DNA of 62,414 bases, the filler included, from Candidatus Delongbacteria bacterium (GTDB taxonomy: Bacteria > UBA4055), in assembly GCA_016937995.1 (NCBI GenBank). It is 3 parts of 3 records of this genome, joined end to end, with 100 filler letters (N's around TTAATTAATTAA, not from the genome) between each part and the next. Parts side by side here need not be neighbours in the genome. Positions count along the whole stretch, not along the records: positions 55,105 to 62,414 come from JAFGVM010000011.1; 2 more parts are not named here. The stretch is one strand, 5' to 3'. Made by a program: the position numbers and the translations under genes. The notes under the pieces were generated by a model. It made no database searches and was not told the origin of the DNA. It saw only the letters and a program-made list of their open reading frames with translations. Numbering within the stretch: position 1 is the first letter of the stretch; the number at the start of each line of letters is the position of its first letter. Below, piece by piece: positions 1 through 62,414 of the stretch.

Positions 1-1
1 G

Positions 2-154
2 GGTAGAACTGTTGCTAAACTGGTTGACGGAAACCTTTCTAAAGGTTCTCACAAAGTATCTTTCGATGCTTCTAACCTGGTAAGTGGTGTTTATTACTAC
101 AACCTAAAATCAGGTAACGTGAACCAAACTAAGAAAATGATGCTTATCAAATAA
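2..154 (+). CDS. 3' end of a secreted protein with a T9SS/Por-type C-terminal sorting domain (partial)
   Basis: Frame 2 reads GRTVAKLVDGNLSKGSHKVSFDASNLVSGVYYYNLKSGNVNQTKKMMLIK*, the same C-terminal domain as other cargo proteins in the window. Confidence 0.85.
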   Translation, partial: GRTVAKLVDGNLSKGSHKVSFDASNLVSGVYYYNLKSGNVNQTKKMMLIK

Positions 155-177
155 TTTCACAACATTTTCTTTACCAT

Positions 178-208
178 AAAGCCCGGCATTCTTGTCGGGT
201 TTTTTTTT
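178..208 (+). terminator. Rho-independent terminator
   Basis: AAAGCCCGGCA-TTCT-TGTCGGGTTT hairpin followed by a T run, just after the stop codon. Confidence 0.85.
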
Positions 209-209
209 C

Positions 210-238
210 TTTACTAAGATATTATTAATTTGTATTTT
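210..238 (+). promoter_or_regulatory. Putative sigma70 promoter
   Basis: TTTACT-17 nt-TATTTT; the same arrangement recurs at 4228-4256. Confidence 0.45.
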
Positions 239-276
239 ATCCCTGAAAAGAAATCTATCTAATTAATGGAGGAAGT

Positions 277-3200
277 TTGATGAGGAAAATTTTAGCCCTG
301 ATGTTGGCACTGTTTGCTGCAAGCATCTTTGCTGCTGACTGGCATTCCAATGCAGAAAGAATGGAAATTAAACCAAGAATTGCAAGCAAGGATACAGTTT
401 GGTATAGTTATGCGCAATCCGGCTCTGGATGGGTAATGCAGGTTCCGATGGAAAGAGCAACGTATTATCAAATTGATGATTTTACAATTGAGTATCCCTC
501 GATTCTTCATGGTGTTGACACTTATCTTTTTGACATCGGAGAAGAATTCACTTACAAAGTTTACGCTAAGGATGGTGTAACATTATTATGGGAATCTGCT
601 GTTGTTTCTTCTGTGGAAGGATATAACGAAGTGCTACTTGACACACCGATCGTTATGACAGATGATTTCTGGCTTTCAATTGCTCCCGTAACCGGAGGAT
701 ATCCAAGACAGTTCGCTCAGGACCAGGTTGAACCTTGTCACAGTTATTTAAGTGACGGTGCAGGTGGATGGGATCAATGGACTGCTACAGGTGGTAAATA
801 CTACGAAAATTTCAATTATGTATACCTGGAGCCTTACTCAGGTGCAGATATTTATCCTCCGAATGCAAGAGACTTAACCGGAACTGATTGCTTTCAGGAC
901 TTTGATATGAACCTTACTCTCACAGTTCATGATCAGAATCCGGTGACTTCACCAATGTCCTCCCAATATTCTCTTGACGGCGGATCAACATGGACTGATT
1001 TCAATATGATCTCAGCTAAAGGCAGTTATACATTTACTGGTACTATCCCCGGTCAGCCCGATGGAACAACCGGGATTGTAAAGTTCAATCTGGATGATGG
1101 GATCAATACACCAGTATGGTCAAATAACTACAATATCATGTGGTCTAAAGACCTGCCTTTATTTGTTGAGGATTTTGAAAATACTTCTTTCCCTCCAAGT
1201 GGATGGACATTAGTTACAACAGGAGCTGGCTGGGTCGAAGGTTCACCTGTTACCGGAGGATTTGCTCATAGTGGTTCAAAGTCAGCTACTCATTTGGATG
1301 ATAGCGGTGCACAGGATGACTGGTTAATAACTCCTGTGATATCTATTCCTCCTGATCCTTCTGCTACTTTAAATTTCTGGGAAACTGTTTATTGGACACA
1401 GTATATGAACGGTATTAATGAGATCTGTGTAACGGTAGATGGCGGAGCAACTTTTACTCAGATATGGGCTGAAGATGCAGCATTTGTGGCTGCAAATATA
1501 ATTGATGGTGATTTCTATTACAGATCAGCGACATTGTCGGCTTATGCCGGCCAGGATATTCAATTAGGTTTCCATTATACAGGTGATTACGGTTGCCAAT
1601 GGTATATAGATGATATAGAGGTTCTTTATGATTATGAAGCTCCTTCTATAACTTCAATTATTGCAAATGAAGCTCTATCCCCGGTTGTGGGTGCATATCT
1701 TAATAATGATATGTTGATAATACTCGATATTTATGACGTTACCGGAGTAGCTTCAGTTGTTGGACATTATACATTTGACGGTGGAACTACTATAGTTGAT
1801 GTGGATTTTTCTCAGTCAAAAGGTGGAACTGAATACTGGACAGGAACTATCCCGGCAATGGCTTCAGTATCTTCAGGAACAATAAATTTTGATCTTACTG
1901 ATATTGGAGGTTTATCAGGCACGAGTACGGATTATAACATTGAATTCGTATATGATGACGGAATACCTGTAATTAATCTATTCGATTATGGAGATCCGGT
2001 ATTTGTGACTGATGACATGAATTTAAAACTATACTTTTCTGACGAATCCGCAATATCTAGTTGTACGGGTTATTACAGTAAAGATGATTTTGCAACTTCA
2101 GTTCCTGTAACAATGACTCCTTCAAAAATCAATGATTATATGTATGTATGAATTATTCCGGCTGAGGCTACCGAAACTTTCGCAGAAGTTGCTTTCTCAG
2201 TAGCTGATGTTGAAGGTAATATCACAAACTCTGAAGAATATCAGGTCAAATGGCTTGACGGAGCTATAGTTTTCTTTGATGATTTTGATGCTAACTATGA
2301 TCCTGCTAACTGGATATATCCTTCAGGAACAACATGGGCTGTAACTGATGAAACTTCTTATTCTCCTACTCATTCAATGACAGATAGTCCCGGAGGCAAC
2401 TATGATGATCAGGTAATAAGTTCATTATGGACTAAAGCTATTGATCTAAGTAGTGCAGAAGCAGCTACAATGTTCTTTTGGGCAAAGATAGATCTTGAAA
2501 AAGATTTTGATTATGTTTATCTGCAGGCTACACCTGATAACGGTATGACATGGATACAGGTCGCTGTATTTAACGGAGAAGGTGGTGACTGGGAATTCCA
2601 GACAATTAATCTTGGTGCTTTGGCACATGAGGCAGCAGTTCAATTCAGATTCTATTTTGTTTCTGATCTTTATGTCACAACTGATGGTATGCATATAGAC
2701 GATATTAAAATTGCTTCTTATAATCAGGACTATTCATGGCCAATTCCTTACTATGAGACAGGTCCTTTAGTTGTTGGTACTGATCCGTATGTAGTGACTG
2801 TAGATCTTCAAGATCCTTCTGGAATCAGTGAAAGTAAGCTTATATATTCTGTTGATGGTGGACCTGAAATGGAAGTAATATCTGACCCTGCATCCGGTGC
2901 TAGTGGTATGTACTCATACACGATACCTGCTCAAGCACCTTACTCAAGAGTATCATATAAAATTACAGCGTTTGATAATTCGCCTTATCTTAATTACATG
3001 GAAACTAAAAACTATGAGATAATCTTCGGTAATTACCTATATTATGAGAATGGAGATGAATATACAGATTATCTTGATATCATAGGTTCTGATGTAACTG
3101 CTTCGGCTTACGCTATCGCAAAACGAATTACAATGGGACCACTTGAAACAAAAGACCATTACAAAGCGGATCTTGTTGGATTCACAATTGCAAATTACAT

Positions 3201-4161
3201 ATCTGAAGAATACCCTAGTGACCCGTTATATGCTCATGTGTGGGAAGATACAGGTAACGGACCTGGAGAAGACCTCATACCACCAATTTACATGGTGCAA
3301 GGTGCAACGTTAGAAGATTCGTATGCTCTTACATGGGTCGATCTAACATCATATTCGGCTGAATTGTCTGATCTTGAAGGTGATGTGTATGTGGGTTATA
3401 CTTCAGCCGGAACTGCTACTAATATACTTTATGAAGTTGTTTCCAGTCATACAGGAGAACCGGGTTATACTGCTTTTAAAAGATCTTGGTTGGGTATTGG
3501 AAATGATGCAGGTGTAGTATGGTCTCTTGATCAGGCAAATGTATACCATATCAGTGCAATTACCGGACCTTATACACTGGTCGATGCACCATTAGCTCCT
3601 CTTGGGCTGACGGGTAGAGGCGGTGAAGGCAACATTATCTTAGAATGGATCCCTGGAGTTGAAGATGATATTGACTACTATAATGTATATAGAGGTCTTA
3701 CAGAGGATTTTACTATCGGAACTCCAATAGGAACTGTTCTGGCTACTGATCCAGCTACTTATGTAGATGTTGCTCCTACAGGAACTATTGATGGTTATTA
3801 TTATTATAAAGTTACTGCTGTTGATGTTGATTCGAACGAAGGATCTGCTTCTAAAGAAGTAAAAATCAATCCAACAGGTATAGATGGTAATATTCCTTTA
3901 ATTACAGCTCTGGAGCAGAACTACCCAAATCCATTCAATCCTGTTACTACTATTAATTTCAGTACAGCAGTTGAAGGAAATGTTAATTTAACTGTTTACA
4001 ATACTGCAGGTGCGGTTGTTGCAAAATTAGTTGATGGAAGAATGGACAGAGGTTATCATTCTGTTGAATTTAACGCTTCAAGTTTAGTAAGTGGTATCTA
4101 TTACTATTCTATGAAACTCAATGATAAAGTGTTCACACACAAAATGATGCTTCTTAAATAA
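277..4161 (+). pseudogene. Large (~1294 codon) secreted multi-domain protein (Ig-like repeats, cleaved-adhesin/MAM-like and FN3-like domains, T9SS-type CTD) interrupted by one in-frame TGA at 2149-2151
   Basis: ORFs 277-2151 and 2377-4161 are in the same frame and 2152-2376 is open (IIPAEATETFAEVAFSVAD...). Signal peptide on the first part, NYPNPFNP...KMMLLK on the second. GGAGG RBS upstream (ATG at 280 is the likely start). Confidence 0.8.
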
Positions 4162-4178
4162 TACTTGCTTTAATAATG

Positions 4179-4211
4179 AAAAAGCCCGGCATACTTGTCG
4201 GGTTTTTTTTT
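4179..4211 (+). terminator. Rho-independent terminator
   Basis: AAAAAGCCCGGCA-TACT-TGTCGGGTTTTTTTTT, near-identical to 178-208. Confidence 0.85.
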
Positions 4212-4227
4212 ACTTTTGAAAAATATC

Positions 4228-4256
4228 TTTACTAAAAACCAATAATTTTGTATTTT
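4228..4256 (+). promoter_or_regulatory. Putative sigma70 promoter of leuS
   Basis: TTTACT-17 nt-TATTTT, ending 37 nt before the leuS ATG. Confidence 0.45.
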
Positions 4257-4293
4257 ATGCACGCTTGATAAACATTAATAAAAAGGTAAGATT

Positions 4294-6753
4294 ATGGCAT
4301 ATCCATTTAAAGAGATAGAAAAGAAGTGGAGAAAATATTGGGAGGATAATAAGATCTATTCTACTGATATGAACTCAGATAAACCAAAATATTATAACTT
4401 ATGTATGTTTCCTTATCCATCCGGAGATAAATTACATCTTGGGCATTGGTTTAATTACGGTCCATTTGATGCACATTCCAGATTTATGAAAATGAGAGGA
4501 TATAATGTTTTATCACCTGTCGGTTATGATTCATTCGGCCTTCCAACAGAAAATTACTCATTAAAAAACAATATACATCCGGCTGAAGCAACAGAGATCA
4601 ATATTAAAAAATTTACAGAACAGTATAAGGGCATTGGTGGAATGTATGACTGGGATCATTATCTAGCGACCAGTGACCCTTCATATTATAAATGGACTCA
4701 ATGGCTATTCCTTACATTATACAAGAATGAACTGGCTTATCAATCTGATGGTATGATCAATTATTGTCCTGAATGTGCAACCGTAGTTGCGAACTCTGAA
4801 GTATTTGCTGATGGATCTCACGAACGTTGTGGTACAATTATTGAGAAAAAATCAATAAAAAGCTGGTATTTCAAAACTACGAAATATGCTCAAAGACTTT
4901 TAGACGACCTTGATAAAACTGATTATCCTGATAAAACAAGATTAATGCAGACTAACTGGATAGGCAGATCTGAAGGTGCTATTATAAATTTCAAAGTTGT
5001 TAATACAGATAAGTCATTTGATGTTTTTACAACAAGACCTGATACACTTTACGGAGCAACCTATTGTACATTAGCCCCTGAATCACCTCTGGTAATGGAT
5101 ATCGTGACCGATGATCAAAAAGAAGATGTATTAAATTACATTGAGTCAATAAAATCTTTATCTGAAATTGACAGACAGTCAACGGTTAGAGAGAAAACAG
5201 GTGCGTTCACAGGAGCTTATGCAGTCAATCCTATTAATGGTAATGAAATACCTGTATGGATCTCTGATTATGTTCTGTTATCTTACGGTACCGGTGCTGT
5301 TATGGCTGTTCCAGCCCATGATACTAGAGATTTTGAATTTGCTGCAAAATTCAATATTCCTTTAAAAGTAGTGATCAAACCTTTCGATAGAGAATTGAAT
5401 GATAATAATATCACAGAAGCTTATACCGAAGAAGGTATAATGGTTAATTCTGCTGAGTTTACAGGTATTAACTCAAAGGAAGGCATTACTAAGGTAACTG
5501 AAAAACTTGCTTCTGAAGGAAACGGAAAGAAGCATATTTCTTATAAACTAAGAGACTGGTCAATATCAAGACAGAGATATTGGGGAGTTCCAATTCCTAT
5601 TATCTACTGTGATGATTGTGGAACGGTCCCGGTTCCTGAAAAGGATCTGCCTGTATTACTTCCTATGGATAAGAACATGGATATTAAACCTAAAGGCCAT
5701 GCTCCTCTATCACTGGTTGATTCATATATGAATACTACATGTCCAAAATGCGGTAAACCTGCTAAAAGAGATCCTGAGACTATGGATACTTTTGTATGTT
5801 CAAGCTGGTATTATTTAAGATATGTTAACACAAAGCTTGACAATAAACCTTTTGACAAGGATGAACTTTCCAAATGGATGCCCGTAGATGCATATATAGG
5901 TGGAACTGAGCACGTTAACGGACACATGATATATTCCAGATTTGTAACTAAAGCTCTTTTCGATCTTGGATACCTAACCTTTGATGAACCATTCTATAAA
6001 GTAATTCATCAGGGCATGATCACCAGGGATGGTGGAAAAATGTCTAAGAGTAAAGGTAATGTTGTATCTCCTGATGAATTTGTTGATCAGTATGGTACTG
6101 ATGTTTTCAGATTATATATGATGTTCATGACAAATTTCAGAGATGGTGGTGACTGGTCTGACGATGGAATTGCGGGTGTTGACAGATTTGTGAACAGGAT
6201 CTGGCGTTTAGTTTACGAAAATGATATTAAGAACACGGGTAATAAAGTTATTGATGCAGATCTTAATTACAGGTTAAACTATACTATCAAGGAAGTTACC
6301 TCAAGTGTAGAGGATTTCTATTTCAACACATCTATAGCAAGATTAATGGAGCTGTTCAATGAGTTGTCGGCTTACCAGAAAGATGAAAAGAGATTTAATC
6401 CTGATTTCTACAATGAAGTGGTCGAGAAATTTATCATTATGCTTTCTCCGTTCACTCCGCATATCGCGGAAGAACTTTGGGAGATATTTGGGAACAAACC
6501 ATCTTTATTCAACGCACCATGGCCTCAGTTTGATCAGAGTGCAATGGTAAAGCAAAACCAGACAATCACAGTTCAGGTAAATGGGAAAGTAAGAGCGAAC
6601 ATTGAAGCTCCTGTTGATATTGATGACGAGGCGATAAAAGAACTTGTTTTTAATGATGAAAAGGTAATAGCTCACATGAGTGGTAAACAACTTGTTAAAA
6701 CAATTGTAATAAACGCGAAATCAGGTAAAATGGTTAATCTGGTTTTAAGATAA
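4294..6753 (+). CDS. leuS: Leucine--tRNA ligase
   Basis: MFPYPSG..LHLGH (HIGH), KMSKSKGN, FTTRPDT and GTGAVMAVPAHD editing-domain motifs, QVNGKVR C-terminus. Confidence 0.98.
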   Translation: MAYPFKEIEKKWRKYWEDNKIYSTDMNSDKPKYYNLCMFPYPSGDKLHLGHWFNYGPFDAHSRFMKMRGYNVLSPVGYDSFGLPTENYSLKNNIHPAEATEINIKKFTEQYKGIGGMYDWDHYLATSDPSYYKWTQWLFLTLYKNELAYQSDGMINYCPECATVVANSEVFADGSHERCGTIIEKKSIKSWYFKTTKYAQRLLDDLDKTDYPDKTRLMQTNWIGRSEGAIINFKVVNTDKSFDVFTTRPDTLYGATYCTLAPESPLVMDIVTDDQKEDVLNYIESIKSLSEIDRQSTVREKTGAFTGAYAVNPINGNEIPVWISDYVLLSYGTGAVMAVPAHDTRDFEFAAKFNIPLKVVIKPFDRELNDNNITEAYTEEGIMVNSAEFTGINSKEGITKVTEKLASEGNGKKHISYKLRDWSISRQRYWGVPIPIIYCDDCGTVPVPEKDLPVLLPMDKNMDIKPKGHAPLSLVDSYMNTTCPKCGKPAKRDPETMDTFVCSSWYYLRYVNTKLDNKPFDKDELSKWMPVDAYIGGTEHVNGHMIYSRFVTKALFDLGYLTFDEPFYKVIHQGMITRDGGKMSKSKGNVVSPDEFVDQYGTDVFRLYMMFMTNFRDGGDWSDDGIAGVDRFVNRIWRLVYENDIKNTGNKVIDADLNYRLNYTIKEVTSSVEDFYFNTSIARLMELFNELSAYQKDEKRFNPDFYNEVVEKFIIMLSPFTPHIAEELWEIFGNKPSLFNAPWPQFDQSAMVKQNQTITVQVNGKVRANIEAPVDIDDEAIKELVFNDEKVIAHMSGKQLVKTIVINAKSGKMVNLVLR

Positions 6754-6774
6754 TTTCAAAAATGTTATCAAACG

Positions 6775-6804
6775 AAAAAAGACGCTTTGAAGCGTCTTTT
6801 TTTT
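6775..6804. terminator. Bidirectional terminator
   Basis: AAAAAAGACGCT-TTGA-AGCGTCTTTTTT between convergent genes. Confidence 0.85.
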
Positions 6805-7543
6805 ATACTTCGGTACTTTCTATTTTATTAGAAACTTTATTTAAGCAATATCTCGATGATATTAATATTATAAAATATACTGAAAATACCGAGACGTAGG
6901 TAATATTGGACAGATCGTAATATTTTATGGAATACGCAGTTCCATAAATGTAAATGATCGGTAAAATTATAGTGATAATCGCCACCATCAGGCTTATCCC
7001 GCTTATAAATGTTAAAGCCAGCAACTTTTTAACTCCAAGTATAAAACCGTTATAATGGAAAGAATTATCCAGAACGAAATATGAGCTGAAAACAGTGATA
7101 CTCATAGTAGTGAATAATAATACAAAAGAACAATAAAATAAAAACCTCATTTCAATACTGTCCTGAAATCTGTTTAATAATACAAAAGTCCAGTAAAAAG
7201 GCTGAGTTATTAATACTAATGTCAAATTTGTCAATAATACTTTACTCTTAATAAATTTTTTAACTCCGGATGTAGTTGATCTCGCAAATAAAAAATTCTC
7301 TTTTTCCTTTGTGAACTGATTTATTGTTTGTAAAAAATTGGATAAGAAAACGAGTGTGAAAATAATGATCATAATTTTACTTAAAAATATATACACTCCC
7401 TCAGGAGAGTTCAAATATATTTTCATTAATGTATTTGTACTGGTATAATAAATTAAGATCATCTGGAAGATCAAAATAAAGATCAGGCTTAGAACTGCAT
7501 ACTTGTCCTTAAGTAGTAATTTTATATCTTTTAATATCAACAA
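6803..7543 (-). CDS. Multi-pass membrane protein, probable ABC-2-type permease
   Basis: About six hydrophobic segments; directly follows an ABC ATPase. Confidence 0.55.
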   Translation of the reverse strand: MLILKDIKLLLKDKYAVLSLIFILIFQMILIYYTSTNTLMKIYLNSPEGVYIFLSKIMIIIFTLVFLSNFLQTINQFTKEKENFLFARSTTSGVKKFIKSKVLLTNLTLVLITQPFYWTFVLLNRFQDSIEMRFLFYCSFVLLFTTMSITVFSSYFVLDNSFHYNGFILGVKKLLALTFISGISLMVAIITIILPIIYIYGTAYSIKYYDLSNITYVSVFSVYFIILISSRYCLNKVSNKIESTEV

Positions 7544-7558
7544 AACAGTACCAGCCTT

Positions 7559-8197
7559 TTATGTATCCAAAGAACCATCTTTGATGTGGAGATTTTCTTT
7601 TATAGTAAGTTCTTTTATGTATTGCAGATGAGATGATGTAAAAATGATCGTAACTTCCCGCTCTGATAAGACCGTAAATATACTCTTTATAATATCTATA
7701 TCTCCAGAACCCAGTCCGGTAAACAATTCATCGATAATTAAAATAGACGGTGAGTGCAATAATGATAGAAATAATTTAATAAATTGTAGTTCGCCGGTAG
7801 AGAATGAGAATATTTTTCTTCGAAGATCACTGTTTATTTTAAAATACTGATCGAACCAGCTGATCTTGGCATTGATCTCATTATTATTTATCTTAAACTC
7901 TGATGCGAGAAATTTTATATGATCGTTAAGAGTCAGACCATCATAAAGAACATTTGTACTTGGAATATATGACAATAGTTTTTTCTGGTAACTTTCCAGG
8001 CTCACCATACCATATTCAATTTGACCATCATATTTTTTATGAATACCTGAAAGGATCTTGGTCAGAAGTGTTTTTCCTGAACCTACACCTCCATAAATAC
8101 CAATGATATCTCCCTTTGAAATATCTAATTCAGCACATTTTATGCTAAAATCACCGAATTGTTTATATATCTTGTTCAGATTTCTAATTTTAATCAT
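7559..8197 (-). CDS. ABC transporter ATP-binding protein (divergent)
   Basis: Walker A GGVGSGKT, signature-like FSTGE, Walker B LIIDE, H-loop SSH. Confidence 0.85.
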   Translation of the reverse strand: MIKIRNLNKIYKQFGDFSIKCAELDISKGDIIGIYGGVGSGKTLLTKILSGIHKKYDGQIEYGMVSLESYQKKLLSYIPSTNVLYDGLTLNDHIKFLASEFKINNNEINAKISWFDQYFKINSDLRRKIFSFSTGELQFIKLFLSLLHSPSILIIDELFTGLGSGDIDIIKSIFTVLSEREVTIIFTSSHLQYIKELTIKENLHIKDGSLDT

Positions 8198-8600
8198 TGT
8201 TCATGTACTTGTATTTATTCAATATCCTTCTTTCTTTTTTGTTCGGCTTGCCTTTCATTTTAGCTTCTTTCAGGTCAAGGGCATTTTGCTCATCGATGAT
8301 CTTTGTAAGTTCGGTCGTTTTTTTGGACGGTTCAGGTTTGTTCAGCTCCTCATACAAACCTTTTGCAAGTTCTGCACTGATCGATCTCTCTGAAATTCCT
8401 ATGATCTTATAGTCTGAGTATTTTGAAGCTTTCTTAATGGTTAGAATATCACCTATCTTTATTATTTTGGATGGTTTTACCCTTTCACCATTAACTTTTA
8501 CTTTTGCACTCTCAACAGCATCTGCAGCAGCAACTCTCTGCTTATAGAATCTTGCTATCTTAAGCCATTTATCTATTCGTAATGATTGTAGATCTGTCAT
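8190..8600 (-). CDS. hslR: Ribosome-associated heat shock protein Hsp15 (S4 domain)
   Basis: RIDKWL..ARFYKQR..A, KPSK, C-terminal GKPNKKERR. Confidence 0.85.
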   Translation of the reverse strand: MTDLQSLRIDKWLKIARFYKQRVAAADAVESAKVKVNGERVKPSKIIKIGDILTIKKASKYSDYKIIGISERSISAELAKGLYEELNKPEPSKKTTELTKIIDEQNALDLKEAKMKGKPNKKERRILNKYKYMNND

Positions 8601-8606
8601 TATTTA

Positions 8607-9662
8607 TTATTCCAAGGGTTTTAAATTTTCTTTTCCGGTCAATCCCATGATCATTTCAACAAGAAGATCGATCTCCTTATCAATTTCCTTAAGGCTTACA
8701 GTTTCTACAGGAGAATGCATATACCTGATAGGGAGAGATACACAGGCAACAGGTACTCCGTCACCTGTATATTTTATTCTGTCTGCATCTGTACCTGTTC
8801 TTTCAGGTGTAAGTTCATACTGTAATTCCATCTTTAATTTCTTTGCGGCTTTTTCCAGATATGTATTTATCTTTGAATTTATCGGAGCACCTTTTGCAAG
8901 AACAGGTCCGCCTTCCAGAGAATAGTCACCATATTTTGAAGTATTTACACCGGGATAATCGGTAGCAAAAGTTACATCACATGCAATAGCCATATCAGGT
9001 TTAATGACAGCTCCGGCCGAATATGCTCCTTGAAGACCTGCTTCCTCACTAACTGTACTAACAGCGTATACACCGACCTTGGGTTTTTTCTTTGCTAATT
9101 TTTTAATTACTTCGGCTACAATGAAACTTCCGGTCTTATCATCCATACCTTTACATGAAATTCTATCATTTCTCAATTCAAGTATTCCTGATCTATAAAC
9201 AGCAAAATCTCCGATCTGAACCATTTTAGATATTTCTTTTTTAGTCTTTGCACCGCAATCAATGAAAAGGTCCTCATAACTGATCTTTTCTTTTAATCCT
9301 CCATGATGCTCAGCATTAACACCTATAACTCCGGATATTTTTCCCCCGTGACCGAATACATCAACCTGCATTCCTGGTGCTATTTTAGCGTTAATGCCAC
9401 CTACAGAAGTAAACAGCAGATAACCGTCATCATCGATCTTATTTATAATAAATCCGATCTCATCACAATGACCTGCAAGTAAAACTCTGAATTTAGCTTT
9501 AGGGTTAATAATTGCTATTGCATTTCCCATGATATCAGATTCAACTTTATCTGCAAATTGCTTTGTATACTTCATCCATTTTAGTTGTATTTCTTTTTCC
9601 ATTCCAGAAGGAGAAGGAGTATTTAAAAGTTCGCATAGAAAATTCTTTGAAGACTTGTTCAT
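8607..9662 (-). CDS. M42 family metallo-aminopeptidase
   Basis: PSPSGME, GHCDEIG, DDKTG, EEAG, DVT, GTDAD and RYMHSP motifs. Confidence 0.92.
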   Translation of the reverse strand: MNKSSKNFLCELLNTPSPSGMEKEIQLKWMKYTKQFADKVESDIMGNAIAIINPKAKFRVLLAGHCDEIGFIINKIDDDGYLLFTSVGGINAKIAPGMQVDVFGHGGKISGVIGVNAEHHGGLKEKISYEDLFIDCGAKTKKEISKMVQIGDFAVYRSGILELRNDRISCKGMDDKTGSFIVAEVIKKLAKKKPKVGVYAVSTVSEEAGLQGAYSAGAVIKPDMAIACDVTFATDYPGVNTSKYGDYSLEGGPVLAKGAPINSKINTYLEKAAKKLKMELQYELTPERTGTDADRIKYTGDGVPVACVSLPIRYMHSPVETVSLKEIDKEIDLLVEMIMGLTGKENLKPLE

Positions 9663-9746
9663 ATATTACCTCACATTTATTAAACAGCTAAGGCTTCAAT
9701 ATATCTTTTTGAAATAAATTTTGCAACGATAATTTATTAGCATAAT

Positions 9747-9778
9747 TTTTAGGGTCACGATGAATCGTGCCCCTAAAA
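9747..9778. repeat. REP-like palindrome / possible terminator
   Basis: TTTTAGGGTCACGATGAATCGTGCCCCTAAAA hairpin, GTAG-REP-like. Confidence 0.55.
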
Positions 9779-9804
9779 GTCAACATATTTGTAACGGTAT
9801 TATT

Positions 9805-12800
9805 TTAAAATAATTTTGATCGATTCGAAAACAAATCCCTAGCAACTATCTTACCTCTCTCAAAGAACGCATACATCACAGGAACTACTGTTAAAACAAA
9901 TATCGTGGAAGCCGTAAGTCCTCCAATGGTTGTAACTGAGAAAGAATACCAGAAATTCTTCTCTGAATCAGAATTAATGATCAAAGGTAAAACACCCAGG
10001 ATCGTAGTTATTGAGGTCATAAGCACCGGTCTTACCCTTTCTGATGTCCCTAACACAATAGCATTCATCAGATCAAGACCCTGTTTTCTTTTTGTGTTTA
10101 TATGATAGATCAATATGATAGAATTGTTTACTACGATACCCTCCAGAAGAATAACTCCCATATAAGCATCCTCTCCAAAATGTTCTCCGAGAACAAGAAA
10201 GATCAGGAACACACCTGCCAAGCTTAAAGGAATGCTCAGAATTATCACAAATGGATGCAGCAGGGACTCAAACAAGGATGCTGTTACCATAAAAACAAGT
10301 ATGATCGCCAGAAGAAGTAATCCCATTACCTCTTCTTCTTCTTCATCTGTCATAAATCTATCATCCGTAGTATCGAATTCGTATCCGGCCGGTAAAGGAT
10401 AAGTTTCTTCTATGGAAGTTTTAAATTGCTCAACCTGCTTTGATGAGGAATTGTAATCATACCTGATGTACCTCGTATAACTCTGATCCTCTTTTTCAAT
10501 TTCACTCATTACAGGAAATTTTTTTATCTCAGCGATCTCTTTGACCCTGAAACCTCTTCCCTGTGAATAAATAATCTTATCCATAAGATCTTTAATATTG
10601 AACTCATCATAATCGGAATACTTGATATTCATTTCGATCTCTTCCTCATTGAACAGAATACTTCTTCCTCTGCTACCGCTTGATGCAAGGATCTCAAAGA
10701 CCAGATCTCGGATATTTATATCATAATCAGCAAGCTTTCTTCTATTGATATTTATCGTGTAGTTGAACATGTCGGATGATCTCCACCATCTGTTCGTTGC
10801 AGCGATATCTACTTCACTGACCCTTCTGTCAGACAGTAGATATTTCTCAAGTTTTAATGCTTCCTCTTTTAATCCTTCGTAGCTAAAACCTTTTAAACGT
10901 AAAGTTGAATTATATGACTTTGATGTAGTTCCTCCTGATCTGTAGCTGCTTGATGAATTAAGAGGGTTATAAATTGATATAAATGGTCCCTGAAAATTCA
11001 CAGCCATTGACACCATTTCATTTTCCATGTCAAAAGGAGCGATCGAATAGAATTGTTCTTCTGTATAATTAACTTGTAAACTAACATATGTAGGGTAAAT
11101 ATCAGTTGTGAAAGACTTATATCCTCCCACTTCAAGAACTCTTTTTTCGAATTTTTCAATGATCTTTTCTGTCATATCGATAGTTGATCCAACAGGCATA
11201 TGAATTCTGAGATATACTGAGTTTTCGGGATTCCAATTGAACCTTCTACCCTGATCAACATAGTTTTGAAACAGGAAATATGAAAGATAAAATATAACTC
11301 CGGTAAGTATCAGAACTATCTTTCTGTTGTTAATAAATACAGTAAGGAATTTTTTGTAACCTTTAAAACTACCGTTCACTTTCTTCATAGCTTTATTACG
11401 GTACTTTTCAGTAAGGAATATCCTTGTTAAGATCGGTATGAATGTTATAGATACCAGCAATGATGATAATAAACTTGTCCCGACTGCCACTGCCAGTGGT
11501 ATCCAGTACAGTCTTCTTTCTCCGGACATATAGAGGAACGGTATAAATACCACTAAAGTCGTTAAAGTTGAACTTACAACAGGTAAAATGACCTCTTTTG
11601 TTCCTTCAATGGATGCTCTGACCTTATCCATTCCTTCATTGAAAAGCCTGATAATATTTTCCAGAACAACAACTGAATTATCCACCAGAAGTCCGAAACT
11701 AAGTATTAATCCGGACAAAGTCACAATGTTCAAAGAATAGTTAGCAAAATACAGCAGAAAACCGCTCATTAAAAGACTTAAAGCAACTGATATTATAACT
11801 ACAATTGAAAGTTTTACATTTAACAGGAATATCATTAGAACGAGCATTATGACGACAATACTGAATAATGCTCTCACTTTGATATCGTCAAGTTCCTCCC
11901 TGATCGTTTCTGTCGAATCAAAATTTACTTCTGCCTCAATTGAACCGTCATTGTGTTTTTCCCTAAAATTCTGAACTGCCTTATCAACAAGATCGGCAGT
12001 TGTTATGGCATTTGCACCAGGTTCTTTCATTATAACCACATTGACAGATGCTTTACCGTTTATCCTGTTTATACTTGTTGGATCTTTTTTTGCGATCACA
12101 ACTTCAGCAATATCAGATATTTTGATAGGAATACCATTCCTGTAATCCACAACAGCATTATTAATATCGTTAAGGTTTTTGAATTTATTATTTATCGTAA
12201 CTGAAAATTCATAGTTCTTATCATTGCCCTCAACCGTTCCGGCATTCGTTGTGTTATCAAGCTGATAGAGAATATAATTCAATACGGATGTGCTTATCTT
12301 ATAGAATTCTGCTTTTTCTCTATCTACCAGTACTCGTATCTCGTTTTCCGGGATACCGTTTATTTCAACACTGTTTATACCTTCTATCGACAGTATTTCA
12401 TTCTTTAATTCATTCTCTATGATCATTCCTGTTTCATCAAGAGAAAGATTACCGAAAATATTATAGCTTACAAGCTCACGGCTTTCATCAAGTTCATCCC
12501 TTGGAACATATTTCATAATGAACACAGAGTTTCTAACTGCTTCAGGAAGATCTTTTCTTACCTGAAATAATTTTTCATTCAAAGCGAGATAGGCGAAGTT
12601 CATATCAGTATCTCTTTTATACTCGATAGTGATCGTACCTCTACCGCTTTCAGAGCTGGATGTTACTTTATGAATATTCTCCAGAGTATATACCTGAGAT
12701 TCTACCGGGGAGATAACTTTTGTCTCCATTGTTTCAGGAGATACATTATTCCATCTTGCATAAACTTTCAGGTTGGGATATTGTGTATCCGGTTTTAATT

Positions 12801-12897
12801 CCAGAGGAATATTATAAAATGATATCAGGCCGAGTATCACTATACTAATGAAGAACATTATGATCGTGACCGGTCTTTGTAAAATTTTATCTAACAT
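9805..12897 (-). CDS. RND efflux permease (AcrB/MdtC-like)
   Basis: 1030 aa, GLLVDNSVVVLENI, RVRPVLMTSITTILG, 12-TM RND layout. Confidence 0.93.
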   Translation of the reverse strand: MLDKILQRPVTIIMFFISIVILGLISFYNIPLELKPDTQYPNLKVYARWNNVSPETMETKVISPVESQVYTLENIHKVTSSSESGRGTITIEYKRDTDMNFAYLALNEKLFQVRKDLPEAVRNSVFIMKYVPRDELDESRELVSYNIFGNLSLDETGMIIENELKNEILSIEGINSVEINGIPENEIRVLVDREKAEFYKISTSVLNYILYQLDNTTNAGTVEGNDKNYEFSVTINNKFKNLNDINNAVVDYRNGIPIKISDIAEVVIAKKDPTSINRINGKASVNVVIMKEPGANAITTADLVDKAVQNFREKHNDGSIEAEVNFDSTETIREELDDIKVRALFSIVVIMLVLMIFLLNVKLSIVVIISVALSLLMSGFLLYFANYSLNIVTLSGLILSFGLLVDNSVVVLENIIRLFNEGMDKVRASIEGTKEVILPVVSSTLTTLVVFIPFLYMSGERRLYWIPLAVAVGTSLLSSLLVSITFIPILTRIFLTEKYRNKAMKKVNGSFKGYKKFLTVFINNRKIVLILTGVIFYLSYFLFQNYVDQGRRFNWNPENSVYLRIHMPVGSTIDMTEKIIEKFEKRVLEVGGYKSFTTDIYPTYVSLQVNYTEEQFYSIAPFDMENEMVSMAVNFQGPFISIYNPLNSSSSYRSGGTTSKSYNSTLRLKGFSYEGLKEEALKLEKYLLSDRRVSEVDIAATNRWWRSSDMFNYTININRRKLADYDINIRDLVFEILASSGSRGRSILFNEEEIEMNIKYSDYDEFNIKDLMDKIIYSQGRGFRVKEIAEIKKFPVMSEIEKEDQSYTRYIRYDYNSSSKQVEQFKTSIEETYPLPAGYEFDTTDDRFMTDEEEEEVMGLLLLAIILVFMVTASLFESLLHPFVIILSIPLSLAGVFLIFLVLGEHFGEDAYMGVILLEGIVVNNSIILIYHINTKRKQGLDLMNAIVLGTSERVRPVLMTSITTILGVLPLIINSDSEKNFWYSFSVTTIGGLTASTIFVLTVVPVMYAFFERGKIVARDLFSNRSKLF

Positions 12898-12910
12898 GTT
12901 TTTTCCTTCC

Positions 12911-12936
12911 GGTCGTACACATCAGTACGACCCTAC
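12911..12936 (-). repeat. GTAG-type REP-like palindrome
   Basis: Minus strand GTAGGGTCGTAC-tgatgt-GTACGACC; second copy at 17972-17997. Confidence 0.7.
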
Positions 12937-12980
12937 GGTTTTGTTTGTCGTGGTTTGTGGTTTCGGGTACAAGATCTTGT

Positions 12981-13029
12981 GCCACTTGCCACTTGCCACT
13001 TGCCACTTACCACTTACCACTAATCACTA
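12981..13029. repeat. Heptamer tandem repeat (RCCACTT) x7
   Basis: GCCACTT x4, ACCACTT, ACCACTA, ATCACTA; related short arrays near 29675-29700 and 55141-55167. Confidence 0.85.
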
Positions 13030-16000
13030 TCTTTTTCTCTTTCTTCAAAGCCTCGAATACAACAGGTAAAATTATCAATACCAGCATTGTAGCAGCAGAA
13101 AGTCCGAAAATAACGGTTATAGCCAAAGGTTTTCTTATCTCTGATGATCCACCCCAGCCAATTGCCATAGGGATCATACCGAATACAGTGGAAACAGTTG
13201 TCATTAATATCGGCCTTAATCTCTTCTTACTTGCCTCAAGTATAGCATCTCTTATCGAGAGACCTGATTTTACTCCGTTCTCTATAAAATCTATCTTCAC
13301 GATCGCATCATTCACAACTATACCTATCAGCATTATCATTCCTATTCCTGAAAGTATGTTAAATGATTGACCTGTTACAAATAGTCCGATAGTTACACCT
13401 ATAAAAGCAAAAGGTACACTGAAGACAATTATGAAAGGGCTTAATAAAGATTCGAACTGTGAAGCAAGGACCATATAGACCAGGACAAAAGATAACAGGA
13501 ACATGAAAATGATCTGCTTCATTGATTCTTCCATTTCACTATTTTGGCCTCCTATTACAATCCTCATACCCTTGTATAGCTGAACGTTTGCCAATTTATT
13601 TTCAACATCTTTTATGACCTTGTCAAACCTGCCCTCCACAATATTTGCTGTGATAGTGAAAACTCGGTTCTGACTTTCATGTTTAATCGTCTCAGGTCCG
13701 TTCACAAAATCTATTGTTACTATTTTATCCAGCGGAATTACAATATCACCCTTTCTGTAAACAGTTTTGATCACATTTTTAATATTCTGACCCAATTCAT
13801 CCGCAGTTCCTACAATAATATCCACTGGTTTGTTATTCTCGGTTATCTGAACTGCTGTTTCCCCCTTTATCATTGTTTTGATAAAATTTGAAACTTCCAT
13901 CTTGGAAAGATTATAATCTTCCAGTAATTTCGTATTGAACTCTATCTGTATCTGAGGTTTATTTCCAGAGTAATCAGTCTTTATCTCACTTAAATTATCG
14001 ATCTGCTGCAGATCTTCCATAACCTTCTCAGAAATTTCAATTAAATTGGAGAGGTTACTTCCTGATATCTTAACACTGATATCCCCTTCCTCAGGTTTTA
14101 TCATTTCACCCAGAATTGAAACATCTGTATTTATGTTAAGCTTGATGTCTGATTCAAGACTGGAATTATATTTTGTAATATCAGCTCTCAAATTCTTTAC
14201 AAATTTTTTGGTTGAAATATTACTTTTCAGTTTTACCTGAATATCACCTTTGTAAACTGTAGCCCCGGTAAGCAAAGATTTCTCATCATAGACACCTCCG
14301 GTCGAGAACACCGAAATTACACCGTCAAGTTTTTCGATCATCTTCTCATAATCTGTTATTATATTTTCTGTTTTAAAAATGCTAGTACCCGGATTAAGTT
14401 CGACCGAAAGAATGAATTCATGACTGTCAACATCAGGCATCATCCTTTTTTCAATCCCTAATGATATCAGTAATGAGAGCAACAGAACTCCAACTGCCAT
14501 TGTTAAGGTTATTTTTTTATACTCAAGAGCTTTTAAAAGCACAATATGATACTTTTCCTCGAACCATTCATATGATCTGTCAAATACTATCAATATCGGT
14601 TTTGAGATTATAAGAACGAATTTTATAAATGCTTTTCCCCAGAAGATGAATAATCCTATCAATACTGCAACTGACCCGAAGATAACTAATTTTAAAAATT
14701 TTCTGATCCTCGTTAAAAAGAATACTTCCCTTACTATTTTTTTATCAACTTTGTAAAACCTTGCCGGGTTGAAGATACCGAATAAATTGAGCACAAAGAC
14801 TATTCCTCCAAGAATATATGCATAAAGCATAAATCCGTTCGTACTTAATTCTTCTTCATATGGCTGGAGTATATCATTTATGAATGTTGATATATCATAC
14901 AGAAAATTATCTACAGTACCTATGAGGAATGAAAAATTTGAGAAGGAGATCAGTTGTTGAATAGGTTCAAAATAATCGATCTTGGTAATAAATGCAGCAG
15001 GTATACTGAGAAGCAAGATCACAGTAAACCAGATAAAATTTATAAGATAGAAGTTGAATTTATCCTTAAAATGCAGATCCTTATTTTTCCTTTGACTTAC
15101 GAAAAACTCAATTGATTTTAATACCGGATCTGTTATAATCGCAAGAAATAGAATATAGACCAATGCATGTTCATCTATTGGTATTTTACTTATTTTAACT
15201 ATTCCGAAATATACTGCTGTCATAACGGCCCAGTATATTCCGGTTTTGAATATAATTCCGTTATCACTTGTAATACTCTTATCCTCTTTCTCAATTACTC
15301 TTTTCTCGATAGAGAATTTAGAATATAACACTGGGACAAGTGTCAGTGACACAAATAAAGAACTTATCAAAGCGAAAGCTACAGAGATAGACTGATCTTT
15401 GAACAGAACCCCTGCGGCACCTGATACGAATACTACAGGCATGAAAACAATGATCGTAGTAAATGTTGACGCTGACACAGGAAGAATAACTTCTTTGACA
15501 CCATCATAACATGCATCAAAAATACTTTTACCCATATTTCTGTGCCTTGTAATATTTTCCAGTACTACAATGGAGTTGTCAACGAGCATACCTATTCCAA
15601 GTGCAAAACCGGATAAAGACATCAGGTTCAGAGATATTTTTGAAAAATATAACAAAGAGAAAGTTGCAAAAATACTTATCGGCATTGCCAATGAAATGTT
15701 CAATGGCGACTTGAAATCTCTGAGAAATAGAAATAATGTAAGGAAAGATAATATTCCTCCCAGTAATATAGCAGATACCACGTTACTGATCGACTCCGAG
15801 ATAAAATCCGACTGGTCGTAAACTATGTTCAGATTCACATCGAGATTCCCTTTGAATTCCTCCATAACGTCCTTAACGAGTCCTGATACAAGTACAGCAT
15901 TTGCATCACCGTCTTTCCTTATCAGAATTCCTGTAGAATTGTCTCCATTATATCTTGTAAATGATTTTTTTTCTTTATCTGAATAACCGACAGATGCCAC

Positions 16001-16756
16001 ATCTTTAATATAAATATTTCTCTTGTTCGACAATTGTTTTATGAGTGTGTTCTCAATGTCAGATAGGTCTGCAATCTCTGATGAAATAACAAGATCGTAA
16101 ATATAAACATCATCTCTTACTGTACCACCTGATGAATTGGTATTGGCACTTTTTACGGCATTTGTCAAAGTATTGAATGATATTCCGAAAGTATTAAGTT
16201 TATCAATGTCCGCTTCTATCCGTATCTCTGTCTCCTCACCACCGATGACATCAGCCATTGCAACACCATCGATCTGCTCGATACGCTTCTTTATAATATG
16301 TTCCGCAACATCCCTTGTGGTTTTAGGATCTTTTCCTGTTACAGCTAGGATCATAATAGGCTTTTGTCCAGGATCTATACGGAGAATGTTTGGTCTTTCA
16401 GCAGTTTCCGGAAGACTGACAGCATCAAGTTTCTCACGAAGATAAAGAACTGTAAAGTCCATATCTGTTCCCCAGACAAAATCTATCGTTATAAGACTGA
16501 TGTCTTCTTTTGACTCAGATTTTATGCTCTTAATACCCGAAAGACCTGCAATAGAGGCTTCAAGTGGTTCAGTAATAAGTCTTTCTATCTCTTCAGGGTT
16601 ACTTCCTTCATGCTCTGTCCATACGGTCACAGATGGATACTTAATATCGGGTAATAGGTTTACCGGTAATTTATTATATGATATTATTCCGAACACTGTG
16701 ACAGCAGTGAATATCATTATGATCGTTATAGGTCTGAGTAGTATATTTTTAAGCAT
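13007..16756 (-). CDS. RND efflux permease (AcrB/MdtB-like) with a ~240-aa hydrophobic insertion
   Basis: GMLVDNSIVVLENI, RLRPILMTT; 1249 aa against ~1030 typical. Confidence 0.92.
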   Translation of the reverse strand: MLKNILLRPITIIMIFTAVTVFGIISYNKLPVNLLPDIKYPSVTVWTEHEGSNPEEIERLITEPLEASIAGLSGIKSIKSESKEDISLITIDFVWGTDMDFTVLYLREKLDAVSLPETAERPNILRIDPGQKPIMILAVTGKDPKTTRDVAEHIIKKRIEQIDGVAMADVIGGEETEIRIEADIDKLNTFGISFNTLTNAVKSANTNSSGGTVRDDVYIYDLVISSEIADLSDIENTLIKQLSNKRNIYIKDVASVGYSDKEKKSFTRYNGDNSTGILIRKDGDANAVLVSGLVKDVMEEFKGNLDVNLNIVYDQSDFISESISNVVSAILLGGILSFLTLFLFLRDFKSPLNISLAMPISIFATFSLLYFSKISLNLMSLSGFALGIGMLVDNSIVVLENITRHRNMGKSIFDACYDGVKEVILPVSASTFTTIIVFMPVVFVSGAAGVLFKDQSISVAFALISSLFVSLTLVPVLYSKFSIEKRVIEKEDKSITSDNGIIFKTGIYWAVMTAVYFGIVKISKIPIDEHALVYILFLAIITDPVLKSIEFFVSQRKNKDLHFKDKFNFYLINFIWFTVILLLSIPAAFITKIDYFEPIQQLISFSNFSFLIGTVDNFLYDISTFINDILQPYEEELSTNGFMLYAYILGGIVFVLNLFGIFNPARFYKVDKKIVREVFFLTRIRKFLKLVIFGSVAVLIGLFIFWGKAFIKFVLIISKPILIVFDRSYEWFEEKYHIVLLKALEYKKITLTMAVGVLLLSLLISLGIEKRMMPDVDSHEFILSVELNPGTSIFKTENIITDYEKMIEKLDGVISVFSTGGVYDEKSLLTGATVYKGDIQVKLKSNISTKKFVKNLRADITKYNSSLESDIKLNINTDVSILGEMIKPEEGDISVKISGSNLSNLIEISEKVMEDLQQIDNLSEIKTDYSGNKPQIQIEFNTKLLEDYNLSKMEVSNFIKTMIKGETAVQITENNKPVDIIVGTADELGQNIKNVIKTVYRKGDIVIPLDKIVTIDFVNGPETIKHESQNRVFTITANIVEGRFDKVIKDVENKLANVQLYKGMRIVIGGQNSEMEESMKQIIFMFLLSFVLVYMVLASQFESLLSPFIIVFSVPFAFIGVTIGLFVTGQSFNILSGIGMIMLIGIVVNDAIVKIDFIENGVKSGLSIRDAILEASKKRLRPILMTTVSTVFGMIPMAIGWGGSSEIRKPLAITVIFGLSAATMLVLIILPVVFEALKKEKKIVISGKW

Positions 16757-16777
16757 GTTTATCCTCTGAATAAAATA

Positions 16778-17956
16778 TTAACCGAAAATCTTTCCCAAAA
16801 CTCCAGGTATTGATAAAAATAGAGTTATCAACAAAATAATTCCTACAAGAACTCTCTTTGGCAAACTTGCATTAGCTTCCATATATGCATATCCTGCGAG
16901 CATGAGCAAACCAGGGAAACCAATAACCAATAATAATGGCAGAGCTATTAACCAGTGAAATAATACCATAAATGGTGTAAATGATATAGTTGACATAAAT
17001 ATTGCCCAACTTACCCAATACATCGTCAAGCCGACTATGGTAACAAACAACATATATAAAGCATTATTCTTATTCTCTTTTCTCTCGCTAACCTGACTAC
17101 CTAGATATTCAATTTTTTTCTTCAAGATATCAGGTATCTGTAAGAATATCACATATATCATGTATTTAAACGTACTCTTCCTGCTTGAACTGAAATGTTC
17201 ATTAATTGCTTCATCTAAAATATCGTTGTAATTTTTGATAACAGGAGGCGGATCTTTGTATCCAAGATAGAATTTGCAATTATCGTATACTGTTTCCAGA
17301 GGAATATCTTCTAATCCTAGTTCAAAATCATACTCAAGTACATCCAGTCCATGATCTTTAAGAACTTTTGTATAGTCCTTCCCAAATCTTCTATAATTTC
17401 CGAGTATACCGTACAACTTAAATCTATCATTATATGAAGTGATCGGCATTTCATAAGTTGTTTCTCTATTCTCATCGATATTAGCCTGTAGGACTATAAA
17501 ACCATCAAATGTAATGATCCGGTTCAACTCTTTGATCACCATTTTATAGGATGGTAATTTTTCCAGAACATAATTACATATTATTACATCAAAGTGATCA
17601 TTCGGATATTTACCCTTTAACTCTTCATCCCTGATGGAAAAATCTCCGGTCGAATTGAATATCTTAACTTCCGTATTAGGAAAATTCTTAAAATATTCAG
17701 TGATCTCGTTCTTTTCGCTGATGACAAGAATTTTTAATTCCCCTTTCAGCAGTTCAGTTCTTGACTGTAAAAATAAAAGAAGTGTTCGCTCTTCTTTTGA
17801 AGAGGCACATATCGGACAGTAATTACTTTTACCTCCGTCTTTTCCGTAAGTAGCCATCCTGTAGAATCTGCCGCAGAACGGGCAGTATAATTCATTACCC
17901 GCAAAGTAATGAGACTTATACAGTACGTAATCTTCTTTTATCTTTTCAAATGCCAT
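16778..17956 (-). CDS. Class I SAM methyltransferase-like protein with an N-terminal CxxC..CxxC and three C-terminal TM helices
   Basis: CPFC/CPIC pair, FDVIICNYVLEKL..ELNRII..DG, RRFGKDY; hydrophobic C-terminus. Confidence 0.65.
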   Translation of the reverse strand: MAFEKIKEDYVLYKSHYFAGNELYCPFCGRFYRMATYGKDGGKSNYCPICASSKEERTLLLFLQSRTELLKGELKILVISEKNEITEYFKNFPNTEVKIFNSTGDFSIRDEELKGKYPNDHFDVIICNYVLEKLPSYKMVIKELNRIITFDGFIVLQANIDENRETTYEMPITSYNDRFKLYGILGNYRRFGKDYTKVLKDHGLDVLEYDFELGLEDIPLETVYDNCKFYLGYKDPPPVIKNYNDILDEAINEHFSSSRKSTFKYMIYVIFLQIPDILKKKIEYLGSQVSERKENKNNALYMLFVTIVGLTMYWVSWAIFMSTISFTPFMVLFHWLIALPLLLVIGFPGLLMLAGYAYMEANASLPKRVLVGIILLITLFLSIPGVLGKIFG

Positions 17957-17971
17957 ATGTTATTCCCGTTT

Positions 17972-18063
17972 GGTCGTACATTTGGGTACGACCCTACATT
18001 TGTCATCCTCGTGCTTGACACGGGGATATTTTTTTTAACTGGCGAATGTTGATTCGCCCCTAC
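17972..18063. repeat. Cluster of three REP-like palindromes
   Basis: GGTCGTAC..GTACGACCCTAC; GTCATCCTCGTGCTTGACACGGGGAT; GGCGAAT..ATTCGCCCCTAC. Confidence 0.7.
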
Positions 18064-18095
18064 TTCATCATTGGATATTCCGTGTTGAATATTGA

Positions 18096-19313
18096 TTATT
18101 CTATTACCTTTACATCCGCATCATGTGCCAATGTGTAATTATTCGTTACAACAACATCATCTCCTAACTTCAACTTCGGATCTTTCTCATCAAGAATGAT
18201 CTCTGTATAATTAAAATTTGAAAGTCCTGTGTTGACATATATCCATTTGGCTTTCTCATCCTGAACAATAAATACAAGTTTTCTGTTGTCCCTTGTCAGG
18301 ATCGCTTCATTCGGTACTATTATTTTATCAAAGTAGATCTTACTCTCTATCTTAACATTTCCCCTCATTCCTGATTTAATTTTAAGATCATCGTTGGGTA
18401 TATTGACCAGTATCTTACATGTACCTGATGCCTGATCTATTATCGGAGAAATAGTTTCAATTGTTCCGTTGAATACAATATCCTTCAATGCTTCAAATTT
18501 CACCTCCACCTTTCTACCGTCAGTAAGATCACCCACCTCACTTTCAAGTACAGGTATCTCCATTTCTATCATCTTATAATCAACAATTGTCATGGATCTG
18601 CTGCCGGTATTTAAATACTGACCTTCAACAAGATTCAAATTCGCAACATAACCTGATGATGGTGCTCTTACAGTTGCATACTCATAATCCAGTTTGGCTT
18701 TTTTATAGCTGATCATTGCCTGAGTTAAACCTGTAGAAGATTTCAATACTTCAACACTTCCACCCTGGTTAAAAATAAGGTCAACTTCAAGCTCAAGTTT
18801 TTTATCTTCAAATTCTTTTTCACTGATCTTTCCTGTTCTTCTCTGCTCATTCAATTTATTTATAGCTTCATCAAATTTTTTATCATTGGCTGTTGTACTT
18901 TGATCTTTTATTTCATTTTTCCTTATACCGTAAGCTATCTTAGCCTTCAAAAGATTATCCTTTTCCCTTTCAAGGTTAAGCAGATATTGTTCATTATCCA
19001 GAGTGAAAATAAGATCACCCTTGGATACGTAGGAATTTTCTGAGACATATACTTTTTTTACAAAACCACTTACCTGAGGATAAATATCAACTGACCTTTC
19101 AGCTTTAGCAGTTCCGGTAGTATTGATATACATTATCAAATTCTGTTTGGCCAGTTTAACTGTCTTGACCTTTACAAAAGATTTTACCTCTTTTGCCTGA
19201 TCCTTCAGCTCTTTCATCTTGGCATCTTTATCTTCAGCCTTAGGTTTCATTATTAGATATGTTATTACTGCTATGATAATTACTGTCAGAATTATATACG
19301 TTTTATTCTTCAC
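18096..19313 (-). CDS. RND membrane fusion (periplasmic adaptor) protein
   Basis: N-terminal TM, SGFVKKVYV.E..V.KG and RAPSSGYV lipoyl halves, ISPIIDQASGT, IVPNEAI; its GTG start overlaps the TGA of the upstream gene. Confidence 0.92.
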   Translation of the reverse strand: MKNKTYIILTVIIIAVITYLIMKPKAEDKDAKMKELKDQAKEVKSFVKVKTVKLAKQNLIMYINTTGTAKAERSVDIYPQVSGFVKKVYVSENSYVSKGDLIFTLDNEQYLLNLEREKDNLLKAKIAYGIRKNEIKDQSTTANDKKFDEAINKLNEQRRTGKISEKEFEDKKLELEVDLIFNQGGSVEVLKSSTGLTQAMISYKKAKLDYEYATVRAPSSGYVANLNLVEGQYLNTGSRSMTIVDYKMIEMEIPVLESEVGDLTDGRKVEVKFEALKDIVFNGTIETISPIIDQASGTCKILVNIPNDDLKIKSGMRGNVKIESKIYFDKIIVPNEAILTRDNRKLVFIVQDEKAKWIYVNTGLSNFNYTEIILDEKDPKLKLGDDVVVTNNYTLAHDADVKVIE

Positions 19314-20569
19314 TGTTGTCTCCCTACTGAATTATAAAGATCATATTTCGAAATAATAAAATTGTACAGATAATTAATTTTTCTGTTCTTTGCACTGATA
19401 AAATCATTTCTTGCTTTCAGATAATCTGATACTGATTTATCACCGATTGCAAAAAGTTTTTCGGCCAGTTCCAGATTTTTCTGAGCAAGCTCGATATGTT
19501 TATCTGCCAGCTCCAGATTGTTCTTCTGATTTTGCAGGTCTAATAGCTTTGTTGTGATCTCATTTTTCACTTCCAATATCTTGGATTCCAGAGAAAGCTT
19601 ACTTTTTTTCACTTCAACTTTATTTTTATCTATTCCATTTAAGTCTGAATAGCTTAAGTTAATTGAAAGACTCAAAGATCCAGTAATAAGATCAGATACC
19701 CCTTCGAATGGTTTACCAACAGGTGATGTTTTGTCATAGCTCAATACATCAGTAATACCATAATCATAAGCTAATACTCCTGACAATGAAGGTAAATAAT
19801 TGTCATACTGCATCTTTAGCATAAGATCCTGCTGACCGAGATAGTTCTGATATTTTATTATGTCAGGTCTGTTTTTCAAAGCTTCTTCTATCAGTTCTTT
19901 TTTATCGAAATCAAATACTGTATCCAGTTCTTCTTTGTATTCAATGTCAAATTCGTCATTCTGTATCTGATAGTGCATCAGGTATAATAAATTTTGCTTT
20001 TGTTTTACAAGATCAGATTCTTTATTCTTAAGATCTATAGTATCTTCCGACAGAGTTACTTCGAAGCTTAACAGGTCTGATTGAGACATATTACCCATTG
20101 AAAATCTAAGCTGTGCTTCTTCAAACTTTTTCTGACTGTATTCCAGCTTGTCTTTTTGCAGTTTAAGATTCTCTTTTGCTATCAGTACTCCAAAAAATGC
20201 TGCTGTAACATAATTTTTCATATTGTTCACATTATCAGTGTAATCCAGCGATGTATTGACAGAAGAAACTTTACTGTACTTGTAGTTGTGGATTAGACCA
20301 GGGCTCAAAGTTCCGGATACACCGACTGATGAACTTAAATTCGATCCTAAATTATCTTCATCATCTCCCGACAAGCCGTAACTTCCGTTAGCACTGATAT
20401 CAAAGAATCTGTTCCTTGCATCTTTGACGTTCATATCAGAGATCTGTTTCTGATAATCTGATATCTGTATGCTTTTGTTATTCTTCTCTGCGTAATCCAA
20501 ACACTGGTTTAGATCAAATGTTACAGCATTTGCCAGTTGGAACGCTAAAAGTAAAATTAAAATTCTCAT
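19310..20569 (-). CDS. TolC-family outer membrane efflux protein
   Basis: Signal peptide, two OEP repeats (..NRPDI..YLPSLS..), first gene of the RND operon. Confidence 0.88.
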   Translation of the reverse strand: MRILILLLAFQLANAVTFDLNQCLDYAEKNNKSIQISDYQKQISDMNVKDARNRFFDISANGSYGLSGDDEDNLGSNLSSSVGVSGTLSPGLIHNYKYSKVSSVNTSLDYTDNVNNMKNYVTAAFFGVLIAKENLKLQKDKLEYSQKKFEEAQLRFSMGNMSQSDLLSFEVTLSEDTIDLKNKESDLVKQKQNLLYLMHYQIQNDEFDIEYKEELDTVFDFDKKELIEEALKNRPDIIKYQNYLGQQDLMLKMQYDNYLPSLSGVLAYDYGITDVLSYDKTSPVGKPFEGVSDLITGSLSLSINLSYSDLNGIDKNKVEVKKSKLSLESKILEVKNEITTKLLDLQNQKNNLELADKHIELAQKNLELAEKLFAIGDKSVSDYLKARNDFISAKNRKINYLYNFIISKYDLYNSVGRQQ

Positions 20570-20592
20570 ATTTATTCCTATATTTTATTTTT

Positions 20593-20736
20593 GTCTTTGC
20601 GAGGATTGTTTACAATCCGTGGCAATCTTTCTTTTTCTATGCGGGTTAAAGGGCTTGAAACCCCTTGCTCACAATGTCATACTCGGGCTTGACCCGGGTA
20701 TCCAAGGGTTGTGGACGTTATAAATAACGCCCCTAC
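20593..20736. repeat. Cluster of four REP-like palindromes of different families
   Basis: GTCTTTGCGAG..GTGGCAATCT; AAGGGCTTGAAACCCCTTG; GTCATACTCGGGCTTGACCCGGGTATC; GGACGTTAT..ATAACGCCCCTAC. Confidence 0.7.
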
Positions 20737-20751
20737 TCCCTATACCCTGAT

Positions 20752-21903
20752 TTAATAATCATAAACATCTATTGTCAATTTTTCCACGTTCATTACATAG
20801 AGCCTGCTTCCGATAAAAAATTCTGATTGTTTCATTGTACCAAGAACACCGATAAACGACTTATCAACTACATTAAAGTCAACTCTGTTCAAAAATTGTC
20901 CGTCTTTAAATATATCAATATAGGTTCCTTCCTGATCCAGGCTTCGGTCAATACTCGGTACAACTAAAAGTCTTCCGTATTTATCTGTATAAATATTGCT
21001 TATGGCTTTTTTAAAATTACTTACCTTAATATTTGGGATTCCCTGTGTCATTTTTTTCATTTCTTCTCTGTAAGTACCTTTCTCAGCTTTACCAAGTCTT
21101 ACTTTTTTAAAACTTTTTCTTATCTCGGATCTCTTTTCTCCATTATAATCATAGCAGAATATTCTATATTGTGCATCCGTATTTTCAGATATATATATCA
21201 TATCATTACCCGGTGTGAATGGTATCAATATGTCATTAAAATCAATTTTACCTGACATTAGGTCCTGAACTGAAATTATTTCTTTGTTTAGAGTAGCATC
21301 AGCTTTTATACTGTCTTTATCAAAAACTACCAGAGAAAATTCAACATCAGGTTGAGCACCTTCTTTAGGTATCTGTTCTGCGATATAAGTTACTATCTTG
21401 TTGCCGTCAGGAGATATTTTTGTATTTTGCAGCTGTAATTGATCCATAGTAATATCTTTATAAAAGTTTCCATCAAGATCGAACTTGGAAATTTTACCTG
21501 ATGCAATGCTCATCACGTTCAAAGTGTCATTATCAATGTACATCACAGATGGATAGAACAATTCTCCCGGTCCTCTTCCCTGTCTGCTGATACTCTTTAT
21601 GAACTGTCCTTTATTATCAAACTTTTTAACACTCATTGAAAGGAGATCCAGAATGAACAAGTTCTCATTCTTATCAACTGATAAAGCTATCGGCCTTTTG
21701 AAAAATGCGCTTGAATCTGCCTGATCATCAGTTGTGATCGTATATAATTTTTTAAGATCAAGTTTAGCTTTTGGATCTGCCGGTATATCAGAATTAATAT
21801 ACTGAGTTACCCCGTTTACAACCTTCACCTCCATTGCACCTTGCTTTCCACAAGAGATCAGAACAAGCATTGCTACTATTAAAATTTCTGTTATTCTCTT
21901 CAT
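20752..21903 (-). CDS. 6-bladed beta-propeller lipoprotein
   Basis: Lipobox LISC, QGRGPGE motif, C-terminal IDVYDY; AGGAG RBS before the ATG at 21903 (ORF track starts at 21924). Confidence 0.8.
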   Translation of the reverse strand: MKRITEILIVAMLVLISCGKQGAMEVKVVNGVTQYINSDIPADPKAKLDLKKLYTITTDDQADSSAFFKRPIALSVDKNENLFILDLLSMSVKKFDNKGQFIKSISRQGRGPGELFYPSVMYIDNDTLNVMSIASGKISKFDLDGNFYKDITMDQLQLQNTKISPDGNKIVTYIAEQIPKEGAQPDVEFSLVVFDKDSIKADATLNKEIISVQDLMSGKIDFNDILIPFTPGNDMIYISENTDAQYRIFCYDYNGEKRSEIRKSFKKVRLGKAEKGTYREEMKKMTQGIPNIKVSNFKKAISNIYTDKYGRLLVVPSIDRSLDQEGTYIDIFKDGQFLNRVDFNVVDKSFIGVLGTMKQSEFFIGSRLYVMNVEKLTIDVYDY

Positions 21904-21921
21904 TTGTTTTCTCCTTTTTTT

Positions 21922-22023
21922 CAAGGGGCTGAAACCCCTTGTTCACACTGTCATTGCGATGATTGCTTACAATACGTGGCAATCTATCTTTTAATCTGGG
22001 AACAGTTTGAAACTGCTCCCTAC
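21922..22023. repeat. Cluster of three REP-like palindromes
   Basis: CAAGGGGCTGAAACCCCTTG; GTCATTGCGATG..GTGGCAATCT; GGGAACAGTT..AACTGCTCCCTAC. Confidence 0.7.
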
Positions 22024-22376
22024 GAATGATTATATATCAATTCTACCTAAATGTTAATTTAATTACGATGAAGTGTACTTTTTCAGGGACAAATTACTGT
22101 TTTGCTGCTTGAATGATCCATCTGATTTACAACCTGTTTACTTATATCAATGTTATAGACAAAATGTTTCAATAATAGTTGTCTTAATATTCCTTGATCA
22201 TTAAAATATATTTCGACAGATATTTAATGATTTTTCAGCTACATTAATTAACTTGGTTAAAATAAGTAATTTATTATTAAAAAGAAAGTGTTATAAAATT
22301 TATTTAGCTATTTAGTTTTTATGGAGAATTACCTTATACCTGCCTGATTTAGCGTTTCAGGGAAAAAAATAAATAG

Positions 22377-23015
22377 TTAAGAATAATTCTTACTTACTTC
22401 ATAGTTAATCTTTTTCTTTACCTCACTCCAAATGATACTTTTTTCTAAAATTATTGGATCGGGTTCACATTCTGCATCAATGAAATATGTTAAACTTTTA
22501 ATTATATGAAATTGATTGATATTTGGAAATTTATGATGAAATAAATCCATCATCTCTGTCAATGAAAATCTTTTAAGAATATAGTAAATATCATAAAAAT
22601 CTTTTTTTGAACCTCGATTTGCAATTGCCGATAGTTTCATTGGTATAATATCTTCAATATCAAAAAGTCTAATACCTTCTATTTCAATAATAGGTTTCAA
22701 TTTAGGATATGAATATTTTATTAGGTCAAGTTTTATGGTATTCTCTGATTTCAAAGGATATTCTACCGAAAGATTTAATGCATTTACTTCTATTGAAATA
22801 TCGGTAATTGTATATTTTTTCTCTAGCAATTCTAACAATTCATCCTTGTTAAATTCTTTATTAGTAAAAAGATCAAGGTCAATTGAAATTCTATGCCCTA
22901 ATTGCAAGGCTAATGCAGTACCACCGACTAGAGCGAAATCATAAAGTTCGGGTATTTGCATCAATTGCTTTAGTAATTCCAGAGTTCTTTTATCGATTGT
23001 TCTGTATTGAAGCAT
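22377..23015 (-). CDS. AbiEii-family nucleotidyltransferase (type IV TA toxin-like)
   Basis: LVGGTALALQLGHRISIDLDLF, MKLSAI..RGSKKDFYDIY. Confidence 0.88.
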   Translation of the reverse strand: MLQYRTIDKRTLELLKQLMQIPELYDFALVGGTALALQLGHRISIDLDLFTNKEFNKDELLELLEKKYTITDISIEVNALNLSVEYPLKSENTIKLDLIKYSYPKLKPIIEIEGIRLFDIEDIIPMKLSAIANRGSKKDFYDIYYILKRFSLTEMMDLFHHKFPNINQFHIIKSLTYFIDAECEPDPIILEKSIIWSEVKKKINYEVSKNYS

Positions 23016-23260
23016 CTAAATTTTTCTTTTTTTATTTTGAATAATGAAGCTAAAAAATTAAAAGTTAATTTATCTAAATATCTAATATTAACTACTTCTG
23101 ATTTTATTCTATCTACACCATAATATTTTTTTAATATAAACCAATCCTTTAAATTTCCGCGAGTTACAACTCGTTCAATAACAAATTTAACATTTATATC
23201 AAAATCAATGCTGTCGTATTCTACATCCCAGAATAGTTTTTTATTAAAATTTGGTTTCAT
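22970..23260 (-). CDS. DUF6922-like small protein (putative antitoxin)
   Basis: LFWDV..ID..FVIERV..RG..DW..YG pattern; overlaps the AbiEii-like gene. Confidence 0.7.
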   Translation of the reverse strand: MKPNFNKKLFWDVEYDSIDFDINVKFVIERVVTRGNLKDWFILKKYYGVDRIKSEVVNIRYLDKLTFNFLASLFKIKKEKFRCFNTEQSIKELWNY

Positions 23261-23369
23261 ATAGCTACAAGAGATATTATCATTTTCTCATTACACAACA
23301 ATTTAAAACTTTATATCATCTATATCAATATAATTTTCTTTTAATTTTCGAAATGCCATAACCTATCCT

Positions 23370-23438
23370 GTCATCCTGAATTTATTTCAGGATCTTGTTT
23401 CAACTCTCCATATACAAGGGGTTAAAACCACCTTGTTC
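23370..23438. repeat. Two REP-like palindromes
   Basis: GTCATCCTGAATTTATTTCAGGATCT; CAAGGGGTTAAAACCACCTTGTTC. Confidence 0.65.
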
Positions 23439-23538
23439 AAATATATTCTACTTCGAATCTTCCTGTAATAACTTTTTATCCTTACATTAAATGAAAGTAA
23501 GATGTTTAGGATTAAAAAGAAAGAATTATAATATTTTT

Positions 23539-23868
23539 TTAGCTATGTAGTTGGGGAAAGTTAAAGCTTGTTTTGTCAACTATCTTATAAACAACAAAAT
23601 GATTTTGACTCCAGCGAACAATATAAGGTAACTGAGAACTTTGTTTTAAAGAATCATAGCTGGGCTTAACATCTCTTGTACGAAATCCAATTGTTCCAGC
23701 AACATTGCTGATGCTCAACAAAGAAACACCTTCTCTAGTTGTAAAAGCTTTTTCTCTAAGAGTTTCAAGTGTGTAACTTTTCTTATAATATTTCGCTATG
23801 ATCCGCAGACAAGTAGCACCACAGTCCATAGAATCAAGTTGTTTGTAGAAATGGAATTTATTTAGCAT
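23539..23868 (-). pseudogene. Truncated peptidase-containing ABC transporter (C39 domain only)
   Basis: QLDSMDCGATCL..IAKYY..EGVSLL..NHFVV, then the frame ends with no TM or NBD domains. Confidence 0.8.
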
Positions 23869-23920
23869 TTACTTAATATTTTTGATTATTATGTATTTGC
23901 TCCTAAACAACGAAGTTAAA

Positions 23921-25051
23921 TTAAAAGAAATCGTAATCAAAAACCTTCACTATAGAATTATCTAGATCAATAGCTATCAATTTATTTTTATCGAAAGTCA
24001 ACCATTTAAAACTGTCAGGAAGAGGTAATTTTATTCTTTTCATAAAAACTCCTTCTGAATTGAATATATCATAATATTGATGATCCAATTCCAATCCTTC
24101 TACAGCCGGTTTTATCCACAAATTTTCATTTTTATCTATATACATACTCTGAATCTGTTTCTCGAAATCGGCAACAACTTTTACCATCGGATTGCGGAGA
24201 TCGATTTCATGTGCTTTCTTTTTAATTTTATCTGAGCAATGGATCCTTCTGGATTTTTTTTCTATCCTTCTGATCTTAACGCCTTTCAGATCATAAACAT
24301 CAACAGCATAGACTAAGGAGCTAAGATCTTCAAAATATATCCTACCATTAACAAAACTACACTGGCGTTTTTCATTAGTAACACGGTAATTAAAATTATT
24401 AAGATCCTCCGTTGAGTTTACTTCAAAAATCTTTGAATAATTCTCTAGATTATATTCATCAAGCTGATATACACATAGAGTTGTAAATTGTTTTTTCTTC
24501 TCCATATCTGGAACCATGTTTCTGTTATAACAAATAATTGTATCGTTGGAATTCATAATTTTCTGATATGTATATTTACCTTCAAAGAGTCTGTACTGCC
24601 TGATAAAATTACCTTCTTTTGTAAAGATCGAAGTTTTTCCATATTCACCGAAAATATATACAGAATCTTGCATGACTTTGATATCGTTGATGATAATACT
24701 TTCTCCAGGACCCTGACCTTTTCTGTAGAAGTTGAAAACATAATTACCCTTTCTATCCACTTTGTAGACAACACAATTTCTAAAATCAGAGATGTAAATA
24801 TTACCATCATGATCCAAAGCAGCTCTGGAAAACGATTTGATAGCCGGGATACTGTCTGGAAGCACAAGCATATCAAGAGATATTTCACTTATCAGTTTTA
24901 AATTAAGCTGTAAGTCTGGTGATGATTCTATGTTTTTGTTGGAAACAATCTCTACACCGTCTTTGACTTCAATAATATAATTCTTATCTTTTCTACAACT
25001 TATCAATATCAGTATGCAGAGAAGAAAAGTAGTAAATTTAATTTTGGACAT
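23921..25051 (-). CDS. 6-bladed beta-propeller lipoprotein
   Basis: Lipobox LISC, KGQGPGE, C-terminal VKVFDY; paralogue of 20752-21903. Confidence 0.8.
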   Translation of the reverse strand: MSKIKFTTFLLCILILISCRKDKNYIIEVKDGVEIVSNKNIESSPDLQLNLKLISEISLDMLVLPDSIPAIKSFSRAALDHDGNIYISDFRNCVVYKVDRKGNYVFNFYRKGQGPGESIIINDIKVMQDSVYIFGEYGKTSIFTKEGNFIRQYRLFEGKYTYQKIMNSNDTIICYNRNMVPDMEKKKQFTTLCVYQLDEYNLENYSKIFEVNSTEDLNNFNYRVTNEKRQCSFVNGRIYFEDLSSLVYAVDVYDLKGVKIRRIEKKSRRIHCSDKIKKKAHEIDLRNPMVKVVADFEKQIQSMYIDKNENLWIKPAVEGLELDHQYYDIFNSEGVFMKRIKLPLPDSFKWLTFDKNKLIAIDLDNSIVKVFDYDFF

Positions 25052-25069
25052 TATTACTCCTTATTGCTA

Positions 25070-25624
25070 TTAACCAATTTTACAAAGATTATATTGACCT
25101 ATGAGAAGTTCGTAATCTGATATCGGAGGACATAATTCCTGAAAACAACATTTATTACATGGTTTGACTTTACTTCTAGTTAAAAACCAGTTACTTGTTT
25201 CTTTTCATGCATTTATTAAGATCGAAACAAAGTTCTGGTCAATTCTTCCAATAGTTTTCTTGTCAAACACTGAAGTTTTAATAGACTTATCAGGAAGTAC
25301 ATATAAATTGCCATAGGAATTTCGATTCAAAGTTCGATTAGCGAAGATATCTTTACGCTTTGTTGTTGTACCAGCAAAATCGCAAGAATCAAGATACACA
25401 CTATTTTTAAAGAAATCAATATTCTTATTATTATAAATTGGCTTAAATCTATAGTTATCAATATTATATTTTTTTATTACTTTGTTGAAGGACTCTTTCC
25501 CATTGTGGAATTTTCTATAAGAATTTGCATATCTATTCCCGTCAAGGCTTATTAAAATTCTAAAATCATTTTTCACTAGAAATTCCATATATTTATCTAA
25601 TAATACTCCTTTCTTATGACTCAT
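25070..25624 (-). pseudogene. Chimeric remnant of a radical SAM peptide maturase and a pseudo-rSAM/SPASM protein (GG-Bacteroidales-like system)
   Basis: N-part LLDKYMEFL..ILISLDG..SYR is rSAM core without CxxxCxxC. In-frame TGA at 25205-25207, then KETSNWFLTRSKVKPCNKCCFQELCPPISDYELLIGQYNLCKIG*. Confidence 0.7.
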
Positions 25625-25681
25625 TTATTTACGAGGTAATATATTATTGTAACAACGAAAAATGTTTCATATATTTCTTTT

Positions 25682-25870
25682 ATGAAAAAAAGCCTGAAAA
25701 TAGTAAAAAAAGGACATGATGAGAGCAATCTAATATATTGGTTGTCACTTAGTTATAAAAATAGATTGATAAATCTTCAAAAAATGCGAGAAGAAGTAAA
25801 TGAAAGATTCTATCCAGATCAACAACGATTTCAAAGAGTTTGCAGAATTACTAGAAAAAAACAAAGTTAA
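25682..25870 (+). CDS. Small basic protein, partner of the downstream nucleotidyltransferase
   Basis: YWLSLSYKNRL..QQRFQRV pattern; overlaps the next gene. Confidence 0.5.
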   Translation: MKKSLKIVKKGHDESNLIYWLSLSYKNRLINLQKMREEVNERFYPDQQRFQRVCRITRKKQS

Positions 25871-26282
25871 ATATCTTATAATTGGTGGCTTTGCAGTCAA
25901 TTTTCACGGTTATCCCAGGTACACAAAAGATATTGACATTTGGTTAATGGTAGATCCCTCAAATATTGATAATTTCTTAAAAACTCTTAAAGAATTCGGA
26001 TTTGAAAGCCTAGGTTTGAATGAAAAAGATTTTTCTGATAAGGATAATATAATTCAACTGGGTTATGAACCTAATAGAATTGATATTCTTGTATCTGTTG
26101 ATGGATTGGAATTTCAAAAAACCTATGAAAACAGATTAGATTATAAATACGATGATATTTGCTTGAACTTTATTTCAATAGATGATTTAATAATTGCAAA
26201 ACAGACATCTGGAAGGCCACAGGACTTAGCTGACGCAGACATTTTGTTAAAAATAAAAAATCGTTCAAAACAAAGTATTTAG
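25800..26282 (+). CDS. Nucleotidyltransferase-family protein (DUF6036-like)
   Basis: YLIIGGFAVNFHGYPRYTKDIDIW, K..SGRPQDLAD. Confidence 0.8.
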   Translation: MKDSIQINNDFKEFAELLEKNKVKYLIIGGFAVNFHGYPRYTKDIDIWLMVDPSNIDNFLKTLKEFGFESLGLNEKDFSDKDNIIQLGYEPNRIDILVSVDGLEFQKTYENRLDYKYDDICLNFISIDDLIIAKQTSGRPQDLADADILLKIKNRSKQSI

Positions 26283-26294
26283 AATTCACATCAT

Positions 26295-26591
26295 TTACAC
26301 AACTTCCGTAAAATCCGGTAACACAAAATACATTAACGTGTAGAATATCAATATAAACCATCCGAAAATAGGAATCGTTTTACCTTCGAGGAATGAAGCC
26401 CACCCAGCAGCCAGCCATCCAACTATGGTTCCTCCATAGTTATCCATGAACCATTCTCCAAACCAGATCAAAGCTAGTGGACCTAAAAGAGTTAAGGTTA
26501 CATCTAACACATCCTCTCTTTTCAGCATAGATACAATAGCTACAAATATCAATGCATATATAATTGAAATTATTTTACTTTTATTTATCAT
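26295..26591 (-). CDS. Small membrane protein of unknown function
   Basis: Three to four hydrophobic segments; AAGGA RBS before the ATG at 26591. Confidence 0.5.
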   Translation of the reverse strand: MINKSKIISIIYALIFVAIVSMLKREDVLDVTLTLLGPLALIWFGEWFMDNYGGTIVGWLAAGWASFLEGKTIPIFGWFILIFYTLMYFVLPDFTEVV

Positions 26592-26601
26592 GTAATTTTC
26601 C

Positions 26602-27033
26602 TTATTTAAATTCATAATCATATACTTCAATGATATCATTTCCATAATCTATCAAATAGAATTTGTCTTTTAAGTAAATTGCTTTCTCATGTTTTTCTTT
26701 TGAAGGATTTACCAATACGAAGTTAGCAATCAGTTTATCATTACTAAAGATATCGAATACCATATCCTTGCCAGAAAATCCACCATCAATAAAAGTCCAC
26801 AAATAACCATTTTTATCCGTCATAATATCATACATTGCCAGTTTATAATCATATATTTCATCAGCGTCTTCAGGTTTACCATCCTTAAAGATCTCATCTA
26901 ATTCCTCTTTGGTAAATCGTTTTTTAGCATAATTTTTTCGTATTTTCCCTTTCCATTCTCCAGAATGCGAATAAACATCAACCTTATATTCCGATTTGTT
27001 TCTCAAAGTTACAAAAATAGGTGTAATGGTCAA
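26602..27033 (-). pseudogene. C-terminal fragment of a third beta-propeller protein
   Basis: EYKVDVYS..IRK..TDKNGYLW..FDIF..IIEVYDY like its paralogues; in-frame TAG at 27064-27066 and the contig end lie upstream. Confidence 0.6.
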
Positions 27034-27104
27034 AAAGTGGGTGCTATTTAGATAATAAATAATCTAGAATTTTAAACTTTCTATGTTCTTTGAGACCTGC
27101 ATGA

Positions 27105-27203
27105 NNNNNNNNNNNNNNNNNNNNNNNNNNNNNNNNNNNNNNNNNNNNTTAATTAATTAANNNNNNNNNNNNNNNNNNNNNNNNNNNNNNNNNNNNNNNN
27201 NNN
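27105..27203. other. Artificial contig linker (N44-TTAATTAATTAA-N43)
   Basis: All-frame stop spacer flanked by Ns; identical copy at 55005-55103. Confidence 0.97.
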
Positions 27204-27519
27204 NCGGTGGTGGCATAATTTCATTGCCGGAATATGTTTCATAGAATGATTTCATTCTCCAAATATTCCTTGGTGAAAAACCACGAACTCCAGGGAAATT
27301 AATCTGAAGGTCTTTTGATAATCTTTCGACTGTAGAATCTCCCCATGATTCACTTTTAATCTTATCGCTTACAGTATTACCTATAAACCAATACAGCAAT
27401 ACGGTTTCTTTGTTAACCTTCTTTAGCATCGACAGTCTAGCTTTATTGATCCTTTTGATTATCGTACTCAAAGTTGACTCGTAGTCAGATGAGATTATTT
27501 TACTTTTTTTTGCAGTCAT
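27204..27519 (-). CDS. DUF1016/YhcG family protein, N-terminal part (cut by the gap)
   Basis: VNKETVLLYWFIG..WGDSTVERLSKDLQ..FPG.RGFSPRNIWRMKSFY. Confidence 0.85.
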
Positions 27520-27814
27520 TTCAGAATCCTTAAAGAATACTTTTTTTTCTCGGATAAATTTAACACTTGTGCATTGAAATATCAAATTAATATGATTACA
27601 TTTCTCGAACCACCGGTACGAGAGATATAATTCTCCAACCGATGGATGGTGAAACAAAGAACTGATTATTAGAAACTTAGCCTGATTTGCTCGGAGATCG
27701 GTAAAATTGGTGAGCTCAATAAACCTGACAGGTGACTGATTACTACTATCCTACAACATTGGCAAAATGACTTGACCCGTGTGATGTTTTATCTTGTGAA
27801 CTTTTTTCCATGAC

Positions 27815-27888
27815 CGTTGTCCAAACTTACACAACTTTGGCAAAATGGCACTGTCGTTATCATCTATTGGTCCGAATGCTTTAGCATT
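27815..27888 (+). repeat. 74-bp dispersed repeat, copy 1 (attC-like)
   Basis: 66/74 identity with 42008-42081 by manual alignment. Confidence 0.75.
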
Positions 27889-28017
27889 ATCGTAAACTTA
27901 TCCATTAATCTCAAACAACTAATCCTTATAAATTTAAACTATATCCCCTATTCTCTTTTTGTTAATTTAACCTGAAAAAATATATAAAATAAAGAAAGGT
28001 ATTTAGGGAACATCAGA

Positions 28018-29553
28018 TTAATAGAAAAGCTCTTTTGAAACCTTTTCTGCAGCTTCAACAATCTTATATTCTTTTACAAGTTTTACCAATTTAACAATAT
28101 CGTTATGGATAAGTCTATCTTTCTTCATGAATGAGATGCTTTTTCTGATCGTGTCATAAACACTCTTTATAGCTTTAGCTGATTGAGAAGGATCTCTATA
28201 ATCAAGAGCCTGAGCAGCACAAAGTAATTCAATTGAAATCACATTGGTAGTATTTTCAAGTATCGTAAGCATTTTTCTGGCAGCATGAGTACCCATACTT
28301 ACATGATCTTCTTTATTAGAAGAAGTTGGTATCGAATCAACAGAAGCAGGATGTGAAAGAACTTTATTCTCACTCACCAGAGAAGCAGCTGTTACTTGTG
28401 TCATCATGTGACCTGAATTCAATCCCCCTTTAGAAACAAGAAAAGCAGGTAAACCGTCGTTCGTAGCCGGATCAAGCATATATTCGATCCTTCTTTCACT
28501 GATACTTGCCAATTCGCTAAGAGCAATAGACATAAAATCCATTACAAATGCTATCGGTTCCCCATGGAAATTCCCGCCTGAGATAACATCCTGATCCTTC
28601 TCAAATACTAATGGATTATCAGTTATAGAGTTCATCTCCGTAAGAACAACAGTCTTAACGTGAGCATACGTATCTTTGATCGCACCATGGACCTGAGGAA
28701 TACATCTTAAGCTATATGCATCCTGTACTTTATTACACTTTTTATGTGATTCGATTATTTTACTTCCCCTTAGTAGAGATAAAAAATTCATCGCTGTTTT
28801 TTTCTGCCCCGGATGAGGTCTGACACTCTGAACCCTAAGATCAAATGCAGAAATAGTTCCCATCAATGCCTCAAGTGACATTGCACCGGAGATGTCAGCA
28901 CATTTTAGAATGTTTTCAATTCGGATCAATCCAACAGCTGCTATTGCAGTCATGACCTGGGTTCCATTTAAAATAGCAAGACCTTCCTTCTCCTGAAGCT
29001 CTAATGCCGGAATACCAGCTAATTGCATAGCTTTTTTTCCACTTATAAGCTTACCTTTATAAAAAGCTTTCCCCTGCCCCGTCATAACCAATGCCATATG
29101 AGCCAAAGGTGCAAGGTCACCTGATGCTCCAACTGAACCTTTCTCCGGAATATATGGAATAACATTTTTATTTATCATTTGAACAAGAGTTTCAGCCACT
29201 ACCAGTCTTACTCCTGAGTTACCCGGAAGAAAACTATTCAGCTTAAGAACCATAACTCCTTTTGCTATTTCCAAGCTTAAAGGCTCACCGACACCTACCG
29301 CATGAGATAAGATAATATTTTTTTGTAATGTAACAGTATTTTTCTTATCTATGACAACATTACTGAACTTTCCAAATCCTGTGTTTATACCATATTTCAC
29401 ATAACTGTGATCAACTATATCTTCAATTACTTTTCTGCACTTTTCAATATTTTTGACCGAAGTTTTATCTATCACGATTTTCATATCTTCAAAAACTATT
29501 TTTGAATATTTTTCTAGGTCAATTGAAAAACCATCTAAAATTATTGCTTTCAT
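28018..29553 (-). CDS. hutH: Histidine ammonia-lyase
   Basis: YGINTGFG, GASGDLAPL (MIO ASG), QDAYSLRC, SGGNFHG, EDHVSMG. Confidence 0.97.
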   Translation of the reverse strand: MKAIILDGFSIDLEKYSKIVFEDMKIVIDKTSVKNIEKCRKVIEDIVDHSYVKYGINTGFGKFSNVVIDKKNTVTLQKNIILSHAVGVGEPLSLEIAKGVMVLKLNSFLPGNSGVRLVVAETLVQMINKNVIPYIPEKGSVGASGDLAPLAHMALVMTGQGKAFYKGKLISGKKAMQLAGIPALELQEKEGLAILNGTQVMTAIAAVGLIRIENILKCADISGAMSLEALMGTISAFDLRVQSVRPHPGQKKTAMNFLSLLRGSKIIESHKKCNKVQDAYSLRCIPQVHGAIKDTYAHVKTVVLTEMNSITDNPLVFEKDQDVISGGNFHGEPIAFVMDFMSIALSELASISERRIEYMLDPATNDGLPAFLVSKGGLNSGHMMTQVTAASLVSENKVLSHPASVDSIPTSSNKEDHVSMGTHAARKMLTILENTTNVISIELLCAAQALDYRDPSQSAKAIKSVYDTIRKSISFMKKDRLIHNDIVKLVKLVKEYKIVEAAEKVSKELFY

Positions 29554-29890
29554 ATTTAATCCTTATAATTCAATTTAATTATCAACCCAAAGATAATGTG
29601 CTTCTTTAGTTTTGCAAAACAAATTTTATAAAGTAAAGTCTTACATTTCGATTAACTCAATGTGACTTAACTCACCACTTACAACTTACAACTTATCACT
29701 GTCCACAAAAAAATATTCATTATGAATATTTTTTTCTTGCAATTAGCACTCGCTTTTCTTATATTCGCGTTGCTCGCACTAAAAAACAGGCATCTCATTC
29801 CACCAAAACAACAAATTAAACAACTAACCCTTGTAATTCTAACCTTATTCGTGTATTTTCTTTTCGTTAATAACTGGCTGAGAGTAAAAA

Positions 29891-30460
29891 ATGAAGATTG
29901 GTATTTGCGGAAGATCAGGAAGCGGGAAAAGTACAGCTTCATCATACTTTGCAGATAAAGGTTATCAGGTTATTGATCTTGATCTATACGCCAAAAGTCT
30001 GGATAATAAATATCCTGAGATATTAGACAGGATAAAAATGACTTTCGGACCTCAAATCATTAAGAACGGAATAATAAACAGGAAAATTCTGGGTGAGATC
30101 GTCTTTGGTTCATCTGTTGAACTCAACAAGCTTAATGAGATATACTTTGAATTTCTGAGAAGAGATATGATCGAACTTATAAAAAACAATGAAAATATCG
30201 TGGTCGAAGGAGCAGTGATATTTGAGATAGGATTAGACGCATACTTAGATAAGATATTATTCATGATCGCAGACGAGACAAAATTACTGGAAAGAATTTC
30301 ACATAGAGAGAAAAGTAACTTAGAAACATTGAAGAACAGACTTAAAATACAAAAGAAATATGATGTTTACATTGATAAAGCAGATTATACTATAGAAACG
30401 AACGGTACAAAGGAAGAATTGTACGAAAAACTAGATGAATTGATAATGGAAAATGGATAA
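29891..30460 (+). CDS. coaE: Dephospho-CoA kinase
   Basis: GICGRSGSGKST, VIDLD, INRKILGEIVF, ADYTIETNG. Confidence 0.88.
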   Translation: MKIGICGRSGSGKSTASSYFADKGYQVIDLDLYAKSLDNKYPEILDRIKMTFGPQIIKNGIINRKILGEIVFGSSVELNKLNEIYFEFLRRDMIELIKNNENIVVEGAVIFEIGLDAYLDKILFMIADETKLLERISHREKSNLETLKNRLKIQKKYDVYIDKADYTIETNGTKEELYEKLDELIMENG

Positions 30461-30463
30461 ATT

Positions 30464-31555
30464 ATGAGAATTACAGTTAAAAACTCACTTTCAATAGCCA
30501 CTATAATGGTAGTTTTTTTAATATTTATAACAGTACTTTTATCTCTTATGAAAATTGATAGAAAAGTTATTGTACCTGGAACTTTTACTTATAGAAATAT
30601 ATCTCCTGTAATTATTGAAGAAAATGGATTTGTGGAAAAAATATGTGCCGAAGAAAATGAACAGATCGAAAAAAATGATACGATACTTGTTCTCAGAAAT
30701 AAAGATATTGAAATGGAGATCACGAACTGCAAAAGCAGAATAAATATTTACAAGATAGAACTGGAAGAAATACTTCAACTGAAAGAGTATGACACAAGTA
30801 TTAATTCTTTTGATGTCACAAAACTCAAAGAAGAGTTAGAACTTAAAAAAGTTGAAGAAACATATTATAAGAACACGTACCTAGACAAAAAAGATCTTTA
30901 TGAAAAAAAGATCATCTCGAAGGACGATTATGAAGAAGCGGAACTGATCTATGAACAAACAAAACTTGAGAGCAGATCTATAAAAATACAAATTGATGAA
31001 CTTACAAGAATTCTTCAAAAATTAGACGCATCATCCCTTCTGAATTATAATCTTAAGCAAAAAGAACTGGAACTTGAAGAGAACACTTTAAATTATCTTA
31101 AGAACAGAAAAGAAATGCTTGTTGTGAAGGCAAAAATGTCCGGAAAACTATTGGCTGACAAACTGGAAAACCATTTAAATGTATTCCTGTCCCAGGGAGA
31201 TCAAATAGCTGATGTCGTATCTTATGATAAGATAGATTTTATCGGATACGCTGTAGGAGCTGACATAATCAGAGTAAAGAAAGATCAGGAAGTTGTCTTC
31301 AATGTTGACACGTTCAGAGGGAAAGACTTTATCCACGGTAAAGTAAAGAGGATCGGACTTAAAACCGCAGAGAAGAATGGCGTTATATCGTATCCTGTTG
31401 AGATAGAAGTGTTAAGTAAAGAATTCTTTGATAGAGGTAGAAAAAGATTCATTCACGCAGGTGTTGCGGGAGAAGCTATAATCATGACCGAGAGGGATAT
31501 TCCTATCGTTGAACTTCTGTGGGAAAGAATTATAAAATATGCGGACTTTAACTAA
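30464..31555 (+). CDS. HlyD-family membrane fusion protein
   Basis: N-terminal TM, lipoyl half motifs, long coiled coil; upstream of two ABC exporters. Confidence 0.8.
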   Translation: MRITVKNSLSIATIMVVFLIFITVLLSLMKIDRKVIVPGTFTYRNISPVIIEENGFVEKICAEENEQIEKNDTILVLRNKDIEMEITNCKSRINIYKIELEEILQLKEYDTSINSFDVTKLKEELELKKVEETYYKNTYLDKKDLYEKKIISKDDYEEAELIYEQTKLESRSIKIQIDELTRILQKLDASSLLNYNLKQKELELEENTLNYLKNRKEMLVVKAKMSGKLLADKLENHLNVFLSQGDQIADVVSYDKIDFIGYAVGADIIRVKKDQEVVFNVDTFRGKDFIHGKVKRIGLKTAEKNGVISYPVEIEVLSKEFFDRGRKRFIHAGVAGEAIIMTERDIPIVELLWERIIKYADFN

Positions 31556-31601
31556 GTTAGAAGTTAGAAATAAAATTTATTCTTTTGGATTAAAAACATA
31601 A

Positions 31602-33368
31602 ATGAAAGACATCTGGTACATATTCAAATTTATAAAACCTTACAAGACATCAATATTTGCATTATTGCTGTTTTTACTGTTCTATAATGTTATCAGCACA
31701 GTTCTGCCTTATATGACGTTCACGGTCATAATTGATGATTTTCTCCCGAATCATGATTTTAAATCGATCAATTTCATGATCGCAATGATCTTTCTACTTG
31801 TAATGATATTGGCATTCATTGATTTCCTTGTGGGTTATATTATGACTTACATGGGTGCAATGGTATCATTTGATATAAGAAATTACTTACTTAGACATTT
31901 ACAAAGTTTATCTTTAAAATTCTATTCAGACAGAAACAGTGGGGAGATCCTTGAACGATTGAATATGGATGTTGCAGCTATTCAGGGGATACTTACTAAC
32001 GAATTAGTTTCTTTTGTGACAAATATCTCTAAATTCTTGTTTCTTACTGTCGCAATATTCATTATCAACCCTGTTCTTGCAACACCATTGTTCATAATGA
32101 TAGTAATTCAATCTATTGTAGTTTTCTTTGCTATAAAGCAGATGCATAAGGATATAATTCTAACTCGTGAAAAAGAATCCAAACTGATAGGATATTTACA
32201 GGAAAGAGTAACTCTGGTAAAGGTTATTCAGGTCTTCGTAAGAAAGAAGTACGAAGAAACTATCCATGGATTCAAATCGGATAAGATCATCGACCAGGCA
32301 ATGAAAGTAGCTTCTGTAAGGAGTCAGCTTAGAGCTGTAACTATGCTTCTGAGAAATATGACACCACTGGTCGTTCTATGGGTGGGCAGCTATTTGATAA
32401 CAATAGATAAACTTTCGATCGGTGCATTAATAACAATGTGGATGTATTCGATACAATATATCTGGCCTGTATTCAGGATGGTCATGTCATTGAACCGTTT
32501 TCAGGAAAGTGTAGTGGGGATTCAAAGGGTAAAGGCATATCTTGATGAAAAACCGGAAGTAAAAGAGATCGATAATCCGATCAAAAAAGCAAAGATCACC
32601 GGTGATATCAAATTTGAGAACGTTGATTTTTATTATGAAGATAATAAGCAGATATTATTCGATATCAATTTTCACATAAAATCAGGCGAAACAGTTGCTT
32701 TTGTTGGTGAATCCGGATCCGGTAAATCCACTATTACAAATCTGATCTTCAGATTTTACGACCCTGTAAATGGCGAGATACTGATCGATAATAAACCATT
32801 AAAAAATTACAGTCTTCGATTACTTAGAAAAAATATCGGTGTTGTTTTCCAGGAAACTGATATGTTCGTTGCAACTTTAAGAGATAATCTCGCTTACGGA
32901 GCTACTAGAAAGGTCACTGATGATGAGATCATGGAAGCTGTAAAAATGTCATTACTTGATGATCTTGTAGCTAAATTACCTGATGGTCTGGATACAAAAG
33001 TTGAAGAGAAAGGAAAGAACTTCTCCGGTGGAGAGAAGCAGAGAATATCGATCTGCAGACTTATCCTGAGAAACCCTAATATTGTTATCTTTGATGAAGC
33101 AACTTCTGCTCTAGACAGCAAGGCGGAAAGCATGATTCAGGATACAATGAGCAGAGTTATGCAGGGACCAACATCAATAATCATTGCACACAGACTTTCA
33201 ACTGTAATAGATGCTGACAGAATATTCGTCTTCAAAGATGGAAGAATAATTGAAGTGGGAACCCATAAAGAACTTATCGATAAAGGTAACGAATATAAAA
33301 GATTGTGGGATGAACAACTGAAAGTTCATAATCACCACGAAGAGGATGAAGAAGAGAATATCCAATAG
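31602..33368 (+). CDS. ABC exporter, TMD+NBD half-transporter
   Basis: GESGSGKST, FSGGEKQR, FDEATSALD, IAHRLS. Confidence 0.93.
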   Translation: MKDIWYIFKFIKPYKTSIFALLLFLLFYNVISTVLPYMTFTVIIDDFLPNHDFKSINFMIAMIFLLVMILAFIDFLVGYIMTYMGAMVSFDIRNYLLRHLQSLSLKFYSDRNSGEILERLNMDVAAIQGILTNELVSFVTNISKFLFLTVAIFIINPVLATPLFIMIVIQSIVVFFAIKQMHKDIILTREKESKLIGYLQERVTLVKVIQVFVRKKYEETIHGFKSDKIIDQAMKVASVRSQLRAVTMLLRNMTPLVVLWVGSYLITIDKLSIGALITMWMYSIQYIWPVFRMVMSLNRFQESVVGIQRVKAYLDEKPEVKEIDNPIKKAKITGDIKFENVDFYYEDNKQILFDINFHIKSGETVAFVGESGSGKSTITNLIFRFYDPVNGEILIDNKPLKNYSLRLLRKNIGVVFQETDMFVATLRDNLAYGATRKVTDDEIMEAVKMSLLDDLVAKLPDGLDTKVEEKGKNFSGGEKQRISICRLILRNPNIVIFDEATSALDSKAESMIQDTMSRVMQGPTSIIIAHRLSTVIDADRIFVFKDGRIIEVGTHKELIDKGNEYKRLWDEQLKVHNHHEEDEEENIQ

Positions 33369-33433
33369 CCAGCACGGAACATCCAAGTAAGAAGGATTTT
33401 CGTAAAGACGTTCTCCACGAACGTCCCTAAAAC

Positions 33434-35275
33434 GTGAGAAAAAAAAGATATATGAAAAAACAAAAAGAACATAATAAATACGATATATCATACAGGCAGA
33501 TGCTTACCAGAATGCCCAAGCTTTATATGTTCATGAAGAAATATAAATGGATCATACTTGGACTAGGCAGCTTTGATGTAATTAGTCAGTTCCTTGAAAT
33601 TTTACCACCTCTTATCATACAGTACTGCATTGATGAAGTGATCCCTTTCAAAGATATTTACTCTATAAATGTACTTTTCGGAATGATCGCATTTATGTTC
33701 CTGACAAGGAGTGGATTGTTCCTTGGACATATCTATATCAGATGGCATTTACAATACAATATCAGAAAAGATATTAGAGAGAAACTATTCAATTCTTTGC
33801 TGATACAAACTCCTGTTTTCTATTCAAAAAGGGTTTCTGGTGAAATTACTTCAAGAATGAACAATGATGTTGGATCTGTATCCTATTTAGCATCAGATGC
33901 TTTTTTTGACCTTCTTAATACAGTTCTTCAGATAGCATTTTCACTTGGAATGCTGTTTTACCTCAGTTGGAAAATTACCCTGGCAATATTGATCTTAGTA
34001 GGGTTTCAGTATATTTTTGTAAGTATTATAATGAACTACTTCAAAAAATACAGAAAGAGGGTATCTGAGAAATGGGGTCGTTTATTAGGCTATCTTCAGG
34101 AAGTTCTTTCTAATATTAAGATCGTAATGGCATTTGGTAATGAGAATTATGAAGCATCAAGACACACCTCAAAAAGCCGTGAATATATAAAGGACAATAT
34201 AAAACTTGGAATTACAAACCGAATGTTCGAAGTCGTTGCTACAATTTTCTGGCATGCATTCTACCTTGTAATTATACTTTACGGATTAAGACTAATATCT
34301 TCAGGTGAGATCACTCTGGGTATTCTGGTAGCTTTCATTATGCTCGTAAAAAATCTTTTCGAACCTATATTCGGTCTAAGCGGAACCATAATATATGTTA
34401 TCGGTGCTTTTGTATCTATTGACAGGATATATGAATATATCGAATCTCCAAATGAATTGACCACATCTAAAAATCCTATTAAATTAGAGAATCCTAAAGG
34501 CCGACTAAGCTTTGAGAAAGTCATTTTCAGATATGAAAAAGGTAAAGATCAGATAGCTTTAAAAGACGTAAGTTTTGACATTGATGACGGAAAATCCATA
34601 GCCCTTGTAGGACATAGCGGTGCAGGTAAATCAACGATCGTTAATCTTCTCCTCAGATTTTATGACCCAGAAAGTGGCAGTATAAAATTCAATGGACACG
34701 ATCTTAAGGATATCGATCTGGACAATTATAGAGAGAATATTTCAATTGTTTTCCAGGATGCACTGCTTTTTAATGATACTATACTCAACAATCTTAAGTA
34801 TTCAAAACTTGATGCTACGATAGAGGAAGTAGATAAAGCCTGTCACGATGCTAATATATATGATTTTATCCATGACCTTCCGGAAGGATATGAAACAGTC
34901 GTCGGAGAAAGAGGATTGAAACTTTCAGGCGGACAGAGACAGAGACTGTCTATTGCCAGAGCTCTATTAAAGAATCCTAAAGTTCTTATCCTTGATGAGG
35001 CTACTGCATCAATAGATTCTATCAGTGAGAATATAATTCAAGCTGCTATTGATAAGATCATGAAAGACCGAACAACTGTTATAATTGCACATAGATTAAC
35101 TACAATTGTAAATGTTGATAAAATTCTTGTTTTTGATGATGGTAAAATAGTTGAGTCAGGAAATCATCATGACCTTGTTGAGAAAAAAGGTCTTTATCAT
35201 GAACTTTGGACAACCCAGATGAAAGACCGTGAAATGACCGGGATGTATATGAACGGAACGAACGGAAAGAATTAA
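33434..35275 (+). CDS. ABC exporter, TMD+NBD half-transporter (start may be the ATG at 33452)
   Basis: GHSGAGKST, LSGGQRQR, LDEATASID, IAHRLT. Confidence 0.93.
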   Translation: MRKKRYMKKQKEHNKYDISYRQMLTRMPKLYMFMKKYKWIILGLGSFDVISQFLEILPPLIIQYCIDEVIPFKDIYSINVLFGMIAFMFLTRSGLFLGHIYIRWHLQYNIRKDIREKLFNSLLIQTPVFYSKRVSGEITSRMNNDVGSVSYLASDAFFDLLNTVLQIAFSLGMLFYLSWKITLAILILVGFQYIFVSIIMNYFKKYRKRVSEKWGRLLGYLQEVLSNIKIVMAFGNENYEASRHTSKSREYIKDNIKLGITNRMFEVVATIFWHAFYLVIILYGLRLISSGEITLGILVAFIMLVKNLFEPIFGLSGTIIYVIGAFVSIDRIYEYIESPNELTTSKNPIKLENPKGRLSFEKVIFRYEKGKDQIALKDVSFDIDDGKSIALVGHSGAGKSTIVNLLLRFYDPESGSIKFNGHDLKDIDLDNYRENISIVFQDALLFNDTILNNLKYSKLDATIEEVDKACHDANIYDFIHDLPEGYETVVGERGLKLSGGQRQRLSIARALLKNPKVLILDEATASIDSISENIIQAAIDKIMKDRTTVIIAHRLTTIVNVDKILVFDDGKIVESGNHHDLVEKKGLYHELWTTQMKDREMTGMYMNGTNGKN

Positions 35276-35382
35276 TTTCTTGCTTTTCAACTGAACTTGT
35301 ATCATATTTTTTTAGTACGATAATTCTAAATACTACGAAATCGAAGAAAAGAATATTACTTTAAATCAAAATGGAGTGAGGG

Positions 35383-35988
35383 ATGAAGAATTTTATCATA
35401 TTGTTATTTGTACTGGGAAATCTTTCTTTATTTGCTCAGGAGATCGTTCCAGTAAAACAGGATATGGTATTTGCAGTTAAGCAAAACCCTCTTGAAACAA
35501 AGAAAAATTCAATTGGTATTCGTTACTCAGGTATTTCAGGATATGGACTCAATATTCAAAGAAGATTTTTTGAAAACTATACATTCAAATTCACCGGACT
35601 TATACACTACTCGGAATACATAAAGGGTTACAAGGACAGTACAAATTATGAAGATCGTAAGAATATTCTGTATGATTATGGTTTTGAACTTCAGAGAGAT
35701 GTTTTCAAAACTGACGGTATGAGAGTAAGTGTTCTTGGAGGAATTTATTTCTCAAACGAAGAAAACAAAGAGGAATCAGACGGAATTTTCTACGATGAGA
35801 ATTTTACTAAGGATAAGATCGTTGGAGGAATTGGTGTCAGCCTTGAATTCTATATCAAAAAAGCTCTTTCGGTAAATTTTGATTTTGGATATGTGTTCGA
35901 CAATACTGAAGGTAAGGAGGATGAGATCCCGGTAACTGAGAATAAAACTCAACTTGGGCTTGGTATCGGACTCTCATACTTATTCTAA
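35383..35988 (+). CDS. Small outer membrane beta-barrel protein
   Basis: Signal peptide, alternating beta-strands, C-terminal GLSYLF. Confidence 0.7.
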   Translation: MKNFIILLFVLGNLSLFAQEIVPVKQDMVFAVKQNPLETKKNSIGIRYSGISGYGLNIQRRFFENYTFKFTGLIHYSEYIKGYKDSTNYEDRKNILYDYGFELQRDVFKTDGMRVSVLGGIYFSNEENKEESDGIFYDENFTKDKIVGGIGVSLEFYIKKALSVNFDFGYVFDNTEGKEDEIPVTENKTQLGLGIGLSYLF

Positions 35989-36000
35989 CCGGAATCAAAC

Positions 36001-36573
36001 TTGATAAGACAAAAAGTAAATATTTTAAAAGAAGTGTTAGCATTATCTATTTTAATGCTATCCTGTTTGTCTTTTGCTGATGAATTTAATTATAAGGAAT
36101 ATTCCAATTTTATAGGTACTAAGGCATCGAATATTTCAGGATATGGTATTTATTACAGTAGAAGTATTTCCGAAAATTATAGATTGCAGGGTATGGGAAT
36201 TGTATACTACTACGAACTATCCAAAGAAAATGAGCAAAGAACTATTATAAATTACGACATCGGACTTGAGATACAGAGATATATTTACAGTGGCGGGAAT
36301 ATGAGATCTTATATTCTGGCTGGTGGTTACTATTATTTTGATGATGACACTTCAACTTTAACTGATGAGACCCAGGTCATAAATCACTCATATAATATTG
36401 GTGTGGGATTAGGTTTTGAATTTTACTATAAGAAGCTCGTTATTAACATTGACCTGGGATATAAATTCTTCGAGGATAATCTTAAAACATATGTAAATGG
36501 TGTTTATGCGTATCCTGAGCTTGAAAGAACTACAAAGGTAGGAGCCGGTATCGGAATCGGATTTATGTTCTAA
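36001..36573 (+). CDS. Small outer membrane beta-barrel protein, tandem paralogue
   Basis: Shares ISGYG, YDxGxExQR and GxGxEFY with the previous gene; ends GIGFMF. Confidence 0.7.
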   Translation: MIRQKVNILKEVLALSILMLSCLSFADEFNYKEYSNFIGTKASNISGYGIYYSRSISENYRLQGMGIVYYYELSKENEQRTIINYDIGLEIQRYIYSGGNMRSYILAGGYYYFDDDTSTLTDETQVINHSYNIGVGLGFEFYYKKLVINIDLGYKFFEDNLKTYVNGVYAYPELERTTKVGAGIGIGFMF

Positions 36574-36574
36574 A

Positions 36575-37150
36575 TTATTTTAACATTTCACCCATCATCC
36601 TTACATTTTCCAATATTTTTTCTCTTTTAGCATTATCAGTTGATTTTAAAGAAGAGAATATTGTTGTCTTAACCGGTTTGATCCCGCAGAATTCAAACAC
36701 ACCTTTTTTTATAGAGCGTAAACCCGGACTTCTCATGTACCATTTATAATAAATAGAAGGCCCGTCCATTGTAGTTATCAATCTTGCTGATTTTCCTTTT
36801 AAAAATTTTTCCGGTAATGGAGAACCTTTTTTGTATTTAAAAGCAAAATGTGGTAATATCACTCTGTCAATAAATCCTTTAAGCAGAGCAGGAAAAGTAC
36901 TCCACCATGTAGGAAAAACTAATACAATATGATCAGTTTTGGTAATTTGCTCTTGTACTTTCAAAAGATCAGGTTCAAGCTCCATTCGTTTCTTGTAACC
37001 ATACCTTAATATAGGATCGAATTCAAGATCTATCAAATGAATTAAATTTACATTTGAATCAGATGTATCAGCACCTTCTTTATAACTTTCAGCAATAGCA
37101 GCACAAAAACTGTTCTTATCCGGATTTGCATTGATTATCAGTATATTCAT
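36575..37150 (-). CDS. Flavodoxin-like NAD(P)H dehydrogenase (quinone)
   Basis: INANPDKNSFC, FPTWWSTFPALLKGFIDRV, LKGKSA. Confidence 0.88.
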   Translation of the reverse strand: MNILIINANPDKNSFCAAIAESYKEGADTSDSNVNLIHLIDLEFDPILRYGYKKRMELEPDLLKVQEQITKTDHIVLVFPTWWSTFPALLKGFIDRVILPHFAFKYKKGSPLPEKFLKGKSARLITTMDGPSIYYKWYMRSPGLRSIKKGVFEFCGIKPVKTTIFSSLKSTDNAKREKILENVRMMGEMLK

Positions 37151-37224
37151 ATTTCACTCCGTTACTGCTAAAAAATATAAAAGTATTTTAAACATATAAA
37201 AAGTAAATAGCTTCAGAACCTCTT

Positions 37225-37962
37225 TTATTCCTTCACGATCGCAGACGAATCCGGATCAAATGGATTTATTCTCAATGCCAATGAAAATAGATGTGGATAA
37301 GTAACTTTTAGATGTTTCATATATGCGATCCATTGAGGAGCTAAACTACTATAAACTCTATGAACATCGCCAGCAAGATGCATATAATCCTCTTTCGGAA
37401 GCCCCTCTAAAGAATCTCTTGATTCTAACTCCTCGGTCAAATGAAAAGTTGCCCATAGAACATCAGTAAATTTCTCATGCTCAAGCAAGCTTGGATTTTC
37501 AAGTAATCTCAACATAAAATCTCTTTTCTCGGAAAGAAATTTCTTCACAACATCCCAATTCATTTTTTCAATATCAACTATAAATTCATTCTCCTTCAAT
37601 TTCTTAACAAATTCATTGAACTTATCAGGTTTAGAATGCTCTTGAAAAAAAACAATATTATCAAGTAAATGCTTATCTATTTTTGCAAATATCGCAAGAA
37701 TATTAGTTCCTATCTCACTGAAGAAAGCTCCGATAACCATATTAAGTTTTTTCATTTTCTTCTTTTTTTCTCGGTTATGCAATACTCTTTCAATTATAAG
37801 AGTAACAATAAGAACTTCCAGAAATACAAAAGCTATATCACCTATCAGATACATAAAAATATGATGAGCATCTCTGAATATAAAATAATGTATCGTGTAA
37901 ACTAGTGCTGATAAAATCACTAACAATAAACCTATTAATAACTGCTTAGATTCTATTTTCAA
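37225..37962 (-). CDS. Conserved hypothetical membrane protein
   Basis: Two N-terminal TMs, KLNMVIGAFFSEIG, LLENPSLLEHE. Confidence 0.65.
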   Translation of the reverse strand: MKIESKQLLIGLLLVILSALVYTIHYFIFRDAHHIFMYLIGDIAFVFLEVLIVTLIIERVLHNREKKKKMKKLNMVIGAFFSEIGTNILAIFAKIDKHLLDNIVFFQEHSKPDKFNEFVKKLKENEFIVDIEKMNWDVVKKFLSEKRDFMLRLLENPSLLEHEKFTDVLWATFHLTEELESRDSLEGLPKEDYMHLAGDVHRVYSSLAPQWIAYMKHLKVTYPHLFSLALRINPFDPDSSAIVKE

Positions 37963-37971
37963 AATTACTCC

Positions 37972-38544
37972 TTATTTACCTTTCTTTAATCTTACAAAAC
38001 TCCCGAATCTTGATCTGCTTTGAGGGAAGACTCCTTCACTCACATATCTTATGTCTTCAATTGAATAGAACGCATTCGGATTATGTTCTTTTATTATTGA
38101 AACTACTTTTCCAATATCAAGTCTTTTAATAACAGTGAAAATAACATGAACAGGACCTGTAGAGCCTTCCGCATTCATAACAGTTACTCCATAATTTTCT
38201 TTAATCATATGATCCATTAGATCCTGACCTACTGTTCTGGTTATTATTCTAACAACGACCATACCCAGAGCTATTTTGCCCTCAATAACCATACCGACAT
38301 AATTACCAAGTGCAAATCCGAGCGCATAAGCAATCACGTTAGCCATATTATCAAGATTTTTCATTACCTGACTTATTGCAGCAAGCCAAATAATTATCTC
38401 AAAGAAAGCTAAGATTGGAGCAATGAATCTGTATCCCTTAGCTATAAAAATAATTTTTATAGTTCCTATAGAAACATCGACTATTCTTGCAAGACAGATA
38501 AGTACAGGAACTATTATAATTGGAAATATCTCTGGGCCTGTCAT
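37972..38544 (-). CDS. UPF0316/DUF2179 family membrane protein
   Basis: ARIVDVSIGT, FEIIIW, YALGFALGNYVG, G.GVT..AEG, PNAFYSIED. Confidence 0.85.
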   Translation of the reverse strand: MTGPEIFPIIIVPVLICLARIVDVSIGTIKIIFIAKGYRFIAPILAFFEIIIWLAAISQVMKNLDNMANVIAYALGFALGNYVGMVIEGKIALGMVVVRIITRTVGQDLMDHMIKENYGVTVMNAEGSTGPVHVIFTVIKRLDIGKVVSIIKEHNPNAFYSIEDIRYVSEGVFPQSRSRFGSFVRLKKGK

Positions 38545-38628
38545 TTACAACTCCTTTGTTCTTTGCAGGAAATTACGAAGATGAACAGCTAAAATCAAAC
38601 TTAAGTTCAATTTTATTTAAAGTGTAGG

Positions 38629-38964
38629 TTACACTATCTTGAACATCTTAAAATATTTATGCTGTTCAGAGTCAAAGAAGACTTTACGCTTAATAAAACC
38701 AAGTTTCTCGAAATACGGAGTATGTTTTGTATCTGAGTATATAAAGAATTTGATCACGTTCAGTTTAGATGCTTTTCTCTCAAGTATCCTTAAAATTTTT
38801 TCAAGTATATATTTCTCATCTACACTTTCAATAAATCCTATTCTTTTTATTTCAATACCTGATACTATAACAGTTCCGACAGCTTTTCCACCCTCAAAAA
38901 CCAGATACTCTTCAGAATTATCATGACTTACAGTTTTAAGATGTAAGAGTTTAATTATCTTCAT
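38629..38964 (-). CDS. Small GNAT-like protein
   Basis: AVGT..IKRIG..YFEKLGF motif; probable start at the ATG at 38964. Confidence 0.45.
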   Translation of the reverse strand: MKIIKLLHLKTVSHDNSEEYLVFEGGKAVGTVIVSGIEIKRIGFIESVDEKYILEKILRILERKASKLNVIKFFIYSDTKHTPYFEKLGFIKRKVFFDSEQHKYFKMFKIV

Positions 38965-40681
38965 TTTGTATTTTCTCATTTTCGTTTGAATATTTGATAT
39001 TGTACCAGTTAACATTTCTTGTTGCATACATTGTCAGAGCAAGAGCTATGAAAAGACCTATACTGCCGAAAAGCAGTGAATAATCCTGGTTCTGCAGGAG
39101 TATCAATAAAAAAGTGTAAAGAACAGTTAGAGCAGAAGTGATCACAGCGGTAAACTTACCACTCTTTAGCATAGTGTATGAATACATCGCTATCATAATT
39201 ATCGTTGCACCGGAGGAAATTAAATATGCATTTATAAAACACATATGCTCTGAAATTGATAGCAGAAGAATAAAAAATACTACTATTGCCATTCCTGCTA
39301 GGATATACTGCATCGGATGGATTTTCTTTTTTGTAACTGCCTCAGTTATAAAGAACACCAGAAACGTTAATGAAACGAACATAAGCAGATATTTTACAGC
39401 TCTGGATATCTTTCTGTAATCATCGACAGGTATCATTATTCTTACACCGAATGCTGAAGCTTTAAGTTTATTTTTCGGAAATTCTTCCAGGCATACTTGG
39501 GGATAATCCCTGTTCAGATGCATAACATTCCATTCTGCTGTAAATCCTGAGTCTTCAATTTTTCTTTTAACGGGTAGAAAATTACCTGTGAAATTAGGGT
39601 CGGGATTTTCTGATGAAAGTTTAACTGAAGTATCTTTTCCTATTGGAGTGACATGCAGATCTCCACTGCCGTTCAGATTAAGATCATAGGAAAACGGAAT
39701 TTGTATCCCCTGTTTTTCTTTCAGATCTATTTCACAGGAAAGTCCATGGTCATAGAAATCATTATTATTTAGTCCTTTGTCGAACAAAAGGATATCTTCA
39801 CTCACTCTGATCTTAACTATTTCATTTATACTTTTCATGTCTGAGAAACCTACTTCCATTACAGCCTTCTCCCAGATGATCTTACCTGATTTTGTATATT
39901 CTTTATCTGCTTTAAGAAAAAACTCCCCGTTAACTTTCAGATCAGCCCTGTATAAAAGGAATTTATAAATACTTTTATACCTTATCTCAGGATATAATCG
40001 ACCTTCAACATTTATTTTTTCAGGAAGAATATGCATATATTCAATATAAGTCTCCTTATCCTCTACCAGTTTATAATCCTTTTCACCTTCTTTAGGATTC
40101 TCAACAGGTACTTTTTTATGAACTGTTCTTTCATATTCTACCGGAACATATAATACAGGTCCGTTCACTGTCTGATCTTTACCCCACTGACCGGATACTT
40201 CATTGAATGCATTAAACCTGGTAAAAGTCCGTTCATGAACCATGTTTTTAATAAAGCTACCAGGTATAAGAAGAAGTACTGCCAGAATTATTATCAGAAA
40301 AACTTTAACGATCGTTTGATCAGTTCTATATCTGATCTTTGTTCTTGACATATCATACCTGAGTTGAGTATCGGGATTTTCATTTTTTGCGGATTTACTG
40401 TTCTCAGTAAAATTTTCATTTTCTGTAAATGACATACGAAACCTCCATTTATTATTTTTAATGATTTTTTGTATATTTTTCTTATATCTAAAAAAAAGAA
40501 ATATCACAGTAATAAAAATTGAAAAACCGATAAATTTTTCACATGATATATATCCAATTTTATTATCTAAAAACGCATAGATCAAAAACAAAAGAAAGAA
40601 GATCGTCATAAAAGAACTTATTACTGAAAAAAATACTATTATGATCTTTTTTAAAAGATTCATCACTGAAGAAACATTCAT
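38951..40681 (-). CDS. creD: Cell envelope integrity protein CreD
   Basis: W..DQTV.GP, LNLNGS..P.G, P.F.G.FLP, IHPMQY.L.G.A..F.ILLLSISEH, LL.GS. Confidence 0.9.
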   Translation of the reverse strand: MNVSSVMNLLKKIIIVFFSVISSFMTIFFLLFLIYAFLDNKIGYISCEKFIGFSIFITVIFLFFRYKKNIQKIIKNNKWRFRMSFTENENFTENSKSAKNENPDTQLRYDMSRTKIRYRTDQTIVKVFLIIILAVLLLIPGSFIKNMVHERTFTRFNAFNEVSGQWGKDQTVNGPVLYVPVEYERTVHKKVPVENPKEGEKDYKLVEDKETYIEYMHILPEKINVEGRLYPEIRYKSIYKFLLYRADLKVNGEFFLKADKEYTKSGKIIWEKAVMEVGFSDMKSINEIVKIRVSEDILLFDKGLNNNDFYDHGLSCEIDLKEKQGIQIPFSYDLNLNGSGDLHVTPIGKDTSVKLSSENPDPNFTGNFLPVKRKIEDSGFTAEWNVMHLNRDYPQVCLEEFPKNKLKASAFGVRIMIPVDDYRKISRAVKYLLMFVSLTFLVFFITEAVTKKKIHPMQYILAGMAIVVFFILLLSISEHMCFINAYLISSGATIIMIAMYSYTMLKSGKFTAVITSALTVLYTFLLILLQNQDYSLLFGSIGLFIALALTMYATRNVNWYNIKYSNENEKIQNEDN

Positions 40682-40706
40682 ACAAATACCTCATTTTAAT
40701 CAAAGC

Positions 40707-40723
40707 ACTTTGAGTTTCAAAGT
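40707..40723. promoter_or_regulatory. Palindromic operator ACTTTG-N5-CAAAGT upstream of creD
   Basis: Perfect 6-bp inverted repeat; second copy at 41679-41695. Confidence 0.65.
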
Positions 40724-40738
40724 TTATACACAAAAAAA

Positions 40739-41038
40739 TTATTGAATGTTCCGGATTATTTTTTCCAGTGCTGATAAATGTTCTTTGAATGCAATTTTAC
40801 CTGCATCAGTTGCAGAATAAATAGTTGAAGTTTTCTTACCGACAAATTTCTTTTTTATCTTAATATACTTCTCTTTTTCCAGGACAGAAGCATTACTGGA
40901 TAGATTCCCGTCAGTAATATCCAAAAGTGATTTTAACTCTTTAAAATCTATTTTTTCATTGACCATAAGTGCAGACATTATACCAAGCCTGACCTTATTT
41001 TCGAAGATCTTATTTATCTGTGAAATTATATCTTTCAT
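40739..41038 (-). CDS. Winged-helix transcriptional regulator (HTH_34/MarR-ArsR-like)
   Basis: RLGIMSAL..F.ELK..L.ITDGNLS....LE...YI...K.F.GK. Confidence 0.88.
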   Translation of the reverse strand: MKDIISQINKIFENKVRLGIMSALMVNEKIDFKELKSLLDITDGNLSSNASVLEKEKYIKIKKKFVGKKTSTIYSATDAGKIAFKEHLSALEKIIRNIQ

Positions 41039-41676
41039 TATTTTACTTTTCGGTCATATTTGATATACATTGATATACCTGTGAGAATATTCAGGATACC
41101 AAACCCTATCCCCCACAGAATAAAACTGAATTCTACGAAATACATGGATAATATTCCCGATAATAAACATCCTATTCCCAGATGTAAAATCTCCGGTCTT
41201 GAATATCTCCCGGCACTTAATAATGCCAACCCGTAGAATATCAGTGTCGCTGGTATAATTAGCCAGAATGTCTGATTCTGAATTAAAGATATAATTACGA
41301 AAACTGCTGCAAGTACCGGAATGAAAAGATTGAATGCAAATCTTTTTGAACTGCTGTTAAAGATACTGTCCTTTGTTCTCTTTGCTTTTACATAACTCAT
41401 TATGAAAGCAAATATCACAGATAATAAAAATATCGTTATAAAAACAATTGACAGATTTTTCAAGAAAGTTCTTTCTCTTTCAAGAGACAAAAGCATTTCT
41501 TCTGTTAGAAACAGAGAATCGAATGTAGTGTATAATACAAAAACTCCTATGATAGCCAGGATCCCGGAAACGACACCTGACAGACCGCTTAATGAAATAA
41601 AAGTCGATGACCTCTCCATTATATCTTTTATATGATCTATAGATTGCTTTTCATGCTCATTCATGAATATCTCCAT
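41038..41676 (-). CDS. Membrane protein co-transcribed with the regulator
   Basis: IKDIMERSSTFISLSGLSG, about six TMs. Confidence 0.75.
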   Translation of the reverse strand: MEIFMNEHEKQSIDHIKDIMERSSTFISLSGLSGVVSGILAIIGVFVLYTTFDSLFLTEEMLLSLERERTFLKNLSIVFITIFLLSVIFAFIMSYVKAKRTKDSIFNSSSKRFAFNLFIPVLAAVFVIISLIQNQTFWLIIPATLIFYGLALLSAGRYSRPEILHLGIGCLLSGILSMYFVEFSFILWGIGFGILNILTGISMYIKYDRKVK

Positions 41677-41678
41677 TT

Positions 41679-41695
41679 ACTTTGAATTCCAAAGT
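41679..41695. promoter_or_regulatory. Palindromic operator ACTTTG-N5-CAAAGT at the head of the operon
   Basis: TACTTTG-AATTC-CAAAGTA, overlapping a TATACT -10-like hexamer on the minus strand. Confidence 0.65.
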
Positions 41696-42007
41696 ATAAT
41701 ATACAATTAATCTTTTCAAGAATCAAATTGAGAAATTTAGTTGCGTAAACATAAGTAGTTATATATACTAATATTTTCATGAAATAGTATTATGGAATAA
41801 TATGAAAAAAGTAAGAGAATATTTCAATCAATAACTGAAGTTGAAAAACGACAGAGATATACACTCATATAACAAAGAAAGGGATGGAGAAAATTAAAAG
41901 CCCATTAGGTCACTTGGAAGTACAGGAAAAAAAAACGAAGTACGACGTTTTGCCGTTTTAACCGGGCACGAACTAGACAGCAAAAAGAAGTACGTCGTTT
42001 TGCCACA

Positions 42008-42081
42008 CGTTGTGCAAACTTCCACAACATTGGCAAAATGTAACTGACTTTATCATCTATGGGTCCGAATGCTTTAGCATT
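42008..42081 (+). repeat. 74-bp dispersed repeat, copy 2 (attC-like)
   Basis: 66/74 identity with 27815-27888. Confidence 0.75.
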
Positions 42082-42103
42082 GTATTTTAATTTAAACAGT
42101 AAT

Positions 42104-42325
42104 TTATGCAAAAAAATACCAGAGAAATATAATTACAAGATTAATAAAGCCATAAATCAGAAACGTTATTCCTTTTTTCACAGCCTCCCAACCACTAATA
42201 TACTCTCTTGCTCTGGTTCGACTTTTATAATACTTATCTTTAATGATAAAAATACCATTGATCGTAAAATATATGAAAAAGGCAACGAATACAAATATTA
42301 TAAAAAATCTAGAGTTATAAAGCAT
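42104..42325 (-). CDS. Small two-TM hypothetical protein
   Basis: AGGA RBS upstream; two hydrophobic helices around a basic loop (I.G.EAVKKG). Confidence 0.4.
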   Translation of the reverse strand: MLYNSRFFIIFVFVAFFIYFTINGIFIIKDKYYKSRTRAREYISGWEAVKKGITFLIYGFINLVIIFLWYFFA

Positions 42326-42489
42326 AATTACAAATTCCTGTTATTAAGGTTTATTTAAAATTACTTTTATTAAACTTTGATGTCAATTAAAATAATATGT
42401 TTATTAAATAACACCGTACATCTGCCACATCCCTGACAATCTCTCCTCCACTTTGACATAATAAAAAACAATTCATGCCTGAAATGTTA

Positions 42490-42505
42490 TGGCATTATAT
42501 TTGCA
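42490..42505 (+). promoter_or_regulatory. Putative sigma54 (-24/-12) promoter of htpG
   Basis: TGGCATTATATTTGCA matches TGGCAC-N5-TTGCW spacing, 45 nt before the ATG. Confidence 0.6.
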
Positions 42506-42550
42506 GAAGGATAAACATTGAAAATAATTAAATAATATAAAGGAGCAACA

Positions 42551-44509
42551 ATGTCAAAAAGCACAATGAAATTCAAGACCGAAGTAAGTCAACTTTTAGA
42601 ACTTGTAACTCATTCTCTCTACTCTAATAAAGAGATATTTATAAGAGAGCTTGTTTCAAACGCATCTGACGCGCTTGATAAGATCCGCTTAGAGGGTTTG
42701 AAAGATAAAAAACTGCTTGAAGGAAATGATGATCTTAAGATCAAGATAGACTTCAATAAGGATGCCGGTACTATAACTATCACTGATACCGGTATCGGTA
42801 TGACAAAGGAAGAATTGATAGACAATATCGGAACTATAGCAAAATCAGGAACGAAAGAGTTTTTCAACAAATTAAAAGAGATGAAGGAAAGTGAGGATAA
42901 GCAGGCGGAGCTGATCGGACAATTCGGTGTAGGATTCTATTCTGCATTCATAGTCTCTGAGAAGATCGTTATAAACACAAGAAAAGCCGGAAAAGGTAAT
43001 GAACCTGTAAGATGGGAATCTGACGGAAAAGAAAAATTCACGATAGATACATCTGACAGGACAGAAAGAGGAACTGAGATCACTCTATATCTTAATAAGG
43101 AAGATGTTGATTTTGCTTCCGAATGGAAGATAAAGGATATAGTTAAAAAGTATTCTGACTATATCACTTACCCTATTCAAATGACGATCGAAAGAGAGGA
43201 AAAACCTAAAGATAAAGATGGTAAAGAGATCGAAGGTGCTGAAGCAGTAACCACATATAAAGATGAAACTATCAACTCCCAGAAAGCAATATGGCAAAAA
43301 GCAAAGAAAGATGTAAAAAAAGAAGAATACAACGAGTTTTACAGGCATATCTCCCATGATTACGATGAACCATTGGAAAGAATACATTTGAACGTTGAAG
43401 GAATTTTATCCTATAAAGCTTTACTTTATCTTCCCAAAAAAGCACCTTATGACCTTTTCATGAGAGAAGCTAAGATCGGAGTAAGTCTTTATGTAAGAAA
43501 TGTATTCATTATGGATGACAACAAGCATTTATTACCTGAATATATGAGATTTGTAAAAGGAGTTGTAGATTCTGCTGACCTTCCGTTAAACGTTTCCAGA
43601 GAAATTCTTCAGGAAGATAAAACTTTAGACAAGATCCAGAAGAACCTTGTAAAGAAGATCCTTGAAACTTTAAAGAAAATGAAAGAAAAAGATACTGAAA
43701 AATATATTGAATTCTATACAGAATTTGGAAAAGTTCTTAAGGAAGGTATTTATACTGATTTTGAGAACAAGGACAAGTTGACTGATCTGATCCTGTTCGA
43801 ATCTACTAAAACTGAAGAGGGTAAAGTAACATCTTTTGCAGAATATGTTGAAAGAATGCCTGAAAATCAAACCGAGATTTATTACATAACCGGGGAAAGC
43901 AGGAAATCACTGGAAAATTCACCTCATCTCGAAAAATTCAAACAGAAAGATTATGAAGTACTTTTCTTTACTGACCCTATTGATGAATTTATTGTCAACG
44001 GGCTGACTGAATATAAGGAAAAGAAATTAAAATCTGTTGGCAAGGGTGAAGTTGATCTATCTGATGAAAAGGAAAAAGAGGAAAATAAAAAGAAAAAAGA
44101 ATCTGACAAGAAAAAGTACGGTTCTTTACTTGACAGTATAAAGGATGCTTTGAAAGATGATATAAAAGAAGTAAGAATTTCATCCAGGTTAACATCCAGT
44201 GCTGTCTGTCTTGTCTCTGATGAAAATGACATTTCACCTCATATGGAAAAAATATTTAAGTCAATGAATCAGGAAATACCTAGATCAAAAAGGATATTGG
44301 AACTGAACCCGAATCATCCTATCTTGGAAGTAATGCAGTCAATTTACGATAATGATAAAAAAGATACTAAACTTGGTGAATATTCTGAACTCTTGTATGA
44401 TCAGGCTGTTCTTGCTGAGGGAGCTCCTTTAAAAGATCCCGTAAAGTTTGCGCATAGAATGGCTGATCTGATGGTATTTGAGGGAAAAACAAAGGTAACT
44501 AAAAAATAA
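42551..44509 (+). CDS. htpG: Chaperone HtpG (Hsp90)
   Basis: YSNKEIFIRELVSNASDA, DTGIGMT, IGQFGVGFYS, LPLNVSREILQ. Confidence 0.98.
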   Translation: MSKSTMKFKTEVSQLLELVTHSLYSNKEIFIRELVSNASDALDKIRLEGLKDKKLLEGNDDLKIKIDFNKDAGTITITDTGIGMTKEELIDNIGTIAKSGTKEFFNKLKEMKESEDKQAELIGQFGVGFYSAFIVSEKIVINTRKAGKGNEPVRWESDGKEKFTIDTSDRTERGTEITLYLNKEDVDFASEWKIKDIVKKYSDYITYPIQMTIEREEKPKDKDGKEIEGAEAVTTYKDETINSQKAIWQKAKKDVKKEEYNEFYRHISHDYDEPLERIHLNVEGILSYKALLYLPKKAPYDLFMREAKIGVSLYVRNVFIMDDNKHLLPEYMRFVKGVVDSADLPLNVSREILQEDKTLDKIQKNLVKKILETLKKMKEKDTEKYIEFYTEFGKVLKEGIYTDFENKDKLTDLILFESTKTEEGKVTSFAEYVERMPENQTEIYYITGESRKSLENSPHLEKFKQKDYEVLFFTDPIDEFIVNGLTEYKEKKLKSVGKGEVDLSDEKEKEENKKKKESDKKKYGSLLDSIKDALKDDIKEVRISSRLTSSAVCLVSDENDISPHMEKIFKSMNQEIPRSKRILELNPNHPILEVMQSIYDNDKKDTKLGEYSELLYDQAVLAEGAPLKDPVKFAHRMADLMVFEGKTKVTKK

Positions 44510-44527
44510 AATATTATTTTTCAAAAG

Positions 44528-44555
44528 AAAAGGGCTCTGATAGAGTCCTTTTTTT
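44528..44555 (+). terminator. Rho-independent terminator
   Basis: AAAAGGGCTCT-GAT-AGAGTCCTTTTTTT. Confidence 0.8.
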
Positions 44556-44597
44556 GTATCTTCCCAAGTAGTTAAAACTTAATAATGAATATTCTTG

Positions 44598-44626
44598 TTG
44601 CTTTTCCAAAATTAGTTGATTATATT
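44598..44626 (+). promoter_or_regulatory. Putative sigma70 promoter giving the csp gene a long (~155 nt) 5' UTR
   Basis: TTGCTT-17 nt-TATATT. Confidence 0.45.
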
Positions 44627-44787
44627 CGAATCGTAAATCGTTGTACACTGTTTTCTCGCTGTTGCTGCTTGAGTTGTTAAATGATCTTGGGCTGCAATAA
44701 TAAGACAAAAGTAATCGTTATGATCCTTTTGAATTATGCTGAAAAAAAGAGGTACATAACCGGTAAATTTATAATAGGATTGTTTCA

Positions 44788-44991
44788 ATGGAACAAGGAA
44801 CAGTTAAATGGTTCAACAATGCTAAGGGCTTTGGCTTTATCGAAAGAGAAGAAGGCGAAGACGTATTTGTACACCACAATGCTATCGAAGGTACAGGTTA
44901 CAAATCATTGGACGAAGGCGACAAAGTTCAATTCGAAGTTGAGAAAGGACCAAAAGGATTACAGGCTACTAAAGTTTCTAAGATCTCTTAA
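44788..44991 (+). CDS. Cold shock protein (CspA family)
   Basis: GTVKWFN..KGFGFI, DVFVH. Confidence 0.95.
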
Positions 44992-45012
44992 TTTTAGACT
45001 TGCCTAGAATTC

Positions 45013-45044
45013 AAAAAAAACCCGACAATTGCCGGGTTTTTTTT
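45013..45044. terminator. Bidirectional terminator
   Basis: A8-CCCGAC-AATT-GCCGGG-T8. Confidence 0.8.
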
Positions 45045-45102
45045 ATGGTTTTTATATTTTTTTAATACACTGTGTCCAATTGAGAAATATATACCCTTTA
45101 AA

Positions 45103-47607
45103 TTATTTCTTCATTGATTCAAGCTTGATTAAAAAAGGGATCTCCTGATTCTCAGGGTTGATTCTCTGAGCCTGATATAATTTCTCAACATATCCTTTAG
45201 GATTACCACTCATAGACTGAATAAGCCCTTCAAGAACTATCAAGGTTGACAACTTGAATTTTTCTAAAAGATCAACATTATCAACATTAAAAAAAACATC
45301 TGTGCTTTTGATATTCTTTAAAATATATTCTGCATTATAAACCCAGTTCATAGGCAGGAAACTATCCATTTCGAAAAAATCAAGGTAAGAATTATCATCA
45401 TGGCAGATAACTGAGTTTTTATCAAGCTCTGCAATAGAATTACTGTCATAGATCAAAAAAGAGGCTAAACTATACGGTTCAGAGTACAAATATATATCAT
45501 TTATTTTTGATGCTTTCACTTTAAAATCTGCGAAATCTATCTTCATTGGTTTCTTTGTCCCGACGAGAAGTGTATGAGTATGACCTAACCATAAAGTGGT
45601 GTTCGGGAAAACAGAATTAAAGGTCTTCAGGATTCCGATATAGTCCTTTGTAAGCAACTTGTGCATTGGAAGGTACTGGGTGACCATTCCGTTATCAGAG
45701 AGATGATCATAACAAAGCTGAAAATACTCCTGACTGTATAAACTTCCTGACCCCAGAACCGGATGAGTTGGATCACTTGAAATTAGATCAAATTTCTCTG
45801 TGCTTGACTGGAGATAATGCCTTCCATCATTGCCGATGATCTTCAATCTTCTATCTTCTACTACATTATGATTAAGTTCTTTATAGAATTTTGCTGCATT
45901 CTTCAGTTCTTCAGCCAGCTCAACACAAAGAACAGATTCTACTTCCGGATGTGAAAGAACTGTAGATGTCGTAACTCCGATACCAAAACCTACTATCAAT
46001 ACTTTTTTAGGATCATGACCGGTAAGAAAAGGTATGTGCCCGAGTAATTTTACAGCTTTGATCGCATCGTAGGAACTTCCGATAACAGAATTATTATTAA
46101 AATATGTATAATTCACACCTGAAGTTTTATCTTTACCAACAACCAAAGTAGCTTCTACAGCTTCTTCGTAAAATAATATCTCTCTTTCACTCATTGAAAA
46201 TGAAGGCGGCATCACTTTTATCCTTGTAATAAATACTGCACCTGTTACAATGATCAGAATAACAATTTGAAAAACGAAAATATAACCTCGAATGGATGGT
46301 TTGTTCCTGTATATCAGGTATATACTGACCGCAATGTTTATTAAAGCAATAATAAGTAAAGATCTGACGACACCAGCATATGGAATGAGTAAAAATGCCG
46401 CTATGAACGGACCTATGAACCCACCTATAGTGTTAATAAAGTATACTCTGCTGAAACTTAAAGATACCATTTGACTTTTATCACTGTACAATCTTACTGC
46501 ACTTGTAAAAACGAATCCGGCTAGTACAGCTTGCGGGAGAACAGTTAAGATCGAAAGAATAACAGGTGGAAGGAGTATCCTTGAAACAGGACTTGTCAAT
46601 ACTTCATGAAGCGGAATAATTATCCAACGGGGAGCATTTACAAAAACAAGAACGCCTACTGCTATTATGGTTCCTGTAGCAAAAAGCCCAAGTAATAAAT
46701 TTTTAAGAATATCCGATTCATCAGACGTGATCTTTTTGAACAGCAGACTTCCGAGAAAATATCCGAAAATTATCACTGAGACAATTAAAGCAAAAGTATA
46801 ACTTGTATTTGTTAAATATATTTTAAATATCCTGAGCCAGATTATCTGAGCGATCAAACCTGTCAATCCGGAGATAAATGCTACCAGCATTGAAAATTTT
46901 GGATGTTCTCTTCCCTGAGTTTTTAATTCAACCGGTTTTACTATTTTTAATTTCTCTTCAGGGATCAGGCTTTGACTGATCTTATGATTTATCATAATTC
47001 CGGTAATCCAAGCAAGAATTAAATTCATTGAAGAAACTATGAACACTGTACCTTTCATCCCCGGGTATCTGAGCAGAACAAATCCAGCTAGTAATCCACC
47101 CAGTGACGATCCAAAAGTATCAGCTGCAAATGTGTTACCTATCGAATTAGAAATATTATTACCCATGAACAAATATATTCTCGTCACAATAGGCATAATT
47201 CCACCAATGAAAAAAGCTGAGGCGAATACAATGCTCAATGCATATATATAAACAACAATCTCAACTTTATCACCAAGTAAATCATTTACCGCATTATACT
47301 TGTAAATTTTTGGAATAAGCTGCAGCAGCAAATATACTATCAGGTTCACTATACCTATCGTAATAAGAAGTCTACCCAGGAATCCAACCGGATATTTCGT
47401 TTTATCCGCCTTTTTACCCAGAAAGTAAGATCCGGTTCCAAGACCGGCCATAAATGCGGAAATTACTATAGTTGATGCATGAACAGTTGTACCAAGATAT
47501 AAACCCAGTATCCTGTCCCATGTTACTTCATAAATCAGAAAAGAAACGCTGGTAAAAAATACAACCAGCGTTAACAATACTCTTTTTGTTTTATAATTTT
47601 CAGTCAT
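45103..47607 (-). CDS. Fused multi-TM / spermidine synthase-like protein
   Basis: About 13 TMs, then VLIVGFGIGVT..VELA..DGRHYL..FDLISSDP. Confidence 0.85.
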   Translation of the reverse strand: MTENYKTKRVLLTLVVFFTSVSFLIYEVTWDRILGLYLGTTVHASTIVISAFMAGLGTGSYFLGKKADKTKYPVGFLGRLLITIGIVNLIVYLLLQLIPKIYKYNAVNDLLGDKVEIVVYIYALSIVFASAFFIGGIMPIVTRIYLFMGNNISNSIGNTFAADTFGSSLGGLLAGFVLLRYPGMKGTVFIVSSMNLILAWITGIMINHKISQSLIPEEKLKIVKPVELKTQGREHPKFSMLVAFISGLTGLIAQIIWLRIFKIYLTNTSYTFALIVSVIIFGYFLGSLLFKKITSDESDILKNLLLGLFATGTIIAVGVLVFVNAPRWIIIPLHEVLTSPVSRILLPPVILSILTVLPQAVLAGFVFTSAVRLYSDKSQMVSLSFSRVYFINTIGGFIGPFIAAFLLIPYAGVVRSLLIIALINIAVSIYLIYRNKPSIRGYIFVFQIVILIIVTGAVFITRIKVMPPSFSMSEREILFYEEAVEATLVVGKDKTSGVNYTYFNNNSVIGSSYDAIKAVKLLGHIPFLTGHDPKKVLIVGFGIGVTTSTVLSHPEVESVLCVELAEELKNAAKFYKELNHNVVEDRRLKIIGNDGRHYLQSSTEKFDLISSDPTHPVLGSGSLYSQEYFQLCYDHLSDNGMVTQYLPMHKLLTKDYIGILKTFNSVFPNTTLWLGHTHTLLVGTKKPMKIDFADFKVKASKINDIYLYSEPYSLASFLIYDSNSIAELDKNSVICHDDNSYLDFFEMDSFLPMNWVYNAEYILKNIKSTDVFFNVDNVDLLEKFKLSTLIVLEGLIQSMSGNPKGYVEKLYQAQRINPENQEIPFLIKLESMKK

Positions 47608-50120
47608 TACTTTGCATCATCAGCAGTTACATAGTAAAAATATTTATTTCCTGTCAAAATATCATTATCAATATACAAATTTGTTAATGAAGTATCAATC
47701 TTAATAAATCCGGAATAAGGATCGGTCGACCTGTATATATTGTATACGGTCGCACCTGTAACAGCATCCCAGCTCAGTGAACATGAAGCTGCTTCTGTAT
47801 TAGGAACAACATTAACTGGTGAAGAAAGAGCATCGGAGACAATGAATTTTACCGGGATGATAACAGTGCTGTTAGATGGATCATTACTGTTAAGGTTAAT
47901 ATCAGCATAATAGATGCCATAATCCAATCCGTCCGTGTTAGCAGTTGCTGTTATCTGTTCTGATCCCGAAGCAGAAACTGTTCCTGAGGATGGATCCAGA
48001 CTTAACCATTCAGGTATAATTGTTGCCTTGAATTCAATTGCTAAACTGTTCTTTATATATGCGGAATTATATACAACCTGAATACCGTCAGAACCGTCAC
48101 CACTCTCGATACCGACAGTACATGCATCCAGGGTTCCGTTCATAGTATTGTATTGAAGAATGATAGTACCATTTTGATAAAGCAATACTTCAAAAGTATT
48201 TTTAGTCCCGCCACCGTAATTTATTATTTGATTATATTGAACAATAAATCTGCCATTTGCACTATCATAGTAGTAATAAATATCATCGCTTTGTCCTGAA
48301 GAAGGGTCGAGATCGTCCCAGAAAGGTGCAATTACTGCGTTTGGAGCTGAGCTTGAAGGAATTATCGGATTTGTATAACTTATAGCCGTACCGGTAAAAG
48401 TAATTGCTCCATTTGCACCGATCCTTACTGTAGAATAATCTGTTCCGTAAAAATTGAAAGCAAATCCTAATGCCAATGAACTTGAAATACCGTCATCTGA
48501 CAAACCAAGAGGTGTGCCCAGAGAAGAAATATCCACCCAGTTGTAAGCAGGACCATCCGGTTCATCAGAGTCTTTCCATGAATAACCGTATGTATCCGGA
48601 CCTCCGCTTCCTTTTGTTTTAATATAGCTGACCGATTGATTATAGGTCAGGTCCGCATTCCCTGAATTTCCAATATCAAACTTTTTGATACCTGTAAAAC
48701 CGGGGTTCGCACTTATTGCTAATGTATCCTGTACTGACACAGCAACTTCGGGGGCTGCCCCCATTTGCAGCTGTACGTTAACCTCGGTAGCTTCTCTGAA
48801 TGATCCTGTATCATCTGTTACAACTACATTATTAATGATTTGAGAAGTGTATCCCGGAGCTGATACTGTCATTGTATATGTACCGGGTTTCAATACCCTG
48901 TAATAATCTCCAAAGTCAGGGTCTGTATAATATTCCTTATCTATTCCTGTGATCTCTATCTTAGCTTCTAGCGGAAGACCTGTATCATAATCGGTAACAA
49001 TACCATAAATACCTTTATGTACAGCTGAAAGATACCAGAACATTGCATCTCTGTTATCCTGCCAGAATCCTGCGATCTCACTATAAGCAGGCCATTTCGT
49101 ATTTGATATTTCCAGAGTTAGATCCATATCTCCGTAATAATGATAGTTCCAGTCCTGCATTCCGCCAACTGCTTCATACCATTCAAGACCGTTAGTTATT
49201 CCTTCAGTAAAAGCACCGTTGTACATAGGAGTATTTCTGATCGCATAATTTGAAGCCAGCCATGTTGCATGAACATCATCAGGAGCAGCTGCATACTGTC
49301 CGCTTGTCAAAGGAGGCTTCGTATCTAAAATATAGTTTGCTACCAATGCACCACCATGATAGTTCGTTGATAAAATAAAGTTATGGTCATTACTCCAGTT
49401 TATCATAGCATCGATCTCAGGTTCATCTGATTCAGCTAAATTTGTTTCTCCTGTCAAAAAATCAGGAAAGTCTCTGTTCAGATCTATATAGTTAGCATTA
49501 TACCGTGAATTGTTAGCCATTCCGTCAGGATTCAACAACGGCATTACATATAATTCAGTATTATTGACTATGAACTGCATAGTATCATTGTTAGCCTGAT
49601 ATCCTTTTAAAATATCCTCGATCAAATACATTTCCATCTCTACACCGGTAACTTCATCACCGTGCATAGTAGAAACAAATTTTACTTCAGGTTCAGCTTC
49701 CTCAATATTCACATTGTCAGAGATCTTAAGTACCCATAATGGTCTACTCTGTACTGAAGTTCCGATCTGAATTCTCTTGCATATTGCCGGATATCTGTTC
49801 TGCCAAACAAGCATAGAATCACCGATATCTTCGTTATATCTGTAGGAGGAGGCATCTTTGGGCAGTTTTAAGGGTTCCCATGTGATAGTATATCCTTCAT
49901 TCTCGATGATATCAAATCTTTCCTGATCTACATAGATTTTCAAGTATTCAGGAAATCCTTTTTCTTTTCCCTGAAAACTGGTCCTGTCGATATCAATTTC
50001 ATGCTTCTTCAAAAATTTAAGGTCTTCAATTCCGGATACTTTTACCTTTGCATATTCAAATTTCTTAGCACCAAATACCATTATTGCGAAGATCATCAGA
50101 TAGATCATTGTTTTCTTCAT
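47607..50120 (-). CDS. Secreted M14 zinc carboxypeptidase (CPD/CPE-like) with C-terminal beta domains
   Basis: MHGDE, LNPDG, RYNA..DLNRDFP, NYHGG, GGMQDWNY, LEIS, transthyretin-like domain, FN3-like tail. Confidence 0.9.
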   Translation of the reverse strand: MKKTMIYLMIFAIMVFGAKKFEYAKVKVSGIEDLKFLKKHEIDIDRTSFQGKEKGFPEYLKIYVDQERFDIIENEGYTITWEPLKLPKDASSYRYNEDIGDSMLVWQNRYPAICKRIQIGTSVQSRPLWVLKISDNVNIEEAEPEVKFVSTMHGDEVTGVEMEMYLIEDILKGYQANNDTMQFIVNNTELYVMPLLNPDGMANNSRYNANYIDLNRDFPDFLTGETNLAESDEPEIDAMINWSNDHNFILSTNYHGGALVANYILDTKPPLTSGQYAAAPDDVHATWLASNYAIRNTPMYNGAFTEGITNGLEWYEAVGGMQDWNYHYYGDMDLTLEISNTKWPAYSEIAGFWQDNRDAMFWYLSAVHKGIYGIVTDYDTGLPLEAKIEITGIDKEYYTDPDFGDYYRVLKPGTYTMTVSAPGYTSQIINNVVVTDDTGSFREATEVNVQLQMGAAPEVAVSVQDTLAISANPGFTGIKKFDIGNSGNADLTYNQSVSYIKTKGSGGPDTYGYSWKDSDEPDGPAYNWVDISSLGTPLGLSDDGISSSLALGFAFNFYGTDYSTVRIGANGAITFTGTAISYTNPIIPSSSAPNAVIAPFWDDLDPSSGQSDDIYYYYDSANGRFIVQYNQIINYGGGTKNTFEVLLYQNGTIILQYNTMNGTLDACTVGIESGDGSDGIQVVYNSAYIKNSLAIEFKATIIPEWLSLDPSSGTVSASGSEQITATANTDGLDYGIYYADINLNSNDPSNSTVIIPVKFIVSDALSSPVNVVPNTEAASCSLSWDAVTGATVYNIYRSTDPYSGFIKIDTSLTNLYIDNDILTGNKYFYYVTADDAK

Positions 50121-50139
50121 ATAAATTTTGCCTTAAGTT

Positions 50140-51807
50140 TTATTTTACATTATCAGCTGTAATTCTATAGAAATATCTGTTGCCAGTAAGAACATCATTG
50201 TCCGTGTAATCACTTGTCGGAGATGTGTCTATCTGTGAAAATCCTGAATAAGGATCGGTAGATCTATAGATGATATAGTTATTTGCACCACCTACATCAT
50301 CCCAGTCTAAGTTAGCTGAATTTGAGATAGCAACAATAGAAATATTTGCCGGTGCTGATAATGGACCAACTACATTAAAAATGTGAGGATCAGCCTGACC
50401 TATGAACGGATGGTTCTCAATTCTTCCTGAACTGTCTTCAGAATGAATATAGTAAGATACTACTGAACCTGTTGACTGCTGAGGAATAGTTGCAGTATAA
50501 GTTCCTTTAACTTCTGTCATAGGAAGAGAATTCCAGCTTCCGTCATCGATCTTATAGTATAGGTCCGCAGTATTTATATCATACCCGCCGTAAGAATTAA
50601 TTTCGGCTGAGATCAAGTAATCTTCGGTCGAATTTCTGTCAGAAGGATTTGCAATATGTCTTATGTAAAGCATTTCTTCATCGACTGCACCTCTCGTTCT
50701 GCAATGAAGAGCATCTGTAGACTCCCAGCCGTACGGATCTGCTAACCCTGCTACTGGTACTATTGTGTATCCCGGCATTGCAGCCTCGTACACTGCAATT
50801 GCAGCTGCATCATTTATTGCATCATTCACTATCGGTACATAAACATGATCATTCAATATTAACGAATTAGAATATGGCTCATTATTAGGTGTATTTACTC
50901 TGTAAATTTCGTAAGGAGCGCCATAGGAAGATGTTTGTGATGCGAAATATGCTGCTGTTGCTTCTATATCAGCATATTGTGGGTGATATGTTGGTACTTC
51001 TCTGATAAGTATCTTATCAATGTCAAGATATTTACCCCAGCAGTCAATATGATCGATATAAGTATTATTAGGGTCCTGAACAACATGGTAAGTATGAATT
51101 CCAAGGTAATCATTCATTCTTTGATCGACTTCAGCAGAAGAAATACCAAGAGTTGCATAACTTTCTTCATAAACAATAGTTGTTGAGGCCGCGATCCCCA
51201 TTCCGTCAGTCATATAATTTCCACCGGTATGAATAACGCTCATTCCATAATACGGCTCAGTTAAGAAATTTGAAACTTCTGAAGGTATAGCATCATCATT
51301 GGGTCTTGGTCTGTTATACATGAAGTCGCATACACTTACTTCATTGTCAACTACCACATACCATGCACCGTAATCTCTGGTCCAGTAAGAATCTGAATCC
51401 GCAAGTAAGAATTCACAGTTAGTTGTATCAACCCCGGCAGCAACATAAGCATTTATCACAGTTCTTCTTTCATTAGTTGAGGCACAAATAGTATAAACAG
51501 TTGTATGTGTTGCCATTGCTTTTATAAAATCCATTGGAATTCCAAACTGGTATCTTATGAAAACACCCTGCATTCTTTCAAATTCTGCAGTTTGTCTGAT
51601 ATTTCCGGTCGGAGCTGGTGTTGCTGAGAAATCCTTGCCGATATCACCGGCTCTTTCAAGTTCTTCCGGTGTCATCCAGTGTGGCATGGAATTCGGATTG
51701 TTTTTGAACCATTCTTCAGTTCTTTTTTTAAGATCGTCCGATGAGTCAGCGAAACTCAGTGAGAATATTGCTATGATCATTACTAATATTGACGTGATTT
51801 TTCTCAA
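50140..51807 (-). CDS. Secreted agmatine/peptidylarginine deiminase family protein
   Basis: Signal peptide, AEFE, WTRDYG, YNRPRP.DD, GGN, HID, ALHC motifs; FN3-like tail. Confidence 0.88.
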   Translation of the reverse strand: MRKITSILVMIIAIFSLSFADSSDDLKKRTEEWFKNNPNSMPHWMTPEELERAGDIGKDFSATPAPTGNIRQTAEFERMQGVFIRYQFGIPMDFIKAMATHTTVYTICASTNERRTVINAYVAAGVDTTNCEFLLADSDSYWTRDYGAWYVVVDNEVSVCDFMYNRPRPNDDAIPSEVSNFLTEPYYGMSVIHTGGNYMTDGMGIAASTTIVYEESYATLGISSAEVDQRMNDYLGIHTYHVVQDPNNTYIDHIDCWGKYLDIDKILIREVPTYHPQYADIEATAAYFASQTSSYGAPYEIYRVNTPNNEPYSNSLILNDHVYVPIVNDAINDAAAIAVYEAAMPGYTIVPVAGLADPYGWESTDALHCRTRGAVDEEMLYIRHIANPSDRNSTEDYLISAEINSYGGYDINTADLYYKIDDGSWNSLPMTEVKGTYTATIPQQSTGSVVSYYIHSEDSSGRIENHPFIGQADPHIFNVVGPLSAPANISIVAISNSANLDWDDVGGANNYIIYRSTDPYSGFSQIDTSPTSDYTDNDVLTGNRYFYRITADNVK

Positions 51808-51933
51808 GATACCCCTCCTAAAATAAAATTTCCTGCATAAATTTTCTTATGCTTAACCAGTAGATAAACATTGTATATATCAAAGACAGGATTGTCAATG
51901 ATAAATGTTATCTATTTTTGCTGTTTATAAAAT

Positions 51934-51964
51934 AAAAAGGGTGCTCGAATACGAACACCCTTTT
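51934..51964 (-). terminator. Rho-independent terminator
   Basis: AAAAAGGGTGCTCG-AATA-CGAACACCCTTTT. Confidence 0.8.
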
Positions 51965-51985
51965 CCTTTCTTTATCATATAACCT

Positions 51986-52726
51986 TTACTTCGTTAAAAT
52001 CATCTTCTTTGTAAAAGTATCACCATTTGCTGTAAGTATATAGAAATAAATACCTGAATTGTAATTACTTGCATCAAAATTAACAATATGAATTCCTGCT
52101 TTCTTATTATCATTTACAAGTTCTGAAATAAGCTGACCGTTTACATTATAGACATTCAGCTTTACTTCACTTGCAATTGAAAGAGCAAATTTAATCTGTG
52201 TTATAGGATTGAACGGATTAGGATAATTCTGTTCCAGGTAGGCTGAATTAGGAATATTATTTTGTTCATTTATACCGACTTTATAATTACCAAGTATAAT
52301 TGGAACTTCATCAGGAGGACATCCTATCCATATTGGTTCTGTTGAATTATCCAATATTCTACAAAATATATTACCTGTATTTGATTCATATTGCCCGTTT
52401 TCATCAATACTATGCCATGGTTTAATTACTAAAGTATCACCTACTGCCCATTGTAAATTGAAATTACCAATATTAAATCCAATAAGGGAGTAATCAACCG
52501 TTTCATGATAAACCATATAATAATCACTTCCATATGTATTGTTATCAATTACATCAGTCGGATTTCTTTTTAACCAAGATTCGAAATAAACATTATCATT
52601 ATCTATTGAAAAATCAAAATGTTCTTCATTGAAATCAACTAAACATACATAAACACTTCTTGGCATACCTGAAAACAAAATAGAATATTGAGTAAGTAAG
52701 GCAATTATAAATAATATTTTTTTCAT
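51986..52726 (-). CDS. Secreted protein with a T9SS-type CTD
   Basis: Signal peptide; LEQNYPNPFNP..KKMILTK. Confidence 0.85.
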   Translation of the reverse strand: MKKILFIIALLTQYSILFSGMPRSVYVCLVDFNEEHFDFSIDNDNVYFESWLKRNPTDVIDNNTYGSDYYMVYHETVDYSLIGFNIGNFNLQWAVGDTLVIKPWHSIDENGQYESNTGNIFCRILDNSTEPIWIGCPPDEVPIILGNYKVGINEQNNIPNSAYLEQNYPNPFNPITQIKFALSIASEVKLNVYNVNGQLISELVNDNKKAGIHIVNFDASNYNSGIYFYILTANGDTFTKKMILTK

Positions 52727-52788
52727 GATAAATCCTTTTTGTAATTCTTTAATTAGAATTTACTGATATTGTAAAATATAGTCAACTT

Positions 52789-54144
52789 CTATTTTATCAT
52801 CAGCATCTTCTTCGTAAATGTTTTATTATCAGCTTTTAAAGTGTAATAATAAACACCTGAGCTGAATTTGGATGCATTGAATTCAATAGAATGATAACCT
52901 CTTTCTACTGTGCAGTCTACTAATTTATCAACTAACTGACCCGAGTAATTATACACATTCAGACTAACTTTACTTTCATTTTTCAAAGAAAATTTTATTG
53001 TCGTTACAGGATTGAATGGATTAGGGTAGTTTTGATAAAGCTTGGTTTCATAAGGTATGTTGTTATTAATGCTTGTTGGGTCTCCAAGTATAATCGGTTC
53101 ACCTGAATCTTTGATCTTAGGCATAAATCCTCTATAAACTGCATCAGCATTGTTTTTTAATTTATATTTACCTTTACCTGTCTTCCAGCTTTCTGGATCT
53201 TTACTACTCTGATCTATCACTTCAAAATTAACTACATCTCCCGGTTCCCATTTATTTTTGAAGTTTCCTATATTGATATAAACTGTAGAGTGTGTATCAG
53301 CTATCTGAAATAAACCACATCCGTAAGTGTCTTCTGTTATAATATCATCCTCTCTTCCAGTAATCCAAGCTTTAAAGCTTATATTATCAATTTTACCTAA
53401 AAAATCAAAATCTTCTTTTGACTCATTTACGACTCGATAATATAACAACTTGGGTAAGTTTATTTCTGTAAATTCAACTTCTTTATTTGATTTAACTGTA
53501 TATTTATTTCCTTCATAAGGCCATAATACGCTATCAGTCATGCAAACAAAAAGTGGATCTGCTGTATTTATTGAATAATCATAATTCCATGATAAGCCAT
53601 TATAGGTTGTGACTCTAGATAGCTGTAATTCAGGATTCCATTTAGCAACTTGAGAACAACTACCAATATCACTCCCTAATCCAGTACCAGCCATGAAAAG
53701 ATTATACTTTTCCAACGGAACCATTATAAGATTCATATCGTTACCGTTTGTAGTGATTAACTCATAAGGAGAAATATTATCATAATATCCATTAGTTGAA
53801 AATTCAAAATCACATTGTATGGATTGAATTAAATAAGATTCTCCCAATACAATTGGAAAACTACCAAGCCACATTTGGAAATATTGATTATAACTTACTC
53901 CGAACCAAGCTTGATAATTTTCATCCCATCTATTAATAGTCCAGAATTTATCTCCATTAGGATATAAATCTTCAGCATTTATACTGTCATTCAAAAATGG
54001 AATGGAAACATAGTGATAATCTATTCCAGTCATTGAATCAATACATACCTTACTGAATCCAACTGCTTCACTTGGAAAAGATTTTGTTCCTGAAAAAACA
54101 AATATCTGGAGTATTAAAAGCATTGTTATAATTAACTTTTTCAT
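52789..54144 (-). CDS. Secreted protein with a T9SS-type CTD
   Basis: Signal peptide; LYQNYPNPFNP..KKMLMIK. Confidence 0.85.
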   Translation of the reverse strand: MKKLIITMLLILQIFVFSGTKSFPSEAVGFSKVCIDSMTGIDYHYVSIPFLNDSINAEDLYPNGDKFWTINRWDENYQAWFGVSYNQYFQMWLGSFPIVLGESYLIQSIQCDFEFSTNGYYDNISPYELITTNGNDMNLIMVPLEKYNLFMAGTGLGSDIGSCSQVAKWNPELQLSRVTTYNGLSWNYDYSINTADPLFVCMTDSVLWPYEGNKYTVKSNKEVEFTEINLPKLLYYRVVNESKEDFDFLGKIDNISFKAWITGREDDIITEDTYGCGLFQIADTHSTVYINIGNFKNKWEPGDVVNFEVIDQSSKDPESWKTGKGKYKLKNNADAVYRGFMPKIKDSGEPIILGDPTSINNNIPYETKLYQNYPNPFNPVTTIKFSLKNESKVSLNVYNYSGQLVDKLVDCTVERGYHSIEFNASKFSSGVYYYTLKADNKTFTKKMLMIK

Positions 54145-54836
54145 TATTTACCCCCTTCTTTTGTTTGAATCTCAATTTCAGTTACAATTTTGTAGAAATA
54201 AACTCCATCTTCAAATACTGAATTATCCGTGAAGGTTTCTGATGTTGCAGTACCGATCTCAACATAATCAATATCCGGCTTATCCGATCTGTAGACATAA
54301 TAATTAATTGCATTAGTTACTGCATCCCAGGTTAAGACTGTACTGGTTTCATTTCTGGTTACGATTATATTTGAAGGTGGATCAGCTTGTACAGCAGTTA
54401 TTTGAAAATTGTCAAATAGTATTGAATCTTGCTCAATTGAAACAAGCAAAGATTTTATTTTGACATTAAAACTATTTACTAAATCTGATTCATCAATATT
54501 AGTACTGATCTCAATCCACTGGTTTTTTGGGTATTGATCTAAGTAATAACCTTCAAAAATACTGTTATTAATTTCTAGACAAAGATCATAATTCAACATC
54601 ATCGAGAAATCAATTGTATGATTTAGATCAAATTTAATACTGGCATTAGCACAAGTGGACAGATCATATTCAGGAGCTATTAGATCACTCATATTTTCAT
54701 AACTAAGTGAAGTTGAGTTATAATCTGTTTCAAATAAAACCATATACTCACCATCAGTTGGAGTTATTTCTGAATTCGAAGAATCTATTAGACATATTTC
54801 ACCGTTAGCCCTAATTAATTTTTCTTTTTTAAACAA
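54144..54836 (-). pseudogene. 5'-truncated secreted protein (MAM-like domain + FN3-like tail)
   Basis: No signal peptide, TTG start; LIAP.YDLS..FDNFQI..LTWDAV..YYVYRS. Confidence 0.5.
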
Positions 54837-55004
54837 TCCCTATGTGTCAATTAAAGATATAAAAAAAGAGGTGGTTTTGAAGCCACCTCTAATGTATTGT
54901 ATTTCAGTTTCACTGAGACTATTTTAAGTTTGTATCAAATGATACCAAAGGTTAACTTTAATAAAAATCTGGAGGTATCATGGAACGGAATTCGTTGGAA
55001 AGGC

Positions 55005-55103
55005 NNNNNNNNNNNNNNNNNNNNNNNNNNNNNNNNNNNNNNNNNNNNTTAATTAATTAANNNNNNNNNNNNNNNNNNNNNNNNNNNNNNNNNNNNNNNN
55101 NNN
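55005..55103. other. Artificial contig linker (N44-TTAATTAATTAA-N43)
   Basis: Identical to 27105-27203. Confidence 0.97.
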
Positions 55104-55183
55104 NGACTTTTTCTTTTTTTAATATTTTGAATCTAACTCATCACTTACCACTTACCACTTACAACTTTTAAATAATTTTCAAA

Positions 55184-56704
55184 TTATTTTAGCAACAACA
55201 TCTTCTTTGTCATTGAAGGAACTCCATCTACATTAAGTTTGTAAAAGTAAATTCCTCCGGTAAGTTCAGATGCGTTGAAACTAATACTGTGCTCACCTTT
55301 TTCCATCAGATTATTGACTAAAGAACTAACAATTTCACCGCTGGAATTATATACAATTAATTCAACATTTGAATTATTTTCTAACCTGAATTTGATCTCT
55401 GTTGTTGGATTAAAAGGGTTAGGGTAGTTTTGATATAATAAATTACCATTTATCATTACCGGGTTATCATTTATCCCTGTTGTAGTCCATAATCTGACAT
55501 CGTCGACATACCAGATATCACCCGCAATTCCCTGATAATTGAACCCGATATATATCTCCTGTCCGTCATATTCACTTAAGTCAACATAAGTCTGCTGCCA
55601 ATTTGATGTATGAGGAAGATTATACTCTACCATATTGTAACGGCCCAGGTCTTTTGTTGTTCCAACACTATGAATTCCGGTAGCTGAAGAGTATTTTGTT
55701 TTTTCCCAGAATGATAGAACAGCATTTCCTGTTATCATCATTTTTGGAGAATACATCCAGTCATCCTGAGCGTCAAAATCATCATAAGAATGAGCTGCGG
55801 AAAATACTCCTGTGTTGGGATCTGATAACTGAATCCATCCAAGTCCTGTTGTTTGAAGTATCCATCCTGTCGGTTCAAAACTACCTTCAAAACTTTCGTA
55901 AAGATTCTGAAATAAAGCCGGATCCAGTGTTCCTACCTGCAGATTAACAAAACTTTCCTTCCCTGTGACTGTTGCACGAATAGTCAGGTCTACTGTTGTC
56001 ATTTTCTGATGACTGTCCAGAATAAGATCGCTCCCGTTCACACTTGCAGTGACAGCTTCATTGTCAGAATTTGAATAGACCTCGTAAGTTATATCTAAAC
56101 CTGTCCCGTTATAAAAAACTGATGAAAGGTCTATAGTCTGTTGCTCATCAAAATACATATCTGCAATGTCTGGTACGTTCGTAGGGTATAATTCGAAATT
56201 TGCTAATGCCGCATCAATATGTACTGTTAATTGTGACTCAGTAGAAAATGTATTTCCAACCATATATGCCTGATATCCGGGTCCTACAACAATGTTATAT
56301 GGAACATAACCATTCCCAAACCCGCTGTATAATGATCCTAATTCACTCGCTATTGAAACATAGTACGTTAAATTTGGAGTAAAAACTGTTCTCCAGCCAG
56401 TTGTGTTCATACTGTCCCAGTTATTGTTATTTGTACTCCCGAATGCTATATGCAAACTCGAATGATCGTAATCATTCCAGATATTTTCAAACAACGGAGC
56501 CTCCGTTGAACAACCGGGTCAACCTAAGTAGCCCCAGGTTAATACTACAACTTTCCCAGCATCAACCATATCATATAGATTTCTGGTTACAGGTGCTCCT
56601 CCGTCTGAATCCTGCCAGGTTACATTGTCAACAATATCCCATTGATTATACTCAGCGAATACTGACAAAGATATTATCAGAATCAGTAAAAATATTTTTT
56701 TCAT
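55184..56704 (-). CDS. Candidate selenoprotein (506 aa, Sec62): secreted thioredoxin-fold UxxC domain + Ig-like + cleaved-adhesin-like domain + T9SS-type CTD
   Basis: ORFs 56519-56704 and 55184-56494 join in frame: VVVLTWGYLG-TGA-PGCSTEAPLFENIW. Hairpin 10 nt after the TGA; cis-Pro-like GYVPYNIVV. Confidence 0.85.
56492..56508 (-). promoter_or_regulatory. Candidate bacterial SECIS hairpin
   Basis: CAACGG-AGGCU-CCGUUG stem-loop starting 11 nt after the UGA. Confidence 0.65.
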
Positions 56705-56723
56705 TTGTCACTCCCTTTGTTAC

Positions 56724-58337
56724 CTAAAATTCTGATATCAATGTCATCCTGAAACCGTCAAATTCAGGAACCTGTCTGCATGCACCTCCGGAACATTTAA
56801 TTCCGGCTCTCTCTCTACCGTAAAACAGTTCAAGCTTATGATTATCATATATATTAATACCGGCTTCAAATCCCAGCCATGAATCAGGAGCATCTTCAGC
56901 TACTTCTTCAGAAGTAGTTATCAATGAAATATTTAAATAACCATATTCAGGATATGAATATTCGACAGCAAAATACATGTCATCATAATCCTCATCCATA
57001 AGTTCATTTGTAACGGTCTGATATTCACCTGCGAACATCAATCCTGAGTTTTCGTTCAACTCATAATGAAATTCGCCCAGGAATGTAATCCTTTCATCAG
57101 AGTATACACCGGTCGAATCTGTATCTGTTTCTCCGGGAATAATGAACTGATTCGCATCTTTAGACAGTGGAGCATCTTTCAGATAACCACCGCCTATCTT
57201 AATGTTATATTCACCTGTCCCGTATTTTGCGTCAGCCCAAATATCCATGTAAGGCAGATAATCATCTGAGAATTCAGGCATAACAGCGTCTTTATTGTGC
57301 TTCGATGCAACTGCAAAAATAGTTGAAATATCAAGATTATCTACAGGATTTGTAAGAATTGAAAGTTTATATCCTATCTCATCGTTCGGATTTATCTCAT
57401 GAGGATGAGAGTTCAATAAATGTGATGTATGCTCTATCGTAAGTTCAGGCCCACCTTGATAAGGTGTAAATCCGGAAACAGTAGCATTAGGGTTAGCAGC
57501 ATACTGATAGTAATCTTTGAATTCTAAAGTTATCCCGAATCCCTCTCTTGAATAAGCTAATGAAGTATAATTTGCCCAGCCTTGTTTCGATGGGCTTCTC
57601 TGAGTGGTCTTAAGAGCGTATTCATTGTACAGATCAAAGTTCAACGCACTTGCACTAAAACTTATTCCTCCAATTTCTGTCTCTTCGATAAAGCTGGCTT
57701 CATAAAGGAATTGCAGCTCCGGAACATAATCTCCCTTCATATAAAGATAAGACCCACCCAAGTTCAAAACATAATTTTCGAGCTTAAATATTTCGCTTAG
57801 ATTCAAGATCGTTTCACTACCCAAAAGCATTGTATTCATCTGATCAACACTCTTGTTTGAAGTGTCAAAATCGTTTATATACTTGAAGTAACTTTTTCCA
57901 CCTAATGCCTGAAATGTAAGAAAGTCACCTTCGTACATTAACTTTCCTCCGGTAACTTTACTGTCAAAAAAATCAGCTCTTTCCTCCTTCAGATCAAGAA
58001 CAACTCCTCTACCGAATGTACCGTAAAAATCACCGGCTGTGATCGTTATGTCATTGTTGAAGTACTTGAAAAACTTCTTTGTAAAACCATTTAAAGCTTC
58101 ATTAAACTCACTGGAATCAGCAGCTTCATATCTGAACCCCAGGGAAAAATCACCTTTTGAAGCATCAACTGATATACAATCCTGAACGTATTGTTTTTTT
58201 ATCTCAATATCTTTATCGTCTCCAACCCATTCACTCCCGGTTCCAAATTTTATGGTATTAGTTGCTGATATTTCAAATTCCTCAGCTATGACCATACTAA
58301 AAGCAACAAATATTAACATAAGAATTAATTTTTTCAC
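56724..58337 (-). CDS. Outer membrane beta-barrel, DUF6029-like, with a C-terminal CSGGAC motif
   Basis: Signal peptide, TAGDFYGTFGRGVVL, C-terminal YGRERAGIKCSGGACRQVPEFDGF..F. Confidence 0.75.
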   Translation of the reverse strand: MKKLILMLIFVAFSMVIAEEFEISATNTIKFGTGSEWVGDDKDIEIKKQYVQDCISVDASKGDFSLGFRYEAADSSEFNEALNGFTKKFFKYFNNDITITAGDFYGTFGRGVVLDLKEERADFFDSKVTGGKLMYEGDFLTFQALGGKSYFKYINDFDTSNKSVDQMNTMLLGSETILNLSEIFKLENYVLNLGGSYLYMKGDYVPELQFLYEASFIEETEIGGISFSASALNFDLYNEYALKTTQRSPSKQGWANYTSLAYSREGFGITLEFKDYYQYAANPNATVSGFTPYQGGPELTIEHTSHLLNSHPHEINPNDEIGYKLSILTNPVDNLDISTIFAVASKHNKDAVMPEFSDDYLPYMDIWADAKYGTGEYNIKIGGGYLKDAPLSKDANQFIIPGETDTDSTGVYSDERITFLGEFHYELNENSGLMFAGEYQTVTNELMDEDYDDMYFAVEYSYPEYGYLNISLITTSEEVAEDAPDSWLGFEAGINIYDNHKLELFYGRERAGIKCSGGACRQVPEFDGFRMTLISEF

Positions 58338-58355
58338 TTTTTCCCTCTTATCTAA

Positions 58356-59315
58356 TTATTTTGAATATGCCTGATTGTACATTTTCTGCTGCCATTCTTC
58401 AAAATCACCGTCATTTAATAAATCATATTTGATTATTATACCTGTTGGCATAATAGCTATAACGTCATTATTGGTCACTGCTACAAGACCGTCTGTCTGC
58501 TCTTCTACAAAAGTCTCTACATAATCTTCTGTACCGTCCCAGAAACAATCATATGGAAGACTATTCTCTGTTCTAAAAGCATCGAATTGTCTTCTATCAA
58601 TAAATGTATGATTTCCGAAAAGTGAGTGAGAGAATGGTTCATTATAATTCGGATTTTCATACATATTTTTAAAGGCAACTGCCTCTTCCAGACAAGAAGC
58701 TCAACCGTCAGCAAGAAACTGTATAAATGTAAGCTGCTCAACCTTTCCTGTAAAATCGATAGAGTCTCTTCCGGTATTTTCCAGCAGACCGAATTTTTCA
58801 AAAATCTTCTCTTGGAGGTATTTTTTTTCAAAGTTGTAACCTAATTTTTCAGAATTACTAATGTTTTCTGATTCATCAGCAATTGAAAAATACAAATAAA
58901 ATTTCTGAGGATTAATTTCCTGAACAGCAGGTAGATCTGCCACATTTAGTATAAACAGATAATCTCCTTTTTCATCTGCTGATTTTGATTCTAGCTCATA
59001 GGATATTTTACTAAGCCAATCTTCCGCAAAAAGTGATACTTTATGTAGTGTTCCATTATCAATAGCCGATATAACCATACCATAGTCAGTTGTAAATTTT
59101 AAACTATCCTGAAAATGTACAAATGTTGTATCTAGATTCAATTCAAAATACTGAGAATCGTATATTGTGTCTAAAGTCGAACAGTTGTAAATTACAACTC
59201 TTTGCACTTCGGGTGATTCAAAATCCACATTAACAGGTGTTTCTGTGTGACATGAGTAGAAAATAAAGGCTAAAAATACCAGCATACCCATGAAAAATAA
59301 GTTTAGATTCTTCAT
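58356..59315 (-). CDS. Candidate selenoprotein (319 aa, Sec205): lipoprotein with a C-terminal thioredoxin-fold UxxC domain
   Basis: Lipobox FYSC. ORFs 58701-59315 and 58356-58664 join in frame: FTGKVEQLTFIQFLADG-TGA-ASCLEEAVAFKNMY. Confidence 0.82.
58671..58686 (-). promoter_or_regulatory. Candidate bacterial SECIS hairpin
   Basis: AGAGGC-AGUU-GCCUUU stem-loop starting 15 nt after the UGA. Confidence 0.5.
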
Positions 59316-59848
59316 TTGCTCTTTTCCTCACTTTTTTCATCATTTATTTCAACTTTTACTTCGGAATCAAAAGCTGATAATATTGCTTCCTCGAACATTT
59401 TTTCTGTTCCTTTCCCATCCTGCTTGAAAACGATTTCTCCTTTCGTGTTCAAAATAAAGGTCACAGGTACTTTAGAAGAACATCCGAAGCTTTTAAATAC
59501 TTTTTTATCACTGTCAAAAAGGACCTGAAAATCAAATCCTTTAGACTTTACAAAACTCTTAGCCTTTTGGATAGCACTTCCTTTATCTATCGTGATAAGG
59601 AGCATACTGAGACCTTTATCCTTGTATTTATTATAAAGGTCATTGAACAACGGCATTTCCTCTTTACATGGAACACACCATGATGCCCAAAAATCAATTA
59701 AGACCGGCCCTTTTGCTAAAACTTCTTCAAGTTTCACTGATTTCCCGTTAATATCTTTCAACTTGAAATCAGGTGCTTTTTTCAGTTCCTCTGAAAATAG
59801 TATAACACTAAAAAAAAGTAGTGCTAACATCACTTTTTTCAATACCAT
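59312..59848 (-). CDS. TlpA/ResA-like thiol-disulfide oxidoreductase
   Basis: Signal peptide, APDFKL.D..G, IDFWASWCVPCKEEMP, VPVTFIL. Confidence 0.93.
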   Translation of the reverse strand: MVLKKVMLALLFFSVILFSEELKKAPDFKLKDINGKSVKLEEVLAKGPVLIDFWASWCVPCKEEMPLFNDLYNKYKDKGLSMLLITIDKGSAIQKAKSFVKSKGFDFQVLFDSDKKVFKSFGCSSKVPVTFILNTKGEIVFKQDGKGTEKMFEEAILSAFDSEVKVEINDEKSEEKSK

Positions 59849-60043
59849 CTTTGATCCTCACATTTAATTTGTGTATGTTCAATTCCTGCAACATAGATAT
59901 TTATCTATATTCTTCCTAGTCCTATAGTATCAAATAAAAAATAAAAAAACAAGGTTAAAGTTAACAAATAATACAGATTTAACTGCGTTACTGCAAGTTC
60001 CTCACAATCAAAATATCCATTGATTGTTTCCAAATAAAACAAA

Positions 60044-60072
60044 TTGACAAATCTGGCTTTGAGGATTATATT
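60044..60072 (+). promoter_or_regulatory. sigma70 promoter
   Basis: TTGACA-17 nt-TATATT upstream of the aminopeptidase. Confidence 0.65.
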
Positions 60073-60120
60073 CTAGGTCTGTTAATTGTCGTATAAAAAT
60101 TTATATAAAGGAGATTAGCA

Positions 60121-61545
60121 ATGGCAAAGGAAAAAAAATCAGATCTCGAAAAATTGGGTGAAAAGCTTCTTTTTACCAAAAAGAACGGGTGGGATGGTCT
60201 TGAAAAAAAGAACTTCGATACTGTAATGGCCCTTTCTGAGGATTACAAAAATTTCCTTAATTCGAGTAAAACTGAAAGAGAGTCCATTGATACTATCGCT
60301 AAACTTGCCAAAAAGTTTGGTTTTGTTGATATCAAAAAAGCTAAGAGAACAGATAAAAAGCTTTTTATCAATTATGATGGTGTTGCCGGTTCATTGGTCT
60401 ATGTAAAAGACCCAAAGAAATTTCATGAGGGTTTCCTTATGAATGGAGCTCATATAGACGTTCCGAGAATCGATCTTAAACAGAACCCGCTTTATGAAGA
60501 TGAAGATATGGCTTACATGAAAACTCACTATTATGGTGGAATAAAAAAATACCAGTGGGTAACCAGACCTTTAGCTCTTCATGGAGTTATTATTCTTGAA
60601 AATGGTAAAACTGTAAAAGTAAATATCGGTGAAAAAGATACAGATCCGGTATTTACAATCAATGATCTGCTTCCTCATCTTGCTCAGGACCAGTACAAAA
60701 AAACTCCTGCGACTGTTGTTGAAGGTGAACAGCTGAATATTCTTGTAGGATCTATACCCTACAAATTCAAGCATGAAAAAAATGCCGTAAAATTAGCTAT
60801 ACTCGATCATTTGAATAAAGAGTATGGTATAGTTGAAGAGGATTTTGTAAGTGCTGAATTACAATTAGTTCCTGCCGGAAATGCCAGGGATATAGGATTT
60901 GACAGAAGCTTTGTCGGATCTCACGGTCATGATGACAGGATCTGTGCATATCTTGGAATGAAAGCTATCTTAGACATTAAAGAGAAGGATATTAAGAAGA
61001 ATTTAATGATGATCTTCTTTGATAAGGAAGAGATCGGTTCTGCCGGAAATGCCGGTGCGGATTCTAATATTGTTGAAAGAATGGTCAATGATGTTCTACA
61101 GCTGAACGGAAACAAAGATTACAATGTCCTGATAAAAGCACTTGAGAACTCCAAACTACTTTCATCTGATGTAAATGCCGGAATTGATCCTGCCTGGAAG
61201 AGTGTGAATGAACCAATGAACGCTGCTAAGATCGGTTACGGAGTTTGTTTGACTAAATTCACTGGATCAGGAGGTAAAGGTGGTTCTAATGAAGCTCATG
61301 CTGAATTTGTAGCTGATGTAAGAAAAGCTTTCAACAAAGACGGCGTTCTATGGCAAACTACAGAACTTGGAAAAGTGGATCAAGGTGGTGGTGGTACTAT
61401 CGCAAAATATTTGGCTTCTTACGGAATGGATGTGGTTGACTGCGGAACAGCATTGCTTTCTATGCACGCTCCATTCGAAATTGCTTCAAAAATAGATATT
61501 TATCACACTTACAAAGCGTATCTTGCTTTCTACAAATACTTGTAG
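60121..61545 (+). CDS. M18 family aminopeptidase
   Basis: KTERE, AHIDVPR, HYYGGIKKYQW, DDR, DKEEIGS, GGGGTIA, LSMHAP. Confidence 0.93.
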   Translation: MAKEKKSDLEKLGEKLLFTKKNGWDGLEKKNFDTVMALSEDYKNFLNSSKTERESIDTIAKLAKKFGFVDIKKAKRTDKKLFINYDGVAGSLVYVKDPKKFHEGFLMNGAHIDVPRIDLKQNPLYEDEDMAYMKTHYYGGIKKYQWVTRPLALHGVIILENGKTVKVNIGEKDTDPVFTINDLLPHLAQDQYKKTPATVVEGEQLNILVGSIPYKFKHEKNAVKLAILDHLNKEYGIVEEDFVSAELQLVPAGNARDIGFDRSFVGSHGHDDRICAYLGMKAILDIKEKDIKKNLMMIFFDKEEIGSAGNAGADSNIVERMVNDVLQLNGNKDYNVLIKALENSKLLSSDVNAGIDPAWKSVNEPMNAAKIGYGVCLTKFTGSGGKGGSNEAHAEFVADVRKAFNKDGVLWQTTELGKVDQGGGGTIAKYLASYGMDVVDCGTALLSMHAPFEIASKIDIYHTYKAYLAFYKYL

Positions 61546-61572
61546 TAAGGAGCAGTTTATTGATTTCACATG

Positions 61573-61602
61573 AAAAGGGTATCAAAATCGGTACCCTTTT
61601 TT
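61573..61602 (+). terminator. Rho-independent terminator
   Basis: AAAAGGGTATC..GGTACCCTTTTTT. Confidence 0.75.
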
Positions 61603-61616
61603 ATTGAAAAAACATT

Positions 61617-62372
61617 TTGAATATATATATTTCGTTAATGAAAAAAGAAAATATAAAGATAATACTCTCAAGAACTTGGTCACCAGGCAATATTGGCTCA
61701 ATACTAAGGTCTATGAAAAATTTTGATTTTAGCAACATTGTCGCTGTTGATCAGATAAATTTTGATGATATAGAAATGAACATAATGGCTGCCGGAGCTA
61801 AGGATCATATCAGATATTTAAGAAATAGTGATGATCTTAAAACAGAGGTCGAGAGTTGCAATGTTGTTTATGCTTTCACTGCAAGAAAAAGAAAATATTA
61901 TAAATATCTTACACCCAAGTCTATGGCTAACGAGATCATTCAATTAGGAAATGATGTAAAGGTCGGCTTACTGTTTGGTAATGAAACTAATGGTCTGACA
62001 AATGATGAAACAGACCTGGCGGATAAGCTAGTTTGTATCCCTACGTCTGAAAAATACTCTTCCATGAATCTTGCAAGTGCTGTAATGATAGCTCTCTACG
62101 AATTAAGCAACTCACTCTCAGTAGGCATTAGATCTGAGTTCAGTGAAGATCTTATCAATTTGAAAGAAAAAGAAGAACTTTTTAACATTACCTCATCTCT
62201 TGTAAGTCAGAAATTGATGCATAAATCAAATAATCAGAAGAAGATAAGGGAAAATATCAGGCATCTTCTTAAGAGGGTCAATCTAAATAAAAAAGAAATT
62301 GGCTTCATAAGAAGTATCATCAAGATTATTGATATAAACATTCCTGAACCTGAACAGGATAATAATAACTGA
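61617..62372 (+). CDS. SPOUT RNA methyltransferase, TrmJ/LasT-like
   Basis: PGNIGSILRSMKNF, FTAR.R, LFGNETNGL, IPT...YSSMNLASAV. Confidence 0.85.
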   Translation: MNIYISLMKKENIKIILSRTWSPGNIGSILRSMKNFDFSNIVAVDQINFDDIEMNIMAAGAKDHIRYLRNSDDLKTEVESCNVVYAFTARKRKYYKYLTPKSMANEIIQLGNDVKVGLLFGNETNGLTNDETDLADKLVCIPTSEKYSSMNLASAVMIALYELSNSLSVGIRSEFSEDLINLKEKEELFNITSSLVSQKLMHKSNNQKKIRENIRHLLKRVNLNKKEIGFIRSIIKIIDINIPEPEQDNNN

Positions 62373-62414
62373 CTTGATACAAGCCTTAAAATCCTTTCAA
62401 AAAATACTTGACAA

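Follow-up and report, generated by a model that had tools for sequence, protein, structure and literature searches.

A probable envelope redox operon encoding two probable selenoproteins in an uncultured Delongbacteria bacterium

A four-gene operon of an uncultured Delongbacteria bacterium (assembly GCA_016937995.1) is probably an envelope redox system, two of whose products are selenoproteins. The window, by which we mean the whole 62,414-nt stretch of DNA analyzed, is made up of three contigs with N-linkers at the joins (N runs between 27105-27204 and 55005-55104), so the contig of the operon itself comprises only 55105-62414. The operon occupies 55184-59848 on the minus strand and encodes a TlpA-like redoxin, a lipoprotein, a DUF6029 barrel and a T9SS cargo, with the following features:

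59312..59848, minus strand: exported TlpA/ResA-like thiol:disulfide oxidoreductase of 178 aa, encoded by the first operon gene; C58 and C61 in WCVPC
58356..59315, minus strand: lipoprotein with U205, 319 aa; lipobox ...FYSC; Ig-like (RhoGDI-like) N-domain; ResA/DsbE-like C-domain with G-U-A-S-C
58701..58703, minus strand: in-frame TGA of the lipoprotein gene, read as very likely selenocysteine (Sec)
58671..58686, minus strand: SECIS-like hairpin in the lipoprotein gene; spans nt 18-33, counting from the U of UGA; stem of 6 bp closing an AGUU loop
56724..58337, minus strand: DUF6029 outer-membrane beta-barrel, 537 aa; signal peptide; C-terminal ...LISEF; Pfam PF19494 (7.6e-47, 160.6 bits)
56778..56795, minus strand: codons of the barrel motif C515-S-G-G-A-C520
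55184..56704, minus strand: T9SS type-A cargo with U62, 506 aa; signal peptide; ResA-like UxxC domain at about 18-170; Ig-like domain; MAM/CBM-like 'choice-of-anchor J' jelly roll; sorting domain 427-506
56519..56521, minus strand: in-frame TGA of the cargo gene, read as very likely Sec (G-U-P-G-C)
56492..56508, minus strand: SECIS-like hairpin in the cargo gene; spans nt 14-30, counting from the U of UGA; stem of 7 bp (CAACGGA/UCCGUUG) closing a GGC loop at nt 21-23

The ORF coordinates give a 4-bp overlap followed by gaps of 18 nt and 19 nt, and the lipoprotein and cargo genes each contain one in-frame TGA, in a G-U-x-x-C motif within the common context GGT-TGA-NNN-NNN-TGT-NNN-NNN-GAG-GCN. 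An earlier note on this DNA had described the layout, the gaps, the shared TGA context and an export signal on each of the four products, and all are present in the sequence (for the TlpA-like protein, an N-terminal hydrophobic signal recognized by eye). The note had also expected standard annotation to break the operon into six fragments; translation under table 11 does yield six pieces, which become four ORFs once TGA is read through, and public protein sets hold only fragments of both Sec proteins (P0001, 204 aa; P0016, 408 aa). These features are confirmed as real and far beyond chance, because the same single TGA column recurs in the cargo N-domain matches and in the lipoproteins of relatives.

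We consider it very likely that both in-frame TGAs are Sec codons, each decoded via a hairpin starting 13-17 nt downstream, because Cys homologues, a covarying SECIS-like hairpin and Sec machinery across the phylum support this reading. On this reading, two thioredoxin folds of the TlpA/ResA type, the C-domain of the lipoprotein and the N-domain of the cargo, have Sec where CxxC has its first Cys; as the note had proposed, the U column aligns with the first Cys of the WCVPC of TlpA (hhalign of cargo against TlpA, 97.85 %, E 6.7e-13, 150 columns). The homologue comparison suggested by the note found KGCLSC in nine full-length lipoproteins, with TGT or TGC at the TGA column of the Cys-form genes, and TGA in G001, G015 and L100, while two other homologues stop exactly at this column. 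For the cargo family, a Cys form (WCVPC) occurs in L036, and 13 of 20 retrieved proteins, picked by eye and several of them T9SS-tailed, have CxxC at the aligned motif. Exactly one TGA is found in 41 of the 45 cargo-family matches in the phylum, with the UxxC column confirmed for the examined loci, and two paralogues in G003 have lost the whole motif. The Sec column is Asp in P0013 and Trp in P0019, the latter known from one assembly source as a protein sequence alone. A non-Cys residue such as Trp at this column had been named as counting against Sec; the Cys and TGA homologues outweigh this single case, although it still stands.

Sec machinery, which the note had proposed to look for, is present in most of 15 Delongbacteria genomes that are relatives of the window's own (selA in 14, selB in 12, tRNA-Sec in 14). 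The nearest of them, G001, contains selA (547.8 bits), selB (332.4 bits), selD (357.8 bits) and a tRNA-Sec (54.3 bits) whose anticodon is UCA. In L012, ARAGORN gives no tRNA-Sec call. SECIS folding beat synonymous-codon shuffles at 39 of 43 sites (mean z = −1.10). The same control gave z = −2.66 for the cargo hairpin, with 1 % of shuffles as stable, and z = −1.50 for the lipoprotein hairpin, whereas folding of the single sites did not beat dinucleotide shuffles (z = −0.27 and −0.62). Covariation was assessed in 23 of 40 cargo-family sites, chosen for one shared register (the rest pair in shifted registers): 93.9 % of cells pair compared with 73.7 % after shuffling, 0 of 500 shuffles reach the score and both sides change in four of five pairs. 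The selD gene of G001, also UGA-bearing, has the geometry of the cargo hairpin (stem from nt 14, GGA loop at nt 21-23). L001 and L018 have the lipoprotein hairpin as their minimum-energy fold, and the window has the same letters but its minimum-energy fold favors another pairing; the hairpin is missing from all seven Cys-form lipoprotein genes examined. Searches with Rfam matched no SECIS family.

The cargo is a member of a family of UxxC redoxins with T9SS tails that extends across the phylum and has expanded by tandem copies, the 45 N-domain matches being spread over 12 of the 15 genomes and often lying in tandem. The cargo has the signal peptide, modular beta-sandwich domains and sorting domain of T9SS type-A cargos (TIGR04183 / PF18962), its C-terminus matching Por_Secre_tail at 39.2 bits (cut-off 27) and TIGR04183 at 32.1 bits (cut-off 23), and its jelly roll matching choice_anch_J at 47 bits (cut-off 30); SprA is present in G001. 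In the cargo model (pLDDT 85) the N-domain matches the ResA-type chain 4nmu_A (TMt 0.80, rmsd 2.8). The lipoprotein model (pLDDT 72) has Foldseek matches that include 3fw2, 1su9 and 1lu4 (TMt 0.63-0.77). Membership of an Omp28-like family, mentioned in the note, did not hold up, the lipoprotein having no Pfam match at E <= 0.1. The TlpA-like protein matches AhpC-TSA (5.2e-26) and Redoxin (3.6e-24), and its top NCBIfam match is ResA (110.8 bits, under the 170-bit cut-off). A ResA-like selenoprotein family is already described, NCBIfam NF041054 ('ResA-like WAxxUGC motif-containing protein'), but its motif is U-G-C rather than the G-U-x-x-C of the operon; it is weakly similar to the operon TlpA (52.4 bits, cut-off 300) and matches neither Sec protein at E <= 0.1.

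The lipoprotein and the DUF6029 barrel form a fixed gene pair. They adjoin in all 11 relatives' loci and in all eight Delongbacteria-like metagenome loci that show the upstream flank of the barrel, and are co-present or co-absent across the 15 genomes except in G015, where the contig is cut. The barrel, present as one gene per genome in 11 of the 15, carries the motif K-C-[SA]-G-G-[ATS]-C-R, invariant in 12 of 12 orthologues. TlpA orthologues occur in 12 of the 15 genomes; the window, G001 and G015 are the only cases in which TlpA lies beside the barrel, and elsewhere it is found in unrelated contexts. The link between TlpA and DUF6029 that the note had put forward is real, since the two are adjacent in these three cases and fused in contigs of Krumholzibacteriota type. 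The fused protein of L103 keeps the motif as KCAGGACK, and an Atlas cluster with the fusion counts 59 members, most often from Krumholzibacteriota.

Modeling of complexes among the operon proteins, another check put forward in the note, placed TlpA inside the barrel with an ipSAE of 0.79 in three runs (best of three controls 0.00). Solved complexes reach this mark in 51 of 78 cases and mismatched pairs in 2 of 108. At least 94 % of the contacts are common to the runs, and the partner pLDDT is at least 82. The predicted interface comprises alternating strand residues along the whole barrel, the Cys loop (513, 515 and 517-522) and TlpA 55-61 including C58 and C61; a pass of this kind cannot tell which member of a family binds, and its output is silent on contact between C58/C61 and C515/C520. 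LptD-LptE, TonB-dependent transporters and Wzi are plug-and-barrel outer-membrane proteins in which a globular domain sits inside a large barrel. The operon model resembles them in that the contacts are with lumen-facing residues along the whole chain, and in the L103 fusion the redoxin domain is N-terminal to the barrel as expected of a plug. It differs in that the plug would be a redox enzyme, the barrel has an invariant Cys pair and the pair is modeled rather than solved; no solved chain gave a sequence match at E <= 10. Whether a TlpA-type domain sits in the barrel as a plug we judge evenly balanced; this would be TlpA or, judging by co-occurrence, the C-domain of the lipoprotein. By ordinary barrel topology the Cys loop would lie at the tip of an extracellular hairpin, where it could be a purely structural disulfide.

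Other readings of the two TGAs and of the domains that contain them appear improbable. That the TGAs are plain stops in split or decaying genes, assembly errors or sense codons for Trp or Gly would be in keeping with the Trp of P0019, the missing tRNA-Sec call in L012 and another in-frame TGA in the window (2149-2151) that aligns with Gly in the nearest orthologue. We regard this as very improbable: each gene has a single TGA, which always takes the first position of UxxC, the frames on both sides are conserved in dozens of paralogues, and Cys homologues, the covarying hairpin and the Sec machinery all speak against it. TGA is also used as a terminator, ending the TlpA ORF and 3 of the 27 ORFs of at least 250 aa in the window (TAA 20, TAG 4). 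The TGA at 2149 was taken as a control: none of the listed homologous matches contains a stop, and it lacks a hairpin signal (z = −0.09). The region 57255-59848 is also covered, with zero differences, by a separate assembly of run X2 that may come from the source sample. Given Sec, the domains could instead be peroxiredoxin- or GPx-like peroxidases that detoxify peroxide at the surface rather than disulfide reductases. Sec is typical of peroxidases, the cargo N-domain has weak AhpC-TSA (E 0.015) and Redoxin (E 0.065) matches, and the fold matches of the lipoprotein model include GPX8 and a PDI-peroxidase. We nevertheless consider this function unlikely: the U-x-x-C motif sits where helix 1 begins and is accompanied by a conserved cis-Pro loop (GYVP, P135 invariant), an arrangement shared with TlpA, ResA and DsbE; ResA-type oxidoreductases give the best structural matches; and the peroxiredoxin Pfam score falls short (15.7 vs 26 bits).

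A more serious alternative, though one we still hold to be less probable than the reading we prefer, accepts the selenoproteins without any relay. The T9SS redoxins would act outside on their own, either only once or with ambient sulfide or small thiols of the anoxic sediment restoring their reduced form. The lipoprotein and barrel would be a separate unit, such as a Wzi-like porin whose plug is redox-sensitive or a barrel that depends on a dedicated disulfide helper, and the gene order would reflect shared regulation of envelope redox genes. PMC9603273 describes for DUF6029 a Wzi-barrel-like fold without a plug and proposes a polysaccharide porin. The runs containing the operon sequence are labeled freshwater and sediment metagenomes. 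Cargo matches occur with no lipoprotein or barrel detected in G002 (seven) and G007 (five), and the barrel with no cargo found in G005 and G008, all four being incomplete MAGs. One barrel gene per genome is set against up to nine cargo matches, 4 of 11 relatives' loci have a cargo gene after the barrel in the same direction, and the TlpA orthologues are mostly unlinked. Against separate units, the order lipoprotein, barrel, Sec-cargo recurs in four other genomes (G004, G009, G010 and G013) and four other metagenome loci (L094, L095, L097 and L099), the redoxin-barrel fusion is found in another phylum, and the invariant Cys pair of the barrel lies in the modeled interface with the redoxin active site.

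The envelope redox operon with two selenoproteins, which we prefer, extends several known systems. Known TlpA, ResA and CcmG (DsbE) proteins serve the maturation of cytochrome c or copper proteins, either in the periplasm or at the outer surface of the cytoplasmic membrane. The operon redoxins have the same fold, CxxC position and cis-Pro loop, but two of the three copies contain Sec, one anchored to the outer membrane and one exported by T9SS. Known TlpA/ResA/CcmG proteins are fed by DsbD or CcdA, and DsbD_TM proteins are found in 14 of the 15 genomes of the phylum, a search of G001 finding none. Like known thioredoxin-fold Sec redoxins, the operon proteins have Sec for the first Cys of CxxC, Cys homologues and a UGA with a downstream hairpin. 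They differ in that this domain is fused either to a lipoprotein anchor or to Ig-like and MAM/CBM-like modules plus a T9SS sorting domain, and the cargo differs in its several tandem paralogues per genome, its link to a DUF6029 barrel and its failure to pass the PF00578 cut-off. The main text of a review of known Sec redoxins, as available, does not contain 'secret', 'periplasm', 'signal peptide' or 'Delongbacteria', and a literature search found no paper joining selenoproteins with type IX secretion.

In the proposed mechanism, reducing equivalents would pass from inner-membrane DsbD to TlpA, and a TlpA-type redoxin domain would sit in the barrel lumen near the Cys loop. The plugged barrel would then hand the reducing equivalents to the surface selenoproteins; this outward transfer, also proposed in the note, is plausible but we think it rather doubtful. 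At the surface, the UxxC cargo would reduce or reshuffle disulfides on substrates bound by its Ig-like and MAM/CBM-like modules. On balance the cargo proteins of these bacteria may well be secreted or surface-anchored selenol:disulfide oxidoreductases, acting on the disulfides, or other oxidized sulfur or selenium, of substrates held by their modules.

Translated under table 11, the region 55184-59848 breaks into six minus-strand pieces, as the earlier note had anticipated, and reading through TGA turns these into four open reading frames:

59312-59848, minus strand, TlpA-like protein, 178 aa
58356-59315, minus strand, lipoprotein, 319 aa, in-frame TGA at 58701-58703
56724-58337, minus strand, DUF6029 barrel protein, 537 aa
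55184-56704, minus strand, cargo with a type IX secretion (T9SS) tail, 506 aa, in-frame TGA at 56519-56521

The coordinates give a 4-bp overlap followed by gaps of 18 nt and 19 nt, and both TGAs do share the codon context reported from the first reading, GGT-TGA-NNN-NNN-TGT-NNN-NNN-GAG-GCN. Two N-linkers (27105-27204 and 55005-55104, each N44 - ttaattaattaa - N44) mark the window as three concatenated contigs in which genes flanking a linker are not neighbours, so the contig of the operon is limited to 55105-62414.

The TlpA-like protein matches AhpC-TSA (5.2e-26) and Redoxin (3.6e-24) over the Pfam cut-offs of both, and falls under the cut-offs of the curated NCBIfam models for ResA, TlpA and DsbE. 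The barrel belongs to DUF6029 (PF19494; 7.6e-47, 160.6 bits against a cut-off of 27). The cargo passes the cut-offs of Por_Secre_tail (PF18962; 39.2 bits, cut-off 27), TIGR04183 (32.1 bits, cut-off 23) and choice-of-anchor J (47 bits, cut-off 30), with a sub-threshold match to AhpC-TSA (PF00578), and it combines the C-terminal sorting domain of a type-A T9SS cargo with an N-terminal signal peptide, the latter judged by inspection. For the lipoprotein, nothing in Pfam reached E <= 0.1 and NCBIfam offered no meaningful match; an Omp28-like identity, mentioned in the earlier note, found no match in either collection.

The structure model of the cargo, built from a 32-row alignment (pLDDT 85), runs from a thioredoxin fold (about residues 20-170) through an Ig-like domain and a jelly roll to the sorting domain. 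Its N-terminal domain, in which pLDDT is >90 across most of the domain and P135 is invariant, resembles the ResA-type thiol-disulfide oxidoreductase 4nmu_A (TMt 0.80, rmsd 2.8), and by structure comparison the jelly roll resembles MAM, CBM and gingipain-adhesin folds. The lipoprotein model comprises a RhoGDI-like Ig domain and a redoxin-like C-domain similar to ResA, DsbE and a Bacteroides thiol-disulfide oxidoreductase; the thioredoxin-fold assignment is weaker here because pLDDT is just 72 and TMt 0.63-0.77. In the protein Atlas, a natural Cys form of the lipoprotein (P0003) returned weak TlpA-like leads (score 0.84). The hallmarks of TlpA/ResA-type proteins, namely a thioredoxin fold in which helix 1 opens with C/U-x-x-C, together with a cis-Pro loop, were found, and hhalign matched the cargo N-domain profile to TlpA over 150 columns (97.85 %, E 6.7e-13), with U falling on the first Cys of WCVPC as the earlier note had aligned it. 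By family, fold and profile matches, three of the operon's four products are thus TlpA/ResA-type redoxins, each bearing its own kind of export signal, and the fourth is a barrel.

That the lipoprotein and the cargo are selenoproteins, with UGA read as Sec, is well supported. The reading frame is conserved on both sides of each in-frame UGA, and homologues of both proteins carry Cys at the column, the U of G-U-x-x-C (U205 in the lipoprotein, U62 in the cargo). Nine full-length lipoprotein homologues have KGCLSC, two more end exactly at the column and one (P0013) has Asp there. Among 15 Delongbacteria genomes (G001 to G015, G001 being the nearest), 12 have the lipoprotein gene, with the TGA form in G001 and G015; a metagenome locus, L100, has the TGA too. 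For the cargo family, the T9SS-tailed ResA-like UxxC proteins, public protein sets hold mostly fragments beginning after the column. The full-length homologue P0019, known from one assembly source only and without DNA, has Trp at the column, possibly from a gene caller reading TGA as Trp. Six-frame searches of the 15 genomes gave 45 cargo N-domain matches in 12 of them, in open frames of about 500-650 aa that are often tandem, and 41 of the 45 contain exactly one TGA. The other four are a Cys form with WCVPC (L036), two paralogues that lack the motif and one short piece outside the column. Searching 1.84 billion representatives with a profile gave 686 cargo N-domain-like proteins at E <= 1e-10; among 20 examined of 150 listed, we judged by eye that 13 have CxxC at the aligned motif, several of them T9SS-tailed (P0033, P0034, P0035, P0036, P0039, P0041, P0042, P0044, P0045, P0047, P0048, P0049 and P0052). 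The comparison that the earlier note proposed, for Cys or TGA at this column, returned Cys forms of both proteins; the exceptions are P0019 and P0013, with non-Cys residues of the kind that it held would refute the reading, and the two motif-less paralogues. TGA is also used as a stop in the window, where it terminates TlpA and 3 of the 27 ORFs of at least 250 aa.

A stem-loop of the kind expected for a bacterial SECIS lies 3' of the UGA. The hairpin begins 13-17 nt past the UGA in almost every family member and mostly carries GGC at nt 21-23. Folded alone against dinucleotide shuffles, each site was not significant, so synonymous-codon shuffles, which keep the protein sequence, and covariation were used instead. 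By the former, 39 of 43 sites were more stable than their shuffles (mean z = -1.10), with z = -2.66 for the cargo and z = -1.50 for the lipoprotein of the window. In the covariation set, for which we selected the 23 cargo-family sites (of 40) with a common register, 93.9 % of cells pair versus 73.7 % in shuffles and 4 of 5 pairs have changed on both sides, with no shuffle or slid register coming near. We did not find the hairpin in seven Cys-form lipoprotein genes, and Rfam searches of the whole window (gathering score) and of 56400-58800 (E <= 10) returned no SECIS family, with chance snoRNA/miRNA rows only.

A third in-frame TGA serves as an internal negative control. At 280-4158 on the plus strand, a 1293-aa T9SS-tailed protein is broken by TGA 2149-2151 in the context YMYV-U-IIPAE; its nearest orthologue (82 % identity) has Gly at this position. 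We rejected Sec at this site, which lacks UxxC, has no stop among the phylum matches listed and has a hairpin z of -0.09. A nonsense mutation or assembly error is the probable cause.

The sole relative found among genome contigs was the Candidatus Delongbacteria MAG G001 (locus L001), whose barrel is 75 % identical and whose lipoprotein has TGA at the same column. The Sec machinery was sought in relatives' genomes. G001 encodes selA (547.8 bits), selB (332.4 bits), selD (357.8 bits; searched in G001 only) and a tRNA-Sec with anticodon UCA (54.3 bits), and across the 15 genomes selB is over the cut-off in 12, selA in 14 and tRNA-Sec in 14. ARAGORN reported no tRNA in the window, and none in L012 either, where Rfam finds tRNA-Sec. 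The selD gene of G001 itself contains one TGA, followed by a hairpin with the same geometry as in the cargo family. This selD (L011, G001:C79, TGA at locus 1531, …AAGUAGK…) is itself a selenoprotein gene, with the same hairpin spacing and a GGN loop. SprA, the sole T9SS component searched, is over the cut-off in G001. The listed sequencing runs containing the sequence include no RNA run, and one RNA run compared with the window yielded just one piece, 35 nt long and showing 4 differences. Of the assembled contigs compared with the window in the same way, none extended over the TGA of the cargo.

Several forms of the cargo family were observed in the relatives. Two paralogues, L073 (G003:C216) and L074 (G003:C122), keep the fold and T9SS architecture, have lost both redox residues and are probably inactive or repurposed. 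Shorter proteins of 262-275 aa in G002 and G003 (L038, L042 and L043) consist of a UxxC redoxin and a T9SS sorting domain alone, with the motif DFGxxxUGxC. Arrays of 2-4 tandem Sec-redoxin paralogues (G007:C74 7966-13321, G015:C355, G015:C334, G014:C19 and G002:C51) suggest recent gene amplification.

The lipoprotein and barrel genes form a stable pair. All 11 relatives' loci have them side by side, as do all 8 Delongbacteria-like metagenome loci with a visible flank (L093, L096 and L098 match G009, G008 and G013 in their values and are probably identical contigs). Their presence and absence agree over the 15 genomes except in G015, where the contig is cut. The barrel gene occurs once per genome, and its motif K-C-[SA]-G-G-[ATS]-C-R, which holds the Cys pair C515/C520 of C-x-G-G-x-C, is invariant in 12 of 12 orthologues. 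A Sec-cargo gene comes after the barrel gene in the window, in four genomes (G004, G009, G010 and G013) and in four metagenome loci (L094, L095, L097 and L099). TlpA lies upstream of the module in the window, G001 and G015 only; orthologues elsewhere (45-57 % identity) sit in unrelated gene contexts, and the neighbourhoods of the unlinked orthologues in G013 and G002 were uninformative.

Other genes were seen beside the pair. In G013 and G014 (L085 4196-5092; L083 4640-5545) a DUF4835 gene lies directly upstream, encoding a protein with weak similarity to the T9SS protein PorD (31-38 bits, cut-off 170), a neighbour that hints at a tie between the module and type IX secretion. Convergent to the barrel in G001 lies a gene (L001 5109-7076, minus strand) for a 655-aa Sec-cargo-family paralogue with WUSYC, which is distinct from the orthologue of the window's cargo.

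A link between redoxin and barrel is also found in fused form. On a distant, high-GC contig (L103), a 640-aa protein begins with a TlpA-like domain and continues into a DUF6029 barrel that terminates in KCAGGACK; the neighbouring lipoprotein combines CarboxypepD_reg with a TlpA-like CxxC domain. In the Atlas, 59 such TlpA-DUF6029 fusions make up one cluster, most commonly from Krumholzibacteriota. A small OMP_b-brl protein and two BNR/Sortilin-repeat proteins also adjoin the fusion (L103 3373-6474). When the window's barrel and TlpA were folded as a complex without alignments, the score over three runs was 0.79, against 0.00 for the highest of 3 controls; 51 of 78 solved complexes attained 0.79, as did 2 of 108 mismatched pairs. 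At least 94 % of contacts are common to the runs, with partner pLDDT of at least 82. The modelled interface takes in alternating strand residues over the whole barrel chain plus 513, 515 and 517-522, and on TlpA residues 55-61, which contain C58 and C61. From this model we infer that TlpA may sit as a plug within the barrel lumen. By the tool's own warning, such a pass is silent on which family member binds, and by co-occurrence the lipoprotein C-domain is no weaker a candidate for the plug. A profile of 12 barrels had 0 matches to PDB sequences at E <= 10.

It is possible, if rather doubtful, that the DUF6029 lumen holds a TlpA-type redoxin and forms with C-x-G-G-x-C an outer-membrane thiol/selenol conduit that recharges T9SS-displayed Sec redoxins. 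The lumen redoxin might be free, lipoprotein-borne or fused as in Krumholzibacteriota; with the invariant Cys motif it would make an outer-membrane counterpart of DsbD, and the recharged redoxins would work on extracellular substrates. DsbD_TM proteins, the usual electron source, were found in 14 of the 15 genomes and not in G001; in G002:C65, a 624-aa DsbD-type gene (13152-13799) lies about 3.4 kb from tRNA-Sec (9689-9783). Such a trans-outer-membrane relay, proposed in outline by the earlier note, is a hypothesis with some computational support: the TlpA-barrel model and the fusions speak for it, and against it G002 and G007 have 7 and 5 cargo-family matches with no barrel or lipoprotein detected. 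Conversely, barrel and lipoprotein were detected in G005 and G008 with no cargo-family match. These absences are weak evidence because all of the genomes are MAGs. The invariant barrel Cys loop may instead be a structural disulfide, and an external reductant in sulfidic sediment could do away with the need for a relay.

The prediction of UxxC selenoproteins in the AhpC/TSA and thioredoxin-like families is established in a review (PMC13188914), whose text contains no mention of secretion, the periplasm, signal peptides or Delongbacteria. DUF6029 has been described as a Wzi-like barrel without a plug and suggested to be a polysaccharide porin (PMC9603273). Among the papers listed, our searches of the open literature found nothing relevant on selenoproteins or selenocysteine with type IX secretion and nothing on selenocysteine in Delongbacteria; as far as these searches show, T9SS-sorted bacterial selenoproteins have not been described before. 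Both the family of T9SS-sorted Sec-redoxins and the pairing of a redoxin with DUF6029 are novel variations on known kinds. The Sec-redoxins are invisible in protein databases because standard annotation splits all of them in two.

A whole candidate phylum appears to export several Sec redoxins per genome to the cell surface or medium. For DUF6029, a TlpA-type redoxin as partner or fusion, together with an invariant Cys pair, gives a first concrete functional lead. With its natural Sec/Cys pairs and compact SECIS, the family also lends itself to studies of the preference for Sec in exposed, oxidising sites. If the plug-and-barrel arrangement is true, the long-standing question of how, if at all, reducing power in the form of thiols gets out of a diderm cell would become testable.

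Follow-up and report, generated by a model that had tools for sequence, protein, structure and literature searches.

We suggest that the minus-strand stretch 55184-56704 encodes a selenoprotein that is decoded by SelB and tRNA-Sec, consists of a TlpA/ResA-like thioredoxin domain, two beta-sandwiches and a type IX secretion system (T9SS) C-terminal sorting domain (CTD), and acts at the cell surface. The probability of this reading is about 0.82. The stretch is one gene encoding one selenoprotein and not two genes. It lies at 83-1600 of contig C46 of the source genome (G000), and the window, i.e. the whole 62,414 nucleotides of DNA that were analysed, is made of joined contigs, positions 55005-55104 being an N spacer.

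The 61-aa ORF 56519-56704 closes at the TGA (motif GYLG-U-PG-C), and the frame beyond it is free of stops until the TAA at 55184-55186. The 506-residue product reads MKK...GKVVVLTWGYLG-U-PGCSTEAPLFENIWNDY...NYPNPFNP...KKMLLLK. The preliminary description had joined the short ORF and the frame after the TGA into a single protein, which is borne out by the one open frame with its single TGA. A Shine-Dalgarno-like AAGGGAG stands 8 nt 5' of the ATG at 56704. The putative signal peptide, judged by eye, follows the typical n-h-c pattern with VFA before the cleavage point and EY after it, and is conserved in the paralogues; the N-terminal helix has low pLDDT in the AF2 models. The 'downstream ORF' given by translation table 11 (55184-56494, 436 aa, TTG start) is without a signal peptide. 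Among the sequencing runs listed with the gene there is no RNA run, and the contigs from four sequencing runs cover mostly the conserved NYPNPFNP stretch, with no piece spanning the gene.

Table 1. Coordinates of the selenoprotein gene, its parts and its neighbours in the window
Feature	Position	Strand	Remarks
Sec-containing T9SS cargo CDS	55184-56704	-	506 codons and TAA stop; single in-frame TGA
Putative Sec-type signal peptide	56654-56704	-	residues 1-17, MKKIFLLILIISLSVFA followed by EY; read by eye from the sequence
Selenocysteine U62 codon (TGA)	56519-56521	-	first residue of the U-P-G-C redox motif
SECIS-like hairpin CAACGGA-GGC-UCCGUUG	56492-56508	-	core helix 56495-56505; begins 10 nt 3' of the UGA
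TlpA/ResA-like thioredoxin-fold domain	56195-56653	-	residues 18-170; U62, C65, cis-Pro P135
First beta-sandwich (Ig-like) domain	55919-56191	-	residues ~172-262; all-beta in the AF2 full-length model
Choice-of-anchor J / MAM-like jelly-roll domain	55493-55903	-	residues 268-404; NF038128
T9SS type A C-terminal sorting domain	55202-55426	-	residues 427-501; PF18962, TIGR04183
DUF6029 gene, probable Wzi-like outer-membrane beta-barrel	56724-58337	-	PF19494, E 7.6e-47
Cassette-partner lipoprotein P0009, 319 aa	58356-59315	-	second in-frame TGA 58701-58703, U205, G-U-A-S-C
Periplasmic ResA/TlpA-like CxxC (WCVPC) oxidoreductase	59312-59848	-	first gene of the local operon; AhpC-TSA, Redoxin and ResA subfamily matches

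The reading of the TGA as selenocysteine is well supported by sequence comparison. Of 27 distinct family genes, drawn from 11 genomes, 26 have the TGA in the identical alignment column, with both flanks conserved; the remaining one (G007:C80, motif WCVPC) has TGT, i.e. Cys, at this place. Such sharing is far beyond chance. In the comparison of the family profile with the PDB, U62 is aligned with the first Cys of the CxxC of thioredoxin and ResA. The genome also holds the decoding machinery, with selA (549 bits), selB (334 bits), selD (354 bits, carrying a TGA of its own) and tRNA-Sec (58.4 bits; called SeC(tca) by ARAGORN), all four over their curated cut-offs. The preliminary description would have been refuted by a TGA confined to this assembly in a genome lacking selABC; the TGA recurs across 11 related genomes, and selA, selB, selD and tRNA-Sec are all present. 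Together with the Cys homologue and the SECIS-like hairpin, this upholds its assignment of the TGA.

The TGA might also be read as Trp, Gly or Cys through an alternative code or near-cognate suppression. A relative with 46% identity, P0006, is indeed recorded with W at the Sec column (GQGWGGC), but this may be a gene-caller reading of TGA under table 4; a related-locus search did not recover the P0006 DNA, its sole results being a remote CTD match and a WCGPC protein of no relation. Against such readthrough, TGA terminates 102 of the 1187 open frames of at least 300 codons in the genome, and three family genes themselves end in it. Moreover, there is one TGA per gene, always at the redox position, and the Sec machinery is complete. 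Hence, we consider readthrough with an ordinary amino acid highly improbable.

Bacterial SECIS elements consist of a stem-loop soon after the UGA with a G in the apical loop. The hairpin behind U62 occupies alignment columns 14-30, with the loop G-G-C, in which G22 is invariant. Across the family 68.1% of cells pair, a value that none of 500 shuffles attains (they give 55.2%), the covariation score is 0.328 versus 0.160 with every slid control lower, and all 7 of 7 pairs vary on both sides. Columns 16-28 have 75% GC in a genome of 34.6% GC. Its codons are mostly rare among their synonyms: ACG, which makes up 7.6% of the Thr codons of the genome, stands for Thr in 11/26 sequences, Ala is GCG in 11/26 and 12/26 at two codons (8.5%), Glu is GAG in 10 of 10 (27.5%) and Pro is CCG in 16 of 22 (22%), while the Cys homologue G007:C80 uses common codons and has no hairpin. 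We note that the hairpin overlaps the conserved T/A-E/A-A-P codons, thus part of its conservation reflects the protein. As a single sequence its stability is unremarkable (z = -0.83; 43 of 200 shuffles fold equally well), the RNAalifold consensus retains just the 4-bp core, and in 5 of the 26 sequences the hairpin is displaced or of another kind. The Rfam scan of 55060-60200 at E <= 10 gave no SECIS family and three chance snoRNA/sRNA matches.

The same region bears on the possibility that the TGA is a true stop, so that a gene for a 61-aa secreted peptide is followed by a second gene of 436 aa, whose translation would start anew at the TTG at 56494, with the GGAGG in the hairpin loop as ribosome-binding site. 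The GGAGG does sit 5 nt before this TTG, and public annotation of the relatives agrees: the entries P0002, P0004 and P0008 begin just past the TGA, and P0078 is a 62-aa N-terminal fragment. However, no more than 2 of the 26 sequences have TTG at columns 28-30, where the most frequent codon, TTA (7), is not a start codon, and the paralogues carry GGCGGCG where GGAGG stands. The downstream product would have a T9SS CTD but lack a signal peptide, strand 1 and helix 1 of the thioredoxin fold would fall to different products, and the TGA column aligns with the catalytic Cys. We therefore give a true stop very little credence.

That the N-terminal domain of the selenoprotein has a TlpA/ResA-like thioredoxin fold, with UxxC followed by xxExP, is strongly supported by modelling. 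In the AF2 model of this domain (pLDDT 89.1, pTM 0.84) a strand at 52-58 is followed by a helix at 63-78, and U62 caps the N-terminus of this helix 1. Foldseek with the model gives ResA structures at TMt 0.79-0.84 (1su9_B at TMt 0.84, rmsd 2.3 A), and the family profile finds in the PDB thioredoxin 4fyu (E 4.8e-10) and ResA 4nmu (E 1e-9), with P135 falling on the cis-Pro. The residues C62(U), C65 and P135 are invariant in 25 aligned sequences. In Pfam the single sequence stays under threshold for both AhpC-TSA (15.7 bits, cut-off 26) and Redoxin (13.5 bits, cut-off 26.6); the paralogues reach 24.3 and 18.5 bits, respectively. A thioredoxin/redoxin fold with U at the start of the helix had been predicted from the sequence; model, Foldseek and profile agree on it, and the fold spans the TGA junction, where its absence would have told against the preliminary description.

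The weak Pfam matches to AhpC/TSA and Redoxin, as well as peroxiredoxins among the Foldseek matches, would suit a real selenoprotein that does not act as a disulfide reductase or isomerase but serves as a peroxidase or antioxidant shield for the surface of an anaerobe. Sec peroxidases are also common among selenoproteins (PMC13188914, Table 1). However, the structural matches with the highest TM-scores are ResA/TlpA-like proteins, and UxxC followed by xxExP is the ResA arrangement, not the T-x-x-C/U of peroxiredoxins. Peroxiredoxins have T or S three residues before the peroxidatic Cys or Sec, and in T56-W-G-Y59-L-G-U62 the corresponding residue is Tyr. The peroxidase role is thus unlikely.

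Behind the thioredoxin domain the preliminary description had placed an Ig-like and a cleaved-adhesin-like domain. The first of these stands: the all-beta region at residues ~172-262 has MAM-Ig and multi-Ig proteins as Foldseek matches, and no Pfam family was found for it. The jelly-roll is matched by NF038128 (E 3e-12, 47 bits, cut-off 30) and resembles the MAM-Ig protein 2c9a, CBM61 and the gingipain K3 cleaved adhesin 3m1h (TMt 0.65). Its likeness to a cleaved adhesin is just one among several equally good beta-sandwich resemblances. The T9SS CTD, also proposed before, exceeds the curated cut-offs of both PF18962 (39.2 bits, cut-off 27) and TIGR04183 (32.1 bits, cut-off 23). The genome encodes PorU (557 bits, cut-off 420) and SprA (650 bits, three matches in one frame summed); the PorV-like match in it, at 220 bits, lies under the cut-off of 250. 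From the CTD together with PorU and SprA we infer that the selenoprotein is located at the surface. This location was earlier called poorly described for bacterial selenoproteins. It is unusual but not unprecedented, since a 2026 inventory already lists extracytoplasmic and outer-membrane bacterial selenoproteins (PMC13188914).

That SelB and tRNA-Sec decode the UGA 56519-56521 as Sec, directed by the hairpin 10 nt downstream, is well supported, as is the place of this Sec at the beginning of helix 1, opposite the cis-Pro P135, in lieu of the nucleophilic N-terminal Cys. For the further course of events we propose the following. The preprotein with its putative Sec signal peptide would pass the inner membrane via Sec, the SprA translocon of the T9SS would take it over the outer membrane and PorU would process it, so that the selenoprotein ends on the cell surface or is released from it. 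There the selenolate may attack disulfides or another oxidised chalcogen or thiol substrate, held near by the C-terminal binding modules. A selenenylsulfide with C65 would result, which would have to be reduced again. We know of no source of reducing power at the bacterial cell surface, thus catalytic turnover there is unexplained.

With no obvious reductant at the surface, the UxxC could be mainly a high-affinity site for binding or capture of soft metals, polysulfide or elemental sulfur, or selenium species, and not a turnover catalyst. An adhesin-like scaffold would be a fitting place for such a site, and the numerous paralogues with differing C-terminal modules would agree with it, as would the one paralogue that has changed to CxxU. 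In the preprint 10.1101/2022.07.06.499078, extracellular-facing CU/UxxC selenoproteins of the SAO system are proposed to bind metals. However, the full catalytic set of thioredoxin (cis-Pro, xxExP) is conserved and there is no match to a metal-binding family. Three redox-dead paralogues suggest, moreover, that the scaffold may be useful by itself. We regard a mere capture site as improbable, and favour the surface-acting thioredoxin-like selenoprotein.

The neighbourhood of the gene offers a possible route for electrons. The selenoprotein gene is the last in a conserved three-gene cassette, in the order U/CxxC thioredoxin-like lipoprotein, DUF6029 barrel and Sec-thioredoxin gene. The stop of the DUF6029 gene lies 19 nt upstream of the selenoprotein ATG, and its place between the other two is conserved in the genomes G009 and G003. 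The available text of PMC9603273 links DUF6029 to the Wzi barrel. The lipoprotein has no Pfam family and one chance match in NCBIfam. It probably has a thioredoxin-like C-terminal domain: its family profile gives weak thioredoxin-like matches in the PDB (E 0.15-0.5), and the Atlas search with a Cys orthologue of it points, as a lead only, to AhpC/TSA/TlpA clusters at 0.85. The TlpA-like gene 59312-59848 (AhpC-TSA 5.2e-26, Redoxin 3.6e-24, ResA subfamily 6.8e-32) carries Cys and matches NF041054 weakly. It was rejected as a member of the cassette, because the genes upstream at the G009 locus encode DUF4835 and MeaB.

It is conceivable, though doubtful, that the cassette forms an outer-membrane redox relay by which selenol catalysis would take place outside the cell. 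The relay would consist of the Sec/Cys thioredoxin-like lipoprotein, the Wzi-like DUF6029 barrel and the T9SS-displayed Sec-thioredoxin, and electrons would run from DsbD via a periplasmic TlpA and the lipoprotein to the surface enzyme. Paralogues with different binding modules would then be aimed at different extracellular substrates, candidates being disulfide-rich proteins before proteolysis, polysulfide or elemental sulfur, selenium species and metals. If true, this would be an unprecedented means of powering redox enzymes on the bacterial surface.

The domain shares with the TlpA/ResA/DsbE-type oxidoreductases (cd02966; B. subtilis ResA 1su9, B. anthracis 4nmu) the thioredoxin fold, the central insert, the cis-Pro loop and a redox motif that caps helix 1 at its N-terminus and precedes xxExP, besides a putative signal peptide and a predicted extracytoplasmic location. 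However, it has Sec for the first Cys, identity is ~15-17% with Pfam scores sub-threshold, and those are periplasmic or membrane-anchored single-domain proteins, whereas here the domain is fused to two beta-sandwiches and a T9SS CTD. Known Sec-TlpA/redoxin selenoproteins likewise carry Sec for Cys at the first position of CxxC and have Cys homologues elsewhere; their motif is UGC, unlike U-P-G-C here. The text of the inventory PMC13188914 contains neither 'T9SS' nor 'sorting domain'. Among the five NCBIfam matches at E <= 1 there is no selenoprotein model, the ResA-like NF041054 (WAxxUGC) included. By description, P. gingivalis HBP35 offers a precedent. According to the available text of PMC2907840, this surface T9SS cargo likewise joins a thioredoxin-like CxxC domain to a T9SS CTD with surface attachment, and its in vitro thioredoxin activity is abolished by mutation of the two Cys. 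As described there, HBP35 is a Cys protein of Bacteroidota that binds hemin, whereas the present protein has Sec, additional beta-sandwich domains and many paralogues. Hence, we consider the selenoprotein to be a T9SS cargo that varies on the UxxC TlpA-like selenoproteins already known, and whose surface location and substrate we infer. Sec decoding and type IX secretion are thus joined, a connection that the searched literature does not make, and the question is raised of how a Sec/Cys redox centre is kept reduced outside the outer membrane.

The family is strongly expanded: the phylum-wide search gave 55 matches in 13 of 16 genomes, 50 of the 55 with exactly one TGA. There are six such paralogues in the source genome and up to nine per genome. 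A little-known candidate phylum, for which NCBI gives the name Candidatus Delongbacteria to close homologues, thus uses several of the T9SS cargo proteins in each genome for selenocysteine chemistry. The genes next to the paralogues on contigs C50 and C71 (PGK-TIM fusion, sigma factor, IspD, MscS, methyltransferase) give no functional clue. Public entries are cut short at or after the TGA and carry the name 'choice-of-anchor J domain-containing protein'; the prokaryotic selenoproteome thus gains a large family whose annotation has been systematically wrong. As an annotation rule, one may look for a signal-peptide ORF of 60-70 aa ending in ...G-TGA immediately 5' of a CTD protein without a signal peptide. 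Metagenomic Cys homologues (P0010-P0017, P0021, P0023, P0024, P0026, P0027) resemble the selenoprotein in the putative signal peptide and in the thioredoxin-like domain, which the family profile matches at E 1e-56 to 1e-26; the Ig-like domain and a NYPNPFNP...KKMLLVK CTD are often shared as well. They differ in having CxxC (WCVPC, TCGPC, WCGPC, GCTYC, WCGGC and others) instead of UxxC, and their middle domains vary.

The 61-codon ORF and the frame downstream of its TGA constitute one gene, as the preliminary description proposed. Past the TGA the frame stays open until a TAA with no other stop, and with TGA read as U it gives a 506-residue product, whose sole U, residue 62, lies in GKVVVLTWGYLG-U-PGCSTEAPLFENIW. 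The ATG at 56704 lies 19 nt past the stop of the upstream gene, with an AAGGGAG Shine-Dalgarno-like site 8 nt 5' of it. We put the probability of a true selenoprotein gene with the architecture described here at about 0.9.

Coordinates of the Sec-Trx gene, its cassette and other loci (window positions unless a contig, locus or residue range is given)
Feature	Position	Strand	Remark
ResA/TlpA-like CxxC protein	59312-59848	-	first cassette gene
Lipoprotein (P0009), 319 codons	58356-59315	-	lipobox ...YSC/HTETP
Lipoprotein in-frame TGA	58701-58703	-	U205, G-U-A-S-C
DUF6029	56724-58337	-	between lipoprotein and Sec-Trx gene
Sec-Trx gene	55184-56704 (G000:C46:83-1600)	-	final cassette gene; one frame, one TGA
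61-codon ORF	56519..56704	-	terminates in TGA
Sec-Trx TAA	55184-55186	-
First beta-sandwich	residues ~172-262		full-length model
Second beta-sandwich	residues 264-408		full-length model; NCBIfam choice-of-anchor J, 3e-12
C-terminal beta-sandwich			T9SS type A sorting domain (CTD); PF18962 39.2 bits, TIGR04183 32.1 bits
Contig C39	27205-55004
Contig spacer	55005-55104		ttaattaattaa flanked by two N runs; connects C39 and C46
Contig C46	from 55105
selD	G000:C37:2048-2968	-
Sec-Trx copy L070	G000:C3:6741-~8290	+
Fusion gene	G000:C50 (L058:11547-13520)	+

Since the window consists of joined contigs, the genes flanking the spacer are no true neighbours.

A read-through search across 41 related genomes returned many full-length relatives flagged with one TGA. 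Fetched loci and the whole genome were translated with TGA as U, and the N-terminal domains recovered by phmmer (E < 1e-5) were aligned in 28 rows, representing 27 distinct genes (one locus doubled) from 11 genomes. The identical column holds TGA in 26 of the 27, every one as U-x-x-C (UPGC, UGGC, UGAC, UGPC, USTC, UNTC, UISC, ULDC, UPSC, USGC), and Cys in the 27th (G007:C80, motif WCVPC), with both flanks of the column conserved. The TGA is thus shared by 11 genomes and not confined to one assembly without selABC; selA, selB and tRNA-Sec are present. A domain profile search over 16 genomes of the phylum set (E <= 1e-10) gave 55 matches in 13 of them, 50 with one TGA and five without; the TGA column was verified gene by gene for the 26 aligned genes. 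The TGA-free matches are one CxxC member, one periplasmic TlpA-like WCKPC protein and three proteins without CxxC. An exhaustive profile search also yielded full-length Cys homologues arranged in the same way, with signal peptide, Trx domain and a CTD. Relatives in public databases are truncated, beginning past the TGA, and carry the name 'choice-of-anchor J domain-containing protein [Candidatus Delongbacteria bacterium]'; a 62-aa N-terminal fragment has been deposited as well.

The genome encodes selA (549 bits), selB (334 bits), selD (354 bits) and a tRNA-Sec (58.4 bits; ARAGORN call SeC, anticodon tca). TGA remains a functional stop codon in this genome, terminating 102 of 1187 open frames of at least 300 codons and three genes of the family itself. 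A full-length database relative (P0006, 519 aa, 46% identical) is recorded with W at the Sec column (GQGWGGC), perhaps because a gene caller read TGA by table 4. The aligned TGA/Cys column, the Sec genes with their tRNA, the retained stop and the covarying hairpin described next all uphold the selenoprotein claim. The selD gene has one in-frame TGA of its own, and the product is therefore a Sec-type SelD.

A CAACGGA-GGC-UCCGUUG hairpin begins 10 nt after the UGA. Taken alone it is unremarkable (z = -0.83; equal folding in 43/200 shuffles). Among 26 ungapped family sequences, 68.1% of the cells of the 7-bp helix are paired versus 55.2% in shuffles, a level reached by 0/500; two-sided changes occur at all seven pairs, the loop base G22 is invariant, and the covariation score is 0.328, as against 0.160 for shuffles; slid controls score 0.067-0.185. 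RNAalifold retains only a 4-bp core, and in five of the 26 the hairpin is shifted. Codon choice gives independent support: GC reaches 75% in columns 16-28 (genome, 34.6%), with ACG in 11/26 (7.6% of Thr codons genome-wide), GCG in 11/26 and 12/26 at two codons (8.5% of Ala), GAG at 10/10 Glu codons (27.5%) and CCG at 16/22 Pro codons (22%). The Cys homologue G007:C80 likewise encodes QAEAP but by common codons, and the hairpin is absent there. An Rfam scan matched no family to the hairpin.

Two genes upstream lies a second selenoprotein candidate, the lipoprotein, which standard annotation would split into ORFs of 204 and 102 aa. Its TGA is found in all three genomes of the genus and an internal stop in none of eight matches from other genera; the U column is Cys in 5/5 aligned other-genus orthologues, which also share an invariant second Cys and VLP-type proline. 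An AGGCAGUUGCCU hairpin 3' of this TGA is present in both Sec forms examined and in 0/5 Cys forms. Weak PDB-profile matches, together with leads from the Atlas, suggest that the lipoprotein folds like a thioredoxin. By coordinates, the order lipoprotein, DUF6029, Sec-Trx recurs in G009 (C35), G012 (C14) and G003 (C42), spanning at least three genera, with DUF6029 in the middle confirmed by Pfam for G009 and G003. PMC9603273 connects DUF6029 to the Wzi outer-membrane barrel via HHpred. The TlpA-like gene was rejected as a conserved cassette member: at the G009 locus DUF4835 and MeaB stand upstream.

The expected Trx/redoxin fold across the junction, with U at the helix start, is borne out by AlphaFold2, profile and Foldseek alike. 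Single-sequence Pfam matches to AhpC-TSA and Redoxin span the TGA junction below threshold; the family profile finds thioredoxin 4fyu (4.8e-10) and ResA 4nmu (1e-9) in the PDB, aligning U with the first Cys of CxxC, xxExP with ResA CKPCEKEMP and P135 with the cis-Pro. Only C62(U), C65 and P135 are invariant in 25 sequences. The AlphaFold2 model of the Trx domain from the family alignment (pLDDT 89.1, pTM 0.84) has a strand at 52-58 and a helix at 63-78, and U62 is therefore predicted to cap helix 1. By TM-score, the structures that Foldseek places closest to it are ResA and further proteins of the TlpA type (TMt 0.79-0.84, rmsd 2.3-2.8 A). Three further domains follow in the full-length model (pLDDT 86). 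The second was described as cleaved-adhesin-like; it does resemble the gingipain K3 cleaved-adhesin domain (3m1h, TMt 0.65), but is equally related to MAM-Ig modules and CBMs, and NCBIfam assigns choice-of-anchor J. The last is the T9SS-type CTD expected, with both models above cut-off.

The genome also encodes PorU (557 bits), SprA (three matches in a single frame, 650 bits in total) and a PorV-like protein just under cut-off. Starting from the established gene structure, Sec/Cys pairing, fold, CTD and Sec and T9SS machinery, we suggest that the preprotein would undergo Sec-dependent export, then T9SS translocation and surface display. There, in thiol-disulfide (selenenylsulfide) exchange, U62 would make the nucleophilic attack and C65 would resolve it, with substrates presumably recruited by the beta-sandwich modules. 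Surface thiol-disulfide oxidoreductase activity is a somewhat favoured function. One option for re-reduction of the extracellular site is ambient reductants of anoxic habitats, another a relay through the cassette partners; a DsbD-type membrane reductase gene lies elsewhere in the genome.

We rate this protein as a new variant, because UxxC TlpA-like selenoproteins are known, no NCBIfam selenoprotein model matches it and the literature searched holds no T9SS link: here a TlpA-like oxidoreductase with Sec has become a T9SS cargo of several domains, and its family is strongly expanded in one phylum. A 2026 inventory of 119 prokaryotic families (PMC13188914), compared by its text and part of Table 1, so that overlap with a broadly defined row is possible, includes selenoproteins with a UxxC motif that are of the TlpA, redoxin or thiol-disulfide-isomerase kind; 'T9SS' and 'sorting domain' have zero occurrences in its whole text. 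Full-text literature searches gave nothing relevant for selenoproteins or selenocysteine with type IX secretion or Por_Secre_tail, or for Delongbacteria with selenocysteine. The surface location, which the preliminary description called poorly described for bacterial selenoproteins, is uncommon but has precedents: the inventory lists an MtrB/PioB-type barrel and a TonB-dependent receptor in the outer membrane, and a preprint (10.1101/2022.07.06.499078) proposes SaoB and SaoC of Firmicutes as extracellular-facing. P. gingivalis HBP35, according to PMC2907840, is a characterised T9SS cargo with thioredoxin activity; both proteins have a thioredoxin-type site, but HBP35 uses Cys and the Sec-Trx protein U.

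Six Sec-Trx copies occur in the source genome, a tandem trio on C50 and single genes on C46 (the present one), C71 and C3, and every scanned copy has the CTD. The C3 copy (L070), 1.7 kb from selA, keeps the whole architecture and CTD; its motif is C-Y-S-U-S-G, that is CxxU, with no downstream Cys. Three loci of related genomes (G007:C216, G007:C122, G004:C91; L066-L068) have neither TGA nor CxxC (e.g. WGTVNDPYME) and, judged by sequence, are redox-dead copies of the family scaffold; the database protein P0063 is of the same kind. Immediately 5' of the tandem trio on C50 lies a gene for a 657-aa fusion of phosphoglycerate kinase and triosephosphate isomerase.
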